Source: Cetorhinus maximus (taxonomy: Eukaryota). From it: a stretch of 64,000 nucleotides of DNA. The DNA lies in the NCBI RefSeq assembly GCF_964194155.1, contig NC_135899.1, positions 46,500,001-46,564,000 on the forward strand, in the 5' to 3' direction. Below the pieces are notes generated by a model that worked only from the letters and a program-made list of their open reading frames with translations, made no database searches and had not been told where the DNA came from. Positions 1 through 64,000 of this stretch are shown here, in pieces. Position 1 is the stretch's first letter; each line of letters starts with the position of its first letter. A program made the position numbers and the translations under genes.

Positions 1-1209
1 CATCACCATGCAAAATAGATTTGCTTTGTCAGCGGACTTCCGATTGCCTGTTGATTTGGATTGCTTTTTCCAAAGTCAGTGCTTCTTTAGATGGGAGTAC
101 ATCCAAAAGAGTATCATTGGCTACTCCCAATACTGTTCGGTCTCTTATGAGCTCTGACTTAAGGCCACCATAGTCACAACCTTCAGCCAATCTGTATAAC
201 TGATTTATGAAAGATTCTACAGGTTCCCCGGTCTTTGGGATTCCCTTCTTAAATTTTGCTCACTCAAAAATGTTATTGCTCCTTAGGTTAAAGTAGATGT
301 CAAAGGACTTCATGACCTCTTCAAAGTTATCAGAAGATTCATTTATTCCTTGTCTGGCAATTATGCCATCAGCTATTGGGCCTACTGAATATAATAGTGT
401 ATTCACTTGTTCAGCCTCTGTTTTCTTATTCAAGCTTCATGCTATCATATATGTTTAAAATCTTCTTCTACATGATACCCAATTTTGCGTCTGGTCTGCC
501 CTTTCCATCTGTCTTTATTGATCTAGCAATGTTGATTTACCATCCATGGATTTTTTTCAGCACAGGGGAGTACAACTTTAATTTTTTTTTAATGGCCCTG
601 CAGTAAATTTGTTTTCTTCCGCAGTTGTTGGGATTTGGCTGGCTTGCCTTGTGGTTACAGAGACATTTTAAACTCCAGTGATTCTGCTGAAAATCTTTTG
701 AACAAATCGTTTTGGCCAGCTTGTTGCTTTCCTCAGCTTGGAGAATTGTATTGAAGCTGACTTTTCACTCTGGCTTCTCTTTAATGTTTTTTTTTGGTTC
801 GCGTGGGGTCGCCACGTGTGATGGTGTTATGGATCTGGGCTGCAGCGTTTTTTACGCCGTGCTCATTAAAACAATCAATCTGCGAGTGTTGCCTGATTAT
901 TGTGCCAAATTTAAAAGCTTATTTCAGCCTTTTTTGGGAGTTTTCTCACCCTTTTGCAATCTGGCTAGGCCCTTTGACTCTGCTTTCGATCGGGTCTCGC
1001 AAAGGACCACCATGTACTCTGGTGGAGTCCTTTTACGCTGTACAGTGGATCTTTTTTCTGCCCTTCAGCCTCCATGTCTGAAATAGAGCTTCTTAGATGA
1101 CTTTAAGCTGTGTATTCGAGGTCTTCACATTAGTGCACATCTCTCAGGTCAGACTGCAATTTCTTTACTTCTTCATAGGCATATTGGGGCTCTCCACTTG
1201 CTGCCACCA
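1..1209 (-). mobile_element. Gypsy LTR retrotransposon internal region (PBS, leader, decayed gag), runs off the window start
   Basis: The minus strand near 240->55 translates as QRPGEPVESFINQLYRLAEGCDYGGLKSELIRDRTVLGV...LTLEKAIQI, a typical Gypsy gag capsid segment. A PBS-like TGGTGGCAGC follows the LTR directly at 1209. Confidence 0.85.
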
Positions 1210-1442
1210 TGCTATAAGGTTGTATGTTGTCTCATGAACAAATCTAGAGGCTTGTATGGCTGAACAATAACTGTTTATTAATAAATCATAACTACATACA
1301 TATATATAGATACAGTCCTGACTAAGTGCTATCTCCATGCTGACTTCTACTAGACTCACTCCTACACTCTACCATTCCCAAGTGACTCTCTACATCATAA
1401 TGAGGGCGGTATTGTTTTCCTAGTACCACATTAACCCTTACA
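1210..1442 (-). mobile_element. Gypsy LTR (233 bp)
   Basis: Minus strand reads TGTAAGGGTTAA...AATAAA...TATAGCA (TG..CA ends, polyA signal), followed by the TGG PBS. Confidence 0.8.
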
Positions 1443-1489
1443 GCCCCGAACAACTTTATACTACACCAAGGACCCTCATATATTTCCTG

Positions 1490-1700
1490 AAACATGGTGA
1501 ACAGAACTGAATGCAATACCCGAGATTCACTGTGCAGTGTAAAAGGACTCCAGCAGAGCACGGGGAGGTCCATTGCGAGGCCCGATCAAAAGCAGATTCA
1601 AAGGACCTAGCCAGATTGCAAAAGGGTGAGCAAACTCCAAAAAAAAGTGAGAAATAAACTTTTAAATTCAACGCGATAATCAGGCAGCACGAGCAGGCCT
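1490..1700 (+). repeat. Inverted diverged copy of the Gypsy leader at ~885-1080
   Basis: Reverse-complement similarity; ORFs 712..1086(+) and 1456..1671(-) share SPFCNLARxFxSAFDRxSQ. Confidence 0.75.
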
Positions 1701-1807
1701 CACCAGAACTTTAAAAAAGCTCAGCATAACTTCCCTGTTTTAGTACTCAATACCTCTACCTATGAAGCCCAAGGTACTATATACTTTGCGAAACAGTCTC
1801 TCAATGT

Positions 1808-2935
1808 AATAAAAGCAAAAAACTGCGGATGCTGGAAATCCAAAACAAAAACAAAAATACCTGGAAAAACTCAGCAGGTCTGGCAGCATCTGTGGAGAGG
1901 AGCACAGTTAACATTTTGAGTCCGCATGACTCTTCAACAGAACTAAGGAAAAATAGAAAATGGGTGAAATATAAGCTGGTTTAAGGGGGGGCGGGGGGTG
2001 GGGGGCGGGGGGGGGGGGTGACAAGAAGAGCTGGATAGAGGGCCAGTGAGAGGTGGAGATAACCAAAAAATGTCACAGACAAAAGGACAAAGAGGTGTTG
2101 AAGGTGGTGATATTATCTAAGGAATGTGCTAATTAAGGGTAGAAAGCAGGACGAGCAAGGTACAGATAGCCCTAGTGGGGGTGGGGTGGGGTGAAGGAAT
2201 CGAAAAAGGCTAAAAGGTAGAGATAAAACAATGGATGGAAATACATTTAAAAATAATGGAAATAGGTGGGAAAAGAAAAATCTATATACATTATTGGAAA
2301 AAACAAAAAGGAGGGGGAAAATCGGAAAGGGGTTGGGGATGGAGGAGAGAGTTCATGATCTAAAATTGTTGAACTCAATATTCAGTCCGGAAGGCTGTAA
2401 AGTGCCTAGTCGGAAGATGAGGTGCTGTTCCTCCAGTTTGCGTTGAGCTTCACTGGAACAATGCAGCAAGCCAAGGACGGACATGTGGGCATGAGAGCAG
2501 GGTGGAGTGTTGAAATGGCAAGCGACAGGGAGGTCTGGGTCATGCTTGCGGATAGACCGAAGGTGTTCTGCAAAGCGGTCACCCAGTCTGCATTTGGTCT
2601 CTCCAATGTAGAGGGAGCATTGGGAGCAACGAATGCAGTAGACTAAATTGAGGGAAGTGCAAGTGAAATGCTGCTTCACTTGAAAAGAGTGTTTGGGCCC
2701 TTGGACGGTGAGGAGAGGGGAAGTGAAGGGGCAGGTGTTGCATCTTCTGCGGTTGCATGGGAAGGTGCCGTGGGAGGGAGTTGAGGTGTAGGGGGTGATG
2801 GAGGAGTGGACCAGGGTGTCACAGAGGGAACGATCCCTACGGAATGCCACCGGGGGGGTGATGGGAAGATGTGTTTGGTGGTGGCATCATGCTGGAGTTG
2901 GCGGAAATGGCGGAGGATGATCCTTTGAATGCAGA
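1808..2935 (-). mobile_element. Penelope-like retroelement 3' part with pseudo-LTR
   Basis: GIY-YIG ORF plus the pLTR block gatgctggaaat...ctcagcaggtctggcagcatctgtggagag, which recurs at least five times in the window. Confidence 0.9.
2353..2850 (-). pseudogene. Penelope GIY-YIG endonuclease domain with CCHH linker (5'-truncated)
   Basis: CNRRRCNTCP...FTCTSLNLVYCIRCSQCSLYIGETKCRLGDRFAEH...EQHLIFRLGTLQPSGLN. Confidence 0.9.
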
Positions 2936-2939
2936 ATGC

Positions 2940-4380
2940 GGCAATTGGGAGGCCTATAGTAAACCCCCAACATTGTGATTGCACCCTTCCTATTCCGGAG
3001 CTCTACCATATTGCCTCACTGCATGAGCCCAATGAGGTGTCCTCCTGTCGTACAGCTGTGATATTCCCCTTAACCAGCAGTGCAACTCCCCCACCTCTTC
3101 TACATCCCTCTCTATCCTGCCTGAAACATCTAAATCCTGGAACGTTTATCTGCCAATCCTGTCCATCCTTCAATCAAGTCTCTGTAATAGCAATAACATC
3201 ATAGTCCCAAGTGCTAATCCAAGCTCTAAGCTCATCTGCCTTGCCTGTTATGCTTCTCGCATTGAAACAAATGCATTTCAGACCCCCAGTCCCACTGTGT
3301 TCAGTAATTTCTCCCTGCCTGCCCTTCCTCTTAGTGCTACTGGCCATATTCACTGGTTCCCAGTCCTTTATTTCACCTGCTGATCTATTGCTCTGGTTCC
3401 CACCCCCCTGCCATGCTAGTTTAAACCCTCCCGAGTGACACTAGCAAACCTCGCAGCCAGGATATTGGTGCCCCTCCAGTTTACTGGCGGATCAGCCATG
3501 ATTTCATTGAATGGCGGAGCGTGCTTGAAGGGCTGAATGGCCTACTATGTTCTTATGTGCCTCTGTAATTTTCCCAATGTGGACCATGACCCCTGGCTGT
3601 TCATCCTCCTCCAGAAGAATGTTCTGCAGCCACCCTGTGACATCCTTAACCCTGGCACAAGGGAGGCAACACGCCATTCTGGAGTCATGTCTGTGGACGC
3701 AGAAACACCTGTCTGTTCCTCTAACAAATGAATCTCCTATCAGAATTGCCTTTCTACTCTTCTTCCCCCCTTCCTGTGCAGCTGAGTCACCCATGGTGCC
3801 GTGGACCTGGCACTTGCTGTACTCCTCTGAGGAATCATCACCCTTACCAGCACCAAAAATGAAAAACCAGTTAACCAGTGAGATCGTCTCTGGTCACTAG
3901 CTGCTTGGTTCTCTTAAACTGCCTGGTGATCACTCTCTGCCTGCACGGTGTGACTACCTCTCTAAACGTGCTATCCACGTAGATCTCTGCCTCACGGATG
4001 CACCACAGTGACTCCAGCCGCTGCGTGAGTTCTGAAACCTGGAGCTCAAGCTTTTGGAGCCTATGGCACTTCTTGCTGATGTGTTTGTCCAAGACATTTG
4101 GTGTGTCCAGCACTTCCCACATACCACAGGAGGCATATTCTACTCGGCCGAGCTGACCTGCTGTACCTTAACTTTACAAACTATTTATTATAAGTAGAAT
4201 AACTTACCAGTTACTCAACAATCAATTTTTTTTCTGCTGCACTGATGTAAGAATCAAATACTGGAGGGTGAAAAATGTAGAAAAAGACAGGAGAATCTCC
4301 TTCCCCCAATTCATCGAACGCCCTCACTCACCAAACTCCTTGTTTCACACTCTGTTCAAACCGCACTCAAGTCTAAATGA
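2940..4380 (-). mobile_element. CR1/HER1-like LINE 5' half: ORF1 zinc-finger/coiled-coil, SGNH esterase, start of the APE endonuclease
   Basis: ORFs AILIGDSFVRGTDRCFC..DSRMACCLPCARVKDV and KCHRLQKLELQVSELTQRLESLWCIREAE; a short CR1 3'-end fragment is inserted at ~3488-3558. Confidence 0.85.
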
Positions 4381-4389
4381 CTCTGCTCC

Positions 4390-4650
4390 CTCCACCCTTT
4401 TACTTATTATTTATTCATTCATGGAATTTGAGTGTCGCTGGCAAGGCCAGCATTTATTGCTCATCCCTAGTTGCCCTTGAGAAGGTGGTGATGAGCTGCC
4501 TTCTTGAACTGCTGCAGTCCTGTGTTGTAGGAACACCCACAGTGCTGTTAAGGAGGGAGTCCCAGGATTTTGATATGGAAAATTGCCCAGATATGGCCTG
4601 TCCACAAAAAATGGACAAATCCAATCTTGTCAATTGGCAGTCCACTCTCA
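4390..4650 (-). mobile_element. Stub of the tRNA-headed LINE family: 3' tail plus an inverted internal RT fragment
   Basis: 4390-4572 matches the family 3' end (ttattcattca...ggccagcatttattgc); 4573-4650 matches the WKIAQVCPVHKKQDKSN region in the opposite orientation. Confidence 0.75.
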
Positions 4651-4651
4651 A

Positions 4652-4886
4652 TGTATAGAGGGTTAACTCTAATAGTAGCTACTGAGTATGTGAGAAGCTA
4701 ATGTTAGAGTGATGTCACTTACTGAAAGAAGAGGACTGAGAGTAACTTCAGCTATGTCTTGGTCTTGTTTAAGCTTTGTAAGTGGTTAGTATGTAAATAA
4801 ATGTGTTTTCAACATAGGACCATTGCCTCCAGCAAGATCTCTTTTAGAGTAAGAACCTAATCCCGAGATAAACCCATGATAACCGA
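4652..4886 (+). mobile_element. Gypsy LTR (5' LTR of the plus-strand element)
   Basis: Starts TGTATAGAGGGTTAA, similar to the 1210-1442 LTR; AATAAA at ~4797; PBS-like TTGTGGCAGC at 4887. Confidence 0.7.
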
Positions 4887-5134
4887 TTGTGGCAGCAGTG
4901 ACTACACCCACAGAGGAACAGTAGAAAATGGTAGGAAAAGCCTCAAGTAAAGCCCAGCAACAGTGCAGCTCAGCAGGCGAAGGACTTTGAGGCAAATCCA
5001 GCAACCTCACCAGCTACAACAAAATAACAAGGACAACCCAGCGACTGGCAAGACCAACAGCTTAGGAAAAGACAGCCTCTAATCAGGGTGAGAAATGGCT
5101 ACTACTTTGCCCCTAGCAGAATCAGGCCTGATAT

Positions 5135-8100
5135 TATTGACCTTTAATAACCACAGCCATCTTCTTTTGTACTAGGTATGACTCCAACCAGCAGAGAGTT
5201 TTCCCTCTGGTTCCCATTGACTCCAGTTTTGCTAGGGTTCCTTGATGCCACACCTGGTCAAATGCGGACTTGATGTCAAGGGCAGTCACTCTCACCTCAC
5301 CTCTGGAGTTCAGCTCTTTTGCCCATGTTTGAACCAAGGCTATAATGAGATCAGGAGCTGAGTGACCCTGGCAGAAACCAAACTGAGTGTCAATGAGAAG
5401 GTTACATCTTGGCAAGTGCCACTTGATAGCACTGTTGATGACCCTTTCCATCACTTTACTGATGATCGAGAGTAGACTAATGGAGCGGTAATTGGCCGGG
5501 TTGGATTTGTCCTACTTTTTGTGTACAGGACATACCTGGGCAATTTTACACATAGCTGGGTAGATGCTAGCGTTGTAGCTGTACAGGAACAGCTTGGTTA
5601 GGGGCGTAGCAAGTTTTGGAGCACAAGTCTTCAGTACTATTGCTGGAATATTGTCAGGGCCCATAGCCTTTGCAGTATCCAGTGCCTTCAGCCATTTATT
5701 GACATCACGTGGAGTGAATCGAATTGGCTGAAGACTGGCATCTGTGATGCTGGGGACCTCCGAAGGAGGTGGAGATGGATCATCCACCTGTCACTTCTGG
5801 CTGATGATTGTAGCAAATGCTTCAGCCTTATTTTTGGCATTGATGTGCTGGGCTGTCCCATCATTGAGGATGAGTATTTTTGTGGAGCCTCCTCCTCCAG
5901 TGAGTTGTTTAATTGTTCACCACCATTCACGACTGGATGTGGCAGGACTGCAGAGCTTAGATCTGATGTGTTGGGCTTAGCTCTGTCTATTACTTGCTGC
6001 TTTCTGTTTGGCATGCAAGTATTATATATTATATTATTATATATATAATTATAGCTCCACCAGGTTGACACCTCATTTTAAGGTATGCCTGGTGCTGCTC
6101 CTGGCATGCCCTCCTGCACACTTCATTGAACCAGGGTTGATTCCCTGACTTGGTGGTGATGGTAGAGTGGGGGATGTGCTGGGCCATGAGGTTACATATT
6201 CTGGTTGAGTACAATTCTGCTGCTACTGATGACCCACAGCACCTCATGACTGCCCAGTTTTGAGTTTCTAGATCTGTTCAAAATCTATCCCATTCAGCAC
6301 GGTGGCGATGCCATACAACATGATGGAGGGTATCCTCAATGTGAAGACGGGACTTCGTCTCCACAAGGACTGTGCAGTGGTCACTCCTACCAATACTGTC
6401 CTGGACAGATGCATCTGCAGCAGGCAGGTTGGAAAGGATGAGGTCTAGTATGTTTTTCCCTCTTGTTGGTTTCCTCACCACCTGCTGCAGACCCAGTCTA
6501 GCAGCTATGTCATTTAGGACTTGGCCAGCTCAGTCAGTAGTGATGCTACCGAGCCACTCTTGGTGATGAACTTTGAAGTCGCCACCCCCAAGTACCCTTG
6601 ACACCCTTAGTGCATCCTCCAAGTGACGTTCAACATGGAAGAGTGCTGATTCATCAGCTGAGGGAGGGTGATATGTGTGCAGTGGGAAGTTTCCTTGCGC
6701 ATGTTTGACCTGATGCCATGAGATGTCATGGAGTTGATATTGAAGACTCCCAGGGCAACTCCCTCTCTACTGTATACAACTGTGCCACCACATATGTTGA
6801 ATCTGTCCTGCCGGTGGGACAGGACATACCCAGGGATGGTGATGGTGGTGTCTGGGACATTGTCCGTAAGGTATGATTCCGTGAGTATGACTGTGTTAGG
6901 CTGGTGCTTGACTAGTCAGTGAGACAGCTCTCTCTCCTTTGGCAAAAGCCACAGATGTTAGTAAAGAGGATTTTTGCAGGGTTGACAGGGCTGAGTTTGC
7001 CGTTGTCCTTTTCGGTGCATAGACCAATGCTGGGTAGTCCATCTGGTTTCGTTCCTTTGAGACTGTTTAGTGGTTTTACGACTGAGTCAATTGCGAGGAC
7101 ATTTCAGAGGGCGCTTAGTTAATTCCAGATTTTAATTGAATTCAAATTTCACCATCTGCCGTGGTGGGATTTCAACCCGCATTCCCAGAGCATTACCCTT
7201 GGTCTCTGAATTACTAGTCTAGTGACAATGCCGCCATCTTCAGCTGCTTCATCAATGACTTTCCCTCATCATAAATTCAGAAGTGGGGATGTTTGTTGAT
7301 GATTGCACAATGCTCAGCACCATTTGCGACTCCATAGATACTGAAGCAGTCCATGTCCAAATGCAACAAGATCTGGGCAACACCTAGGCTTGGGTTGACA
7401 AGTGGCAAGTAACAATTATACCACACAAGTGCTAGGCAATGACCATCACCAACAAGAGAGAATCTAACCATCGCCCTTGATGTTCAATGGCACTACCATC
7501 ACTGAATCCCCCACTATCAACATCCTGGGGGTTACCATTGAACTCAACTCGCCAAATAAATGGCTACAAGTGTAGATCAGAGACTAGGAATCCTACGCCG
7601 AGTAACTCACCTCTGACTCCCCAAAGCCTGTCCACAATCTACAAGGCATAAATCAGGAGTGTGATGAAATACTCTCCATTTGCCTGGATGAGTGCAGCTC
7701 CAACAACACTCAAGAAGCTTGACATCCAGGACAAAGCAACCCACTTGATTGGCACCCCATCCATAAACATTCACTCCCTCCACCACCGATGCACAGTAGC
7801 AGCAGTCTGTACCATCTACAAGATGGACTGTAGGAACTCAACAAGCCTCCTTAGACAGCACCTTCCAAATTCACGGCCACTACCACCTAGAAGGACAAGG
7901 GAAGCAGATGCATGGGAACACCACCACCTGGAAGTTCCCCACCAAGCCACTCACCATCCTGGCTTGGAAATATATTGCCGTTTCTGCACTCTCGCTGGAT
8001 CAAAATCCTGGAACTCCTTCCCTAACAGCACTGTCAGTGTACCTATGCCACATGGACTGCAGCAGTTCAAGAAGGCAGCTCATCGCCACCTTCTCAAGGG

Positions 8101-8165
8101 CAGTTAGGGATGGGCAATAAATGCTGGCCTAGCCAGTGATGTCCACATCCAGTGAATGAATTGAA
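5135..8165. mobile_element. tRNA-headed APE-RT LINE (CR1-group-like), near full length with inverted 5' part (5135-7234 on -, 7234-8165 on +)
   Basis: Minus part runs from the tRNA head through APE (PTRGKNILDLIL..SDH) to RT (QFGF..ALDIKSAFDQVWH..KMAVVIKGQ). Plus part continues at IFSCFIND.. through FVDD to the 3' tail tgaatgaa. Confidence 0.9.
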
Positions 8166-9179
8166 AAGGGTAGAGAGCCCCAAACAGGTTGAGCAATGGC
8201 AAAATTGGCAAAGACGTTTTACCCGTACTACAACGCCTCAGGTCTTGTGAGTAAAGAGAGCAAAGATTAAGTTAGCACTTTGTTCAATGCTGTTGAGTGC
8301 ATGGAAGATGATGTGCTGGCCGTTCAGTGTGGGCGGGGTGGGGGGGAGGGTGGCATTGTTGGTTGGTGGTGAACAAAGAGACAAACTCTCATGAGAATGT
8401 CATTGGAGCCTTTGACTCAAACTTCGATCTTCATAAAGATATTGTTATTAAGAGGGTGAAATTTAATGGGTGCAGTCAAAAACAGGTTGAAGGATTGACT
8501 CAGTTGTTTTTGTGTTTTACATGAGAATCTCCCTGACTTCTTACAATCTCAGGAAGATTTTAATTTAAGCAAAGCTAGACAGACACCCCGAAGAACGGAC
8601 GGAGAATACAGCTTTGTTCAGAGATGCGAGGGAAATTTCCCAAGAACAGTCTGATGGGCTGTTCAATTTGTGGGTTGTAAAACTGAAAGTCTAGCAAGGC
8701 AGCAAACAGGGAAACATCCTGAAAAGATGCCAACCATCATTTTCCAATGTCCCTGCTATGGTGAGAAAAAGATCCACAGGTGGGAAAATGTCCCGTCCGA
8801 CGTGCACAGTGCCATGGCTGTGGTACTTGGATCTCATAAGCACTCAAATTTTCTTTCAGTAAAGAAGCAGAGGCCCCAACTACAGAGCTTCTACAGCTGA
8901 AAAATACCAAGAAAAACTTAAAGTCGAGCATCAAATGGAGTTTCAAAATATTAAAATTAAGCATAGGTTGGAGAAGTCTAACTACATAAAAGAGATGGCT
9001 GAACTCCAATACCCGGCCTTTTTAAAGTGGTCTGCTGTTCCAGCGAATCTGTGTTTACATTACAAAAGGAGAAATCTGCTAAAGGAACCTCCATTCAAGA
9101 AATTCAAGACTTTGTAACCAGAAATCACCTTCCTAAGAGAAATAAAGGAAAATAAAAGCCATGTTTTGATCCCAGCTGA

Positions 9180-10593
9180 TGTTATTACTGGATAAGCTGG
9201 AGTTCAGGGTCGAACCTGGATTTATAGGTCCTAACTTTTATTTTTTGTTTAGATACATGGAGAGTGGCTACTGAACAGAGTCACAGGAGTCAGCTGATGA
9301 ACTTTTAGCAAAGGAATAAAACATTTATTAATCAAGAAAAAATGAACAATATTACAATACTCCTTCATCCAGAACTACACCTTAACCAATATACATAGAT
9401 TTGTAAGGATAACACAAGTCACAAAAGCTAGCTTACGCTTTAATGTTCACAGTAAGTAAACAGTCCATATAAACCAACAGGTGTCCTGTGGTCAGGAAAA
9501 CCACACTGTGAAACCAAGTGACAGATGTCACCCCAAACAGATGCTAGGGATCTCTCCTCAACTCATCCCAGATGCTTGTCACACCGTGAGTCAACCAGTC
9601 TCACTGCACTCCCTCTTTCATACGAGGGCTTCGAATCTCCACTCTCCCAGAGCTCACTTTGGAATCTTCTCCCAAACCGACGTTTTCTCTCAGACGCCTC
9701 CCGCAAGAGTTCACTTCCAGGGTTTTGAACTCTCCTTCCGAAGTTCCTATCTTCTGGATCGCCACGTGCATTCAAGCTTCCTTCCACACACACTCTCTCA
9801 CTGACTTAGCTGTGCCAACAGAACATCACTGCTTCACTTGCCCACAGTAAAGAGTTACAGGCCTTCGGCTGTACCCTTGGATCTTCTGGCTTCTCGCAAC
9901 CTGCTTTTGCATTAAGTCTGCCTCATGCAGCTTTCTTCTTCTTAAGCTTGAGGCTCGGAGCCCTCCTCTCTGTTCCTCACTCTTAATTTCATTTAACAGG
10001 ACCTTTTCCAGGTTCCTGTCCTTTTCCTTTGACTTAGCTGTCCTCTTGGGACCTTTCCTGTTCCACTCCCCTCGATTTGGGGACTTTCTCCTATTGTTTC
10101 TGGAACCTGCTCCTGCAGTTTCCTTTCCTATCCACTCTCCCTTGAATCCTGGCATTAACTTTAGTTTGGGACTTTTCTGTTCCTCTGCTATGCTGCTTCT
10201 GCTGGCAACATCTTTCAACCTTGGGGCACACACTGACCAACTGCCCTCAAACTGAGCTGAAACTTTTCTTTCTCTGTGGGGTCTCCTCTCTGGACCCCTG
10301 TTGCTAGGCAACAGCACAGTTTTGTCTACTTTGTTTTAACTTCCCTAAACCACTACCTCCCTTAATTTCACAGCTCTCCACTTCAAAGGTCATAAAACTC
10401 ATTAAAAATGCAGGTATACAAACAAAGCCTTAGACCTGCTGGCTCCACTGTAAAATGAAACTAGATCCCAGGTTTCACCTTTTTAACCCACAAATAGAAA
10501 AATGTAAATTAAACATAAACTTAACGACATACCTTATTCCTAACACACCCAAATACACATGTAACTTAATTAAACTATCTCTATTTCCTAAAA
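9180..10593 (-). mobile_element. Probable long solo LTR inserted between gag and protease
   Basis: ~1.4-kb non-coding block starting TGTTAT, minus-strand AATAAA near 9325; the host Gypsy frame resumes right after it. The right end is eroded and no TSD was seen. Confidence 0.5.
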
Positions 10594-12321
10594 AACAGTA
10601 TTGGAGTGCTGTCAGTGATGTAAATGGGCATCTGACCGAATTCAAGCTAGACACAAGAGCTGGTGTCTCAGTGTATCAGACAGAGTTTCATGGCTGAATA
10701 TAGTGACACGGCAACCGTCCTCCATTCAACTCGAAGGACCACAGGACTATATTGCAGATCTTCCACTTCTCTTTGGGAACAGGCTAGAAGAAGTGGGAAT
10801 AAGATACATCAAGACTGATGGTGACCACCCACAAGATGACAATCCAGAACTTAGTTTGCTCTTCAGGAAAGAGTGCAGGAGAATGAAGTCGCCACAGAGG
10901 CAGGTGATCTGTTGGGGGAAGGGTCCTGAACCTTATTACACTCTTTGACTCCACTGCCAATGATCATAAAGTCTTTGTTGTCTCTTTTGAGGAGAATTAC
11001 CTTTTGATTGAAGAAGGTAATAAAGAGGTGAATTTATCTACTTATTCCACTGAGCCCACTGACGGCATGCATCAACAATTGCTTGTAGCCAGCAAAAAGC
11101 TATCCAGGGAGAATGAGACGCTTAACTTCAAGTTGGATCAAACCAATAGTGAAAGTTCTGAGGTTATTAATCCATTCAAATGTAAGCTAGAACCTGCACA
11201 TAGATCTCATCAAGCACTCAAGCTTTCTTTCAGTAAAGAAGCAGAGGCCCCAACTACAGAGCTTCTACAGCTGAAAAGTACAAAGAAAAACTTAAAGTCG
11301 AGCTTCAAATGAAGCTTGAAAATATTAAAATTAAGCATGGAGGAATCTAACTACCTAAAAGAGAAGGCTGAACTCCAAACCCAGCTGTTAGCAGTCACAC
11401 AGCACTACCAAGCCATAGAGAGGGATTTACTCATTAGAAATTGTGCAACAAAATAAAATGAACATATTGCAATACAGGAGTGTACAAATGCTGTATCGTA
11501 TCTAATGAAATGGTACAGCATCAGAGGAAAGAATTGGCTACAGAGAAACGACCTGAACAAGTACTGACACCAGCGATCTTTCCAATTACTCCTAAGACTC
11601 TTGCAGTAAAAACGCCCAATGCTGATGTCGAACTTTCAAGCAAATCTGCAGAACAGAGTACAACGCAGGAACTTCCTACAGATCCCAGTCCTGAAGTTTA
11701 CACTATTGTTGATAATGGTGCAATCCTGTTTTCTGCAGTTGACCCCAAGGTCTCATTCATGTTGAAGCACGTATAGAAGTGATACCGCTACCTATAGGAA
11801 GAGAAATTCCTACCCTAAGAGTAGTGGGGAAGTCCTCCTATCCTTGTCTCTTGCAGTGTCTTCAGGATGTTCTTTGTTCTTCCTTTTGTCTACCAGATTC
11901 ATTCCTTGCTCAGGTATTGAATGCTTCACTTGTTGTCACAGCAGCGGTGAATGATACAGCTGCAAAGTTCTTCCTAGGAGCTGAAAGTGCTTCATTTTGT
12001 GATGCTGATGCTTTCACCATTCCCCAGTGTGCAATGCAGAAGAAGATGAGAGGGAGAATTTCAGTTTGTTGTCTTCTTTTTCAAGGGGTTGTGATCGTTT
12101 GAGTCCTGGAGGGTTCTTGAATCAGGTTTTCCTTGATTGGTCTTCACTGCCTTTACATTCAGGTCATCTTAAGTGTCACAGAGATTGCAGATAATAGGTC
12201 TCAGCTGTCCCATCATTTTAATTGTCTGTCGACTTGTGTATTTTTTAGTTTAGTATCCTCCTACTCTTATATATTAATTACCTAATTTCTTACATATATA
12301 AGATTTTTATTTGATGTACAT

Positions 12322-12575
12322 AAGAACATAATAAATAGGAGCAGGGATAACCATACTGCCTGTCAAACCTGCTCCAACATTCAACATGATCATGGCTGAT
12401 TTTGGGCCTCAACTCCACTTTCTCGCCTGCTCCCCTTATTCTTTAATCCCCGAGGGACCAAAGGCTGTCTATCACAGCCTTAAATATAATCAACAATGGA
12501 GCATCAACAACCCTCTGGGATAGAGAATTCCAACCATTTGAGTGAAGAAATTTCTCATCATCTTAGCCCTAAGTA
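12322..12575 (-). mobile_element. CR1/HER1-like LINE 3' end
   Basis: cataagaacat tail and ...RNFFTQMVGILYP C-terminus. Confidence 0.75.
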
Positions 12576-12589
12576 ATGCTCCAGATGTA

Positions 12590-14083
12590 GGCCCATAACT
12601 TCCAAACTTCCCAGCGTCGGATTTGTTGGAGTACCCCAAAGATGTGCTGGGGAATCCGTCAGGAGGTTCCCAGTTAAGGGTTTGCATAGTAATTGCCCAG
12701 AAGTGCAAACTCTCTCTGGAAAATTGCACTGCTCTGGAAACAATCCAAGAATGTAGTTTAAATTGCTAACTTCAGATGGGTCCACCAGGGTTATAGTTAC
12801 CTAGAAAAAGTTGGAAGAATTAGAATTCTTCTAACTTCCGAGTAACTATTCTAAGGACCCAGGCCGACTCCACGAGACACCTCAACACCTCTGACACCCC
12901 CCCACCCCCCAACACGGGACTCCCCACACCTCAACCTCCGACACCCCCCACCATTCTGACCTCCGCTAGTCCCGAAACCCCCAACCTTTGACACCCCCCC
13001 CACCCCCGACCTCCGACACCCCTCATCCCCCCGACCTCTGGCACCCACCAGCCCGATCTCTGACACCCTCACCCCCACCCCTGACCTCCGACACCCCCAC
13101 CTGCGTACACTGATACCCCTCACCCACCCGACATCTCATACCCCCAACCCCCACTCCCTTAATCCCCGACACCCCTCACACACCCCGACCTCTGACACCC
13201 CCCGCCGCCGACCCCCACTGACCTCTGACATCTCCCCACCCTCTACCCCTGACCTCCGACAACACCAACACCAGAACCTCTGGCACCCTTCACCTCTGAC
13301 CTCTGAGACTCCCACTCTTGACCCCTGATACCCCCAACCTCTACCCCCCAACACCCCTCACACACCCTGATCTCTGACACCCCTAAACCCCACCCCATGA
13401 ACCCTCGGCGACCTCCGACACCCCCCACCCCTGACCTCCGACACCTCTACCAGCCCTCACCTCCAATCTCCGACAAGCCCCATCCCCAAACCACCAACAC
13501 CGCACCCCCGACTCTCCCGGACCTCCGACCAACCTCCCCCACCTCCTTGGACCTCCAACTGACCCCCCCCCACCCCCCCCACCGCCAACACACCTGGATC
13601 TCCAACTCACACCCCCCACCCCCCTCGACCTCCAACTGATGCCCCTCACCCTACCGGACCTCTGCTGACTCCCCCCACAAACCCGGACCTTTGAATGAAT
13701 CCTCCACCCCCGAACATCTGACTGAACACCGCCCATTCCACACTCCACTCCCCAGACCTCTGACTGATTCTCCCCACCTCCCCTGGAAAGCCCCCTGGAC
13801 ACCCTCACGCCACAAATCCTATGCACTTACCTTAGGCACTTACCATCTTCCTGGCCTTTTAGACTTACCTGCTTTATGGCATCAAGTGCTGTAAAAAAGG
13901 GGGTGTGGCCTCCTTGAATATGCTGGAGCTACACTTCACTGGGACCTGTGAGGAGTCTTTCGATGCAGGCCCTCAGCAGCTCCGGTGAACAGAAGTGGCA
14001 ACATAATTTTCAAGACCAGGTGAGCAGGCATTTATTCCCTGTAATTCCTGCGGGCCAGCACTTTCTGACGCTAGTTATGGCCC
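12590..14083. mobile_element. Harbinger-type MITE, family B, with an expanded C-rich core
   Basis: TIR ggcccataact / agttatggccc, flanks gta/ata; colinear with 22894-23694. Confidence 0.7.
12865..13810. repeat. C-rich degenerate minisatellite (gacctccgacacccc-like units)
   Basis: Dozens of variant ccgacctccgacaccc units; dense G-tracts on the minus strand. Confidence 0.9.
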
Positions 14084-14139
14084 ATAGTCTCACCGAAGCC
14101 CCGTGTAATTGTAGCAAGACTTTTTTTATTCTTGTCGAA

Positions 14140-14232
14140 AAGCAGAATACTGGGGATGCTGGAAGTCTGAAAAAGAAACAGAAAATGCTGGAAATACTTA
14201 GAAGGTCAGGCAGCATCTGCGGTGAGAGAAAC
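14140..14232 (-). mobile_element. Penelope pseudo-LTR fragment
   Basis: Matches the pLTR block at 1808-1910; followed by a CR1 3'-end fragment (~14245-14340). Confidence 0.75.
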
Positions 14233-15344
14233 AAGTACCAATGACGTAAAGGGATATGGGGATAGTATGGGAATAAGGTATTGAAGTGGATGATCAACCA
14301 TGATCGTATTGAATGGTGGAGCAGGCTCAATGGGCTGAATATAGCGGGAGTCAGGAAATTTCCTGGCTTGCCATGCCCACCTGGAAAAAGTGCCTCGTAA
14401 AGCACAATTTTCATTCTGGGAGGGCAGGTGCATGTTGGAATCAGGCCATCCACCCTGGAAACAATTCAAAGGTGGCCACAGGGTCTGTCGAGTGCCAAGG
14501 TGGTCTGATTGATAGGCCCGCTTGTCCAGTTGTTTTGTTCAATATTAGTCCTCTATCACCCCTCACATCCACTAAACCCCCACCCATTCCCCCATCCATG
14601 CCAACTCATGCCAATCCATGCCCCTCCACCCAACCAATAGCCCCTCATATCCTCCATGTCAACTCATAACACCTCCGAGCCCATTCACCCAGTATATACT
14701 CTGCACAGAACCATTGAACCCTGGAGTATCAATGGCATATATGGAAAAGCTTAAAAAAACATCTATTCATAACTTTCTTTAAAAAAACTGCGGCTACTAC
14801 AACCCTAAAAAAGTGTCAATCGACCAATCTTTAAAGCAGAAACTTTAAGCGCTTGACTGGTCTTTATCTTGTGTAAATGAACATTGAGCCATTAAAAAAC
14901 TAGATTTAAAAACAAGCTGTCAGGCAAGCAATGCTTTCCCTTGAGCGCACCTATTTCAACAAAGATGTCTGGGCTTCCGTTGGGGGGTCGTAGGGGGGCA
15001 TGATTTGGCATTGGGGGGCAGGTGTAAGACCTTTTGAAGTTATCTTTCAAAAGGTTCCCTTCTCCAGGTTTTGGCTCACGATATCTCTGAAGGACGGTGA
15101 ACCACGGGTCCTTGAGAAGCTGATCCGACTCCACGAAAATTGCAGGGGTCTAGGAGATGTTAAGAGTTGCCTACTCCCACAACGGAGGTTAGGAATGCAG
15201 GGTGCGGGCTTACTGCCTGCACCCTTCTCCACCACCAGGTAAAATTCGGGGCGCTGGGATTGTGGGGCTGGAATCCCAGAATTGGATCCTGTCTGCCATT
15301 TTCAAAGGTCTGCGGAGTCTCCACAACTCTGCAAAAAATCCAAC

Positions 15345-17320
15345 AAAACTACTTCAGGTCGATGACCTTTCATCAGAGCTGCAAAAAGTTAGAGATGATT
15401 ACAGTTTTGAGCAAGAAGTGTGTGTGGGACAAGGAAAAAGAATGCCTGTGATAGGGTGGAAGACAGAAATATTGAACGACAGAAAAGTTAATCTTCCAGG
15501 GCCAAAGGGTCAAGAAAAGAAACAAAGAAACAAAAGATATGCCTCGAGCAGGTGTGTTGCTATTGAAAGACAAAGAGAAAAACTGAAACACGCAAAGAAA
15601 AGGAAACAAAATGTGTGGATAGAATTTTATGTTCTGAAATCGTTGAACAAAGTGTTGAGTCCGGAAGGCTGCAGAGTGCCTAATCAAAAGATGAGCTGCT
15701 GTTCCTCAAGCTTATGTTGAACTTCATTGGAAGAGTGCAGCAGGCCATGGATGAAGGCACATCTTTTGTTTCTTTGATTCTTTCCTTGTCTGATCACCAT
15801 TCCCTTTGGCCCTGTAGGGCTAACCATTTAATTTCTCCTGTATTCCACCCTATCATAGACATTCCTTTTGTCATTTTCCCACCAACCTTTGCTCAAAACT
15901 TATTACGTTTCTAATTTTTCCCAGTTCAGCTGGACCATTGGCCTGAAACGTTCAGGGTGGAATTTTCCATGCCCATTGGGGGCGGGTATGTTTGGCGGCG
16001 TGAGCGGACAATTTGGCAAGAAGGCCAAAAATCGGTTACACAATGTCTTGAAGCACAGTTTGCAGTTGTCCGCTTTGCCCGTCAATGGCAGACTCCGTTT
16101 CCCACCATTGCACGTCGGGAACTTCATTGTTATACATCTGCATGTCATTATAAGCCCAGCCTGCCGGAATCATCCCCCACGCTGGATCTTCCGAGCACAT
16201 TGGTGTGTTGTTTCACAACTGTACATAAGTGGTGTGCACCTGACCAGCTGCACTTTGCTCGGGACTTCTAGGTTTGTTTGCCTACCTTGCTTCGGTCAGC
16301 ACTCGTGGTCACCAGCGTCAGGCTTCACAGACACCACCACATCACTTTTAGGGGCGCTCACGGGCAAGTCTCTACCTACCAGATCAACCATAAAGCGGGG
16401 GTGGCTTTTCACTGGCTTGAGCACTAGGGCTTGCTTGTGGAAGGGGGAAGAAGTGGCCTCAGGCAAGGGAAGAGGCTGCAGGGTGAGGGCTGCACTGGGG
16501 AAGGGGGGTATCCCAGGGTGTGTGGGGGCACAAATTGATCTGTACAAGTGGCCTCAAGATGGTGAGGGCTGAGGAGGCAGTCTCCAGAGGAGATGAGGCC
16601 TGATGGAGATGTGAGGGTGTGTGTGAGAGAGTGAGTGGTGCTGTCCCTTGAGCTGGCAGTGAGTGAGATGCCAGTAATTGTGTGATGGGCTTGAGTGTGT
16701 GAGATTAGAGTGATGAGGTGATGCCTTACCCTGGTGGCACGGATGAGATTGTTCATCCGCTATCTGCATTGGATGGTCAACCTCTTCTGTGCAGCATTGG
16801 CACTGATCACCATTGCCATCGCCTACCGAGCCAGAGTGGTGAGATTGCAGGACCTCCTGCAGCCAGAGTTGGGATAGAGGACATCACGGCAGGACTCTAT
16901 GGCTTCCAAAAGGTGTTCCAGGGACTCGTCACTGAATCAGGTGGGGGGCTGCAGTCTTCTTGCCTTTCAGGGCTATGTCTTCTGTGCAGCAGCCCTGGGC
17001 TGGAAGTGCTGAGATACATGCACGTGGCTGCACTTTAAACATGGCACCCGGTACGAGGAAGTGACGAGGTGATAGCGTCGTGGGCAAATAACAGCCTGCC
17101 TGTCATTGAAACGCCATGTTTCCCAGGAATGCATGATTACTGAGGTGGAACTGGGATGATACAGCATGGAAAGCCACCATTGTGGCCGGGGGGTAAAACA
17201 TTCTCTTTCCCACCCACTGCCACACAGTGCAAATTTGGGACAATTCCGTCCTCAGTCTAGTTCTCTCTCCATAGATGCTGCCTGATCTGCTGAGTATTTG
17301 CAGCATTTTCTCTATTTTTA
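15345..17320. mobile_element. Penelope fragment with inverted arm (15345-15755 on -, 15760-15954 and 17252-17320 on +), split by a Harbinger
   Basis: GIY-YIG C-terminus KLEEQQLIF*LGTLQPSGLN on the minus strand; plus-strand pLTR continues across the Harbinger insertion. Confidence 0.8.
15955..17251. mobile_element. Non-autonomous PIF/Harbinger element retaining Myb/SANT exon 1 (minus, ~16730-16975)
   Basis: TIR gggtggaattttcc / ggacaattccgtcc, TSD TCA; minus-strand FSDESLEHLLEA..RDVLYP..IQCR*RMNNLIRATR followed by a GT donor. Confidence 0.85.
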
Positions 17321-17364
17321 TTAATCTTACCACAAATTCCTGTACTATTTTAAAATTTAGGAAT

Positions 17365-18225
17365 AGGATAGCCCTTATCCACTCACCTGATAAACTCTAA
17401 ACATTCGTCTAACACATCGCCCCAACTTCATGAGCCCTTATCTTGTATGTTAATCTTTTGCATGGCATCTTATTGGATGCCTTTTGGAAATCCAGGAGCT
17501 GAATCTTTCGGTTGGTGTGTAAAATGACGCGCGTTAACATCGGGTGTGCGTCCCAACGTCATTGCGATATTTCGTTCGGCGGGTGCGCACCAGACGCGGC
17601 TGCACGCCCCCCGAAATGTCAACAGCCTATTAAGGCCATTAAGAATGTAATTAAACTAGTTAAGAACGCTGCCCGTCCAACCTTAAAATTGGCGGGTAGC
17701 TGAAAAGCCCAAGTAGCCTTCGTGTTTTTCAGGAAACCTCATGCATGGGCGGGATGAGGTTTCCTGAAGCTTTTATAAAATCAACGAAATAATTTCCCCA
17801 CCTTTACAAACATGTCCTATTCCTATTGTCTATTCAATCTCCCTGAGGCAGCTACCGGCTGCTGTTACGCTGGGCGGGCCTTAATTGGCCCGCCCGCGTA
17901 AAATGGCGCGCAGCCAATCGCAGGCAGCGATCAGCTCCGCACCTGCCTCCACCCACTCCCCCCCAGCCTGCCCACCCTAAGTAAAATCCTGGCTCAGGTA
18001 TACTACTTACGAGTTATATCCTCAAAATTCTCTCATAAATTCGTCAAACAGGATTTCCCTTTTCTAAAATCGTGTTGGCTTGTCCTAATCATACTATGCT
18101 TTCCTAATGCAATGTTAAGACTTCCTTAATAACAAATTTCACTTTTGACATGACTGATGTCAAGCTAACTGGCCTGTAGTTCCCTATTTTCTCTCCCCCT
18201 CCTTTCTTGAATAGCGGTGTAATCG
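17365..18225 (-). mobile_element. CR1/HER1-like LINE RT fragment
   Basis: Minus strand gives NYRPVSLTS..QHDFRKG..YLDFQKA-type RT motifs; interrupted by a MITE. Confidence 0.75.
17496..17994. mobile_element. Harbinger-type MITE, family A
   Basis: TIR-like gagctgaatcttt / aaaatcctggct, TSD CAG restores the host CR1 (tccaggtatac); shares internal hairpins with other copies. Confidence 0.8.
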
Positions 18226-18819
18226 GGATCCCTTTATTGCAGGTAATCTCTGTTTAGTTAATTTCAATTTTATTCCCTTTAGATCGAGTTAATTACTTTG
18301 ATTATTTACCTATTTGCTGTTTCTCCCTGGTTCAAACTACTTAACACTTCCTTCTTCCCGCACCAAATTTCCGTCACCATTGTTGAGCAGATTGACTTCA
18401 TTCTGGCTTCACGCAGCCCTGTATCCTTGTGAGAAAAGTGCAGAAGCAGAACCCACCAAAGGAGATGCTTGCCAGGAATAAATGTATTGCATGGAGTTAG
18501 AGAAACAAAAGACAGGATCAGGAAAACAGTGACATTTATGAATGAAGAGATTAATAGGAACTGTGAGAGAAGAAAACACCAAAGAAAAACAAGACCCTTG
18601 ATTTTAACCTCACCTGTTCAGTGGGAATGAAGGGGGTTTGGGTGATTTTGCACGTCCCAATTTTGTTCTCCATTGAAGTTGAATGGGGTGCCTGTTAGGT
18701 TAGGTTAGAATTGGAGCTAAAGGGGGCAATAGTGAAAGCAAAAGTGGGTTTATGAGACTCAGAAAGGGGAACGAAATACTGAGAAAAAAGAGAACATGTA
18801 ACGGAGAAACAGAGTGAAA

Positions 18820-19400
18820 GATCTTGATATTAACTTCCATGATGAGTAGAAGAGGGTAGGATGGGGTGTTAAAAAGTTAAATGCACAGGAAACCCCAACC
18901 CTCCATGCACCCTCCCCTTGCCTTTAGTACAGGGGCGAATTTTGAGATGCTGTGAATAGGCAGGACACTTAATTAAAATATTTAAATTGGGTTCCCCAGG
19001 GTCGAGAAACATAACAGCAAAAGGGAGGTGGGAACTTCCAGTGCCCATGGTCAGTGATTTTATGTAGCACTCCTTGTGGGCCAGGTGGAGCAGGAGTACT
19101 CTTTTCAGGCCCTTCGAAGAAGCACTCTGCTCCCCAATCCCGATTACCAACCTCCCTTGCCTCCTCCAGCTCTGCTGCCTCTCTCCCCAGCTCTCTTGAT
19201 GACTCTTAATGCCAGGCGCTGTCCCTAAGGGTCTCCAGTTGTGGCCTATTGCCCTTGGTGTTCTTTCAAGCCTGCCAGCCAGACTGTCTAATTGTCCAGC
19301 TGTTAAGATTGAAAGGATCTCTGCATAGCTGGCTTTGCCAGGTTCTATGTCAATTTTCAACTTCACTCGCAGCCCCCATCTTCCCATTAATATTGGTGCC
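18820..19400. mobile_element. Old MITE-like repeat
   Basis: Weak terminal inverted similarity (gatattaa../..ttaatattg); internal similarity to the reverse complement of ~38570-38830. Confidence 0.4.
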
Positions 19401-21544
19401 AAAGTGACAAGCATATTGACAGATATGAGAGAAATATTCCTTGAATATGCTGTGTGAAAGTGATGCCTGACACATTTCTATTATCTACCTTAATTCACTG
19501 ATTTAATGGAAATATTAACCATTTTAAGCTAAATACATTTAAGCATTTAAACAAAGCCAACAAAGGAATTTGAATACAGTTTGTCTCTGTGTCCTAATTT
19601 TCTCGCAGTGTAATTTCAAGGTCAGGGAGAAAGAAAGTAGGAGGGATGAGGGAGAGCAAATGGGACCAGAGATACCAATATACTTCCCTACATATTGGCA
19701 ACAAGCCATCTTGTTTTACTCATCAATGTGTTGCTATGTCACTTGTGACTTGTTTCGATAATACACTCATAAGGCAAGAAAATGTTAAATTCCCCACTGT
19801 CCAATATCTCCTGTCAGTCAGGTATGATTTTATGTATGCTATTAATGAGAATTCAAGCTTGGAGGCAGTTGCTTATAACCAGCCAGTAATTATTTTCAAT
19901 TGTGCATCCCAAGATATTTCTTCAGCTTCTTGATCTCATGTGATTTGTTAGATTACAATGAGGCGGGGGGGAGGGGGGGAAACATGTGCCTGTATTGATG
20001 AAGATAAAACTTTACATTTCTAAGGCAATAACTTACGAGCACCTTTAAGGCCAATGTGGTCATGTATTGATCTGTGTTTAACTGTTCATTTATCACTGGT
20101 GCTGTGGGACAGAATGTGGAAGTAACTAGCAATGTCCTATCCTATTCTAGACAGGAGAGTGAGTTACTGGCAAACTGCAGCTCTTTGATACCAGTGGAAA
20201 ACTTTTAATGACCTTTAATCATAATAAAAGTCAGCATTACTGAAATGATAAAATATGTAGTAACTAAATGGCTGGATTTTCTTAGAAACGTCAGTTTTTT
20301 TTAAACCAATGCAAAACCTCTGATTCCAGCACTGTGAGATTCATGGAGAGACACCGGTGTAAAATTTTTCTCCCCTTGTTAATTTGTGACCCTGATACAA
20401 CTGACAAAATTGCAAATTTTTATGTTTGATTGAGCTCTCCAGTAGCTTATAACTTTCTGTGCCGGGGTAAAGCAGATGATAGCAAATCGGCAATTAAGTT
20501 GATGGAAATAAAAATTGCCAGAAATGTTAAATGAACTGTTGGTTCTCTAACATCCGTTTTCCACAGTCACACAAAGTCAAGATCTGCCTCACAGTTTGCA
20601 AAATCAGATTAATATTGGTAGCCAATAACTGTGTAAAGAGAGCTGAATATTGGCCAATTGATGCTCAGCGGGGCTATAGAAAAGAGAACGGTTTCATCAA
20701 GCTCTCAGTCACTTTTAATAAGGCCCAATAATTTTCGTTGGCTAGAAATAAAGGAAAAGTTTATCTCCTAGTTCAGTGAAGTGCTGCCATAATAGCAAGA
20801 ACAGTAGATTTCCAACAGTCCATCTATGACAATTGCAATCTGTTTAGTGGCAATGATAAATTAGCAGCCAATCATAAAGGTCTGACAGTAAGCAGCCTTT
20901 CATGCTGCTCAAGCAGCTAACAAGCTACTTAACAACCGTAAGTCTCAAACAATCAATAGTCTGCTCTAGAGCATGCAGTTGTGTGTGAAAATATCTTAAG
21001 GGTGGAAGAGAAAAGGCAGAATGTTTTGGGTTATTTTAAAACCTTTTTATCCTAGACTATTTCTTCTCCCATTACTTTCATCAGTGAATCTCAACTCTCC
21101 AGATCTTTGTTATCCTTACCTTGAAATCTATAAAAGTTTTCACAAAATGCACCCAGGTAAATGAACAACATTACCTTTTGCTATTCGGCACTGAATTGTC
21201 CTAAGCTTCTGTAAGAACTCCTTTCAATCTTCAAAAGTGTTGAACCTCAAAATAAATTTTGGTTGAAATTTAAAATGCAAATGTTTATTTGATAAAGATA
21301 ATGAATAATCAAATGATTGAACAGAAAGAGAATACTTACATATAGTCATAGTTTCTTTTGCCATCTCACCGTTCTGGTCACCGATGCCATCCATCTCTCC
21401 AGCCAATTTTTTGGGCTAAACGAGGCTGTCTGCAACCTCAGTAGCCTCCTTGAACCCAAACTGAGCTTCTGATCTCATATTTTCTTAAGTTGCCGTAAGT
21501 TTTAACTCTGATAAATTTAGTTAGCAGTTCAATAGGTAGACGCG

Positions 21545-21690
21545 TGGCAGGGCACCTCAGGCCCGTTACACGCCATGGAGAAGCTCCAGGGCAGGTTGCA
21601 TATCCTGGACATGTGCAGTAAGTGTTATCAGTTGGAGGAGTTCGAGCTCCAGGTTTCAGAGATTGAGTGGCAGCTGAATTCACTATGGTC
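21545..21690 (+). mobile_element. CR1 ORF1 zinc-finger fragment
   Basis: Similar to the reverse complement of 4000-4160 (CSKCYQLEEFELQVS). Confidence 0.6.
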
Positions 21691-22104
21691 CACCTTGATC
21701 AAATATAAAACTTGGTGAAATATGGATATTAGTCTATGATGTCGACACAGCTAAAGCAGAAACAGAAACAAAATCAGACATGGGATAGCCCCAATACTGA
21801 GTGTTACTCTGACTCAGGAGGAGCTTATTTGTGCCTCTGTAATATTGGAAATCTAGGAAGGCCTGTAGCTTCACTCAAGATCCAAAATTACCTTCCATTG
21901 AAATGAACATTCAGAGGTGGTGGGAAATTATGTGTACCTTCAGATGGGAACATACTGCATTACAATCAACACCAGGACAATGAAACATGGGAATAAGTTA
22001 TGTCCCATTCCTAAGCCTACCTTCTGTTTTAAGACCACCCAAACAAATGTGAATAGAAGTCATGTCCTGCTTCTCCTACCAAGACATAACATCACAGACC
22101 TATC

Positions 22105-22480
22105 ATGATTTTGAATATTTCTATCAAATCTCATCTCAACCTTCTATTCTCTAGGGAGAACAGCCCCAGCTTCACCAACCCATCCATGTAACTGAAGTCC
22201 CTCATCCTTGGAGCCACTCTTGTACATCTTTTCTGCACCATCTTCACATTCTTCCCAAAGTGTGATGCGTAGAATTGGTTGCAAAACTCCAGTTGAATCT
22301 GATCCAATGTTTTACAAAGGTTCATCATTAGTTCTTTGGTTTTGTACTCTGTGTTTTGATTTATAAAGCCCTTGATCCTGTGTGCCCTTTTAATCACTTT
22401 CTCAATCTGCCCTGCTATCTTGAACAATTTATGCTCATATATCCCCACCTCTTTCTGTTCATGTACCTCCTTTAGAATTT
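22105..22480 (-). mobile_element. CR1/HER1-like LINE RT C-terminal fragment
   Basis: ORF 22131..22448: QLEFCNQFYASHF..VQKRCTR..LGLFSLENRRLR. Confidence 0.85.
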
Positions 22481-22543
22481 TGTGTCATCTATACATTTTG
22501 AAATTGTGCCCTGCACACCTAATTCTAAGTTATTAAATTATAC

Positions 22544-22644
22544 CTGACCACTTGTAAGAACTCCAGAATTATATCATGTTGCCTCTGGATGTCTGGGAGG
22601 AAATTCCTAAATCTGTTTAGTCTGGCAAACAAGACACCAGTTGC
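22544..22644 (-). CDS. Candidate 101-nt internal coding exon of an unidentified host gene
   Basis: ttcaacAG|GCAACT...GGTCAG|GTataa; only one frame is open: ATGVLFARLNRFRNFLPDIQRQHDIILEFLQVV(R/S). Not recognised as TE; no partner exon found. Confidence 0.3.
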
Positions 22645-22893
22645 CTGTTGAATATAAGCAGGGGCTACAGATTGAAGATGTTGTTGATATCCCCTATGAC
22701 AAAAATCTACAACAATTTTAGTAACGGGACAGCAAGAACTATCATTCAAAAGAGTCTACTTCAAACATTTTACAAACCATATTGTTTTATAAAACTTCAT
22801 TTCCAACCATAAGCTTTAATTTGAGTGTCTGCACAATGACTCAGACGTTTACAAGGCTTTTTTAACTATAATAAAACAAAGCAAAAAGACATG

Positions 22894-23694
22894 GGGCTGT
22901 AGCTTCCGAGGTCCAGGGCAGTGTATCTGGGGGTACCCCAAAGATGAGCTGGGAAACCAATCCCAGAGGTTCTCAGGTAAGGATTGCATGGCAATTGCCC
23001 GTGAAGTTCAAACTTCTGAAAACGCGATTTAAATTGCAAACTTTGGATTGTTCGGACTGTGTTACAGCAACAGTTACCCAGTTAGAAGAATTAAAACCAC
23101 TTGTAGCTTCTGGGTAACTATAGCACTGCCTCACCCTGAACCCCCATGGGACTCCTGACTCCCCCGCCTCCCACCACTGACAGTCAACACCCTCCAAATC
23201 GCAACAACCCCCCCTTCTCCCGACTCTCCAATTGACTCCCAACTTCCCCACCCCCCAAATCCCCCCCTCCCCAGGCCTGACCCGACTCCCCCCGCCCCCA
23301 GGCCCGACCCGACTTCCCACTTCGCCCCCATACGCCCCCCTCCCTGCTCTCCTCATGCCCGACCTGACCAGACCTGACGTGACCACTCCAAATCCTACCC
23401 ACTTACCTTATGCACTTATCTTCTCTCTGGCTTGTCAAAGACCTTTAAACTTGGCTGGACCTTTAAATTTACTTGGTTTACGGCAGCTATTGCTGTAAAA
23501 AAGGGGGCATGGCTTACTTACCTGTGACTGAGCTGCCCTCGACTGTAGGTCCTGGGAGGACGCTGCACTGCCCAGATCTTGCCCGGCTTGAGTCGGAAGA
23601 TCGGGCGAAATAGATGCGGCTGTATTTCGAGGTAAGTAATTATGAGCGGAGTAGTTATCCATCTCAGTTGCCAATCCAACAGAAGTTACAGGTC
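22894..23694. mobile_element. Harbinger-type MITE, family B
   Basis: TIR gggctgtagcttc / gaagttacaggtc, TSD ATG; C-rich core 23130-23400. Confidence 0.8.
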
Positions 23695-23809
23695 ATGATG
23701 CTTTGTTATAAACTGATTTACTCATGTTGGTAAGTAACATGAGCACACAAACTGATGGGAAAAGCCAACCCTCAATTGCACAAATAAGACAGGAAGCTTT
23801 CTATAAAAG

Positions 23810-23905
23810 AAATGCAAATACTGTGGATGATGGAAATCTAAAATAAAAACAGAAAATGCCAGAAATACTCAGGTCCGGCAGCATCTATAGAGCGAGAAAC
23901 AGTTA
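23810..23905 (-). mobile_element. Penelope pseudo-LTR fragment
   Basis: Matches the pLTR block; ends at ...gagaaacagtta next to a Harbinger left end. Confidence 0.75.
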
Positions 23906-24168
23906 TCAGATGGAATTTTATGCTCTGGAGATTGAGTGTGGTGACGGGTGGTTCCTGCTGGGCAGTGGGGGGCAGGATGTCGCACCTGATTCTATGCTTG
24001 GAAGTTCATTAATTATGCACTGGCGAGTAGCTCTCTGAATCAGCGGGCACTGATTTGTCCACCCCGCTGGTACTTAATGTGTCAAAAGTCCTAGCGCCAT
24101 ATTTAAACACCACCTGAATGCTCATGTTCACTCTCTGCAGCCCAGCTGTGTGGCCGAGCAACGCTGGG

Positions 24169-25880
24169 ATGGCCCCAAGGAACAAAAAGAATGTTGCACA
24201 AAGGTTAGCCATGGCTCCCTGGGGGCTTTAATCAGAGGTGTCTGCCAGCACAGGGATGTACTTTATCCAAGGGATGCATCCAGGAGGTCCACCAAACTCA
24301 TCTCGCCAGCCTGGGGGGAGGACGCAAAAGAGGTCAGCTCCGCGGGCAACCACCAAAGAAATGCGATCCAGTGCAGGAAGAAGATGAAAGATCCCATCCG
24401 CACTGCTACGGTAAGTCAACCTTCAGCTCACTCCAAGCTCACACTCTCATAATGACATTATGCACTCAAAGCATCACACAGCTCAGGGGTCTCACAATAT
24501 TAGCGGCGGGGTGGGGGGGATAACAACATTGAATGGTTCATCACCAGCATTTCACCTATCATGCTGCACAAACAGCATCCTCGGCCCTTACTGGGGAGGG
24601 CTCAGCACACACAGCAGGCATGCATGCTTCCCAATCTCTGCTCCATCCCTTCTCATCACATTCCATTCCATTTGCCTTCATGCAGGCCAAACTGGCCCAC
24701 AACAGGAGGGAGACTGGAGGAGGGATGGCCAACATACTCAAGCTGACCAAATTCGAGGAGGATGCCACCCAGTTGGCAGGGGAGGACAGGGATCACTCCT
24801 GTGATGAGGATGAGATCGGCCTCTCACATCAAACCAGTACGGATGAGGCCTCCATAAATTGATCACATCCTGACATCCCACATGCAATATTGTATTCAGT
24901 CTGCTCATGAACTAAATCTAACTTTTCTCTTTTACAGTCACTAGTAGGCCCAGACAGACCACCAGAGCCAACATAAGCCCTAGTCCCCAGGCCAACTCAG
25001 AGGAGGACGCTGAGGATCCATTCAATGAAGCATTCACTTACACCTCCTACCGGCATAGGGACACACACCTTGGTGGGTGCTAGATCTAGATTTGGCTTGG
25101 GGTCACTTTATGGGGAACACCTCACTGACAGGTCTCCACAGTTGTCGGAGGCAGTGACAGCCCAGGTCTCTGGCACCCAGAGAACTGCTGGAGAACAGGC
25201 ACCTGTTGAGTCTCAGTCAGATGATGGGCCTCTGGAAGCAGTCATTGCTAACATGATGGAGATGCAAAGACGGGCGACGGAACATCAGGCACAGTTGCGA
25301 GAGGCAGCCAACAGACTAGAGCGAAGGATGGAGGAATCTGCCCGTGTTCGGTCTGATGTCATGGCTCCAACATGCGAGCGTCTCAAGGTCTCCATGGGAA
25401 GGGTGGCGGCTGCCTTGGAAACCCCAGTCCAGCAGAACCTGCCGGATTTGTGCTCGGACCTGCACTCCATTGCTATAGTCATTGGTGGGATCCATCAGTG
25501 GTTAGGGGAGAGGGGATGGCGCACCTCAGCTTCACTCCAAGTGCTCCTTCTCCTCAAGGAGTCAGGCAGGGGCCTTCAGATAGCCAAAGGAAGAGGATCA
25601 TCAGCTGGATACCTTGGGGCCATCCATTCAGGTGACTCCGAGAGTGCCCAGCCAACCCTAATCCCCTCTGCCTGTGACCCCATCACCTCCAGCTCCACAG
25701 GCCAAGGAGGGTGCACATGCTTCACAGCAGGAGACCCAAAGCAGGCTGAGGCCCTCCAGCTGCGGGCCTCCAGAGGATGCCTGCCAAGGTCATCACAGAC
25801 AACAGGGCGCCACATTCAGCAGGCTACCTCTACCTCGGTCAGGGATGTACCAAGATAGAGTGGTAGGGTTAGTAAAATTA
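24169..25880 (+). pseudogene. Harbinger Myb/SANT (trihelix) DNA-binding protein, 3 exons (24169-24410, 24686-~24837, 24938-~25880), frameshifted
   Basis: RDVLYP..PAW..VS..RNAIQCRKKMKD|gtaagt; cag|AKLAHNRRETGGG..LTKFEE; coiled-coil-like exon 3. Confidence 0.85.
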
Positions 25881-26639
25881 AGAAAAGTTGAGATCACTTT
25901 TGGGACAAGAGTGTTTACTCACTGTGTATATAATGCACCTTTGTAAGTACATTTGCTGTTCATGTCAATGGTTTCATCATTTGAATGTGTCGTACAGATG
26001 CATCTATGTGCCCTCTTATTGCGAGGGTGACCCAAGCTCCCACTCAGTGAATGCCTCCCTTTCTGAGCCTCAGATTCATGTGGTGTTTAGTGCACTCATG
26101 TAAGTCACTTGTGTAATGTTAGGAAGATGTGTTAAGCTCTTTCCTGAAAGTGTCTGCACATCGAGTTTGGAACCTTACAAGACACCATGGAGTTATGTAT
26201 GCTTATGTGCCTTGGAGGGTTACAAATAAATTTGTTTAATCAACAATGAGCTGTCTTCATTGTTTGTGCCAAAGCACAAGACCTGCAGCCATGATTGTCT
26301 CTCCAACCATGCGTGTAAGAAGTGTCTCATTCAGATGTTCATGACTGCATAATGTGCAGTTAATGCAGAGTTTGTGCTGGAGAGTTGCCTTGCACTTCCC
26401 ACAGCAGCTACATACAGCTTTGGCTGCAGACCTTTCCTAAAACCTTTCCTTATGATCCTTGAGGGTTGCAGGTCCAAGGCCAGATGCGGACTTTGCTCGT
26501 GACCTCACTGGTCGCAAAGGCCTTTCTGAGCAATGGCATGGTACTAAGGGACAGGAGAAATGTGCTTGGTTTCCCTTTGCCTGGAACTTACTCCTCCTGG
26601 AACCTTGTTCCTATCAGTGTGTCATGAGCATGTCTTCTG

Positions 26640-27700
26640 TGTTGTGCTGCTTTGAGGGCATCACCACATGGAAGTTGACCCTCATCACCCCCTTCAGGTT
26701 CCTGCCCTTTCAGGTCTTCATCGTCCAAAGAACTCTCAGCCTCCTGCATGTCTCCATCTGGCAAGTGATCTCCCTTTTGAAGCGCCAGGATGTGAAAGGC
26801 GCATCAGACCATGATTATGTGGGACACCCTCTGTGGAGAGCACTGCAGAGCCCCACCTAAGCGGTTCAAACATCAGAAGTGTATCTTCAGGATGCCAATG
26901 ATGGATCTCGTTACACAGTGTGCCATGTTGTATCTCTCCTCTGAGGCACTTTGAGGATGACGCATGGATGTCATGAGACACCTTTTTAGTGGGTACCCCT
27001 TATCACCCAGCAGCCAACCATGTAAGCACTGCAGCCATTCAAATATCTGAGGCACCTGGGAGTGACTCAAGGTGCAGAAGTCATGGGAACTCCCAGGGTG
27101 CCTGGCACAATCATGCATGATGTGCTTCTGATGATTGCAGACCAGTTGAACGTTGAGGGGGTGGAACCCTTTCATGTCAATGAAAATCAGGGACTGCTGC
27201 CAGGGAGCTCTTAAAGCTACATGTGGGCAATTGATTGTACCCTGCACTTTAGGGCAGCCGGTGGTCACCGCAAATCCCAGAAATCTAGCAGCTTGGCTAG
27301 CTTCATCCATCGTGAACATTATATAATGTTGAGCCTTTCTGTAGAGGACATCTGCCACCTCATCTATACATTTATGTTTTGAGGCCTGAGGGATGCTGCA
27401 TCCCTGTGGATCCCTGGAGCGCGCTGCTTGCAAAAAAATGAGTGCGGCAGTGACCTTCAGGAGCACTAGCAGGGGGTGGCCTCCTAGTCCATGTGGCATC
27501 AGATCCTCCTGCAGAATGTGGCAGATATGATCCACCACATCGCTTGACAAATGTAGACATATGAGGCACTGTCTCACGCTCATCTCCAAATAGGAGAGGC
27601 ATCTTACGGTAGATTTACCCTTGGTTGTGCCAGTCGCATCTGTTGGCCTCCTCAGCCTTTGAATCTTCCTGGGGCTCCCCTGGACAATGGGCCTCAGGCC
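26640..27700 (-). pseudogene. Harbinger DDE transposase (HARBI1-like family), decayed
   Basis: ORF 26873..27589: PKVQGTINCPHV (first catalytic D changed to N), KGFHPLNVQLVCNH, PGSSHD, GWLLGDKGYPL, YNMAH. Confidence 0.9.
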
Positions 27701-27724
27701 AGGGCTTCACTCGAAGCTATGCTA

Positions 27725-28609
27725 GATGGCAACAGGTTGCAGATTGATATAGATATGTTAAGTGAGTGGGCAAAGATCTGGCAAATGGAGTTTTAACATG
27801 GGAGAATGTGAAGTTGACCACTTTGGCAAGAAGAACAAAAAAGCAGAGTATTACTTAAATGGAGGACAGCTGAATAATTCTGAGATGCAGATCTAGGTGT
27901 TCTAATGCATGATTCACAAAAAGTTAGTATGCAGGTACAGCAAGTAATTAAGAAGGCTAATGGAATGCCATCCTTTATTACAAGTGAGATTGAACATAAA
28001 AGTAAGGATGTTATGCTTCAGTTATACAGGGCATTGGTGAGACTGCATCTTGAACACTATGTGCAGTTTTGGTCTCATTTTAAGAAAAGCTGTAAATGCA
28101 TTGGAGGTGGTTTAAAGGAGGTTTACTAGATTGATACCTGGAATAAGTGGGTTGTCTTATGAGGAAAGGTTGAATAGACTGGGCTTGTTGCCACCCAAGT
28201 TCAGAAGAGTGAGGGGTGATCTGATTGAAGTATACAAGATCCTGAACGGCCTTGGCAAGGTGGATGTCAAAAGGATGTTTCCTCTTATGGGTGAGTCCAG
28301 AACTTGAGGCACTGTTTTAAAATTAGGGGCTGCCCTTTTAGGACAGAGATGAAAATAATTTTTTTTTTTTCAGAGGGTTATGTGACTTTGGAACTCTCTG
28401 CCTCAGAAAGTGGGGTGGTGGGGTCATTGAATATTTTTAGGGCAGAGGTAGGTAGATTCTTGTCAGGCAAGGGAATCAAAGATTACCGGGGATAGATGGG
28501 GATGTGGAAATTGAAATACAAGAAGATCGGCCATGATCTTATTGAATGGCGGAGCAGACTTGAGAGGCCGAATGGTCTACTCCTGTTCCTATTTCTTATG
28601 TTCTTATGT
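27725..28609 (+). mobile_element. CR1/HER1-like LINE 3' part
   Basis: QVIKKANGM..LQLYRALVRLHLEHYVQFWS; (ttcttatg)n tail. Confidence 0.9.
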
Positions 28610-29859
28610 CCTCCTCAGTCTGAATATTGCCATCAAGAAGGCAGCATTGAGTGCAGCTTTCATTTTTCAATCCTCCTTCTTCCTGTGGACAGATAGATCC
28701 AAGACATTAATGTAGAATAACCAACTATAGGAGACCTCCCACTCACAGCCAGAAAGCTACTGTCTTGCCCGAGTGCTATGTCTGTGCTACTCACCTTTCC
28801 CTGGTCCAGCCTCGTAGCTGAGGTGCTCCCTCATGGATCTTAGGTGCCTAAGAAGCCACCCCAGCAACTTGACATCTCAATCCCATTGAGGTTGGAAGAG
28901 GCTTGAGCACAGCCTTGCTATGTTCACCCTCACTAAAGATATTCATACAATGCCTGATTTGGTTTAGAGATTAAGCCTACCGTGAACTTTTGGAATGTTT
29001 GGATGCTCTTTGTCCCATTACCCATGTCAATTGGACAATGCACTTTATGGGATTTCATTGATCATCTTGCAGATAACCAGCAGCTGTGCTCCCTTAATGG
29101 CTGGCTGCCTCTTCCCCTCTCACATTCCTCTCACTTTTAAATGCTCAAATTGACCACCTTTAATGTGACCCCAATAACTATTGCAGTCTCGTGTAAAAGC
29201 GCACCATTTGTTATTGCGCTAACTTCTCAATAAAGTGTTCATGAGTTCTATTAGCTGAGCCCTCATCTCCCAGTTGAGAATCTAATAAGTATGAAGATGC
29301 CCCCTGAAAGGGCCCTGAGTCCAGCCGTGGACTCCTCTCACAGTCCCTCAGACCCCTCCCCAGGCAATTTTTTTTTTCAGTTTTATTTTTAAATTGCGTC
29401 ATTGCTTTGGGATCTCAACATGGTGATGCTGCACTTCTACTTCCAGACTGGCTTCGACCCACGCCTCTGTCACTGTTCACATCTCTCCAATCAGCTTGGA
29501 ACACCATGATTTGCATGTAGACCTCCCTCTGGTCTATCCCTGGCCTCCCCCAGTAACCCTGGAGCCCATAATTATTGTTGTGGACTTTCTTGCCCTCCCA
29601 CTGAACCCATCACTGTGGGCGTCCTCATCCATCCCCATCTTGAGGCTGTGTGTACAGTGAGACCCTGGACTTAGCTTTGTGCAGGCTCCTTTGCAATGTG
29701 CTTCTTTCTAGGGCTGCCTGCAGTTCCAGCAGTGGCCTTCACCCCTGGTAGTGATGCTGGGACAAGACAGCTGCTGGCCTTTTGATTGGCTCCGAAGCCA
29801 ATTCCCCCAGCACCACAACCACGAATATGCAAAACCAGCCCTGCTGTTCTGGTGATGCA

Positions 29860-30268
29860 CCCATATGCCAAATAATCAGCTTTGTCTTTTTACAACCTAA
29901 GGATGGAACCCGATCTTGAAGACAGAGAAAACATTTTAAGGACATTCTGAAAGCTATAGTAAAAAGGAGACAGATTGACATCAGTGCATGGGAGGAACTT
30001 GCCACTAACTGTGCCATGCGGTGCTGCAACACAATCAGAAACTGACTGCATAAACTCTGCTGCAGAGAAGTGATGGAAGTGGAAGGAGAGACAGCTTGAG
30101 AACCCACCCTCCCACCTAACTTCACCCCACCGCCCCCGTTCCCTCAGGGGGACTCTTGACCTCTCTGTCTAAAGGCCCCAGGATTGGCCTGCTGAGTCAC
30201 CTGAGTACACACAAATCACAAAGTCTGAGACATGTCAACCTTGTTTTGAGGGACTGACAATGATGACA
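29860..30268 (+). mobile_element. RTE-clade LINE 3' fragment
   Basis: PNNQLCL..RKHFKDILKA-like C-terminus, Cys/His motif remnants and a gatgac tail; similar to 61380-61815. Confidence 0.6.
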
Positions 30269-31268
30269 ATTTGTACGTGGAATAAGGAATAATCTTAGAT
30301 CCCCGATTATGTTCAGCCTTCACTTACCATTAATTTAGTGCTGGCTTGAGTGTTGAGCTGTTAACTATATATGTTCCAGGATTCTTTGTCATTTAAGGTC
30401 TCAGTGTTGTCTCCTCCCTTCAAAACCCTGGGTTGTGCCCCTCTAAAGCAGCACAGCTGAGACTAGGACAGGGCATGAGTGAATTGGAACTGTGCCCCCA
30501 TGGCTTTTTTTAATGACCTGTTTATTAAAACAGATTTAGCTAAGGTGTGATTTTCCTGTTCTATAAAACAGAGCTCTCTTGTTAGTGTGGGTTCATACAT
30601 CATATTCTAACTTCCATGGAAACTGAATCTTGTTCCTTAATGAGGATCAAAAGGATTCTTTGCATATTTTAAATTGTACAATTTGCAAGATTCAACTGAA
30701 CTTTGAATTATATGTTGTTACTTATTGCAAGCAGAAAGTTACAATAGTGAAATACGGAACAGTCAAGATTTTTCAGTACCTCTGGATGGAATTCTCCCAT
30801 GCCCCCGTCGGCAGGATCAATGGCGGGCTGGGGGGAGAATTCGACGGGAGGTCTAAATTCGGTTTCACGTTGGCGTGCAATGACAGCAGGATCTTCTGAC
30901 TGCCTGCCATGGTGGATCGCGATTCCCACTAGAAGCTAGCGCCAAACCGATTTGCCTCCTGCTAATGGGTTGCAGATGAATGCGCGACCGGAATCTTCCC
31001 CCAACACCTGATTTTCCATGATGCCAGCGGGAAAACGCATCGGTCCAGAACATGTCTGGACCAACGTGATGTGCAAAAGTCAGGACTTACCTTATGGGCC
31101 TTGGTCCTCTCCCAGACAGCTAACAAGAAGATGGAGGCCTCCAGCTACCAGGACCTGTAGCAACATGTGCAGCACAGGGTTGGTGGGGTTTCATCCATGT
31201 GGCACCCCCATGAAGCAGCTTCCAGAAGGTGGGAGTTCCCGACGCAGCAACCATGCTCAAGCTTCAGA

Positions 31269-31492
31269 CCTTCTTCCAGAGACCTTGCTATGAGATCGGA
31301 TCTTCTTCCAGAGACTTCACCATGGGATGGAACCCTCTTTCAGGGACTTCACCATGGGATCGGACCTACTTCAGGGACTTTGCCATGAGATAGAATCCTC
31401 TTTCAGGGACTTTGCCATGGGATCGGTCCTACTTCAGGGACTTTGCGATGGGTTGGGACCTTCTTCCAGGGACTTCAGCATGGGATCGGACC
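31269..31492. repeat. 32-bp minisatellite, 7 copies
   Basis: Unit ~ccttcttccagggacttcaccatgggatcgga, in phase at 31269, 31301, 31333... Confidence 0.9.
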
Positions 31493-31526
31493 TTGGGATC
31501 ATCGAGTAATAGAGTTATACAGTAAG

Positions 31527-31745
31527 ATAAAAGCAAAATACTGCGGATGCTGGAAATCTGAAACAAAAACAAAAATACCTGGAAAAACTCAGCAGGTCTG
31601 ACAGCATCTGCGGAGAGGAATACAGTTCACGTTTCGAGTCCATATGACTCTTCATCAGAACTAAGGAAAAATAGAAATGAGGTGAAATATAATCTGGTAG
31701 AGAGGGATGGGACAGGTAGAGCTGGATAGAGGGCCAGTGATAGGT
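31527..31745 (-). mobile_element. Penelope pseudo-LTR
   Basis: Close match to 1808-2057. Confidence 0.9.
31624..31662 (-). ncRNA. Minimal type I hammerhead ribozyme motif (probably inactive, GUG cleavage triplet)
   Basis: AGUU-CUGAUGA-A-GAGUC-AUAUG-GACUC-GAAAC-GUG-AACU. Confidence 0.75.
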
Positions 31746-33772
31746 GGGTGCCTCAATGGTGATGAGAAATGGTGTGGGTGACTGGGGAAGGGGACATGTG
31801 TGGGAGTGCAGGAAGAATGTCATGGTCACCATGCTGTTCTTGTTGAATCTAAGCAGAGTCACGTGTTGCAGGTCCCAAGATGCTGCATGGGAATTGGGTC
31901 AGTGGGTGGGTGGAGATGCAGGTCATCTCAGCTGGACAACTGAAAGGGAACCCCAGCAGGTAGTATTGACAAGGCTACGGGCCTGGGATATGGCACTTTG
32001 ACAGATGTGGGCTCGGCATGTACAGGAGAGTGCTTGTACATGGCCCGCAAAGGCCCTGCCACATACCCTTCTCTGAGCAGACTCACTCGGGGTGGGGTGG
32101 GGGTGGTGGGTGGGTGGGTTGGGGGGTTGGGTGTCCGCAGGAGAGCTGGTAGGTTGGGGGTGTGGCTTTGCTAAGCCTTAAGAACCACAGCGAAACAAGA
32201 TAGTCGACATTATTGCAGTGGAAGTGATTATATTTACAGAACTTATAATTGTGACAATTATTTACACACCTTTGGAACCAGTTGTCATCAAAACTTCTTT
32301 ATTTTCCATGGCCTACTACTTCTCCTAGGTGCAGGGGTGGAGGCAGCCTGCTGACCAATTGCCCTTGTTGCCTTTGATGACCTTCGCGGCCGTCCTGTGG
32401 AGAGCCAAAAGCTTTCTTTGGCTGTTCTCCAGTGGGTCAGCTGCAGGGACAGAAGACAAGGTTGAAGGGGTCACAGGCAAAGCGGATTAGAAGGTCCAGA
32501 CAACCTCTGAGATTCCTGTGTGGATGAACCAGGGATGTCCAGCTGCTGCTCCTCCTCCCTTCAGGAGTCTGAAGGCCCCACTCTGGCTCCTTGAGGGAAA
32601 GGTGCACCTGGAGAGACATTGAGGTGCCCCATCCCCCCAATGCGTGCCACCTACTGTGGTGGAGTGCAGGCCTGCACACATCTCCGGCAGGATCTGCTGG
32701 ACTAGGATCTCCATGGAGTCTGCCAACCTCCCCACGGAGACCTCGATGCGTGCACAGGTCGGCACCACTTCACCAGAGAGCAGGTGGACGGACTCCTCTG
32801 ACTCACGTGCTACCTTGTTGAGGGCCTCCAACTCCCCTGTTTGATATTCCCCCACTGCTTGCTGACTCTCCACCATTAGTTGAAAAGCCGATTCCAGAGG
32901 CAAGTCATCTGACTCAGACCTCGCAGATGCCTCTTTGCCTCTTCCCCAGCACTCCTCCGAGTGCTAATGAGCTCGGCTGACCCTGCCTCCTCCTGCTGCA
33001 GACATGTGTCCGTGCGGTGACCACCAGACTGTAAGACCCTCCCTAAGCTAGAACTAATGCCTACTAAGGTGTGTGTCTCTGGGCTGGGGGAGGGTGCAGG
33101 TGTCAGCTGTGACATTTCTGCACATGAATATCTCTCCTCTTATCCTCTCTCCTGCTCTCCTCTCCAGGTTAGGGCTTCTGCTGAGGACTGACAGAGAGTC
33201 CTCATCCTTGGGCCTTGGCCTCTTCCTGGTGGCACCTGTAAGTGAGAGAGGAGAAAGCAAGTGACAGCATGAGCTGCCTCCAACATGGTGGCACATTTGG
33301 CCTTGGATCCTTACTGGATGGATGCCCAAGTCCAAGCTCCCTATTGCCAATTGTGCAGTCCCACTCCACACCTGCAAGCTGGGTTGCCCTCTCCTTGAAC
33401 TCCGTGAGAGGTCTCAGATGTGGTGCCTCTCTCCTGCCTGTATTTTCCTGTTCTTGATGGTTTTGCCTCATCTTCTCTTGCTCAAAGACAACAGAAAAGA
33501 TGGGTTTGAGAGGAATTGAATGTTATATCCATTTGTACATTACAAATAGACAGCCATTTCTCATACTTCCAATCTTAATGTAACCCACTGTTGTGTGGCC
33601 TGGCATTACTGCTCTACAAGTTGCCCAGAAGGGCAGTGGGCCAGCTCCCTCCAGAGTGCTGAACCCATCCACATGCAAGGGGAAGCTCAGGCAGGCATCG
33701 GATTTACGAAGGTTGCTGGTGCCCTCTTTGCCCAATCCCCCCACCACCTCCATCCCTCTCCCTTACAGTGAT

Positions 33773-36700
33773 TTTATTTTTATTCATTCACGGGATGTGG
33801 GCTTCGCTGGCTAGGCCAGCATTTATTGCCCATCCCTAGCTGCCCTTGAGAAGGTGGTGGTGAGCTGCCTTCTTGAGCTGCTGCAGTCCATGTGGTGTAG
33901 GTACACCCACAGTGCTGTTAGAGAGGGAGTTCCAGGATTTTGACCCAGTGATAGTGAAAGAACGGTGTTATATTTCCAAGTCAGGATGGTGAGTGACTTG
34001 GCGGGGAACTTCCAGGTGATGGTGTTCCCATGCATCTGCTGCCCTTGTCCTTTGAGATGGGAGTGGTCAGGGTTTGGAAGGTGCTGTCCAGGGAGCCTTA
34101 GTGAATTCCTGCAGTGCATCTTGTAGATGGTACACACTGCTGCTACTCTGCGTTGATGGTGGAGGGAGTGAATGTTTGTGGATGTGGTGCCAATCAAGCA
34201 GGCTGCTTTGTCCTGGATGGCATCAGGCTTCTTGAGTGTTGTGGAAGCTGCACTCATCCAGGCAAGTGGTGAGTATTCCATCACTCTCCTGACTTGTGCC
34301 CTGTAGATGGTGGACAGGCTTTGGGAGTCAGAAGGTGAGTTACTCATCACACAATTCCTAGCCTCTGACCTGCTCTTGTAGTCACAGTATTTATATGCTA
34401 GTCCAGTTCAGCTTCTGGTCAATGGTAACCCCCAGGATGCTGATAGAGGGGTTTCAGTGATGGTAATGCCATTGAACATCAAGGGGCGATGATTGGATTC
34501 TCTCTTGTTGGAGCTGGCCATTGCCTGAGGCTTGTGTGGCACAAATGTTACTTGCTACTTGTCAGCCTAAGCCTGGATATTGTCCAGGTCTTGCTGCATT
34601 TGGACATGGGCTGCTTCAGTGTCTGAGGAGTCGCGAATGGTGTTGAACATTGTGCAATCATCAGCAAACATCCCCACTTCTGACCTCATGATGGACGGAA
34701 AGTAATTGATGAAGCAGCTGCAGATGGTTGGGCCTAGGACACTACCCTGTGGAACTCCTGCAGTGATCTCCTGGAGCTGAGATATCTGACCTCAAACAAC
34801 CACAACCATCTTCCTTTGTGCTAGATATGACTCCAACCAGTGGAGAGTTTTCCCCCTAATTCCCATTGACTCCAGTTTTGCTAGGGCTCCTTTATGCCAC
34901 ACTCGGTCAAATGCTACCTTGATGTCAAGGGCAGTCACCCTCACCTCACCTCAGGAGTTCAGCTCTTTTGTCCATTTTTGAACCAAGGCTGTAATGAAGT
35001 CAGAAGCTGAATGGCCCTGGCGGAACCCAAACTGAGCATCAGTGAACAAGGTATTGCTAAGCAAGTGCCGTTGATAGCATTGCTAATGACCCCTTCCATT
35101 ACTTTACTGATGTTCTGGAATAGACAGATGGGGTGGTAATTGGCCAGGTTGGATTTGTCCTGCTTTTTGCGTACAGGGCATACCTGGGCAATTTTCCACA
35201 TCACCGGGTAGCTGCTAGTGTTGTAGTTGTACTGGAACAGCTTGGCTAGGGGCGTGGTAAGTTCTGGAGCACAAGTCTTCAGTACTATTGCCGGAATATT
35301 GTCAGGGCCCATTGCCTTTGCAGTATCTAGTGCCTTCAGCCGTTGCTTGATATCACATGGAATTGAATTGGCTGAAGACTGGCATCTGTGATGCTGGCGA
35401 CCTCCGGAGGAGGCTGAAGTGGATCATCCACTCGTCACTTCTGGCTGAAGATTGTTGTAAATGCTTCAGCCTTATCTTCTGCACTGATGTGCTGGGTTCC
35501 AACATTATTGAGGAAGGGTATATTTTTGGAGCCTCCTCCTCTAGTTAGTTGTTTAATTGTCCATCACCAATCACGACTGGATGTGGCAGGAGTGCAGAGC
35601 TTAGATCTGATCTGTTGGTTGTGGGATTGCTTAGCCCTGTCTATCACTTGCTGCTTATGCTGTTTGGCATGCAAGTTATAGCTTCACCAGGTTGACACTT
35701 CATTTTTAGGTGTGCCTGGTGTTGCTCCTGGCATGCCCTCCTACACTCTTCATTGAACCAGGGTTGATCCCCTGGCTTGATGGCAATGGTAGAGTGTGAG
35801 ATATGCCGGGCCATGAGGCTACAGATTGTGTTCAAGTACAATTCTGCTGTTGCTGATGGCCCACAGCACCTTCTGGATGCCCCGTCTTGAGTTGCTATGC
35901 CTGTTTGAAATCTATCCCATTTAGCATGGTGGTCGTGCCACACAACACAATGGAGGGTATCCTCAAAGTGAAGGTGGGAAGGTGGGACTTCATCTCTACA
36001 ACAACTGTGCGGTGGTTACTTTTATCGATACTGTCATGGACAGATGTATCTGCAGCAGGCAGGTTAGTGAGGATGGGGTCAAGCATTTTCTTCCTCTTGT
36101 TGGTTCCCTCACCACCTGCCGCAGACCCAGTCTAGCAGCTATGTCATTTAGGACTCAGCCAGCTGTGGTGCTACTGAGCCACTCTTGGTGATGGACATTG
36201 AAGTCCCCTACCCAGAGTACATTCTGCACCATTGCCACCCTCAATACTTCCTCCAATTGGTGTTCAACAGGGAGGAGCACTGATTCGTCAGCTGAGGGAG
36301 GGTGGTACATGGTAATCAGAAGGACCTTGCCCATGTTTGACCTGATGCCATGAGACTTATTGAGGTCCGGAGTTAATATTGAGGACTCCCAGGGCAACTC
36401 CCTCCTGACTGTATACCACTGTGCCACTACCTCTGCTGGGATGGTGATGGTGGTGTCTGCGACATTATCTGTAAGGTACGATTCCTGAGGATGACAATGT
36501 GTCAGGCTGTTACTTGACTGCTCCGTGAGACAGCTCTCCCAATTTTGGCACTAGTCTCCAGATGTTAGTAAGGAGGACTTTGCAGGGTTGGCAGGCTGGG
36601 ATTGCCGTTGTTGTTTCCGGTACCTAGGTTGATGCTAGGTGGTCCATCCAGTTTAATTCTTTTTTTGTGACATTGTAGTGGTTTGATACAACTGAGTGGC

Positions 36701-37004
36701 TTGCTAGGCCATTTCAGAGGGCATTTAAGAGTCAACCACATTGTTGTGTGTCTGGAGTCACGTGTAGGCCAGACAGGGTAAGGATGACAGATTTCCTTCC
36801 CTTTAGAGCATTACTGAACCAGATGGGTTTTTACAACAATTGACAATGGTTTCATGGTCATCATAATTCTTTTAATTCCAGATTATTATTGAATTCAAAT
36901 TCCACCATTTGCTTTGGCAGGATTCAAACCCGGGTCCCCAGAGCATTACCCTGGGTCTCTGGATTACTAGTCCAGTGACAATACCACTACGCTATCGTCT
37001 CCCC
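33773..37004 (-). mobile_element. Full-length (~3.2 kb) tRNA-headed APE-RT LINE, decayed single ORF
   Basis: tRNA head, ~430-nt leader, APE (WVGDFNVHH), RT (GPDNIP..NYHPICL..PQGSVLGP..FADD), 3' tail tgaatgaataaaaa. Confidence 0.92.
36915..37004 (-). promoter_or_regulatory. tRNA-derived Pol III internal promoter at the LINE 5' end
   Basis: A box TAGCGTAGTGG (36994-36984), B box GGTTTGAATCC (36930-36920); homologous head at 7160-7238. Confidence 0.8.
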
Positions 37005-37849
37005 TTCTGTATGTGAAAGGATGAAGGAGGCACATTGGTCACTCCACCTCATAGTGGATGCCCTGCAGTGTGGCTGTAAGTCACAACTATGCAGCTGCCA
37101 CTGAGGACCATTGTATTCTGACATTTGTTGGTCTCATCGTGGTTAATGTGAGCAGTTGAAGCTTTACTTACCCTGGCGGAGCAAATTACATCATTCAACC
37201 TTTCCTGGCATTGTATTGCTGACCTGCCCTGGACAGACTGGCACTTACGGCATTAGCCACCTGCACTCATGCAGGGTTGGTTTCCCTGCTCGGCCTCCTC
37301 CTCCCATCAGCTGGGTACAGTATATCCCTCTGGACCTCGACATGGTGCAGGAGGACACGTGGAGAAGTGTCACTGAACTTCGGTGCTGGCCTTCACCTCT
37401 CCTTCCAGACATCTCCGTATTTTGTATTGACATGGAAGATGCCTGGGCGCCTTTTAAACATGGTGCCCGGATTTGATGGCTGGGAACACGCCATCCAGCC
37501 TGTCCCGCCATGCTAGGCATCAGAAACCACCCCTGCCCGCCCCACCGACTGCATAATCAATGACGTCGGGGCTGCAAGGTACCTCAGGATTTCCCGTCTC
37601 GGTCTCACAGTGGCAAACACTCTCCGTCCTTGCCCCAGCCACAGGAATTCGTCCCGGAATCTGTGTAGTTCATGCATTGCTACCTTCAAATTAACTTTCT
37701 CACCAATGTTTAGGATAGTCTCGAAAAATGATTAACAAGATAATTTTAAAAAACAATTCTGTGTATTTTTTGAAAGCATTCTCTATTTTCAATTGGAAGA
37801 TTGTTGGCAGTGGAACTGCAGCAGATTCTATGTTCAAAATATCCTCTCT

Positions 37850-38146
37850 CTCTTTGGGCATCATGCCCTAAGAGGGTGTTGGCAAACATGGATAAACATG
37901 GTTAGGCTTGGCAAGATACTGCAGTGGTTTGCTGTTGCTGTCTGCAGCGTTTCTTGCTGACCAAGGGGTCTCTCCCGCTCTTACTGCCTGCCATAGGTGT
38001 ACTGGAAGGATTTGCAAGTTGATAATCAACTGATTTGGCCATGTTATAAATGCCCCTTCCTTGACCATTGACTCCTGGAGTGGGACTTGAGCCTGCAGCT
38101 TCTGCCCCAGAGATAGTGATGTGACCACTGCGCCACAAGACCACCC
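37850..38146 (-). mobile_element. tRNA-derived SINE with an RTE 5'-like middle body
   Basis: A box TGGCGCAGTGG, B-box-like GGCTCAAGTCC; GCAAACCACTGCAGTATCTTGCC resembles the RTE/Bov-A leader motif. Confidence 0.7.
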
Positions 38147-39069
38147 CTCCCCCAACTCCTCAAAATACTGCTTAAGCTTAAAATGTCACTTCCCTAGTTA
38201 AACTAAAATTATAATTCAGGGAGAGTTGCTGCTGGAACCCAGGATAATGAACTTTTCAAATATATGTACCTTAAGGGCAGTATTTATGTTTCTCATATCA
38301 AGCACTAAAGACTGTGATCTGAGATGACAATTTAAGAAACAGTGTATCCCATCACACAAACCTTATTCAACTTATATTCTAACTCATGTACCATAATCCA
38401 CTGAAATACTTCCCACCACATGGAGTTTTCTCTATTATAGGGACATGGATGCCCTGATATTTACTCAGGGCCCAAAAAAGTTGTGGAAATTGTAGGATTT
38501 TAGGAAGCCCTGAAAGTACAGGCTTCCTGAATGTCCTACGGAAGTTAACTGCAGGATATTGTTTAAAATTATTCAGCACGTCTCCTGCCTGACAGCCAGC
38601 CTGATTGACTGGGTGGTTGCCTAGTGGGGGGGAAAGTAATTTGGGTGCAGATCACAGGTACTTCTGAGATTGTGGCAGCATTGGGGAGTCGAAGATTATG
38701 GATGTGGGGGGGAAATCGGAGATTACGGTGGGTGAGATCAGCCAAAAGCAAATGTTCTAAAGAAGCTTGCTTGTCGCACTTGGAAAAACACTCCTGCTCT
38801 TTCTGGCCCACAAGCAGCGCTGTATGAACAAACCAAGAGGAATCCATCTTGGATCTTGGTACCATTGCTTTTAAACATCAACCTCTAAGAAACATTTTGT
38901 GGACAGAACAGCATATACACAACATTTATCCACATTACTGAGTAAATACTTCACATTGCTCCTGACAATCATCACTTTGAAAACAAGTTATTTAATCATG
39001 TTTACTTAAGATGAAGCATTTGTAGGCCTTAGAAGTTTAGATGATAGGCTCAAGTGACCAGTAAATAAA

Positions 39070-39410
39070 GTCTTATATTTATGTAGTACCTTTTAAGGCC
39101 TTAGGACATTCCAAAGCAAGTTATAGCCAATGAAGTACTCTTGAAAGTGCAGTCATTGTTAAAACATAGGAAACACAGCAGCGAATTTGTACACAACAAG
39201 CACCCACAAAGAGCAATGGGATTAAGGGCCAGATATGTTTTTAATGATGCTGGTTGAGAGATAAATATTGGCTAAGCTATGGGGAAGTGCTCTCCTGTTC
39301 TTATTCAAATAGTGTCGTTGGACCTTTCACATCCTGAGATGCGATCCTGGGTTTAATATTTTATCTGATAGATTACATCTCCAGCAGTACAGTGCTCCCT
39401 CAGTATTCCC
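39070..39410 (-). mobile_element. DeuSINE (SacSINE1/AmnSINE1-like) body and tail
   Basis: Reverse complement matches the SINE at 53742-54097 and the Deu domain (GCCAATATTTATC..CTTGTTGTGTACAAATT). Confidence 0.75.
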
Positions 39411-39870
39411 CCATGAACAGTGCACCACGCCCTAAGCAATGCACCTATGATAATGCAGTGTATCTCAGTCCTGCCCTGCTGACAATGCAGCATTCCCTTA
39501 GTATTGCTCCTTCAACAATGCAGCACCCACTCAATACCGCCACTGAGACAGTTCAGTACTGGTCCTCTGACAGTGCAGCAGTCCCTCAGTACTGTCCCTC
39601 TGACAATGCAGCACCCCCTCAGTACTGGCCATCCAACAATGCAGACTGTGCTGACCATGCAATGTTGTTGTCTGATGGTGCAGTGTTACCTCATTACTGA
39701 CCCTTTAACATTGCAGCATTCCCTCAGTATTGACCCTCCAATAGTGCAGAATTCCCTCTGCTCAGCCACTTTTCCAGACAGCACTTCCTCAGTACTGCCT
39801 CTCTGACAATGTAACTCGCCCTCAAAACTGCCCCTGTGACAGTTCAGCACTTCCTCAGTACTGCCTATTA
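39385..39870. repeat. ~33-bp satellite (cagtactgccCCTCTGACAaTGCAGCActccct)n
   Basis: About 14-15 diverged units; the array resumes at 43018-43125 after a Gypsy insertion. Confidence 0.9.
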
Positions 39871-39881
39871 CATTCTCCTAT

Positions 39882-42800
39882 TTGACATAGACATACCAAG
39901 CATACAACAAAGATTGATATATATATATATATATATATATACACAATGTGCACATTTCTGATCTCAACTGCTACTGCTGTATACTGCGTTCATAGTCATG
40001 GGAGTACTACATCACATCCTGACTCAGTGATAGTGATTGACAGCAGTTTAAGATACGCTCTTAATATGGCACTCCCTGCTGTGGATGGTCCTCATCATTG
40101 TCTTGACGATACCATGAATGGTGACCAAGGACACATCCTTGCATGCTGGTAGGCCTACAGTCACTGGGCATAGTGTGTGCACAACATAAAATATTTGGGA
40201 TGACCAGAGTGAGTTGTTGTAGTAGCACCTGAGTGTAATGGATCTCAGGGATGGAATCTCCGAGCAATTTACACAGTGAGTTTGGCAGTAATTTGTTGAA
40301 TCATCACTTGCCATGTCTGTGGGTACATCATTTCAGTGTGGTAAGTAGAAGGATGTTTGCACCTGCACTGATATCCAGTTGTGTATACGAGTTATGCTGT
40401 GCCTGCATTTGTGGGCATATAATCTGAATAGTGGCAAAGGCTTCTGCTGGTACCACTGTGCCAATATATTCTTTGATGTTCATTGTGCTGAATGTCTGTT
40501 CACTTTGTATGTCGGTGGTCTGGTCATCCTCATCGTCTGACCATGTAGCTTGGCTGGACATTTTGAGAATCTTGTCTTGATGCTGTTTGGTATGTTCTCT
40601 TGGTGAATTGGAACGCTGTATCTGTCTGGCTTCTGGTTGTCACTTCCCGTGACGTTGGGCCACTTGTTCCAGCCTTTGCTTTCTGCATTGGTGCTTCCAG
40701 TGTCCTCTGGTACCAAATGCCTTGCATGCAGCATTAAAAACTAGACAATTTCTGGGTCATGTGTGAGGCCATATCGCATGCATTGTTTACGAGGCTTGCC
40801 TGTATTGGCTATCGGGCCAGTGGTGGATGAAGTTTGCGTAGCTCATATACTCTGTCTACCCAATAGCATAGCTTCGTACTTGTGTCCACTTTGTAGTAGT
40901 GCTTCCACGCTGTAATCTTTGGGTTAGTCCAAGATGTATTTTTATAATGCTTCTATTGCCATAGATGCTGTTACAAGCTGAATTATTCTGTCAGTTACCT
41001 CTGCTACCTTAAAGTCACAATCATGCCCCTTGCCTCTGCATTTTCTTATGAATTGGTCAATGGTTTCTGTCAGCATTTGACTAAAGGATATGAATTCTAG
41101 ACAGTGTATTCAGAAGTTGAGCTTCACTCGTAATTGATTGCCAAGTGTTGACTATATTTTATCTGGATTTTTAAGGTCTTCATCTGATAGACCTGAAGTA
41201 TTCAGTCTATGGAGCAGTGAATGCTGATAGCGAGCAATTTTAAGCTAAATGGCTTGTTTATCTGGTTCAGAAACACGGAGACTCTGAAAACATAGTTCTA
41301 TGTGTTGACAGAACAAAGTAGATTCAAGTAGGAGGTCCATTGCCTTCCAATTGAGTGTTGGAAATGTTGTGGTCATCCTTTGGCTTTTTGTAGGATTATT
41401 AAAATTATCTGGGATAGGAGCAATATTCATGCTTTGTTACAGCCCTTCAGAACTTGGGGCAGGATTTTGAGGTCATTGGGCGGGCCTGGGAGCGGCTGGG
41501 AAATGGTCCACCGTCCGCGATTGGCCCCCGACTGTGTTTTCACGCTTGCTGGCCAATTAACGGCCAAGCTGCCAGGGCGGTGGCAGGAGCAGGGCAAGTG
41601 CTGAAGTCAGCACGGGTGCGGGGGTAGCACGCAATGGTAGCTCCCTGAAGACAGAGAGCTGAAGAATTTTAAACCCTTAAATAAAGAGTTTCAAATCCCG
41701 GAAAAAATTTCCACCCATAAGAATCACCCACCTAAACATGTTGATGATAAATATTCCGCCCAAGCATTTTTTCAAAAATTAATATCAGAAGCCTCATCCC
41801 ACCCTTGGATGAGATTTCCTCAAAAACCCAAAGGCCGCCTGGCCGATTCGCCCACCCGCCAACCGTAACCGTTACCATAACCGTAACGTCGCGGGCAGTG
41901 AAAAATAGTGGTTAATTAATTGATTAATGGTCCTGGTAGGCCTCTTAATTGTTGGCGGACGTGCTGCTGACTCTTGCGCGAGCCCGCTGACTGAAATATC
42001 ACGAGTGCGCGATGACATCAGGATGCTTGCTCGATGCCATCGCGCTTTACTTCATTCTCGGGGTGGGGTGGACGGGGACAGCCACAAGCCGAGTGGAAAC
42101 TCCTGCCCTTGGTTTGGCTCCCTGAGTTGCAGTACCTCAAGTGGCCACAGACTTAGCTGATCACAAGTTATTGCTTGATTGCAATGGTGGCATGTTTCAG
42201 TTTTTCCCAGGCTTACCAAAGCTCCACCCTCAACAACAACTGCAGAAGCAACAGTGGACTGCAAGCTTCACGGGAAAATTAAATACAGAAAAAAAACTTT
42301 TTACGGCCTTCTTCTAGCTGCAAGGAGCTGTTTGCGCTAGGGATGAAGAGTCCATCCAGTAGCACCTCCCAGTCTGCAATATTTTAATCTCTTCCTGACC
42401 TCCTGTCGGGACAACAAGCAGCAATAATGGATTCCTCTGTCTGTGGAATTCTGCTTAAAGCTAGACTCTCCAGAGTCAGCTTTATAATCTCCGTTCCTGC
42501 ATAAACTTTGCAGCAGGTAGACTTATACTATTTAAGCTCTCCAAAATTTGAACAATCTTACTGGTACCCAGTACCTGCTGGCTGGTGCAATGTCCCAGGA
42601 TGAAGGTACAGTATGCAGAATTATTTATACATGGTGCCTTAATACTTTATAGCTGTTTCACTTCCATACCAGTTTTTCTTTGGCTATATGTGAAGGGTTG
42701 AGGCATGTATATTTGTCAGTGAAATCTTTAAATATGACTACCACCATGTTATGTTCTTCTACTTGGTGTAAATGTTCCAATCATACAACAAGGATTGGTA

Positions 42801-43010
42801 AAACAGTAATGTGGGTCCTTTATTTGAGGATAAGGCTATATACTTATAATGTATATAATGTTAACTGGAAGATTATGTACAAATGCCTGATCATGACTAT
42901 TACTGCTGTAGACTGAGCTCCAAGCCTGGGACTACTACATCACATCCTGGCTCAGCGGTAGTGATTGACAGCAGTTTAAGATACACCACTTTAAAGGTAC
43001 ATGTACATCA
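39882..43010 (-). mobile_element. Decayed Gypsy element (LTR 42747-43010, partial LTR copy ~39882-40065, gag and protease remnants)
   Basis: PBS TGGTGGTAG at 42746; gag FPTLNWKA..ETIDQFIRKCRGKGHDCDF; protease-like LDISAGANIL; block actacatcacatcctg..gattgacagcagtttaagatac at both ends. Confidence 0.8.
41457..42108. mobile_element. Harbinger-type MITE, family A
   Basis: TIR gggcaggatttt / aaactcctgccc, TSD TTG. Confidence 0.85.
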
Positions 43011-43017
43011 TATCATA

Positions 43018-43125
43018 GCACTGCCCCTCTGAAAATGTAGTGCTCCTTCGGGTCTTGCCCTCCAACAGTACAGTGTTTCCTCAGCATTGTCCCTCTGACA
43101 ATACAGCATTTTCAGAATACTGCAC
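43018..43125. repeat. Continuation of the 33-bp satellite
   Basis: Same unit as 39385-39870. Confidence 0.8.
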
Positions 43126-43199
43126 AAAATTGAAGATTCAGAAGACGATTCTATCCTAAACAACCCTTGATTGGCCAAGGCTGGCTTAATGATGAGGTG

Positions 43200-44360
43200 A
43201 GAGCGACCACACTTTATATCAAAGCAGCATTTGACTAAGTGTGGCATCAAGGAGCCCTGGCAATATTGGAGTCAATGGTAATCAGGGGAAAAACTCTCCA
43301 CTGGTTGGAGTCATACCTAACTCAAAACAAAATGTTTGTGGTTGTTGGAGGCCAATCTTCTCAGTCCCAGGACATTGCTGCAGAAGTTCCCCAGGGCAGT
43401 GCCCTAAGTCCAACTATCTTCAGCTGCTTCATCAATGATCTTCCCTCCATCATAAGTGGGGATATTCACTGATGATTGCACAATGTTCTGTACCATTTGC
43501 AACTCCTCAGATACTGAAGCAGTCCATGCCCGCAGGCTGCAAGGCCAGGACAAAATTGAGGTTTGGACTGATAAGTGGCAATTAACATTTGTGCCACATG
43601 AGTGCCAAGCAATGACCATCTTCAACAAGAAAGAATATAACGGCATTGAACGGTATTACCATCGTTGAATTCCCCCCACTATCAACATCCTTTGGGGTGG
43701 GGTAGGGGGCGGGGTGGGGGTTACCATTGACAGAAACTTAACTGGATCAGCCATACAAATATTGTGGTTAAAAGAGCAGGCTAGAGGCTGGGAATTCTGT
43801 GGTGAGTAACTCACCTCCTGACTCTTTAAAGACTGACCACTATCTACAAGGTATGATCAGGAGTGTGATGGAATACACTTCATTGCCTGGATGAGTGCAG
43901 CTCCAACAACACTCAAGAAGCTCAACACCACCCAGGGCAAAGGATCTCACTTAATCAACACCTCATCCACCACCTTAAACATTCACTCCCTCCACCACTG
44001 CCGCACAGTGTGTACCATCTACAAGACGCACTGCCTCAATTTGCCAAGCCTCCTTTGGCAGCACCTACGAAACACATGACTTCTACCACCTCGAAGGTCA
44101 AGGGCAGCAGGTGCATGGAATCTCCACCACCTGCAAATTTCCCTCCAAGTCACTTACCATCCTGACTTGGAAATGTATCACCGTTCCTTTACTGTCATTG
44201 GGTCAAAATCCTGGAACTCCTTCCCTAGCAGCACTGTGGGTGTGCCTACACCACATGGACTGCAGCAGTTCAAGAAGGTGGCTCACCACCACCTTCTCAA
44301 GGGCAATTAGGGAACAAATGATGCCCTTCAGCAATCTTCACATTCCAAGAATAAATAAGA
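43200..44360 (+). mobile_element. 5'-truncated copy of the tRNA-headed LINE family
   Basis: VWHQGAL..VPQGSALSPTIFSCFINDLPS..FTDD to the 3' tail. Confidence 0.9.
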
Positions 44361-46621
44361 ATACTTGGAGAACACTATAATTTGAAACTGCACAAAAGAA
44401 TAAGGGTAGAAAGCATCTTGCAAAAACAAGTAATTGCATTTTATTCTGTGCTATGATTTTACTGACACCTGTGAGCCTGCACTCAATGCAGACGGCTTTA
44501 CAACAAGTTGACTGTTTTAAATTCTGTTACTGCAGTTTGAATGAATGCCTGCTCCCACACATTGTGTTTAATCCCAGATTAACCAGCTCTTCTCCAGATA
44601 CAACATCTCGCATTTACTTCTAAATGTCATTTAAGAGGTGTTTTTCTCCTTGGAGTTTTTTTTTACAATGTTCTCTCTCTCACCATGTTCATGTTGAACA
44701 TTGTGTTGGCTGATTGAGAGCCTGGGGGGTGGGGGGGAGGGGTGGGGGTAGCAATCAGATCCGAAGGGAAAAGCTTTCTATTACATGGTTGCTAGGAGGA
44801 AATGTTAGTACAGCAAGGTGAACAAATTCCCTCATACAGTATTCCCTCTTTCTGGGAAATTGTGTTCCCTGGAGATAAGGAACTTGTCACATGGACCGTT
44901 GGAGCAAACCTGCATCATTCTATCTTCCATATGCTATTTTGGTAAAGAATATTTTAATTGTATTGATAAAGATTCTTGCAAAGGTTCAGGTGATTATTTC
45001 TTCGTTTTCTTCACAAATCCCCCAAACCTTTAGATTTCTGCTGTTTGGCAGTTTTCTTGCACAGGCTGTAGTGGAGTTGCATAATAACACTTGTAAATCT
45101 ACATCCAGGTATTCATGAAGTAAGATACCCAATGGAATTAGATGAGCAGAAATATTGTGAGGGTCAGGTGGCAGAAAAGTGGGTCATTGGCTCCAATGTA
45201 ACTGACTGAAGGTTAAAAACCTTTGGAGCAAGGTGAAGTATCAAATGTGACATTAGCAAGTATTCAAAGATTTTTTTCAATTGCTTCCAGCACTTTAGCA
45301 CGGCAACAGGCTGTAGAAACATGAAAGTCAGTACTATAACTAGACGAAAATAGGATACTTACTGTGAGGTCAGGTCTTCAGGGTGTCCCTCTCTACTACT
45401 GCTCCTAAGTTTATTTTCATTGTGGTGCATTTGTGAAAATGATAGTTGCATTTTTGACTCAATCATTAAAGCTTGACAGTGGGCCAAAATTCTCTGAAAT
45501 TCCAAATATCTTCACCTTCTATCCCTGTAAAGAAACATTTCATCTGAATTCTTTGGTCAAATTTCTGCCTTACAAAGTGCTTTGTGAAGATATTACACCT
45601 ATAAATTTAACACTCTGTAACAATCCGTCCAGTAAAACATTCTTGATTCTCGGCTGACACTTAATTCTTCCCATATGTCCTTATTTGCATTATGTACCCA
45701 CCCCACCTAACTGGAATAGTGTAGACATGGGTTGAAATGTTGTGGGCGTGGGGGGAGTGGGGTGGGGGTGGTTGTGGCATGTTCCTGCCTCCCACCACCA
45801 TTCTAATTTATCCAAATTCAGGCAAGGAAGGGTGGGGACCTAATTCAAATGGCTAAACTGTGTTCCGAGGATGGCTTTGGGAGAGCTGCCATTTTAAATG
45901 CAGGTCTGTCTAAGGCCTGCATGGTCTCGAACCAGAGGGTATGAGTTAGTATTGCCAAGGTATTGGCCATGAAAGGTAAGTTTTTTTTTATTTTTAAAAG
46001 TTCCATGTTGGCTACTCCTGATCCATCTGGTTCCACAGGATACCTTGGGCCTCCCCTGCATGGCCTCCTCAGAACCCCCACACCACCCTGATTGCAGACT
46101 TTCTGATCTCTGCCTCCAGTTAAGGTTACCTTTATTTGGAACTGTTTCCCTGGGCCTCTGGTAGTGCCTTGGCCCCCACAAATTTTGACCCCCATTGGCA
46201 ACGATGCCATTCTTGCTAGCTTTGGGCAGGAGTCACTGTTGATGTAAGTAAATGAGGTCCAGGTGTCGAAATCTCGCAGGCGTTGTGTTCTGGGGTGTGG
46301 GCAGCTCCAGACCCCAAGTCACTGAGATAAAAGTGGGGCTAAATATTGACATAAGGCTGTTGCTTTGATGTCTTTTCAATCCACATTTTGCTAAGAGACA
46401 CAGTCCTGCTGCGAAGTGACTTGCTCAAGAGCCATACTTACTTCCAAAAAAAAGTTCCATTTGCTTTTGTTTGAAATTTAAAAAAAAAAATTTCTTGCAC
46501 TCCCATTCACTCTTACTGCATGCCAGACCAATATAGCACGACGGTTATTTCTAGAGGGTAAGAGTTGAAAAGTGGAGAAGTTATACTAAATTTGTCTTGA
46601 ACTTTGGTTAAACGACATTTG

Positions 46622-47851
46622 GGCCAGAATTTTACATTTAGCGTGCGGATGCGCGCCCAACACACACGAGCGTAATATGACCTGCGATGATGTCGAGCAC
46701 GCATCCTGACGTCATCTTGCGCTCGTGTGATATTTCATTTGGCGGGCACATGCCGGAGTCGGCTGTGTGCCCGCCGATAATTGAAAGGCCTATTAAGGCC
46801 ATTAACGAGCTAATTAACTTGAAATTTATGCTCCCATCCAACCTAATGGTTGGTGGGCAGGCAAAAAGGCCAAGTGGGTTTTGATTTTTCAGGAAACCTC
46901 ACCCATGAGTGGGATGAGGCTTCCTAAAGCCAATGCAAATTAAATAAAACCTTGGGGAGAACTTTCTTCCTGTTGGGCGGGCCAATCAGGAGTGGGCGCA
47001 GTGCTGATCGCCGCCCGTGACCGGCTGCGTGCCGCTGTTTTACGTGGGTGGGACAATTAAGGCCTGCCCAGCGTGACACATGCCCGGCAGCGCTCCCTGT
47101 GCGGGCGGGCACAGTGTCACATGAGCTGGGACATGTTTATGGAAAAACATTTATTTAATTATTAAACCCTTTATGAAACCTCATCCTGCCCGTGGATGAG
47201 GTTTCATGAAAAGCGTGAAAGCCACTTGGGCTCTTCGCCGGCCCGCCAACCTTCAGGTTGGACAGGCAGCCCTGTTAATTATGTAAATTGGTTTTTAAAT
47301 GGCCTTAACAGGCCTTTGACAGTTCGGTGAGCGCACAGCCACCTCCGGCGCGCACCCGCTGAATGGAAGATCGGAATGACGTGTGGTGAAATCGGGACGC
47401 ACGCCCAATGTCACCGCGCGTCATTTTACGTGTCGGCGTGTGGAGCCTGCCCCCGCACGCCGAAGAGAAAATTCTCCCCCTTTATTTTGAAATTAAAAAC
47501 ATGTCCCATTTCATGTGACTGTGTCACATGAGGGGACATGTTTCATTACATTTTTATTGTATTTATTAATTTTTTTAACAAGTGCTTCAATCTCCCTGAG
47601 GCAGCTCCATGCCTCAGGGAGACCGAAGCGCTCTTTCATGGGCGTGCGTGAGCTGCGCGTGAGGCCTGGCTCTCCCTCCTCCCCCCGCCCGCATAGGCAG
47701 CGCTCAGCGCTGCCGCTCACGATCCAGGGCTGTCCTTAATTAATTCGCCCACGTGAAATCGCGGCACGGAGCCGATCGCAGGGGTGGTCGGCTTCCTGAC
47801 CGCCCTCACCCGCTCCTGCCGAGCCTGCCTGACGAGGGAAACATTCTGGCC
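46622..47851. mobile_element. Harbinger-type MITE, family A (outer)
   Basis: TIR ggccagaat / attctggcc, TSD TTG; inserted in a CR1 fragment. Confidence 0.85.
46954..47479. mobile_element. Harbinger-type MITE, family A, nested in the opposite orientation
   Basis: TIR ggggagaacttt / aaaattctcccc, TSD CTT. Confidence 0.85.
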
Positions 47852-49239
47852 TTGGAGTTACTGCATAAAATTCTGATTACCATATTATAAGAAGGACACT
47901 GAGGCACTTGAGGGGGTGCCAAAAAAGGTACATACATGGGCCATACCAAAATTATGGGTTATACCCATCAGGAAGGGTCAAACAGCCTGATGTTCTTTGG
48001 AGTCAGGCATATTGAAGGATACACATGGAGACAATGTGGATCATAAATGATTTTCAACCTTTGTTATTAATAGGACCAGAAAAGAGATGGACTGGTTTTA
48101 TATTAAGGTAGAATTGGCAAAGCGTCCCATTGGGAAGTATTCCCTAACCTTCCCTGTGAAGGCATCAGATATGTTTACAGATTGAGTGTGCAGGAGAATG
48201 AAGAAAATCAGGCTAAATTCTTGCACCTACAGCCATTGTATGAGTTTTCTACTGCTGGATTACCCTGTCAGTCAGTGAGTCACAGTATTGGCCTATGTTT
48301 AGTGAAAGTACAAGAATACCCCATTCTCAGCAGTAGATACATTCCTGGAAAACATTACATTAATCAAAACTACATATATCAAAGCAATTTTCCTATTAAA
48401 ATGTATGTAATATTGAGAGATGTGTTCCTCATCCAAGACTTTTGGCCCCAAGACATAACATAAACATGAAATACATTTTATTTCATCATCATCATCACCA
48501 GCATCATGTGTGCTCTGCCCGAAGGTGGGGCTTTGGCTCATAATAGTCTTTCCATGTCCCTCGATCCTTTACCAGACTTTTCATTTGCCAATAACTTCCT
48601 TCAAGTTACAAACTATCCAGCATTGATATTCTCTTCCATCTTCCTCTTTCTCCGTGAAATCTTCCCTCCATACTGCCTCTTACTAGTCCATTTCTTCTTA
48701 AGATGTGCCTCACCCAGTCTCTCCGTCTGTTCCTAATTACATTCAGTAAATTTCTTTGTTCGTTCACTCTCCTCAGCACTTCATCATTTGTTATTTTTTT
48801 GGTCCAGTTGATCCTTTCCATTCTCCTCCAAACCCACATTTCATAGTTATTTAGCAAGTTGGTCTCCTCATTCTGTAAGTTCCAAATCTCACCTATATAC
48901 AAAACAACACTCCAAATCAAACTCTTTACAAGTCACTTCTTGAATTGTTTATCCAGCTTTCTGGTTCATTCGGGTTGACTGGATTAAGCTCTTGACAATG
49001 CTGAATGATATTGGAGTAGACTGGAGAGAGACAACATGGGACAAACAGCAATAGTGAGAGTAGCCAATGGGGAATTGGAACAATGTGTAATTGGAAGATA
49101 AGTTCGACAAGGGTTTTTAAAAAAAATATTTTTATTCTGGCTAGGCCAGCATTTATTGCCTATCCCTAATTGCCTTTGGGCACTCCATGTGGTGTGAGTA
49201 CTCCCACAGTGCTGTTAGGAAGGGAGTTCCAGGATTTTG

Positions 49240-50183
49240 CAGGAAGAATTAGAAAGGAGCATATTATCTAAATGGTGAGAGATTGCAGAGCTCTGAGGTA
49301 CCGTGGGATCTGGCGCATGATCACAAGGCTAGTATGCAGGTACAGCAAGTAATTAAGAAAGCTAATACAAGGTCATCATTTATTGTGAGGGGAATTGATT
49401 ACAAAATAGGGAGATTATGGTGAAAGCAAGATATTACAGATGCAGGAATTCTGAAATTAAAACAGAAGATGCTGGAAAACCTCAGCAGGTCTGGCAGCAT
49501 CTGTGGAGAGAGAAACAGAGTTAATGTTCCGAGTCCATATGGCTCTTTTTCAGAGCTGAAGAGACTTCAGAGTTTTTCCAGCATTTTCTGCTTTATTAGG
49601 GAGATTATGCTTCAGTTATACAGGGCACTGTTGTGACCACACCTGGAGCATTGGGTACAGTACCGGTCTCCTTATTTAAAGAAAGTGTAAATGTGTTCGA
49701 AGTAGTTCAGGGAAGGTTTACTAGACTAATACCATAAATGGGCAGGTTGCCCTATGAGGAAAGGCTGGACAGGTTAGGTTGTATCCACTGGAATTTAGAA
49801 GAGTTAGAGACGACTGAATTGAAACCTTTAAGATTCTGAGGGGTCTTGTCAGGGTGGATGTGAAGAGGATGATTCCTCTTGCGGGAGAATCTAGTAGGGG
49901 TCGCTCATTTAAGACAGAGATGAGTAGAATTTTTTCCCTCAGAGGATTGTGAGTCTTTAATTAGAACTCTCTTCCTCAAGAGGCTGAGGAAGCAGAGTCT
50001 TTGAATATTTTTTAAGGCAGAGCTAGATAGATTCTTGATTAACAAGTGGGTGAAAGGTTATCAGGGGTAGGCAGGAATGTGGGGTTGAGGTTACATTCAG
50101 ATCAGCCATAATTTCATTAAATGGTGGAGCAGACTTGAGGGTCTGAGTGGCCTATTCCTGCTCCTAATTCGTATGCATGTATG
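49240..50183 (+). mobile_element. CR1/HER1-like LINE 3' part, inserted in a 3' stub of the tRNA-headed LINE (49125-49239 and 50184-50312)
   Basis: Colinear with 27830-28609; the stub sequence resumes on the other side. Confidence 0.85.
49420..49596 (-). mobile_element. Penelope pseudo-LTR with short inverted arm
   Basis: 13-bp TSD tagggagattatg at 49407-49419 and 49597-49609; degenerate hammerhead at ~49519-49557. Confidence 0.85.
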
Positions 50184-50782
50184 TAAGGTACAGCAATATA
50201 CTTTCAAGTCAGGATGACGTGTGGTGTGGAGGGAAACTTGCAGGTAGTAGTGTTCCCATGCATCTGCTATCCTTGTCCTTCTGGTTGGTAGAGGTCGTGG
50301 GTTTGGAAGATGCGGTCGTGTATTGTTTATCACAGTCCACTGCAATGTCTATGCAAAAACAACAATCAAAGAATGCTTGAAGACACAGAATCTGGCATTA
50401 AGATAGTGGGGGTGGGGGGAACAAATGAACAACAGTTAGATTTGCAGATAACAAAGCACTTGTAGCAAGCACGGAAGGTGGTTCACAAGAACCTGTAGAT
50501 AGACTAGCAACAGCAGGCATGGAATTGGACTGAAAATGAACATTCACAAAGCCAATGTTATGCATATCTCAAAAATATCCACAAACTCATAGAAGGAAAA
50601 GAACTTGAACAGGTGCAAGAATTCAGGTAGTTAGGAAGCATAACATCTACAGGTGAATGGTGCAACAAAGAAATAAGAACAAGGATAGCGATGGGAAAGG
50701 CGATTTGGTAAGAAGAAATGGTTGCTAACCAGAAATCTGAATAAACACATTATTTATAAGCTAAAAATAAATGAAACACAAT

Positions 50783-51491
50783 GGGCAGAATTTTTCCATC
50801 GGCGAGCTGGGGGCGGAGCCTGCTCGCCGACGTGAAAATGACGCAGGATGACGTTGGGAGGAACCCCCGACGTCATCCCGCCCCATTTAAATATTCAGGA
50901 AGGCGGGGACACAACGCAATCAGCTGTCTGCCCACCAACCTGTCAATGGCCAATTGAGGCCATTGACAGGGTAGTTAACTCAATTAAAGGACCTGCCCGT
51001 CCAACCTTAAGGCTGGCGGGCAGGCCAGGAGCCCCAGCGGCAACTAGAAAAAACATGAAACCTCATCCACCGGCGGGATGAGATTTCATGTCGGTTTTAA
51101 AAAACTTTATTTAAGTTTCTGTGATGTTTATTAACATGTCTCATCTCGTGTGACATTGTCACATGAGGGGGACATGTTAATAGTTTTTTTATTTTTCTAT
51201 TTTTAAACTTTCAAACACTTTCAGCGCTCTCCCTGAGGCAGCACTTAGTCTTAGGGAGATGTGCAATGTTTCGTGCGCATGCGCAAAAGAGCACACTCTC
51301 ACAGTTGGGGAAACCCCTCCCGCCCACACAGGAAGTGCATAGCGCTTCTTGTCGGGCGTCACGCTGGGTGGGCTTTAATTGGCCCGCTGACTCAAAATGG
51401 CAGCAGGGCTCATTTTGGCGGCAGTGATCAGTTGCCCGCCCGCCGCCGAGCCGGTGGGGCCCGCCCGCCCATCAAGGGCAAAATTCTGCCC
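50783..51491. mobile_element. Harbinger-type MITE, family A
   Basis: Perfect 12-bp TIR gggcagaatttt / aaaattctgccc, TSD AAT. Confidence 0.92.
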
Positions 51492-52272
51492 AATGTATGT
51501 AAATCTTCTACATTCCCAGTGATGTGGCAAAGAATGAAAGAGAACAGGTTTTGTTTCTCCTGATTGCTTTATAAACAAGCCATGATCGCACTCCCATTCA
51601 CAGTAAGCTGGCTCCGATCTGGGCTCCAGTCACATTCACATGGTTCAGCACAGTATGGAGGAAGCATATCTACTGATAACAAGCCAGATTTTATGCTGAT
51701 CAGGATGTTACCTCCTCCTGATCGCGGACACTTGTCCTGTTACTGGATCACTTCTTAGTCTTGGCCCTCTACTTTCTTTGAACGCTTTAGTGAGCCCCGG
51801 GAGATCCAGAATGAAGTGGTGGTGATTGGGCACTGCTCTCCAGGCTGGAGCCATGTGAGATGTGTGAGTGAGAGTGCAAGTGGCTGTGGGCTGCTCATCC
51901 ACTGGTGCCATTGCTGCCATGGAACATGCAGAGCCCCAGGTGGAAGAAGCCAAATGTCAGCCACAACATATACATCAAGCACTTCTGATTTGGCTTGCAG
52001 TCCATCTTGCCTCAATCTGATAGCAAGCAGGCAGCCAGCAGAAGAACCAACAGCGCAAACTAAAACCTAAGCTGCAAGTTCCTGAGAATGGGGAAACAGT
52101 CCTTTTATTGTCCCCGCAGTCAATATCTATGCAGACGGTTACAAAATAGCATTTGCACTCGGTGCTCAATGACTTAATAATGGCTACATAGTACAAGGAA
52201 TAAATGGGTACTATTTTGTTAACTAAGTTATTTGAAAATACTTAGAATGGGGTATGGGTGTAAATTATAGAG

Positions 52273-53239
52273 CAGTGCTCCCAAATTATTTTCAATTGTG
52301 ACCCCATTTTGACACCTGAAAATTAATGTGACCCCAGAAATCAGAAAAAACAAGACAGCAATAAAACAGCAGAGTAACATTCAGTATATAATTATTTAAG
52401 TCTGTGCATTATAAATTAACATCATATAAATATGAAAATCTGTGATTAAAGCACTTTGTAAACATGGTATTATTTTATGAACTCATATAGATTTCAGCCA
52501 ATACCTCCATATTCCCTGGCGGCAGAAGACTCAGTGAAGCCCCTCTCTGCCCTACCCCCACGGACACATTGTAATCAGCCTCTCTCCCCCGACCACACTG
52601 ACACACATACACAAATATACATACAAATAGTATGCCCCCACATACCAACCCCTCTTCCCAACCCCCACCCCCTCTACACTCACTCAGCAGCCCCTCTTCC
52701 CAACTCCCCTTTTGTCCACACAAACTGACCAACCTCTCGACTCAACACCCCTCTCCCCAACTCATTCACTCGCTAGCCCCTCTCCCCTCCCTCCTTTTGG
52801 TCTAGCTGCCAGTATCTGTGAAGTAGAGTCTCTATCCTGGAGTAAGGAGCCCACACAATAGGCAGACAGGATCAGAAACACAGTAAGGTTTGAAACTGCC
52901 ACTCACCTTGCTGGCTCGGCTACATGATGCCCCAGCTTTTCCCACAATCAGGCAGTGCCTGAGTTACATTTGCTGACCTCTAGCTGCACCAAGTCAGTGC
53001 ACATACATCTTGGGCCCACTCAAACTCACTGCTAGAAGTTTTCTGAAGTTAAAAGAGCACTTTGGGCTCACTGTCCACCTTGTACTGTCTAGCGGAACTG
53101 ATCCAGTGGATTCAGGGCTGTCCTGGCAGAGCCGCCGGGCTGAGTTCTCTCCTCTCTACAGTCACCATGTTGCTCAGAGGAGGGGCAGATCGTGACCCCA
53201 AGTGTGACCTCTGAGACCACATCAGTTTGGAAACTTCTG
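52273..53239. mobile_element. hAT (Charlie-like) non-autonomous element
   Basis: TIR cagtgctcccaaa / tttggaaacttctg; 8-bp flanks ttatagag / ttataggc; subterminal gtgacccc repeats. Confidence 0.75.
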
Positions 53240-53741
53240 TTATAGGCAGTAGCAAGGAAGAGTGGGATGGGCTCTGATCTCTCCTGGTTTAATTTTTTTT
53301 TGGCCTTGTCCACATGGTGTCATGTTATAACTATCCATGATATGTCTTCCTACAAATCTTCGATGCACAACATTTTTCATTGAGTGAGGGTGAAATTATT
53401 GTGTGACTAGTTTACATAGACAGTTTCCATTATAAATGCGGCCATAAGAATTTCAAATGGACGTATAGGTATTAGGCGAATATGTACTGTTACAATGGGA
53501 AATGAATTATATCAGCATATCCTAATTCAAATATTCCCCTCCCTCTAATCCAATTTCACTTGCAGATGATGAGAGTCAACTGTAACCAAACTGATCTCAT
53601 AGGAAACTGATGTGATCAGATCAGCCACCAATTTACAGACTTACTGACTGAAACCAATAGGACATAACATCAAGTACAGCAGGCAGCCAATCTGAGCATG
53701 TCAGTTTCCCACTGGGTGGGTTAGGTAAAAGCTGCCCCTTG

Positions 53742-54097
53742 ACCGCTGTGGCTCAGTGGTAGCACTTTGCCCTCTGAGTCAGAAGGCTGTGGGTTGAAGT
53801 TCTACTCCAGTGAGCTGAACACAGTGCTGTACTTTCGGAGGTGTTGCTTTGGATAAAATTTTAAGCACAGTCCCCCTCTGCCCTCTGGGTGGATGTAAAA
53901 GATCACAAGGTACCATTGGAAGAAACACATGATCCCAGCCAATATTCAACCAATTTTTATTTCATTGCTGTTTGTGGAACCTTGCTGTGCACAAATTAAC
54001 TACTTTGGAACAGTGAATACACTTCAGCGGCTGTATCAAGCTTCATGATGTCCTGAGGTTGTGAAATATACTATGTAAATGTATGTTCTTTCTTTTT
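53742..54097 (+). mobile_element. tRNA-derived DeuSINE (SacSINE1-like)
   Basis: A box tggctcagtgg, B-box-like ggttgaagttc, Deu domain ggtggatgtaaaagatc..ccttgctgtgcacaaatt, tail ttctttcttttt. Confidence 0.8.
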
Positions 54098-55734
54098 ACA
54101 TTTTTGCAGAACTACTTGAGGTGGATTTTGATTTTGTACAATAATATAAAATGTAAACGAACATTTGGGGTGGGGGGGCGTGTGGGGGTGGGGGTGATGT
54201 AAAACGGTCTTCTGACTTGCTTTCAACAGTTTTATCTCACAAAGTCAAGATGTAGCCCATTGTGTGCAATGCCATAGAGATTGACATTCCAGACAAAGGG
54301 TTAAGTCCTACTGAAAGGAGCATACATACCAGTAAGAAGAAAGCAAGTTTGTGTAAGACTAAGACAATGAGCAAAAACTGCCCTTTCTTCTTAATACCTC
54401 ATTAGATCCGTATAACCACTTGATAGCCTGATTTTCCAATTTGGTTTCCCTGGTCCTTAATATGTTGTCTGCACATACCGCAGTTAGAACTGCTTAACAC
54501 TCCCACGCTTAGAGTACCAGTGGGCCAACAGTGCTAACATATTACTGTGCAAGTCTATTAATCTTTTTATTAGCATATAATGAGATTCGTGACACTAACC
54601 TCTCTATAAAGCAGCTGATAAGAGGCAGTTAAAAGCTCTGCTTTGCTTTACTTGTCTCACAGCTTGCTGGTTGGCCGTTTAAAATTCCTATTTATTTCAT
54701 TAAGTTTTCTATTTATAGCAACTTTCTACTTAGCACCTAGAAATAAACTTAAAACCAGTAATAGCTGTCGAGCTTTGGAGCGGTTTGCTGAAACATTAAC
54801 TGAGAATGATGCATTCCTCCAATAGTGTGTCACAGTGTTCAGAGCAATCAAATAAAATGTCTTCTCAGGTCCACGGTCACTGCTCGACCACTCCGCTGGT
54901 GCGGTGCAATTTGTTCTGTCCAGTCAACCAAGAAATTTCCTCTCATGAATCCTCTTTTTTTGCTGTTTAAATGCCGGGTTCTCAAAACTTATTTGGTTGA
55001 AGTACCCTTTTCAAATGGATTAGTAATCATGGACACCCATTTAAATTATGCGGCTACTCATAATATTAAACTGTTGCATGCAAAGAGTGTTTTAATAACG
55101 CTTTTACAAAAACGTATTTACAGATTACCTACAGATATAGTGATCTTCATGCCACTCTCACTGCTCCCCCATGCGCACTATCCTCCAGGATAAAACATTT
55201 TATTAGCAGATAATGAGATTTGCGACACTAATCTCTCTGTAGAGCAGTCTGTGCTGCACATATGGCAACCACACTACTTCCCAGTTGACACCAGGTTCCT
55301 CTCTGGCTACCCAAGCTGCCCTCCTTGGGAAGCACTTTCATGTCATTTCCCTCTATGGATCACTAGGGGTCTGCAGATCTCAGTTTCAGAATGATAGTTC
55401 TAATCCCTTCCAGTTTTATATTTTCCCGTCCTTCTCTTTTGTCCCTCTTGATTTCTGGAAATTTTATTGCATTTGTGTAAAGTACACTTATTTTCATTCT
55501 TTGCATTTTTTATTTTATTGCTTTTTGCCTCTTCAGTTTTTGTTGCTGTCTCTTTACCTGTGCAGAATCGTATACTGTCTATGTTGCTTGATCAGCATAA
55601 ATACTTTCACATTTCCACTAATGCCTGCCATTTCCTGAATGTTTAAAACTTTATTTTTGCACTTTTTACCATTTTCTGAAGAAATTTCACTAAGAGAGAC
55701 TCAATTTGTCAGTTTGTCTGTCTAAATTAATCCA

Positions 55735-56855
55735 ATTACAACCATTGGTTTAGTGGCAGGACACTATGATAGGATAAGAGCCACACATCCAAGTTTGCCA
55801 ATGACACGTGGATAGGCAGCATTGGAAGCAGTGTGGATGGAAGCATAAAATTAAAAAGAGATATTGATAGATTAAGTGAATAGACAAAACTGTGAGGATC
55901 TAAAAGGATAGAACAGGACAGTTTCTAAGTTGTGAAAGGTTAGAGGCAGTGGAGGTCCAAAGAAACTTAGGAGTCTGTGTTTCCAAATCATTAAAATGTA
56001 ATGGACAGGTACAGAAAATAACCAAAAAGGCTAATGAAATGCTGGCTTTTATATCTAGAAGATGAGAGTGTAAGGGTGAAAATCATGCTAGCACTAGGTA
56101 AACCTTTGGTTAGGCCACAATTGGAGTTACTGTGAGCAGTTCTGGGCATCACACCTAGGAAATGATATATTTGCCTTGGAAGGATCAAGTGCAGTGTAGA
56201 TTTACCAGAATGATACCTAGACTTCAAGAGTTAAATTACATGTAGAGATTATACAAACTGGGATTGTATTCCCTGAAATTTAGAAGATAAGGGGTCACTG
56301 ACCTTTAGATGCTGACTGATTGGAGGGATGTTGGAAGAAGTGAAAAGAAACAGAAAGCTCAGCTTGCCGGGAAGTGGGCCCAGAAAAAACTCGAGGTCAG
56401 TGTATCCTGCACCTCCTCAGCTCAGTGTCTTCCTCTGCAGTGATTGTGGCAGAGATTACAATGCTAGACTGGGCCACACCAACCATCATCTCATGAGCCA
56501 GAGACTGCCAAATGCAAAGGGGTAGTTGAATTGAAGTTTTCAAGATAGTATGTAAAACTGTGGATATAAATAAACTATTTCCAATGATTGGGGAATCTAG
56601 GGAACATAGCCTAAAAGTTAGCTTTTTAGAAGTGAAGTTAGGAAACTTCTATCAAAGGGTGATAGAAGTTTGGAACTTTCTTCCATAAATGACGGTTGAT
56701 GTTGGGTCAATTGTTTATTTTATTTGTGTTAATAAAACTATTAAGTTGTATGGGACAAAGGTCAGTATATTGAGTTAGGTTGCAGATCACTCATGATCTC
56801 AATGAATGGTGGGGTAGACTCAAGGGGCTGGATGGCCTTCTCCTGTTCCTAGGTT
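55735..56855 (+). mobile_element. CR1/HER1-like LINE 3' part with an RTE 3' fragment inserted (~56298-56523)
   Basis: SKFANDT..RDIDRLSE..LVRPQLE motifs; CR1 3' UTR; FLCSDCGRDYNARLGHTNH is an RTE-type C-terminal Zn motif. Confidence 0.8.
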
Positions 56856-56869
56856 TCTAGAACCCTGCC

Positions 56870-57240
56870 ATTAGCACCTCTCTCACTGCCAAATTTCACA
56901 ATTGTCTTGTTGCTGCTGGATCCCTGCACCTGCCTCACTTATAATCACATCCTCCTATCCCTGACCATGGACAAAATTATTAGTATTTAAAATTAAAGTA
57001 TTTAACCTAAGAAGTGTGACTGCCTCCTAGAGCAGGTATAGTATCCAGGTAGCTTTCTATCTCCTTGATGCATTGCAGTGTCCAAAGCTCAGCTCTAGCT
57101 CATCTACTCTGAGCTGAAATTTCTCGAGCTGCAGATACTTACTGCAGATGTGGTTGCTATGGGTCACACTGGTGTCCACCAGTCCCACATGCTATAGCTG
57201 CAACACATCACCTATCCTGCTCTGCTATCTCTATCGTATT
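56870..57240 (-). mobile_element. CR1 ORF1 fragment
   Basis: Similar to 3950-4160 (CSKYLQLEKFQLRV..LE). Confidence 0.65.
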
Positions 57241-57458
57241 TTGTTTAACTAATTAGGGTTTCAAATTTTGAAATATCATTCAACAATTATTTGTAGTTAT
57301 ATTGTAGTTATATTAAATAGTTTAACTATTAAGTTATAAATTTTAATGCAGTACTTTGTAAAATGGACTGAAGTAATTGAAATGACGATATAACTGATCA
57401 ATTTTCAGCTACACGTTATAGGTATGTCTGTTATGCTGTGAAAATGTACGTAAAACAT

Positions 57459-58572
57459 TGTGACATTAACTCGAATTGGCTACTATTAACTTTGCTAGCT
57501 TGAACTTTGTGGAAGGGTTAAGTGAGTGAATACTAGTGATGGTCAATGCATCTGTGAAGGCAAGCATGTATTCTTAAGGTGGGATAAAGGTAATGAACTG
57601 ACCAATAAGCATGTAATTATAAGGGGTCAAGGTTAGCAATACCTATGTTTATCAAGATACTCAGAAAAAATCTCATTAAGGAAATCTTGAAACTTTTTCT
57701 GGTTTAATGAGGTCATCATTGTGATCAGGGGAGTGAGGACCTTGAAACAGTGTGAAGACACACCAGTGCGATGTTTGGAAGTTTTGTAATAGTCAAAAGG
57801 GGCATTTTAAAACTGTTCATAGGGACTCTGTCCATGAGAGGTGACTTCACCTTTGACCACTCACCGAGCTGACCGTGCAGAGTAACCAGTCCCTGATCAC
57901 CACATGTTTTGAACACATATATAGGAGTTAAGAAAAGTGCACCTTTCCTTTGTTCCTCGCTGTAAGTCAATAGTTCAGAAGTTACTTCTTTTCTCCTGGA
58001 CATCTGATCAATGTTCCAGGTGTGAATAGAAACTAAAGTATTGTGAGTATCGTTCACGGTATGTGTAATCCTTTAATCTACTGGTTGAGTTAAAGACAGA
58101 AGGTCTGGGTGAAAGAGACAAATAGTTTTTTTTGTGGATTGAAGTAAAGAGATAAAGAGACTGAGGGGAAAGGCTGAGGACCGTGAGAAAGATTCATCTT
58201 TGTGGGTATCGACCAGATAACTCAATTTGTGAACCTTTGATATCATATTTAAAGTAAGACAGGGAGCTGGATGAAAGAGGCCAGTTGTCCTGTAGTTTAA
58301 AAGGTGAAACATGAACTTGATTGGGAGGATTCAGCTTCAGTGGGGTATCTATAAAACGAGAACACAATTGAATGGAAAGAAATTAAGTTTGTAAGTTTTG
58401 TTTTTCATTGATGGGTATCTGCCTGTTCATCAGTTATCAGTATTCAGATCCTTGTGATTTTGAAACATAGTTCAAGAAAATTAGTTCAAAAATGTTATAA
58501 ACCTATACCTTTGAAAGCATTATTTTTTTATTCTATTTAAGTCTGAATGCTCATAATAGTTTAAGTGTTACA
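57459..58572. mobile_element. Possible solo LTR
   Basis: Ends tgtgaca...tgttaca; lies between two pieces of a CR1 5' region; no TSD seen. Confidence 0.45.
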
Positions 58573-59014
58573 CTTATATCTCCCTGGTGCTAGTTAAAAT
58601 TGCTGCCACAGTTCAAAGAAAGAAAGGTGTAAAACTCACCAACCAAGCGCTTCCCTGTTCACCTAATTAATAACTCTAGACGTCAGCTGTCATGTTTCAC
58701 AGCCTCTCACTCTCTCTCCCTCTTTCTCAGAGCACTCCTTATCTTTTAAGGGACTAGAACAGTAGTTCTCCCACATTCACCAAATTCTTGAGCTAAGGGC
58801 TGTCAAAGCTGTAGCTCATTCAGCTGGCCTCTGTGCTTTGTACTCCATGCATTAGCAAAAGCCTCCTGTTATTATATTTGTGTAAGAAATTGGGGCCTTT
58901 AATAAGTGGGTATTTTCTGCATTTTATGGGATTAGCTAAGCAGCATCAATTCTTTCTCTGGAAAGAGGATTTCTAAAGACTTTGACCTCTAAACAGTCTT
59001 AGTTCAGGCTGCCA

Positions 59015-59622
59015 TGTTGACATCCCTAAGCTGTTAGGATGGCATCTGGTGCACCCGCTTATCTATGCAATTGTTTAGAAAGGACTAGGATATGACCCTC
59101 AGCAAATGTCAATTAAAAAGTTGACTTCGAGCAGGGTGGCGAACAGGGGGGAGCTGGTAACCACCTTGACAGTGTGGGTACCTGTCCTGTATCCACTGGT
59201 CAACAGGGTGTAGATAGATGAATTTCACTGGGCAAGCTACCAGCCCCCAGAAATAGGGTATATCAAGGGAGGGGAAAAGAAGAGCCAATGCCTAAGAGGA
59301 GACCAAGAGCCTCCTGACGTCTCAACCGACCCGAAGGAAAGACAAATAAAGAAAGATAGGAAGGCTGCTGTCCATAATCAGTGAAGGCCTGTGACCCCCA
59401 CCACCTTGGGCTGCAGAGATCAGCTTCATTTGTTTGTCTGTCCCCTGGGACTGGTAAACTGCTATCGACTGTCACGGGTCACATAGTTGTTCTATCTAAT
59501 TAGTTAATGCATTATATCTAAACTGTTGCTTTTTAATAAACTTAATAAACCATCCTAAAATTACTTATGTCTAGTTGACTGCCTATTTAGGTACCTGGCT
59601 TCCAAACCTGGGAAATCTTACA
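59015..59622 (+). mobile_element. Possible solo LTR
   Basis: TGT...TTACA ends, double AATAAA at ~59535-59549; no TSD seen. Confidence 0.4.
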
Positions 59623-59921
59623 TTTGTGAGAATTCTAAAGAGCTGAGGCAGCCTATAAAAACCCCCTTTAATAGTCACCGAATTAACTGTGCAGCTGCCA
59701 GTAGCAGTCAATTAGTTTCCTACTGTCTAACACTGTGAAAGAAACTACAAGTTAAAGTTCAAATTAAATGCTAAATGAAAAACTTGATAAGATTTTAGAA
59801 AGAGATCAACCCTCAAAGCACTTAGAATTCCTTCACTCTTAAAACCCTGAGAATTCTGTCAAAGCTGTACTCAGTCGAGTTGGCTTCCATGTTACTTATT
59901 CCTATGGTGAAGAAACACCAT

Positions 59922-60745
59922 GGCCTGAATTTTCTGGTCAGTGTGCGAGGGTTGGGCCCCGCTCGCCGACACATAAAATGACGCATGGTGACATCGGGCG
60001 TGTGTCCCGACGTCACCGTGGGTCATTCAGATCTTCAGTTTGGCGGACGCGCACTGGAGTCGGCTGTCAAAGGCCTATTAAGGCCATTTAAATATCAATT
60101 AAAACAATTAACAGGGCTGCCCATCCAACCTTAAGGTTGGCGGGCAGGCGAAGAGCCCAGGCGGCCTTCGCATTTATCATGGAACCTCATCCACGGGCGG
60201 GATGAGGTTTCATGAAGGCTTTAAAAATTGAATAAAATTTTTTATTAAAATTCATTGACACTGTCACATGAGGGGACATGTCTGAATATTTTTTTAAATT
60301 TTAATTCTTCATAATCAAACCAATCTCCTTGAGGCAGCTCTGTACCTCAGGGAGATTTCTGAGCTATTTTGCCCACATGCGCGAAAGAGCACAGGCCCCG
60401 ACTCTCCCTCCTCCCCCCGCCCCCACAGGGAACGCTCAGCACATAAAATGGCGGTGTGCTGCCGATCACGGACAGCAACAAGCAAATAAGTAAAATAAAA
60501 TAAAAATACAACTGGCTAGTATCGGTGGCACATTCATCGGAGCGCCAACTAAACTACAAGATCCCTATTTAACCCAAAAGCTGGAAATAAAAGAAACGAT
60601 AACTTTGAAAATTTCCATGAGCCGACTCTTTACATTGGCACTATTACTACACCCTGAGTGAAACCAGCTGCGATCACGGACGGTGATTGGCTGCGTGCCC
60701 ACTCCCGCTCCCGCTCAGCACCCCCGACGGGGAGAAAATTCTCCC
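59922..60745. mobile_element. Harbinger-type MITE, family A, carrying a 197-bp insertion
   Basis: TIR-like ggcctgaatttt / aaaattctccc, TSD CAT. Confidence 0.85.
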
Positions 60746-60829
60746 CATTTCTCAGTCTCACACTCAACCTTCAGCTCAGAAACTGACACTTTAGTTGATA
60801 GCTTAAAGGCAGCATATGTATGAGTGGAC

Positions 60830-62660
60830 TGCAGATAGGGAAGGGAACAAGGGCAGGTAGCAGCAACTCCCTGGATGTCAAGGTTATACAGGAGCTTTGC
60901 TGCAGAGGACTCAGATGAAGAGTTTGATGGGACAGGCTGCAGGAGAAGGCTGATGGATATGCACAGTGAAATGCTTGGTGCATTGGAAGCCCTGCCAGAA
61001 AGCTTACTGTCAATGTCAAGGAGCATGGAGGAATTCAGCTCCAACTGGGCACAGGGCTTTGTGCAAAGCTTTGAACCCACCCTTTGGAAAATGTTGAGTA
61101 CTTCTCATACTTTGGCAGCCACCTCTCTGAAAAGGCCACCATTGACAAGGAGACCCAACACAGTGGTTGTCATCACCACACTCTTGTACTGCAGACACCT
61201 GGACTCTGTATCAGTGACACACAGAGTGGTAGAGAAATTCCATCAGCAATGCCTCCGCTGCATCCTCTGGGTTCATTAGGAGGACCATCAAACAAAGATT
61301 AGTGCCTTTCTTGAAGCCAGCTCCACAAGCATTCAGGAAAAACCCCTACAAAATCAACTTCGATGGACTGAGATGGTGTCCGGATGGCCAAAAAGAATCT
61401 CTCCCACCATGTCCTGTTTTCTCAACTCTCAAATAGCCAGCAATCTAGGGGAGGACAAAGAAAAGAATCCAATGAAACTCTGAAATTCTCCTTGAAGTGA
61501 CAGCATTGACATTAATGATTGAGAGGAGCTTGCTACCAATCATTCAAAATCATGACAACTTGTCCGTCAAGTTACATCATGCATTGAGACACAACATGTT
61601 AATGATGAGGGAGAACGGTGGCAGAGAGGGAAAGAAAAGGAAGCAAATTCTGCACTCTGGATCCCACTACCTCATGGGATATCCTGCCCCATGTGTCCAA
61701 AGATCTGTGGGTCAAGAATCGGCCTGTTCAGTCACATGAAGACCCATGGCAGAAACTTGAGACCCTGAGTAGACATCATCCTGGAACTGAGGGACAGCCG
61801 TTGATGGTGGTGGTGACAACTCCATCAGCACATTGGCTGACCCAACCATGATGAAGCATCTGGTGGCCAATGTCTCGGCTTGCATTGCAGCACAAGCAGG
61901 AGTCACCCAATATCTGGAAGCCGCATCAGAATCTCAGACCAAAGTCCTGTAAGTGCAGCTTGCTGTCATGGAAGCTCAGGCTTCTGCTGTCATGACCGCA
62001 GATACCAGTGTTCAAAGCGGGTTGCAGGATTGCCAGGATTGCTGAGGAACATCTCAGGGGAGCGGCAATGGATCAGACATGCTGTCCTGCCTCAGGAAGA
62101 CAACATCTGTCCTCCCATCTCGGCTATTCTGCCAGATCCATTGCCATTGCCTGTCAGTCAGCCAGCCCCAACTGGTACACCCCATGCCAAGATGCTGTTG
62201 TCTGCAACCAGGCCTTCTAGGGGTCACTCTGAAAGGCCATCTTCAACCTCCTCGACTGAAGTCAGCAACCTTCCATCTGCACTGGGATATGCAGATACGC
62301 ACAAAGGCACATACGAAGGGAATACACAAGGGGGAGGTTTGTTTTTATACCACATAATTAAAACTATAAATTTGGTTTGGAATGCTTTTTTGTGGGTGCT
62401 TTTATTTTTACATCATGCCCAAATGGATCCTGTGAAGGCCAGTGACAGAGGGAAGGAAAGGTGTGGGACTGATGGTGAGTGGAGAATTGCGTTTACTGGT
62501 ATTGCAGTCGGATGAGTTGTTCACGGACAGCCTGGCCAGAAAGGAGCTGTCTACATTGCTTCCTATCTTCATCCTCCTCCTCTGAGTACAATCTGATAAC
62601 ACAAAGCTATACCGATCAAAATGCAACAACCAGCATATGGTCAAGGGTGTACAGTTCATT
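60830..62660. mobile_element. Harbinger internal remnant (Myb-partner C-terminal region on +, transposase tail on -) split by an RTE fragment
   Basis: EDSDEEFDG..RRRLMDMHSEMLGALEALPESL; minus-strand acidic tail ..LSGQAVREQLIRLQYQ*, convergent as in the 23908 element. Confidence 0.6.
61085..61815 (+). mobile_element. RTE-clade LINE 3' fragment
   Basis: LENVEYFSYFGSHLS..TTLLY..EKFHQQCLRCILWVH..QLRWT; tail gatggtggtggtga. Confidence 0.8.
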
Positions 62661-64000
62661 CTAATGTGATAACACACAAAAAATGGGGAATACTAATCTG
62701 ACGCGACACACAGAATAGGGACCATGCAGAGACTGGGGGACGGTGTCTACAGGCTTCAGCCAGTCAGTTCCCAGTTCACAAGTCAACTGTTCGCAGTAAA
62801 TGACAACCAGCCACAGCCAAATCCTACTGACAAAATCGAGCACCGACTGATTTCCAGCTGGATTTCCCAGTTGTTCTGGTTGATGTCAGACAATGTTGAT
62901 TTAGTCTGGTTAGATACAGTTGCAGCTGTCAACCGGTTTCAACTTATTTTTCCTCTCAGACAATGGGTGTGACGTTCAGGGTCTGTGACTTAGTACAAAA
63001 ATAGAATCAATGCCAGATTTTTTTGTAATCAAGGTTTAGCTTCTGCATAGAATTAAACAGCTCCGCAGTCATTTAAGTATTGCTGTTTGTGCACGTTTAC
63101 CCAGTTCCTCACAGCTGTGCATATTTTTGGCAATAATTCCAGTTCAAAATTGTGTGGCTAATGAAAGACGCTTTGCTGGAGGTGATCAGGACTATTTTGG
63201 TCATTGTTTTTCACTTCTTGTGCTCTGTTTCTCTCATGTGAAACCCTCTAGTGCAGTATTAGAACCAGGATAATTGACTGAGTAATTCTGCAGCTTCTGC
63301 TTTAGTTATGTCGGCATCACAGACTAATATCCAATTTTTGCCAACATTTATATGGGTAGCGCTGGCTAAGCCAAGCATGACCTGCTGAGATAGTTGTCCT
63401 GGTAATGAAAACTTATAAATGGAAATAATCTAAGGATGGGTCTTGAAGATTCCCATTGATGGGGCTGAGACTATTTCCTTTGGCAATAATTGATCAATCC
63501 ATTGTTGGATTGTCCTTGGTAAGAATGGTTTTTGATATACAGTCTTGGAAACAAATGGTCTTTGTAGTTTGTGTGGATGGCTACCTCATGTTTTGTCATT
63601 GCCGGAGGGCACCTGGTACTTGTTTCTGTCAATTCCCACCAGTCTATTCCATATCCTATAGGACATGGTCAGTCTATTTTTAAATTTAATTTTAATCTAA
63701 TTTTAATCATGTCCATGGCTATAAGTGTATTATTCCTATCCTAGTTTTAATTTAGACACCAAAATATAATCCAATTCTGGTTCAGTCAATGAATGCAGGT
63801 CCCAACTGCCAAATGGATTTCCCAGTGTGGTACCAAGTGCGTAATGCATTGTCCAGTATGCAATTAAATTGCTAATGGTAAGACTTCCTGCAGAAGTTAG
63901 CCGTTCAGATCAGGAATGTTGCAGGTTCCATCTCAGGTCTGTGCTAAGTTCTCTAATCTTAGCCAGGGCAATGTTGGAGGTTGACTTGGCTCAAAACACT

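Follow-up and report, generated by a model that had tools for sequence, protein, structure and literature searches.

A shark Zenon LINE with a tRNA-like head and few sense-strand T-runs is a candidate transcript of RNA polymerase III

RNA polymerase III (Pol III) normally makes only short non-coding RNAs. LINEs, by contrast, are normally Pol II transcripts (available parts of PMC5786205 and PMC9148063). Positions 33773-37004 of the window (the whole stretch of 64,000 nucleotides of Cetorhinus maximus DNA that was analysed) raise the question of whether a LINE that encodes its own protein might be transcribed by Pol III. Read on the (-) strand, this element comprises a tRNA-like head, followed by endonuclease and RT fragments recognized by Pfam, and an A tail. 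Judged from its sequence, it is a copy of the elasmobranch Zenon LINE already published, full-length though decayed. This identity comes from a match, made by eye, to the first 400 nt of CarCar_Zenon-1 in the available part of PMC13343379, with more than 60 consecutive identical bases, the RT tree having been built with homologs that lack family names. The features of the element are as follows.

33773-37004 (-): Zenon LINE copy, full-length but decayed; the 69 fetched copies include 19 full-length single-HSP ones
36910-37004 (-): tRNA-Thr(AGT)-like head, at the exact 5' end
36984-36994 (-): A box, element nt 11-21; the same motif is in seven published elasmobranch consensuses (first 400 nt)
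36959-36975 (-): anticodon-like stem-loop with a Thr(AGT) loop
36933-36957 (-): extra hairpin of ~20 nt between the boxes, species-variable in length and sequence
36920-36930 (-): B box, with one C>T decay in the window copy
36690-36832 (-): 5' UTR core, near-invariant between sharks and ray and common to the SINE (by eye)
36655-36657 (-): position of a conserved AUG, out of frame, that starts an overlapping uORF of 35 codons; this AUG is mutated in the window copy
33836-36685 (-): single APE-RT frame, 969 codons in the column majority, broken in the window copy
33822-33827 (-): AATAAA, about 45 nt before the 3' end
33773-33790 (-): 3' end and A tail, with one T before the tail

The window copy is inactive: its B box has decayed, 34 nt are deleted, its frame is interrupted by stops and frameshifts, and it carries three TVTTT motifs that are absent from the family majority. 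The deleted endonuclease block (element nt ~566-600, window ~36437) has also been lost from other copies, 37 of 76 in all, the ends of the gap varying; it sits between short direct repeats, and its loss could reflect either recurrent deletion or a defective sub-lineage. No target-site duplications longer than 6 nt were found at the 19 full-length copies.

The window holds further copies of the family:

5138-7232 (-): second copy, inverted 5' part, with a partial head at 7119-7232
7234-8161 (+): second copy, 3' part, which with 5138-7232 forms one 5'-inverted insertion
43193-44363 (+): 5'-truncated copy of the same Zenon family
4404-4573 (-): short 3' fragment of the same Zenon family

The insertion at 5138-8161 is presumably of the twin-priming type. 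The initial annotation had placed an A/B-box head at the exact 5' end of both this copy (as 5135-8165) and the one at 33773-37004. This was correct for the latter, but in the former the head lies at 7119-7232 (-), at the inversion junction, and its A box is incomplete. The position of the head at that junction suggests that the RNA that was copied would have included it. Retention of the head alongside a 5' inversion or an internal deletion was observed at 5138-8161, L095 and L337. The two diverged copies in the window did not define a separate, older subfamily.

Unrelated elements also occur in the window. A Harbinger-type DDE_Tnp_4 fragment (Pfam match) adjoins a 293-aa frame without a Pfam match at 26873-27706 (-) and 24977-25858 (+); there is a repeat at 32463-33080, and the whole is likely a decayed two-gene DNA transposon. 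A Cys/His-rich frame at 2353-2886 (-), without a Pfam match, has what we take to be a resemblance to a Penelope-type GIY-YIG end.

At least 59,519 first-look candidate copies of the Zenon-type element are present in the genome. Sixty-nine long copies were fetched (30 + 39, the second set without the window's own copy) and 58 more were added later; the mean divergence of the fetched copies from the column majority is 6.6%, and they belong to a single lineage, in which neither copies nor species are independent replicates. The 39-copy set was chosen on element nt 245-1105, i.e., downstream of the head. Within it, 28 copies come within 25 nt of the 5' end, including three whose head is split by an insertion; truncation or rearrangement accounts for the other 11. 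No pair of 5' flanks stays similar as far as the element boundary, and none of the 39 copies extends upstream of the head, carries an ORF1 in a longer form or has an alternative 5' end. As copies selected downstream reach the head, their flanks are unrelated and the seven published consensuses start at the same point, the family truly begins with the tRNA-Thr-like A/B-box head. The endonuclease domain begins at 36578 (element nt 427), in agreement with the annotated APE-RT start at ~430 nt, and no copy has an upstream extension, which confirms the lack of an ORF1. The lack is not new, having already been published for all Zenon elements, as has a family consensus.

The head can be aligned, with an insertion of ~20 nt, to L100, a tRNA-Thr(AGT) gene in the same genome, and in six of six copies the alignment score exceeded those of all 300 shuffles. 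ARAGORN and Rfam returned no tRNA or ribozyme call for the head and 5' UTR, in the case of the head probably because of the extra ~20-nt hairpin. In the available part of PMC13343379 (the first 400 nt of each row), an A box, a Thr-type loop and a B box open all seven elasmobranch Zenon rows, from five species. Both boxes are conserved across these rows and the spacer is variable; in the ray consensus the B box lacks one base, and one dogfish row is without part of the stem. No TTTT was seen by eye in these 7 x 400 nt. Over the same length, two hagfish rows and one coelacanth row of Zenon have no head and do contain TTTT, and six B-box 10-mers matched only six rows, all elasmobranch Zenon, among 1,004. 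Folding of the 5' 450 nt of one copy was no better than that of shuffles (z 0.13). The near-invariant 5' UTR core may be a translation or RNP signal.

The sense strand of 33773-37004 contains no TTTT, compared with 16 A4+, 9 G4+ and 6 C4+ runs, confirming both the reported absence of AAAA from the (+) strand and the abundance of sense A4+ runs. The AAAA-free gap on the (+) strand spans 4,229 nt, the next-longest AAAA- and TTTT-free gaps of the window being 1,548 and 1,655 nt. The annotation's estimate of about five expected AAAA was close to the mean of mononucleotide shuffles (5.3, P=0.007), dinucleotide shuffles giving 2.9 (P=0.027). Its other counts were also reproduced: the pieces at 7234-8165 and 43200-44360 are without TTTT, the two sense TTTT exceptions at 6280 and 6944 are real, and the CR1 piece at 27725-28609, credited with at least six sense T4+ runs, has seven. 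Across the 69 copies, TTT and TTTT occur at 3.5 and 0.30 per kb, versus 11.1 and 2.4 for the corresponding runs of G, a base of similar frequency. The 58 added copies follow the same pattern (TTTT 0.33/kb vs GGGG 2.49/kb), and CR1 copies in the same genome contain 4.07 TTTT/kb at 23.5% T. Taken singly, the copies mostly differ significantly from base shuffles and mostly do not from dinucleotide shuffles.

The shortest motifs that work as Pol III terminators are TTTT and TVTTT (available part of PMC8466645), and interrupted terminators have been reported as well (available part of PMC3141230). The column majority of the element has no TTTT, no TVTTT and six TTT. In the strictest null, the protein and its codon set were held fixed while the column majority was permuted. 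Under this null, 2.0 TTTT are expected in frame (P=0.10) and 3.1 overall (P=0.035), 3.9 TVTTT are expected (P=0.007), and the two motifs together are expected 7.0 times (P=0.0003), so that the depletion exceeds that of codon-shuffled controls. The depletion of TTTT by itself is only marginal here; the strong signal is that of TTT and TVTTT. The analogues of the two motifs in the other bases are near expectation (A, 31 vs 26.9; C, 23 vs 22.6; G, 18 vs 18.3). Within the frame, TTT occurs four times against 12.4 expected, below all 5,000 permutations, and it is the most depleted non-CpG trinucleotide of the 64. None of 43 codons ending in TT is followed by T, and none of 28 codons starting with TT is preceded by T. 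Phe makes up 1.9% of the protein vs 2.0-6.5% (mean 3.8%) in 120 homologs, and none of its 18 codons is flanked by T. The dinucleotides TT and TA are also depleted, and part of the signal is thus a general T-poor dinucleotide bias.

Two other causes of T-run depletion were considered and rejected, namely avoidance of self-cleavage, since sense A-runs are normal, and avoidance of splice tracts, since pyrimidine tracts are normal. No avoidance of internal poly(A) signals or pyrimidine tracts was detected in the element. At element nt ~1104 (window 35910), a TTT-CG site has decayed to TTTT in 11 of 58 copies, though TTTT is not the majority form there. A low-Phe clade is present among the homologs.

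LINE frames from 160 outgroup loci served as a control, 140 of which had a usable frame and 20 of which were dropped. The observed/expected ratio for TTT is 0.32 in the Zenon frame vs 0.74-1.23 in the 140 other frames, in which TTTT sums to 2,410 against 2,382 expected. Seven CR1 frames of the same genome, the set that remained after removal of L102 (which returned the Zenon frame), contain 97 TTT vs 93.8 expected. Natural Zenon frames contain eight TTTT, six of them in L020, whose frame start looks un-Zenon-like. The T fraction is 0.26-0.35 in most outgroup frames vs 0.21 in the Zenon frame. The closest fetched relative, L212 (34-2892), shares 38% identity and has an intact 953-aa APE-RT frame with one TTTT vs 3.7 expected and 2.2% Phe; its 5' end is absent from the locus. 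In L255, L291, L250 and L254, TTTT is under all or nearly all permutations and TTT is near-normal; no head was seen in the first three, and all four are other candidates for Pol III read-through or host bias. A scan for A/B boxes upstream of 75 outgroup frames of 800 aa or more, where the upstream DNA was often short, found one loose pair, at L170, a frame with 16 TTTT.

The presence of an A/B-box head together with the absence of sense stop motifs suggests that the autonomous Zenon LINE is probably transcribed by Pol III as one 3.3-kb RNA. Alternatively, the element could be a Pol II LINE, as LINEs normally are, its head serving to promote Pol II transcription or to form an RNA structure, and its U-runs being avoided on account of A-tail pairing, RNA decay, immune sensing or T-poor composition. 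The AATAAA ~45 nt before the end would accord with this, as would the low TT and TA and the T-poor composition of L212. It is nevertheless unlikely, as the avoided words are the minimal Pol III stops TTTT and TVTTT (available part of PMC8466645), the effect is limited to T and to the sense strand, both boxes are conserved and the spacer is not, and T-run depletion was not seen in other LINE frames.

The properties of the coding frame bear on how a Pol III transcript might be used. Pfam Exo_endo_phos_2 and RVT_1 were found on natural element fragments, and the column majority has one frame of 969 codons, in which the first in-frame Met is codon 285, deep inside the protein. The frame is under purifying selection in the source lineages. 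Among variants shared between copies, 38 of 60 fall in third positions and 37 of 60 are synonymous, compared with 1,116 of 4,907 among rare variants; upstream of the first Met, 20 of 39 shared variants are synonymous. As shared variants are mostly third-position or synonymous and rare ones are not, and as the pattern extends ahead of the first Met, the headed lineage appears to have needed its protein. None of the 60 shared variants creates a Pol III stop motif. Upstream there are thirteen AUGs, the final one of which starts the 35-codon uORF, and no AUG ahead of the endonuclease domain is in frame. With the first in-frame AUG only at codon 285, ribosomes scanning from a cap would reach the frame inefficiently. 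The uORF AUG is present in 56 of 70 copies, and in 68 of 70 the uORF and the endonuclease lie in different frames. The uORF was considered as the possible true N-terminus of the protein; in its frame, eight of eight shared variants are non-synonymous, as against six of nine in the main frame ahead of the endonuclease, albeit at few sites.

A life cycle that runs entirely on Pol III is, on balance, the favored reading of these data, though by no means a secure one: an uncapped 3.3-kb RNA, purged of stop motifs, would be translated without an in-frame AUG via the conserved 5' UTR core, in a lineage that would have been successful in sharks and rays since their split. In this scheme, TFIIIC would bind the A and B boxes of the head, and Pol III would read through because stop motifs have been purged, even at a cost to codon and Phe choice. 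The RNA would terminate either at a T-run preceding the A tail or in flanking sequence, translation would begin by internal, non-AUG or uORF-coupled initiation, and the encoded protein would use target-primed reverse transcription to copy the RNA that encodes it. Template switching between SINE and Zenon RNAs, before the shark-ray split, is the likely origin of the head. Contigs of four runs guessed to be RNA have a 3'-heavy profile that is uninformative on the polymerase or the start site.

If labor were instead split, with the Pol III RNA being copied and most of the protein supplied by capped Pol II transcripts that arise at the same source loci (from flanking promoters or read-through), the head and the T-run purge would be accounted for without translation of an uncapped RNA. 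However, the 13 upstream AUGs and the lack of any in-frame AUG ahead of codon 285 would handicap cap scanning on such transcripts too, and purifying selection on the copied frame fits use of the protein in cis, making this arrangement improbable. At the 3' end, T4+ precedes the A tail in 18 of 64 LINE-type ends and, genome-wide, in 4,444 exact matches vs 9,386. This T4+ class is linked to neither subfamily variants nor age, and junctions of the type T(n)A(m) with T4-5 occur commonly throughout the genome, flanking DNA included. The 3' T4+ runs are therefore ambiguous, may reflect neutral decay, and were set aside as proof of termination.

A ~400-nt SINE consists of the first ~315 nt and last ~75 nt of the element, and its junction was matched exactly 88 times. 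It differs from the LINE at diagnostic sites, where its bases resemble the dogfish Zenon head, and at one locus (L024, ~3187-3524) a SINE copy begins directly after the 3' end of a LINE copy. The existence of this SINE with the same head, and the 37 of 76 copies without the 34-nt endonuclease block, could be taken to mean that a longer Zenon without the head mobilizes the headed form, itself a passive SINE-LINE chimera, with the missing TTTT due to chance or composition, but this very improbable proposal is largely refuted by the lack of an alternative 5' end among 39 copies, by purifying selection on the frame, also ahead of the first Met, and by the same head in five species.

Should the Pol III reading be correct, the textbook division between Pol II LINEs and Pol III SINEs would be broken, and a vertebrate Pol III transcript of more than 3 kb could be translated, i.e., a natural Pol III mRNA would exist. 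The element would be a self-contained promoter-plus-enzyme cassette and would allow a direct test of the AUG-less translation start in an ORF1-less LINE. A Pol III-headed LINE would also offer a route to SINE birth by simple internal deletion.

Neither a Pol III-transcribed autonomous LINE nor a head on Zenon is described in the open literature searched, which includes the available parts of PMC3747384, PMC7245038, PMC1845163, PMC10294476, PMC4824008, PMC5499810, PMC10468316 and PMC9148063, with subscription papers, Repbase, Dfam and SINEBase outside its scope; nor did it yield a precedent for a translated 3.3-kb Pol III RNA. In PMC13343379, the terms 'tRNA' and 'polymerase III' do not occur in the main text, nor 'tRNA' in the supplement, and its available parts make no mention of the head, the T-run purge, the AUG-less start or a SINE partner. 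The Zenon family is thus known, and the architecture of head plus T-run purge is undescribed in the literature searched. Of the initial reading as a whole, the head, the missing ORF1, the selected frame and the T-run depletion stood; neither the missing ORF1 nor the family is new.

Among known systems, the elasmobranch Zenon elements (CarCar_Zenon-1, RhiTyp, ScyCan, SquAca-1/2/3 and HypSab) are the same family, being ~3.3 kb in length, all lacking ORF1 and ending in a poly(A) tail, according to the available part of PMC13343379. Lepidopteran Zenon (PMC6740152) likewise has a single ORF and an internally deleted partner made of its 5' and 3' ends, the SIDE Persaeus; unlike the shark SINE partner, Persaeus is stated to have no tRNA homology or Pol III promoter. 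The shark SINEs HE1, SacSINE1 and CmiSINE and the MetaSINEs have tRNA-derived heads and come from the same animals or use the same tRNA type, but the partners reported for them are HER1/CR1 or L2 rather than Zenon. The Zenon SINE body motifs were not found in the MetaSINE and hagfish supplements when these were searched, and HE1 and SacSINE1 were set apart by description. RTE-1_DAn and related elements, of the RTE clade, are a LINE family said to contain tRNA-like sequence, a comparison made by description from the available part of PMC5786205. With respect to SINE2 traits, the window element has the A/B-box tRNA-derived head at its 5' end but, at 3.3 kb, is not short and non-coding, whereas the ~400-nt SINE is short, non-coding and non-autonomous. 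The T+ SINEs B2, Dip and Ves, as described in the available part of PMC8466645, share with the element a tRNA head, AATAAA and a variable T-run ahead of the A tail, old copies having both short and elongated T-runs; they differ in being short, non-coding and mammalian, and in that their transcription by Pol III has been shown experimentally.
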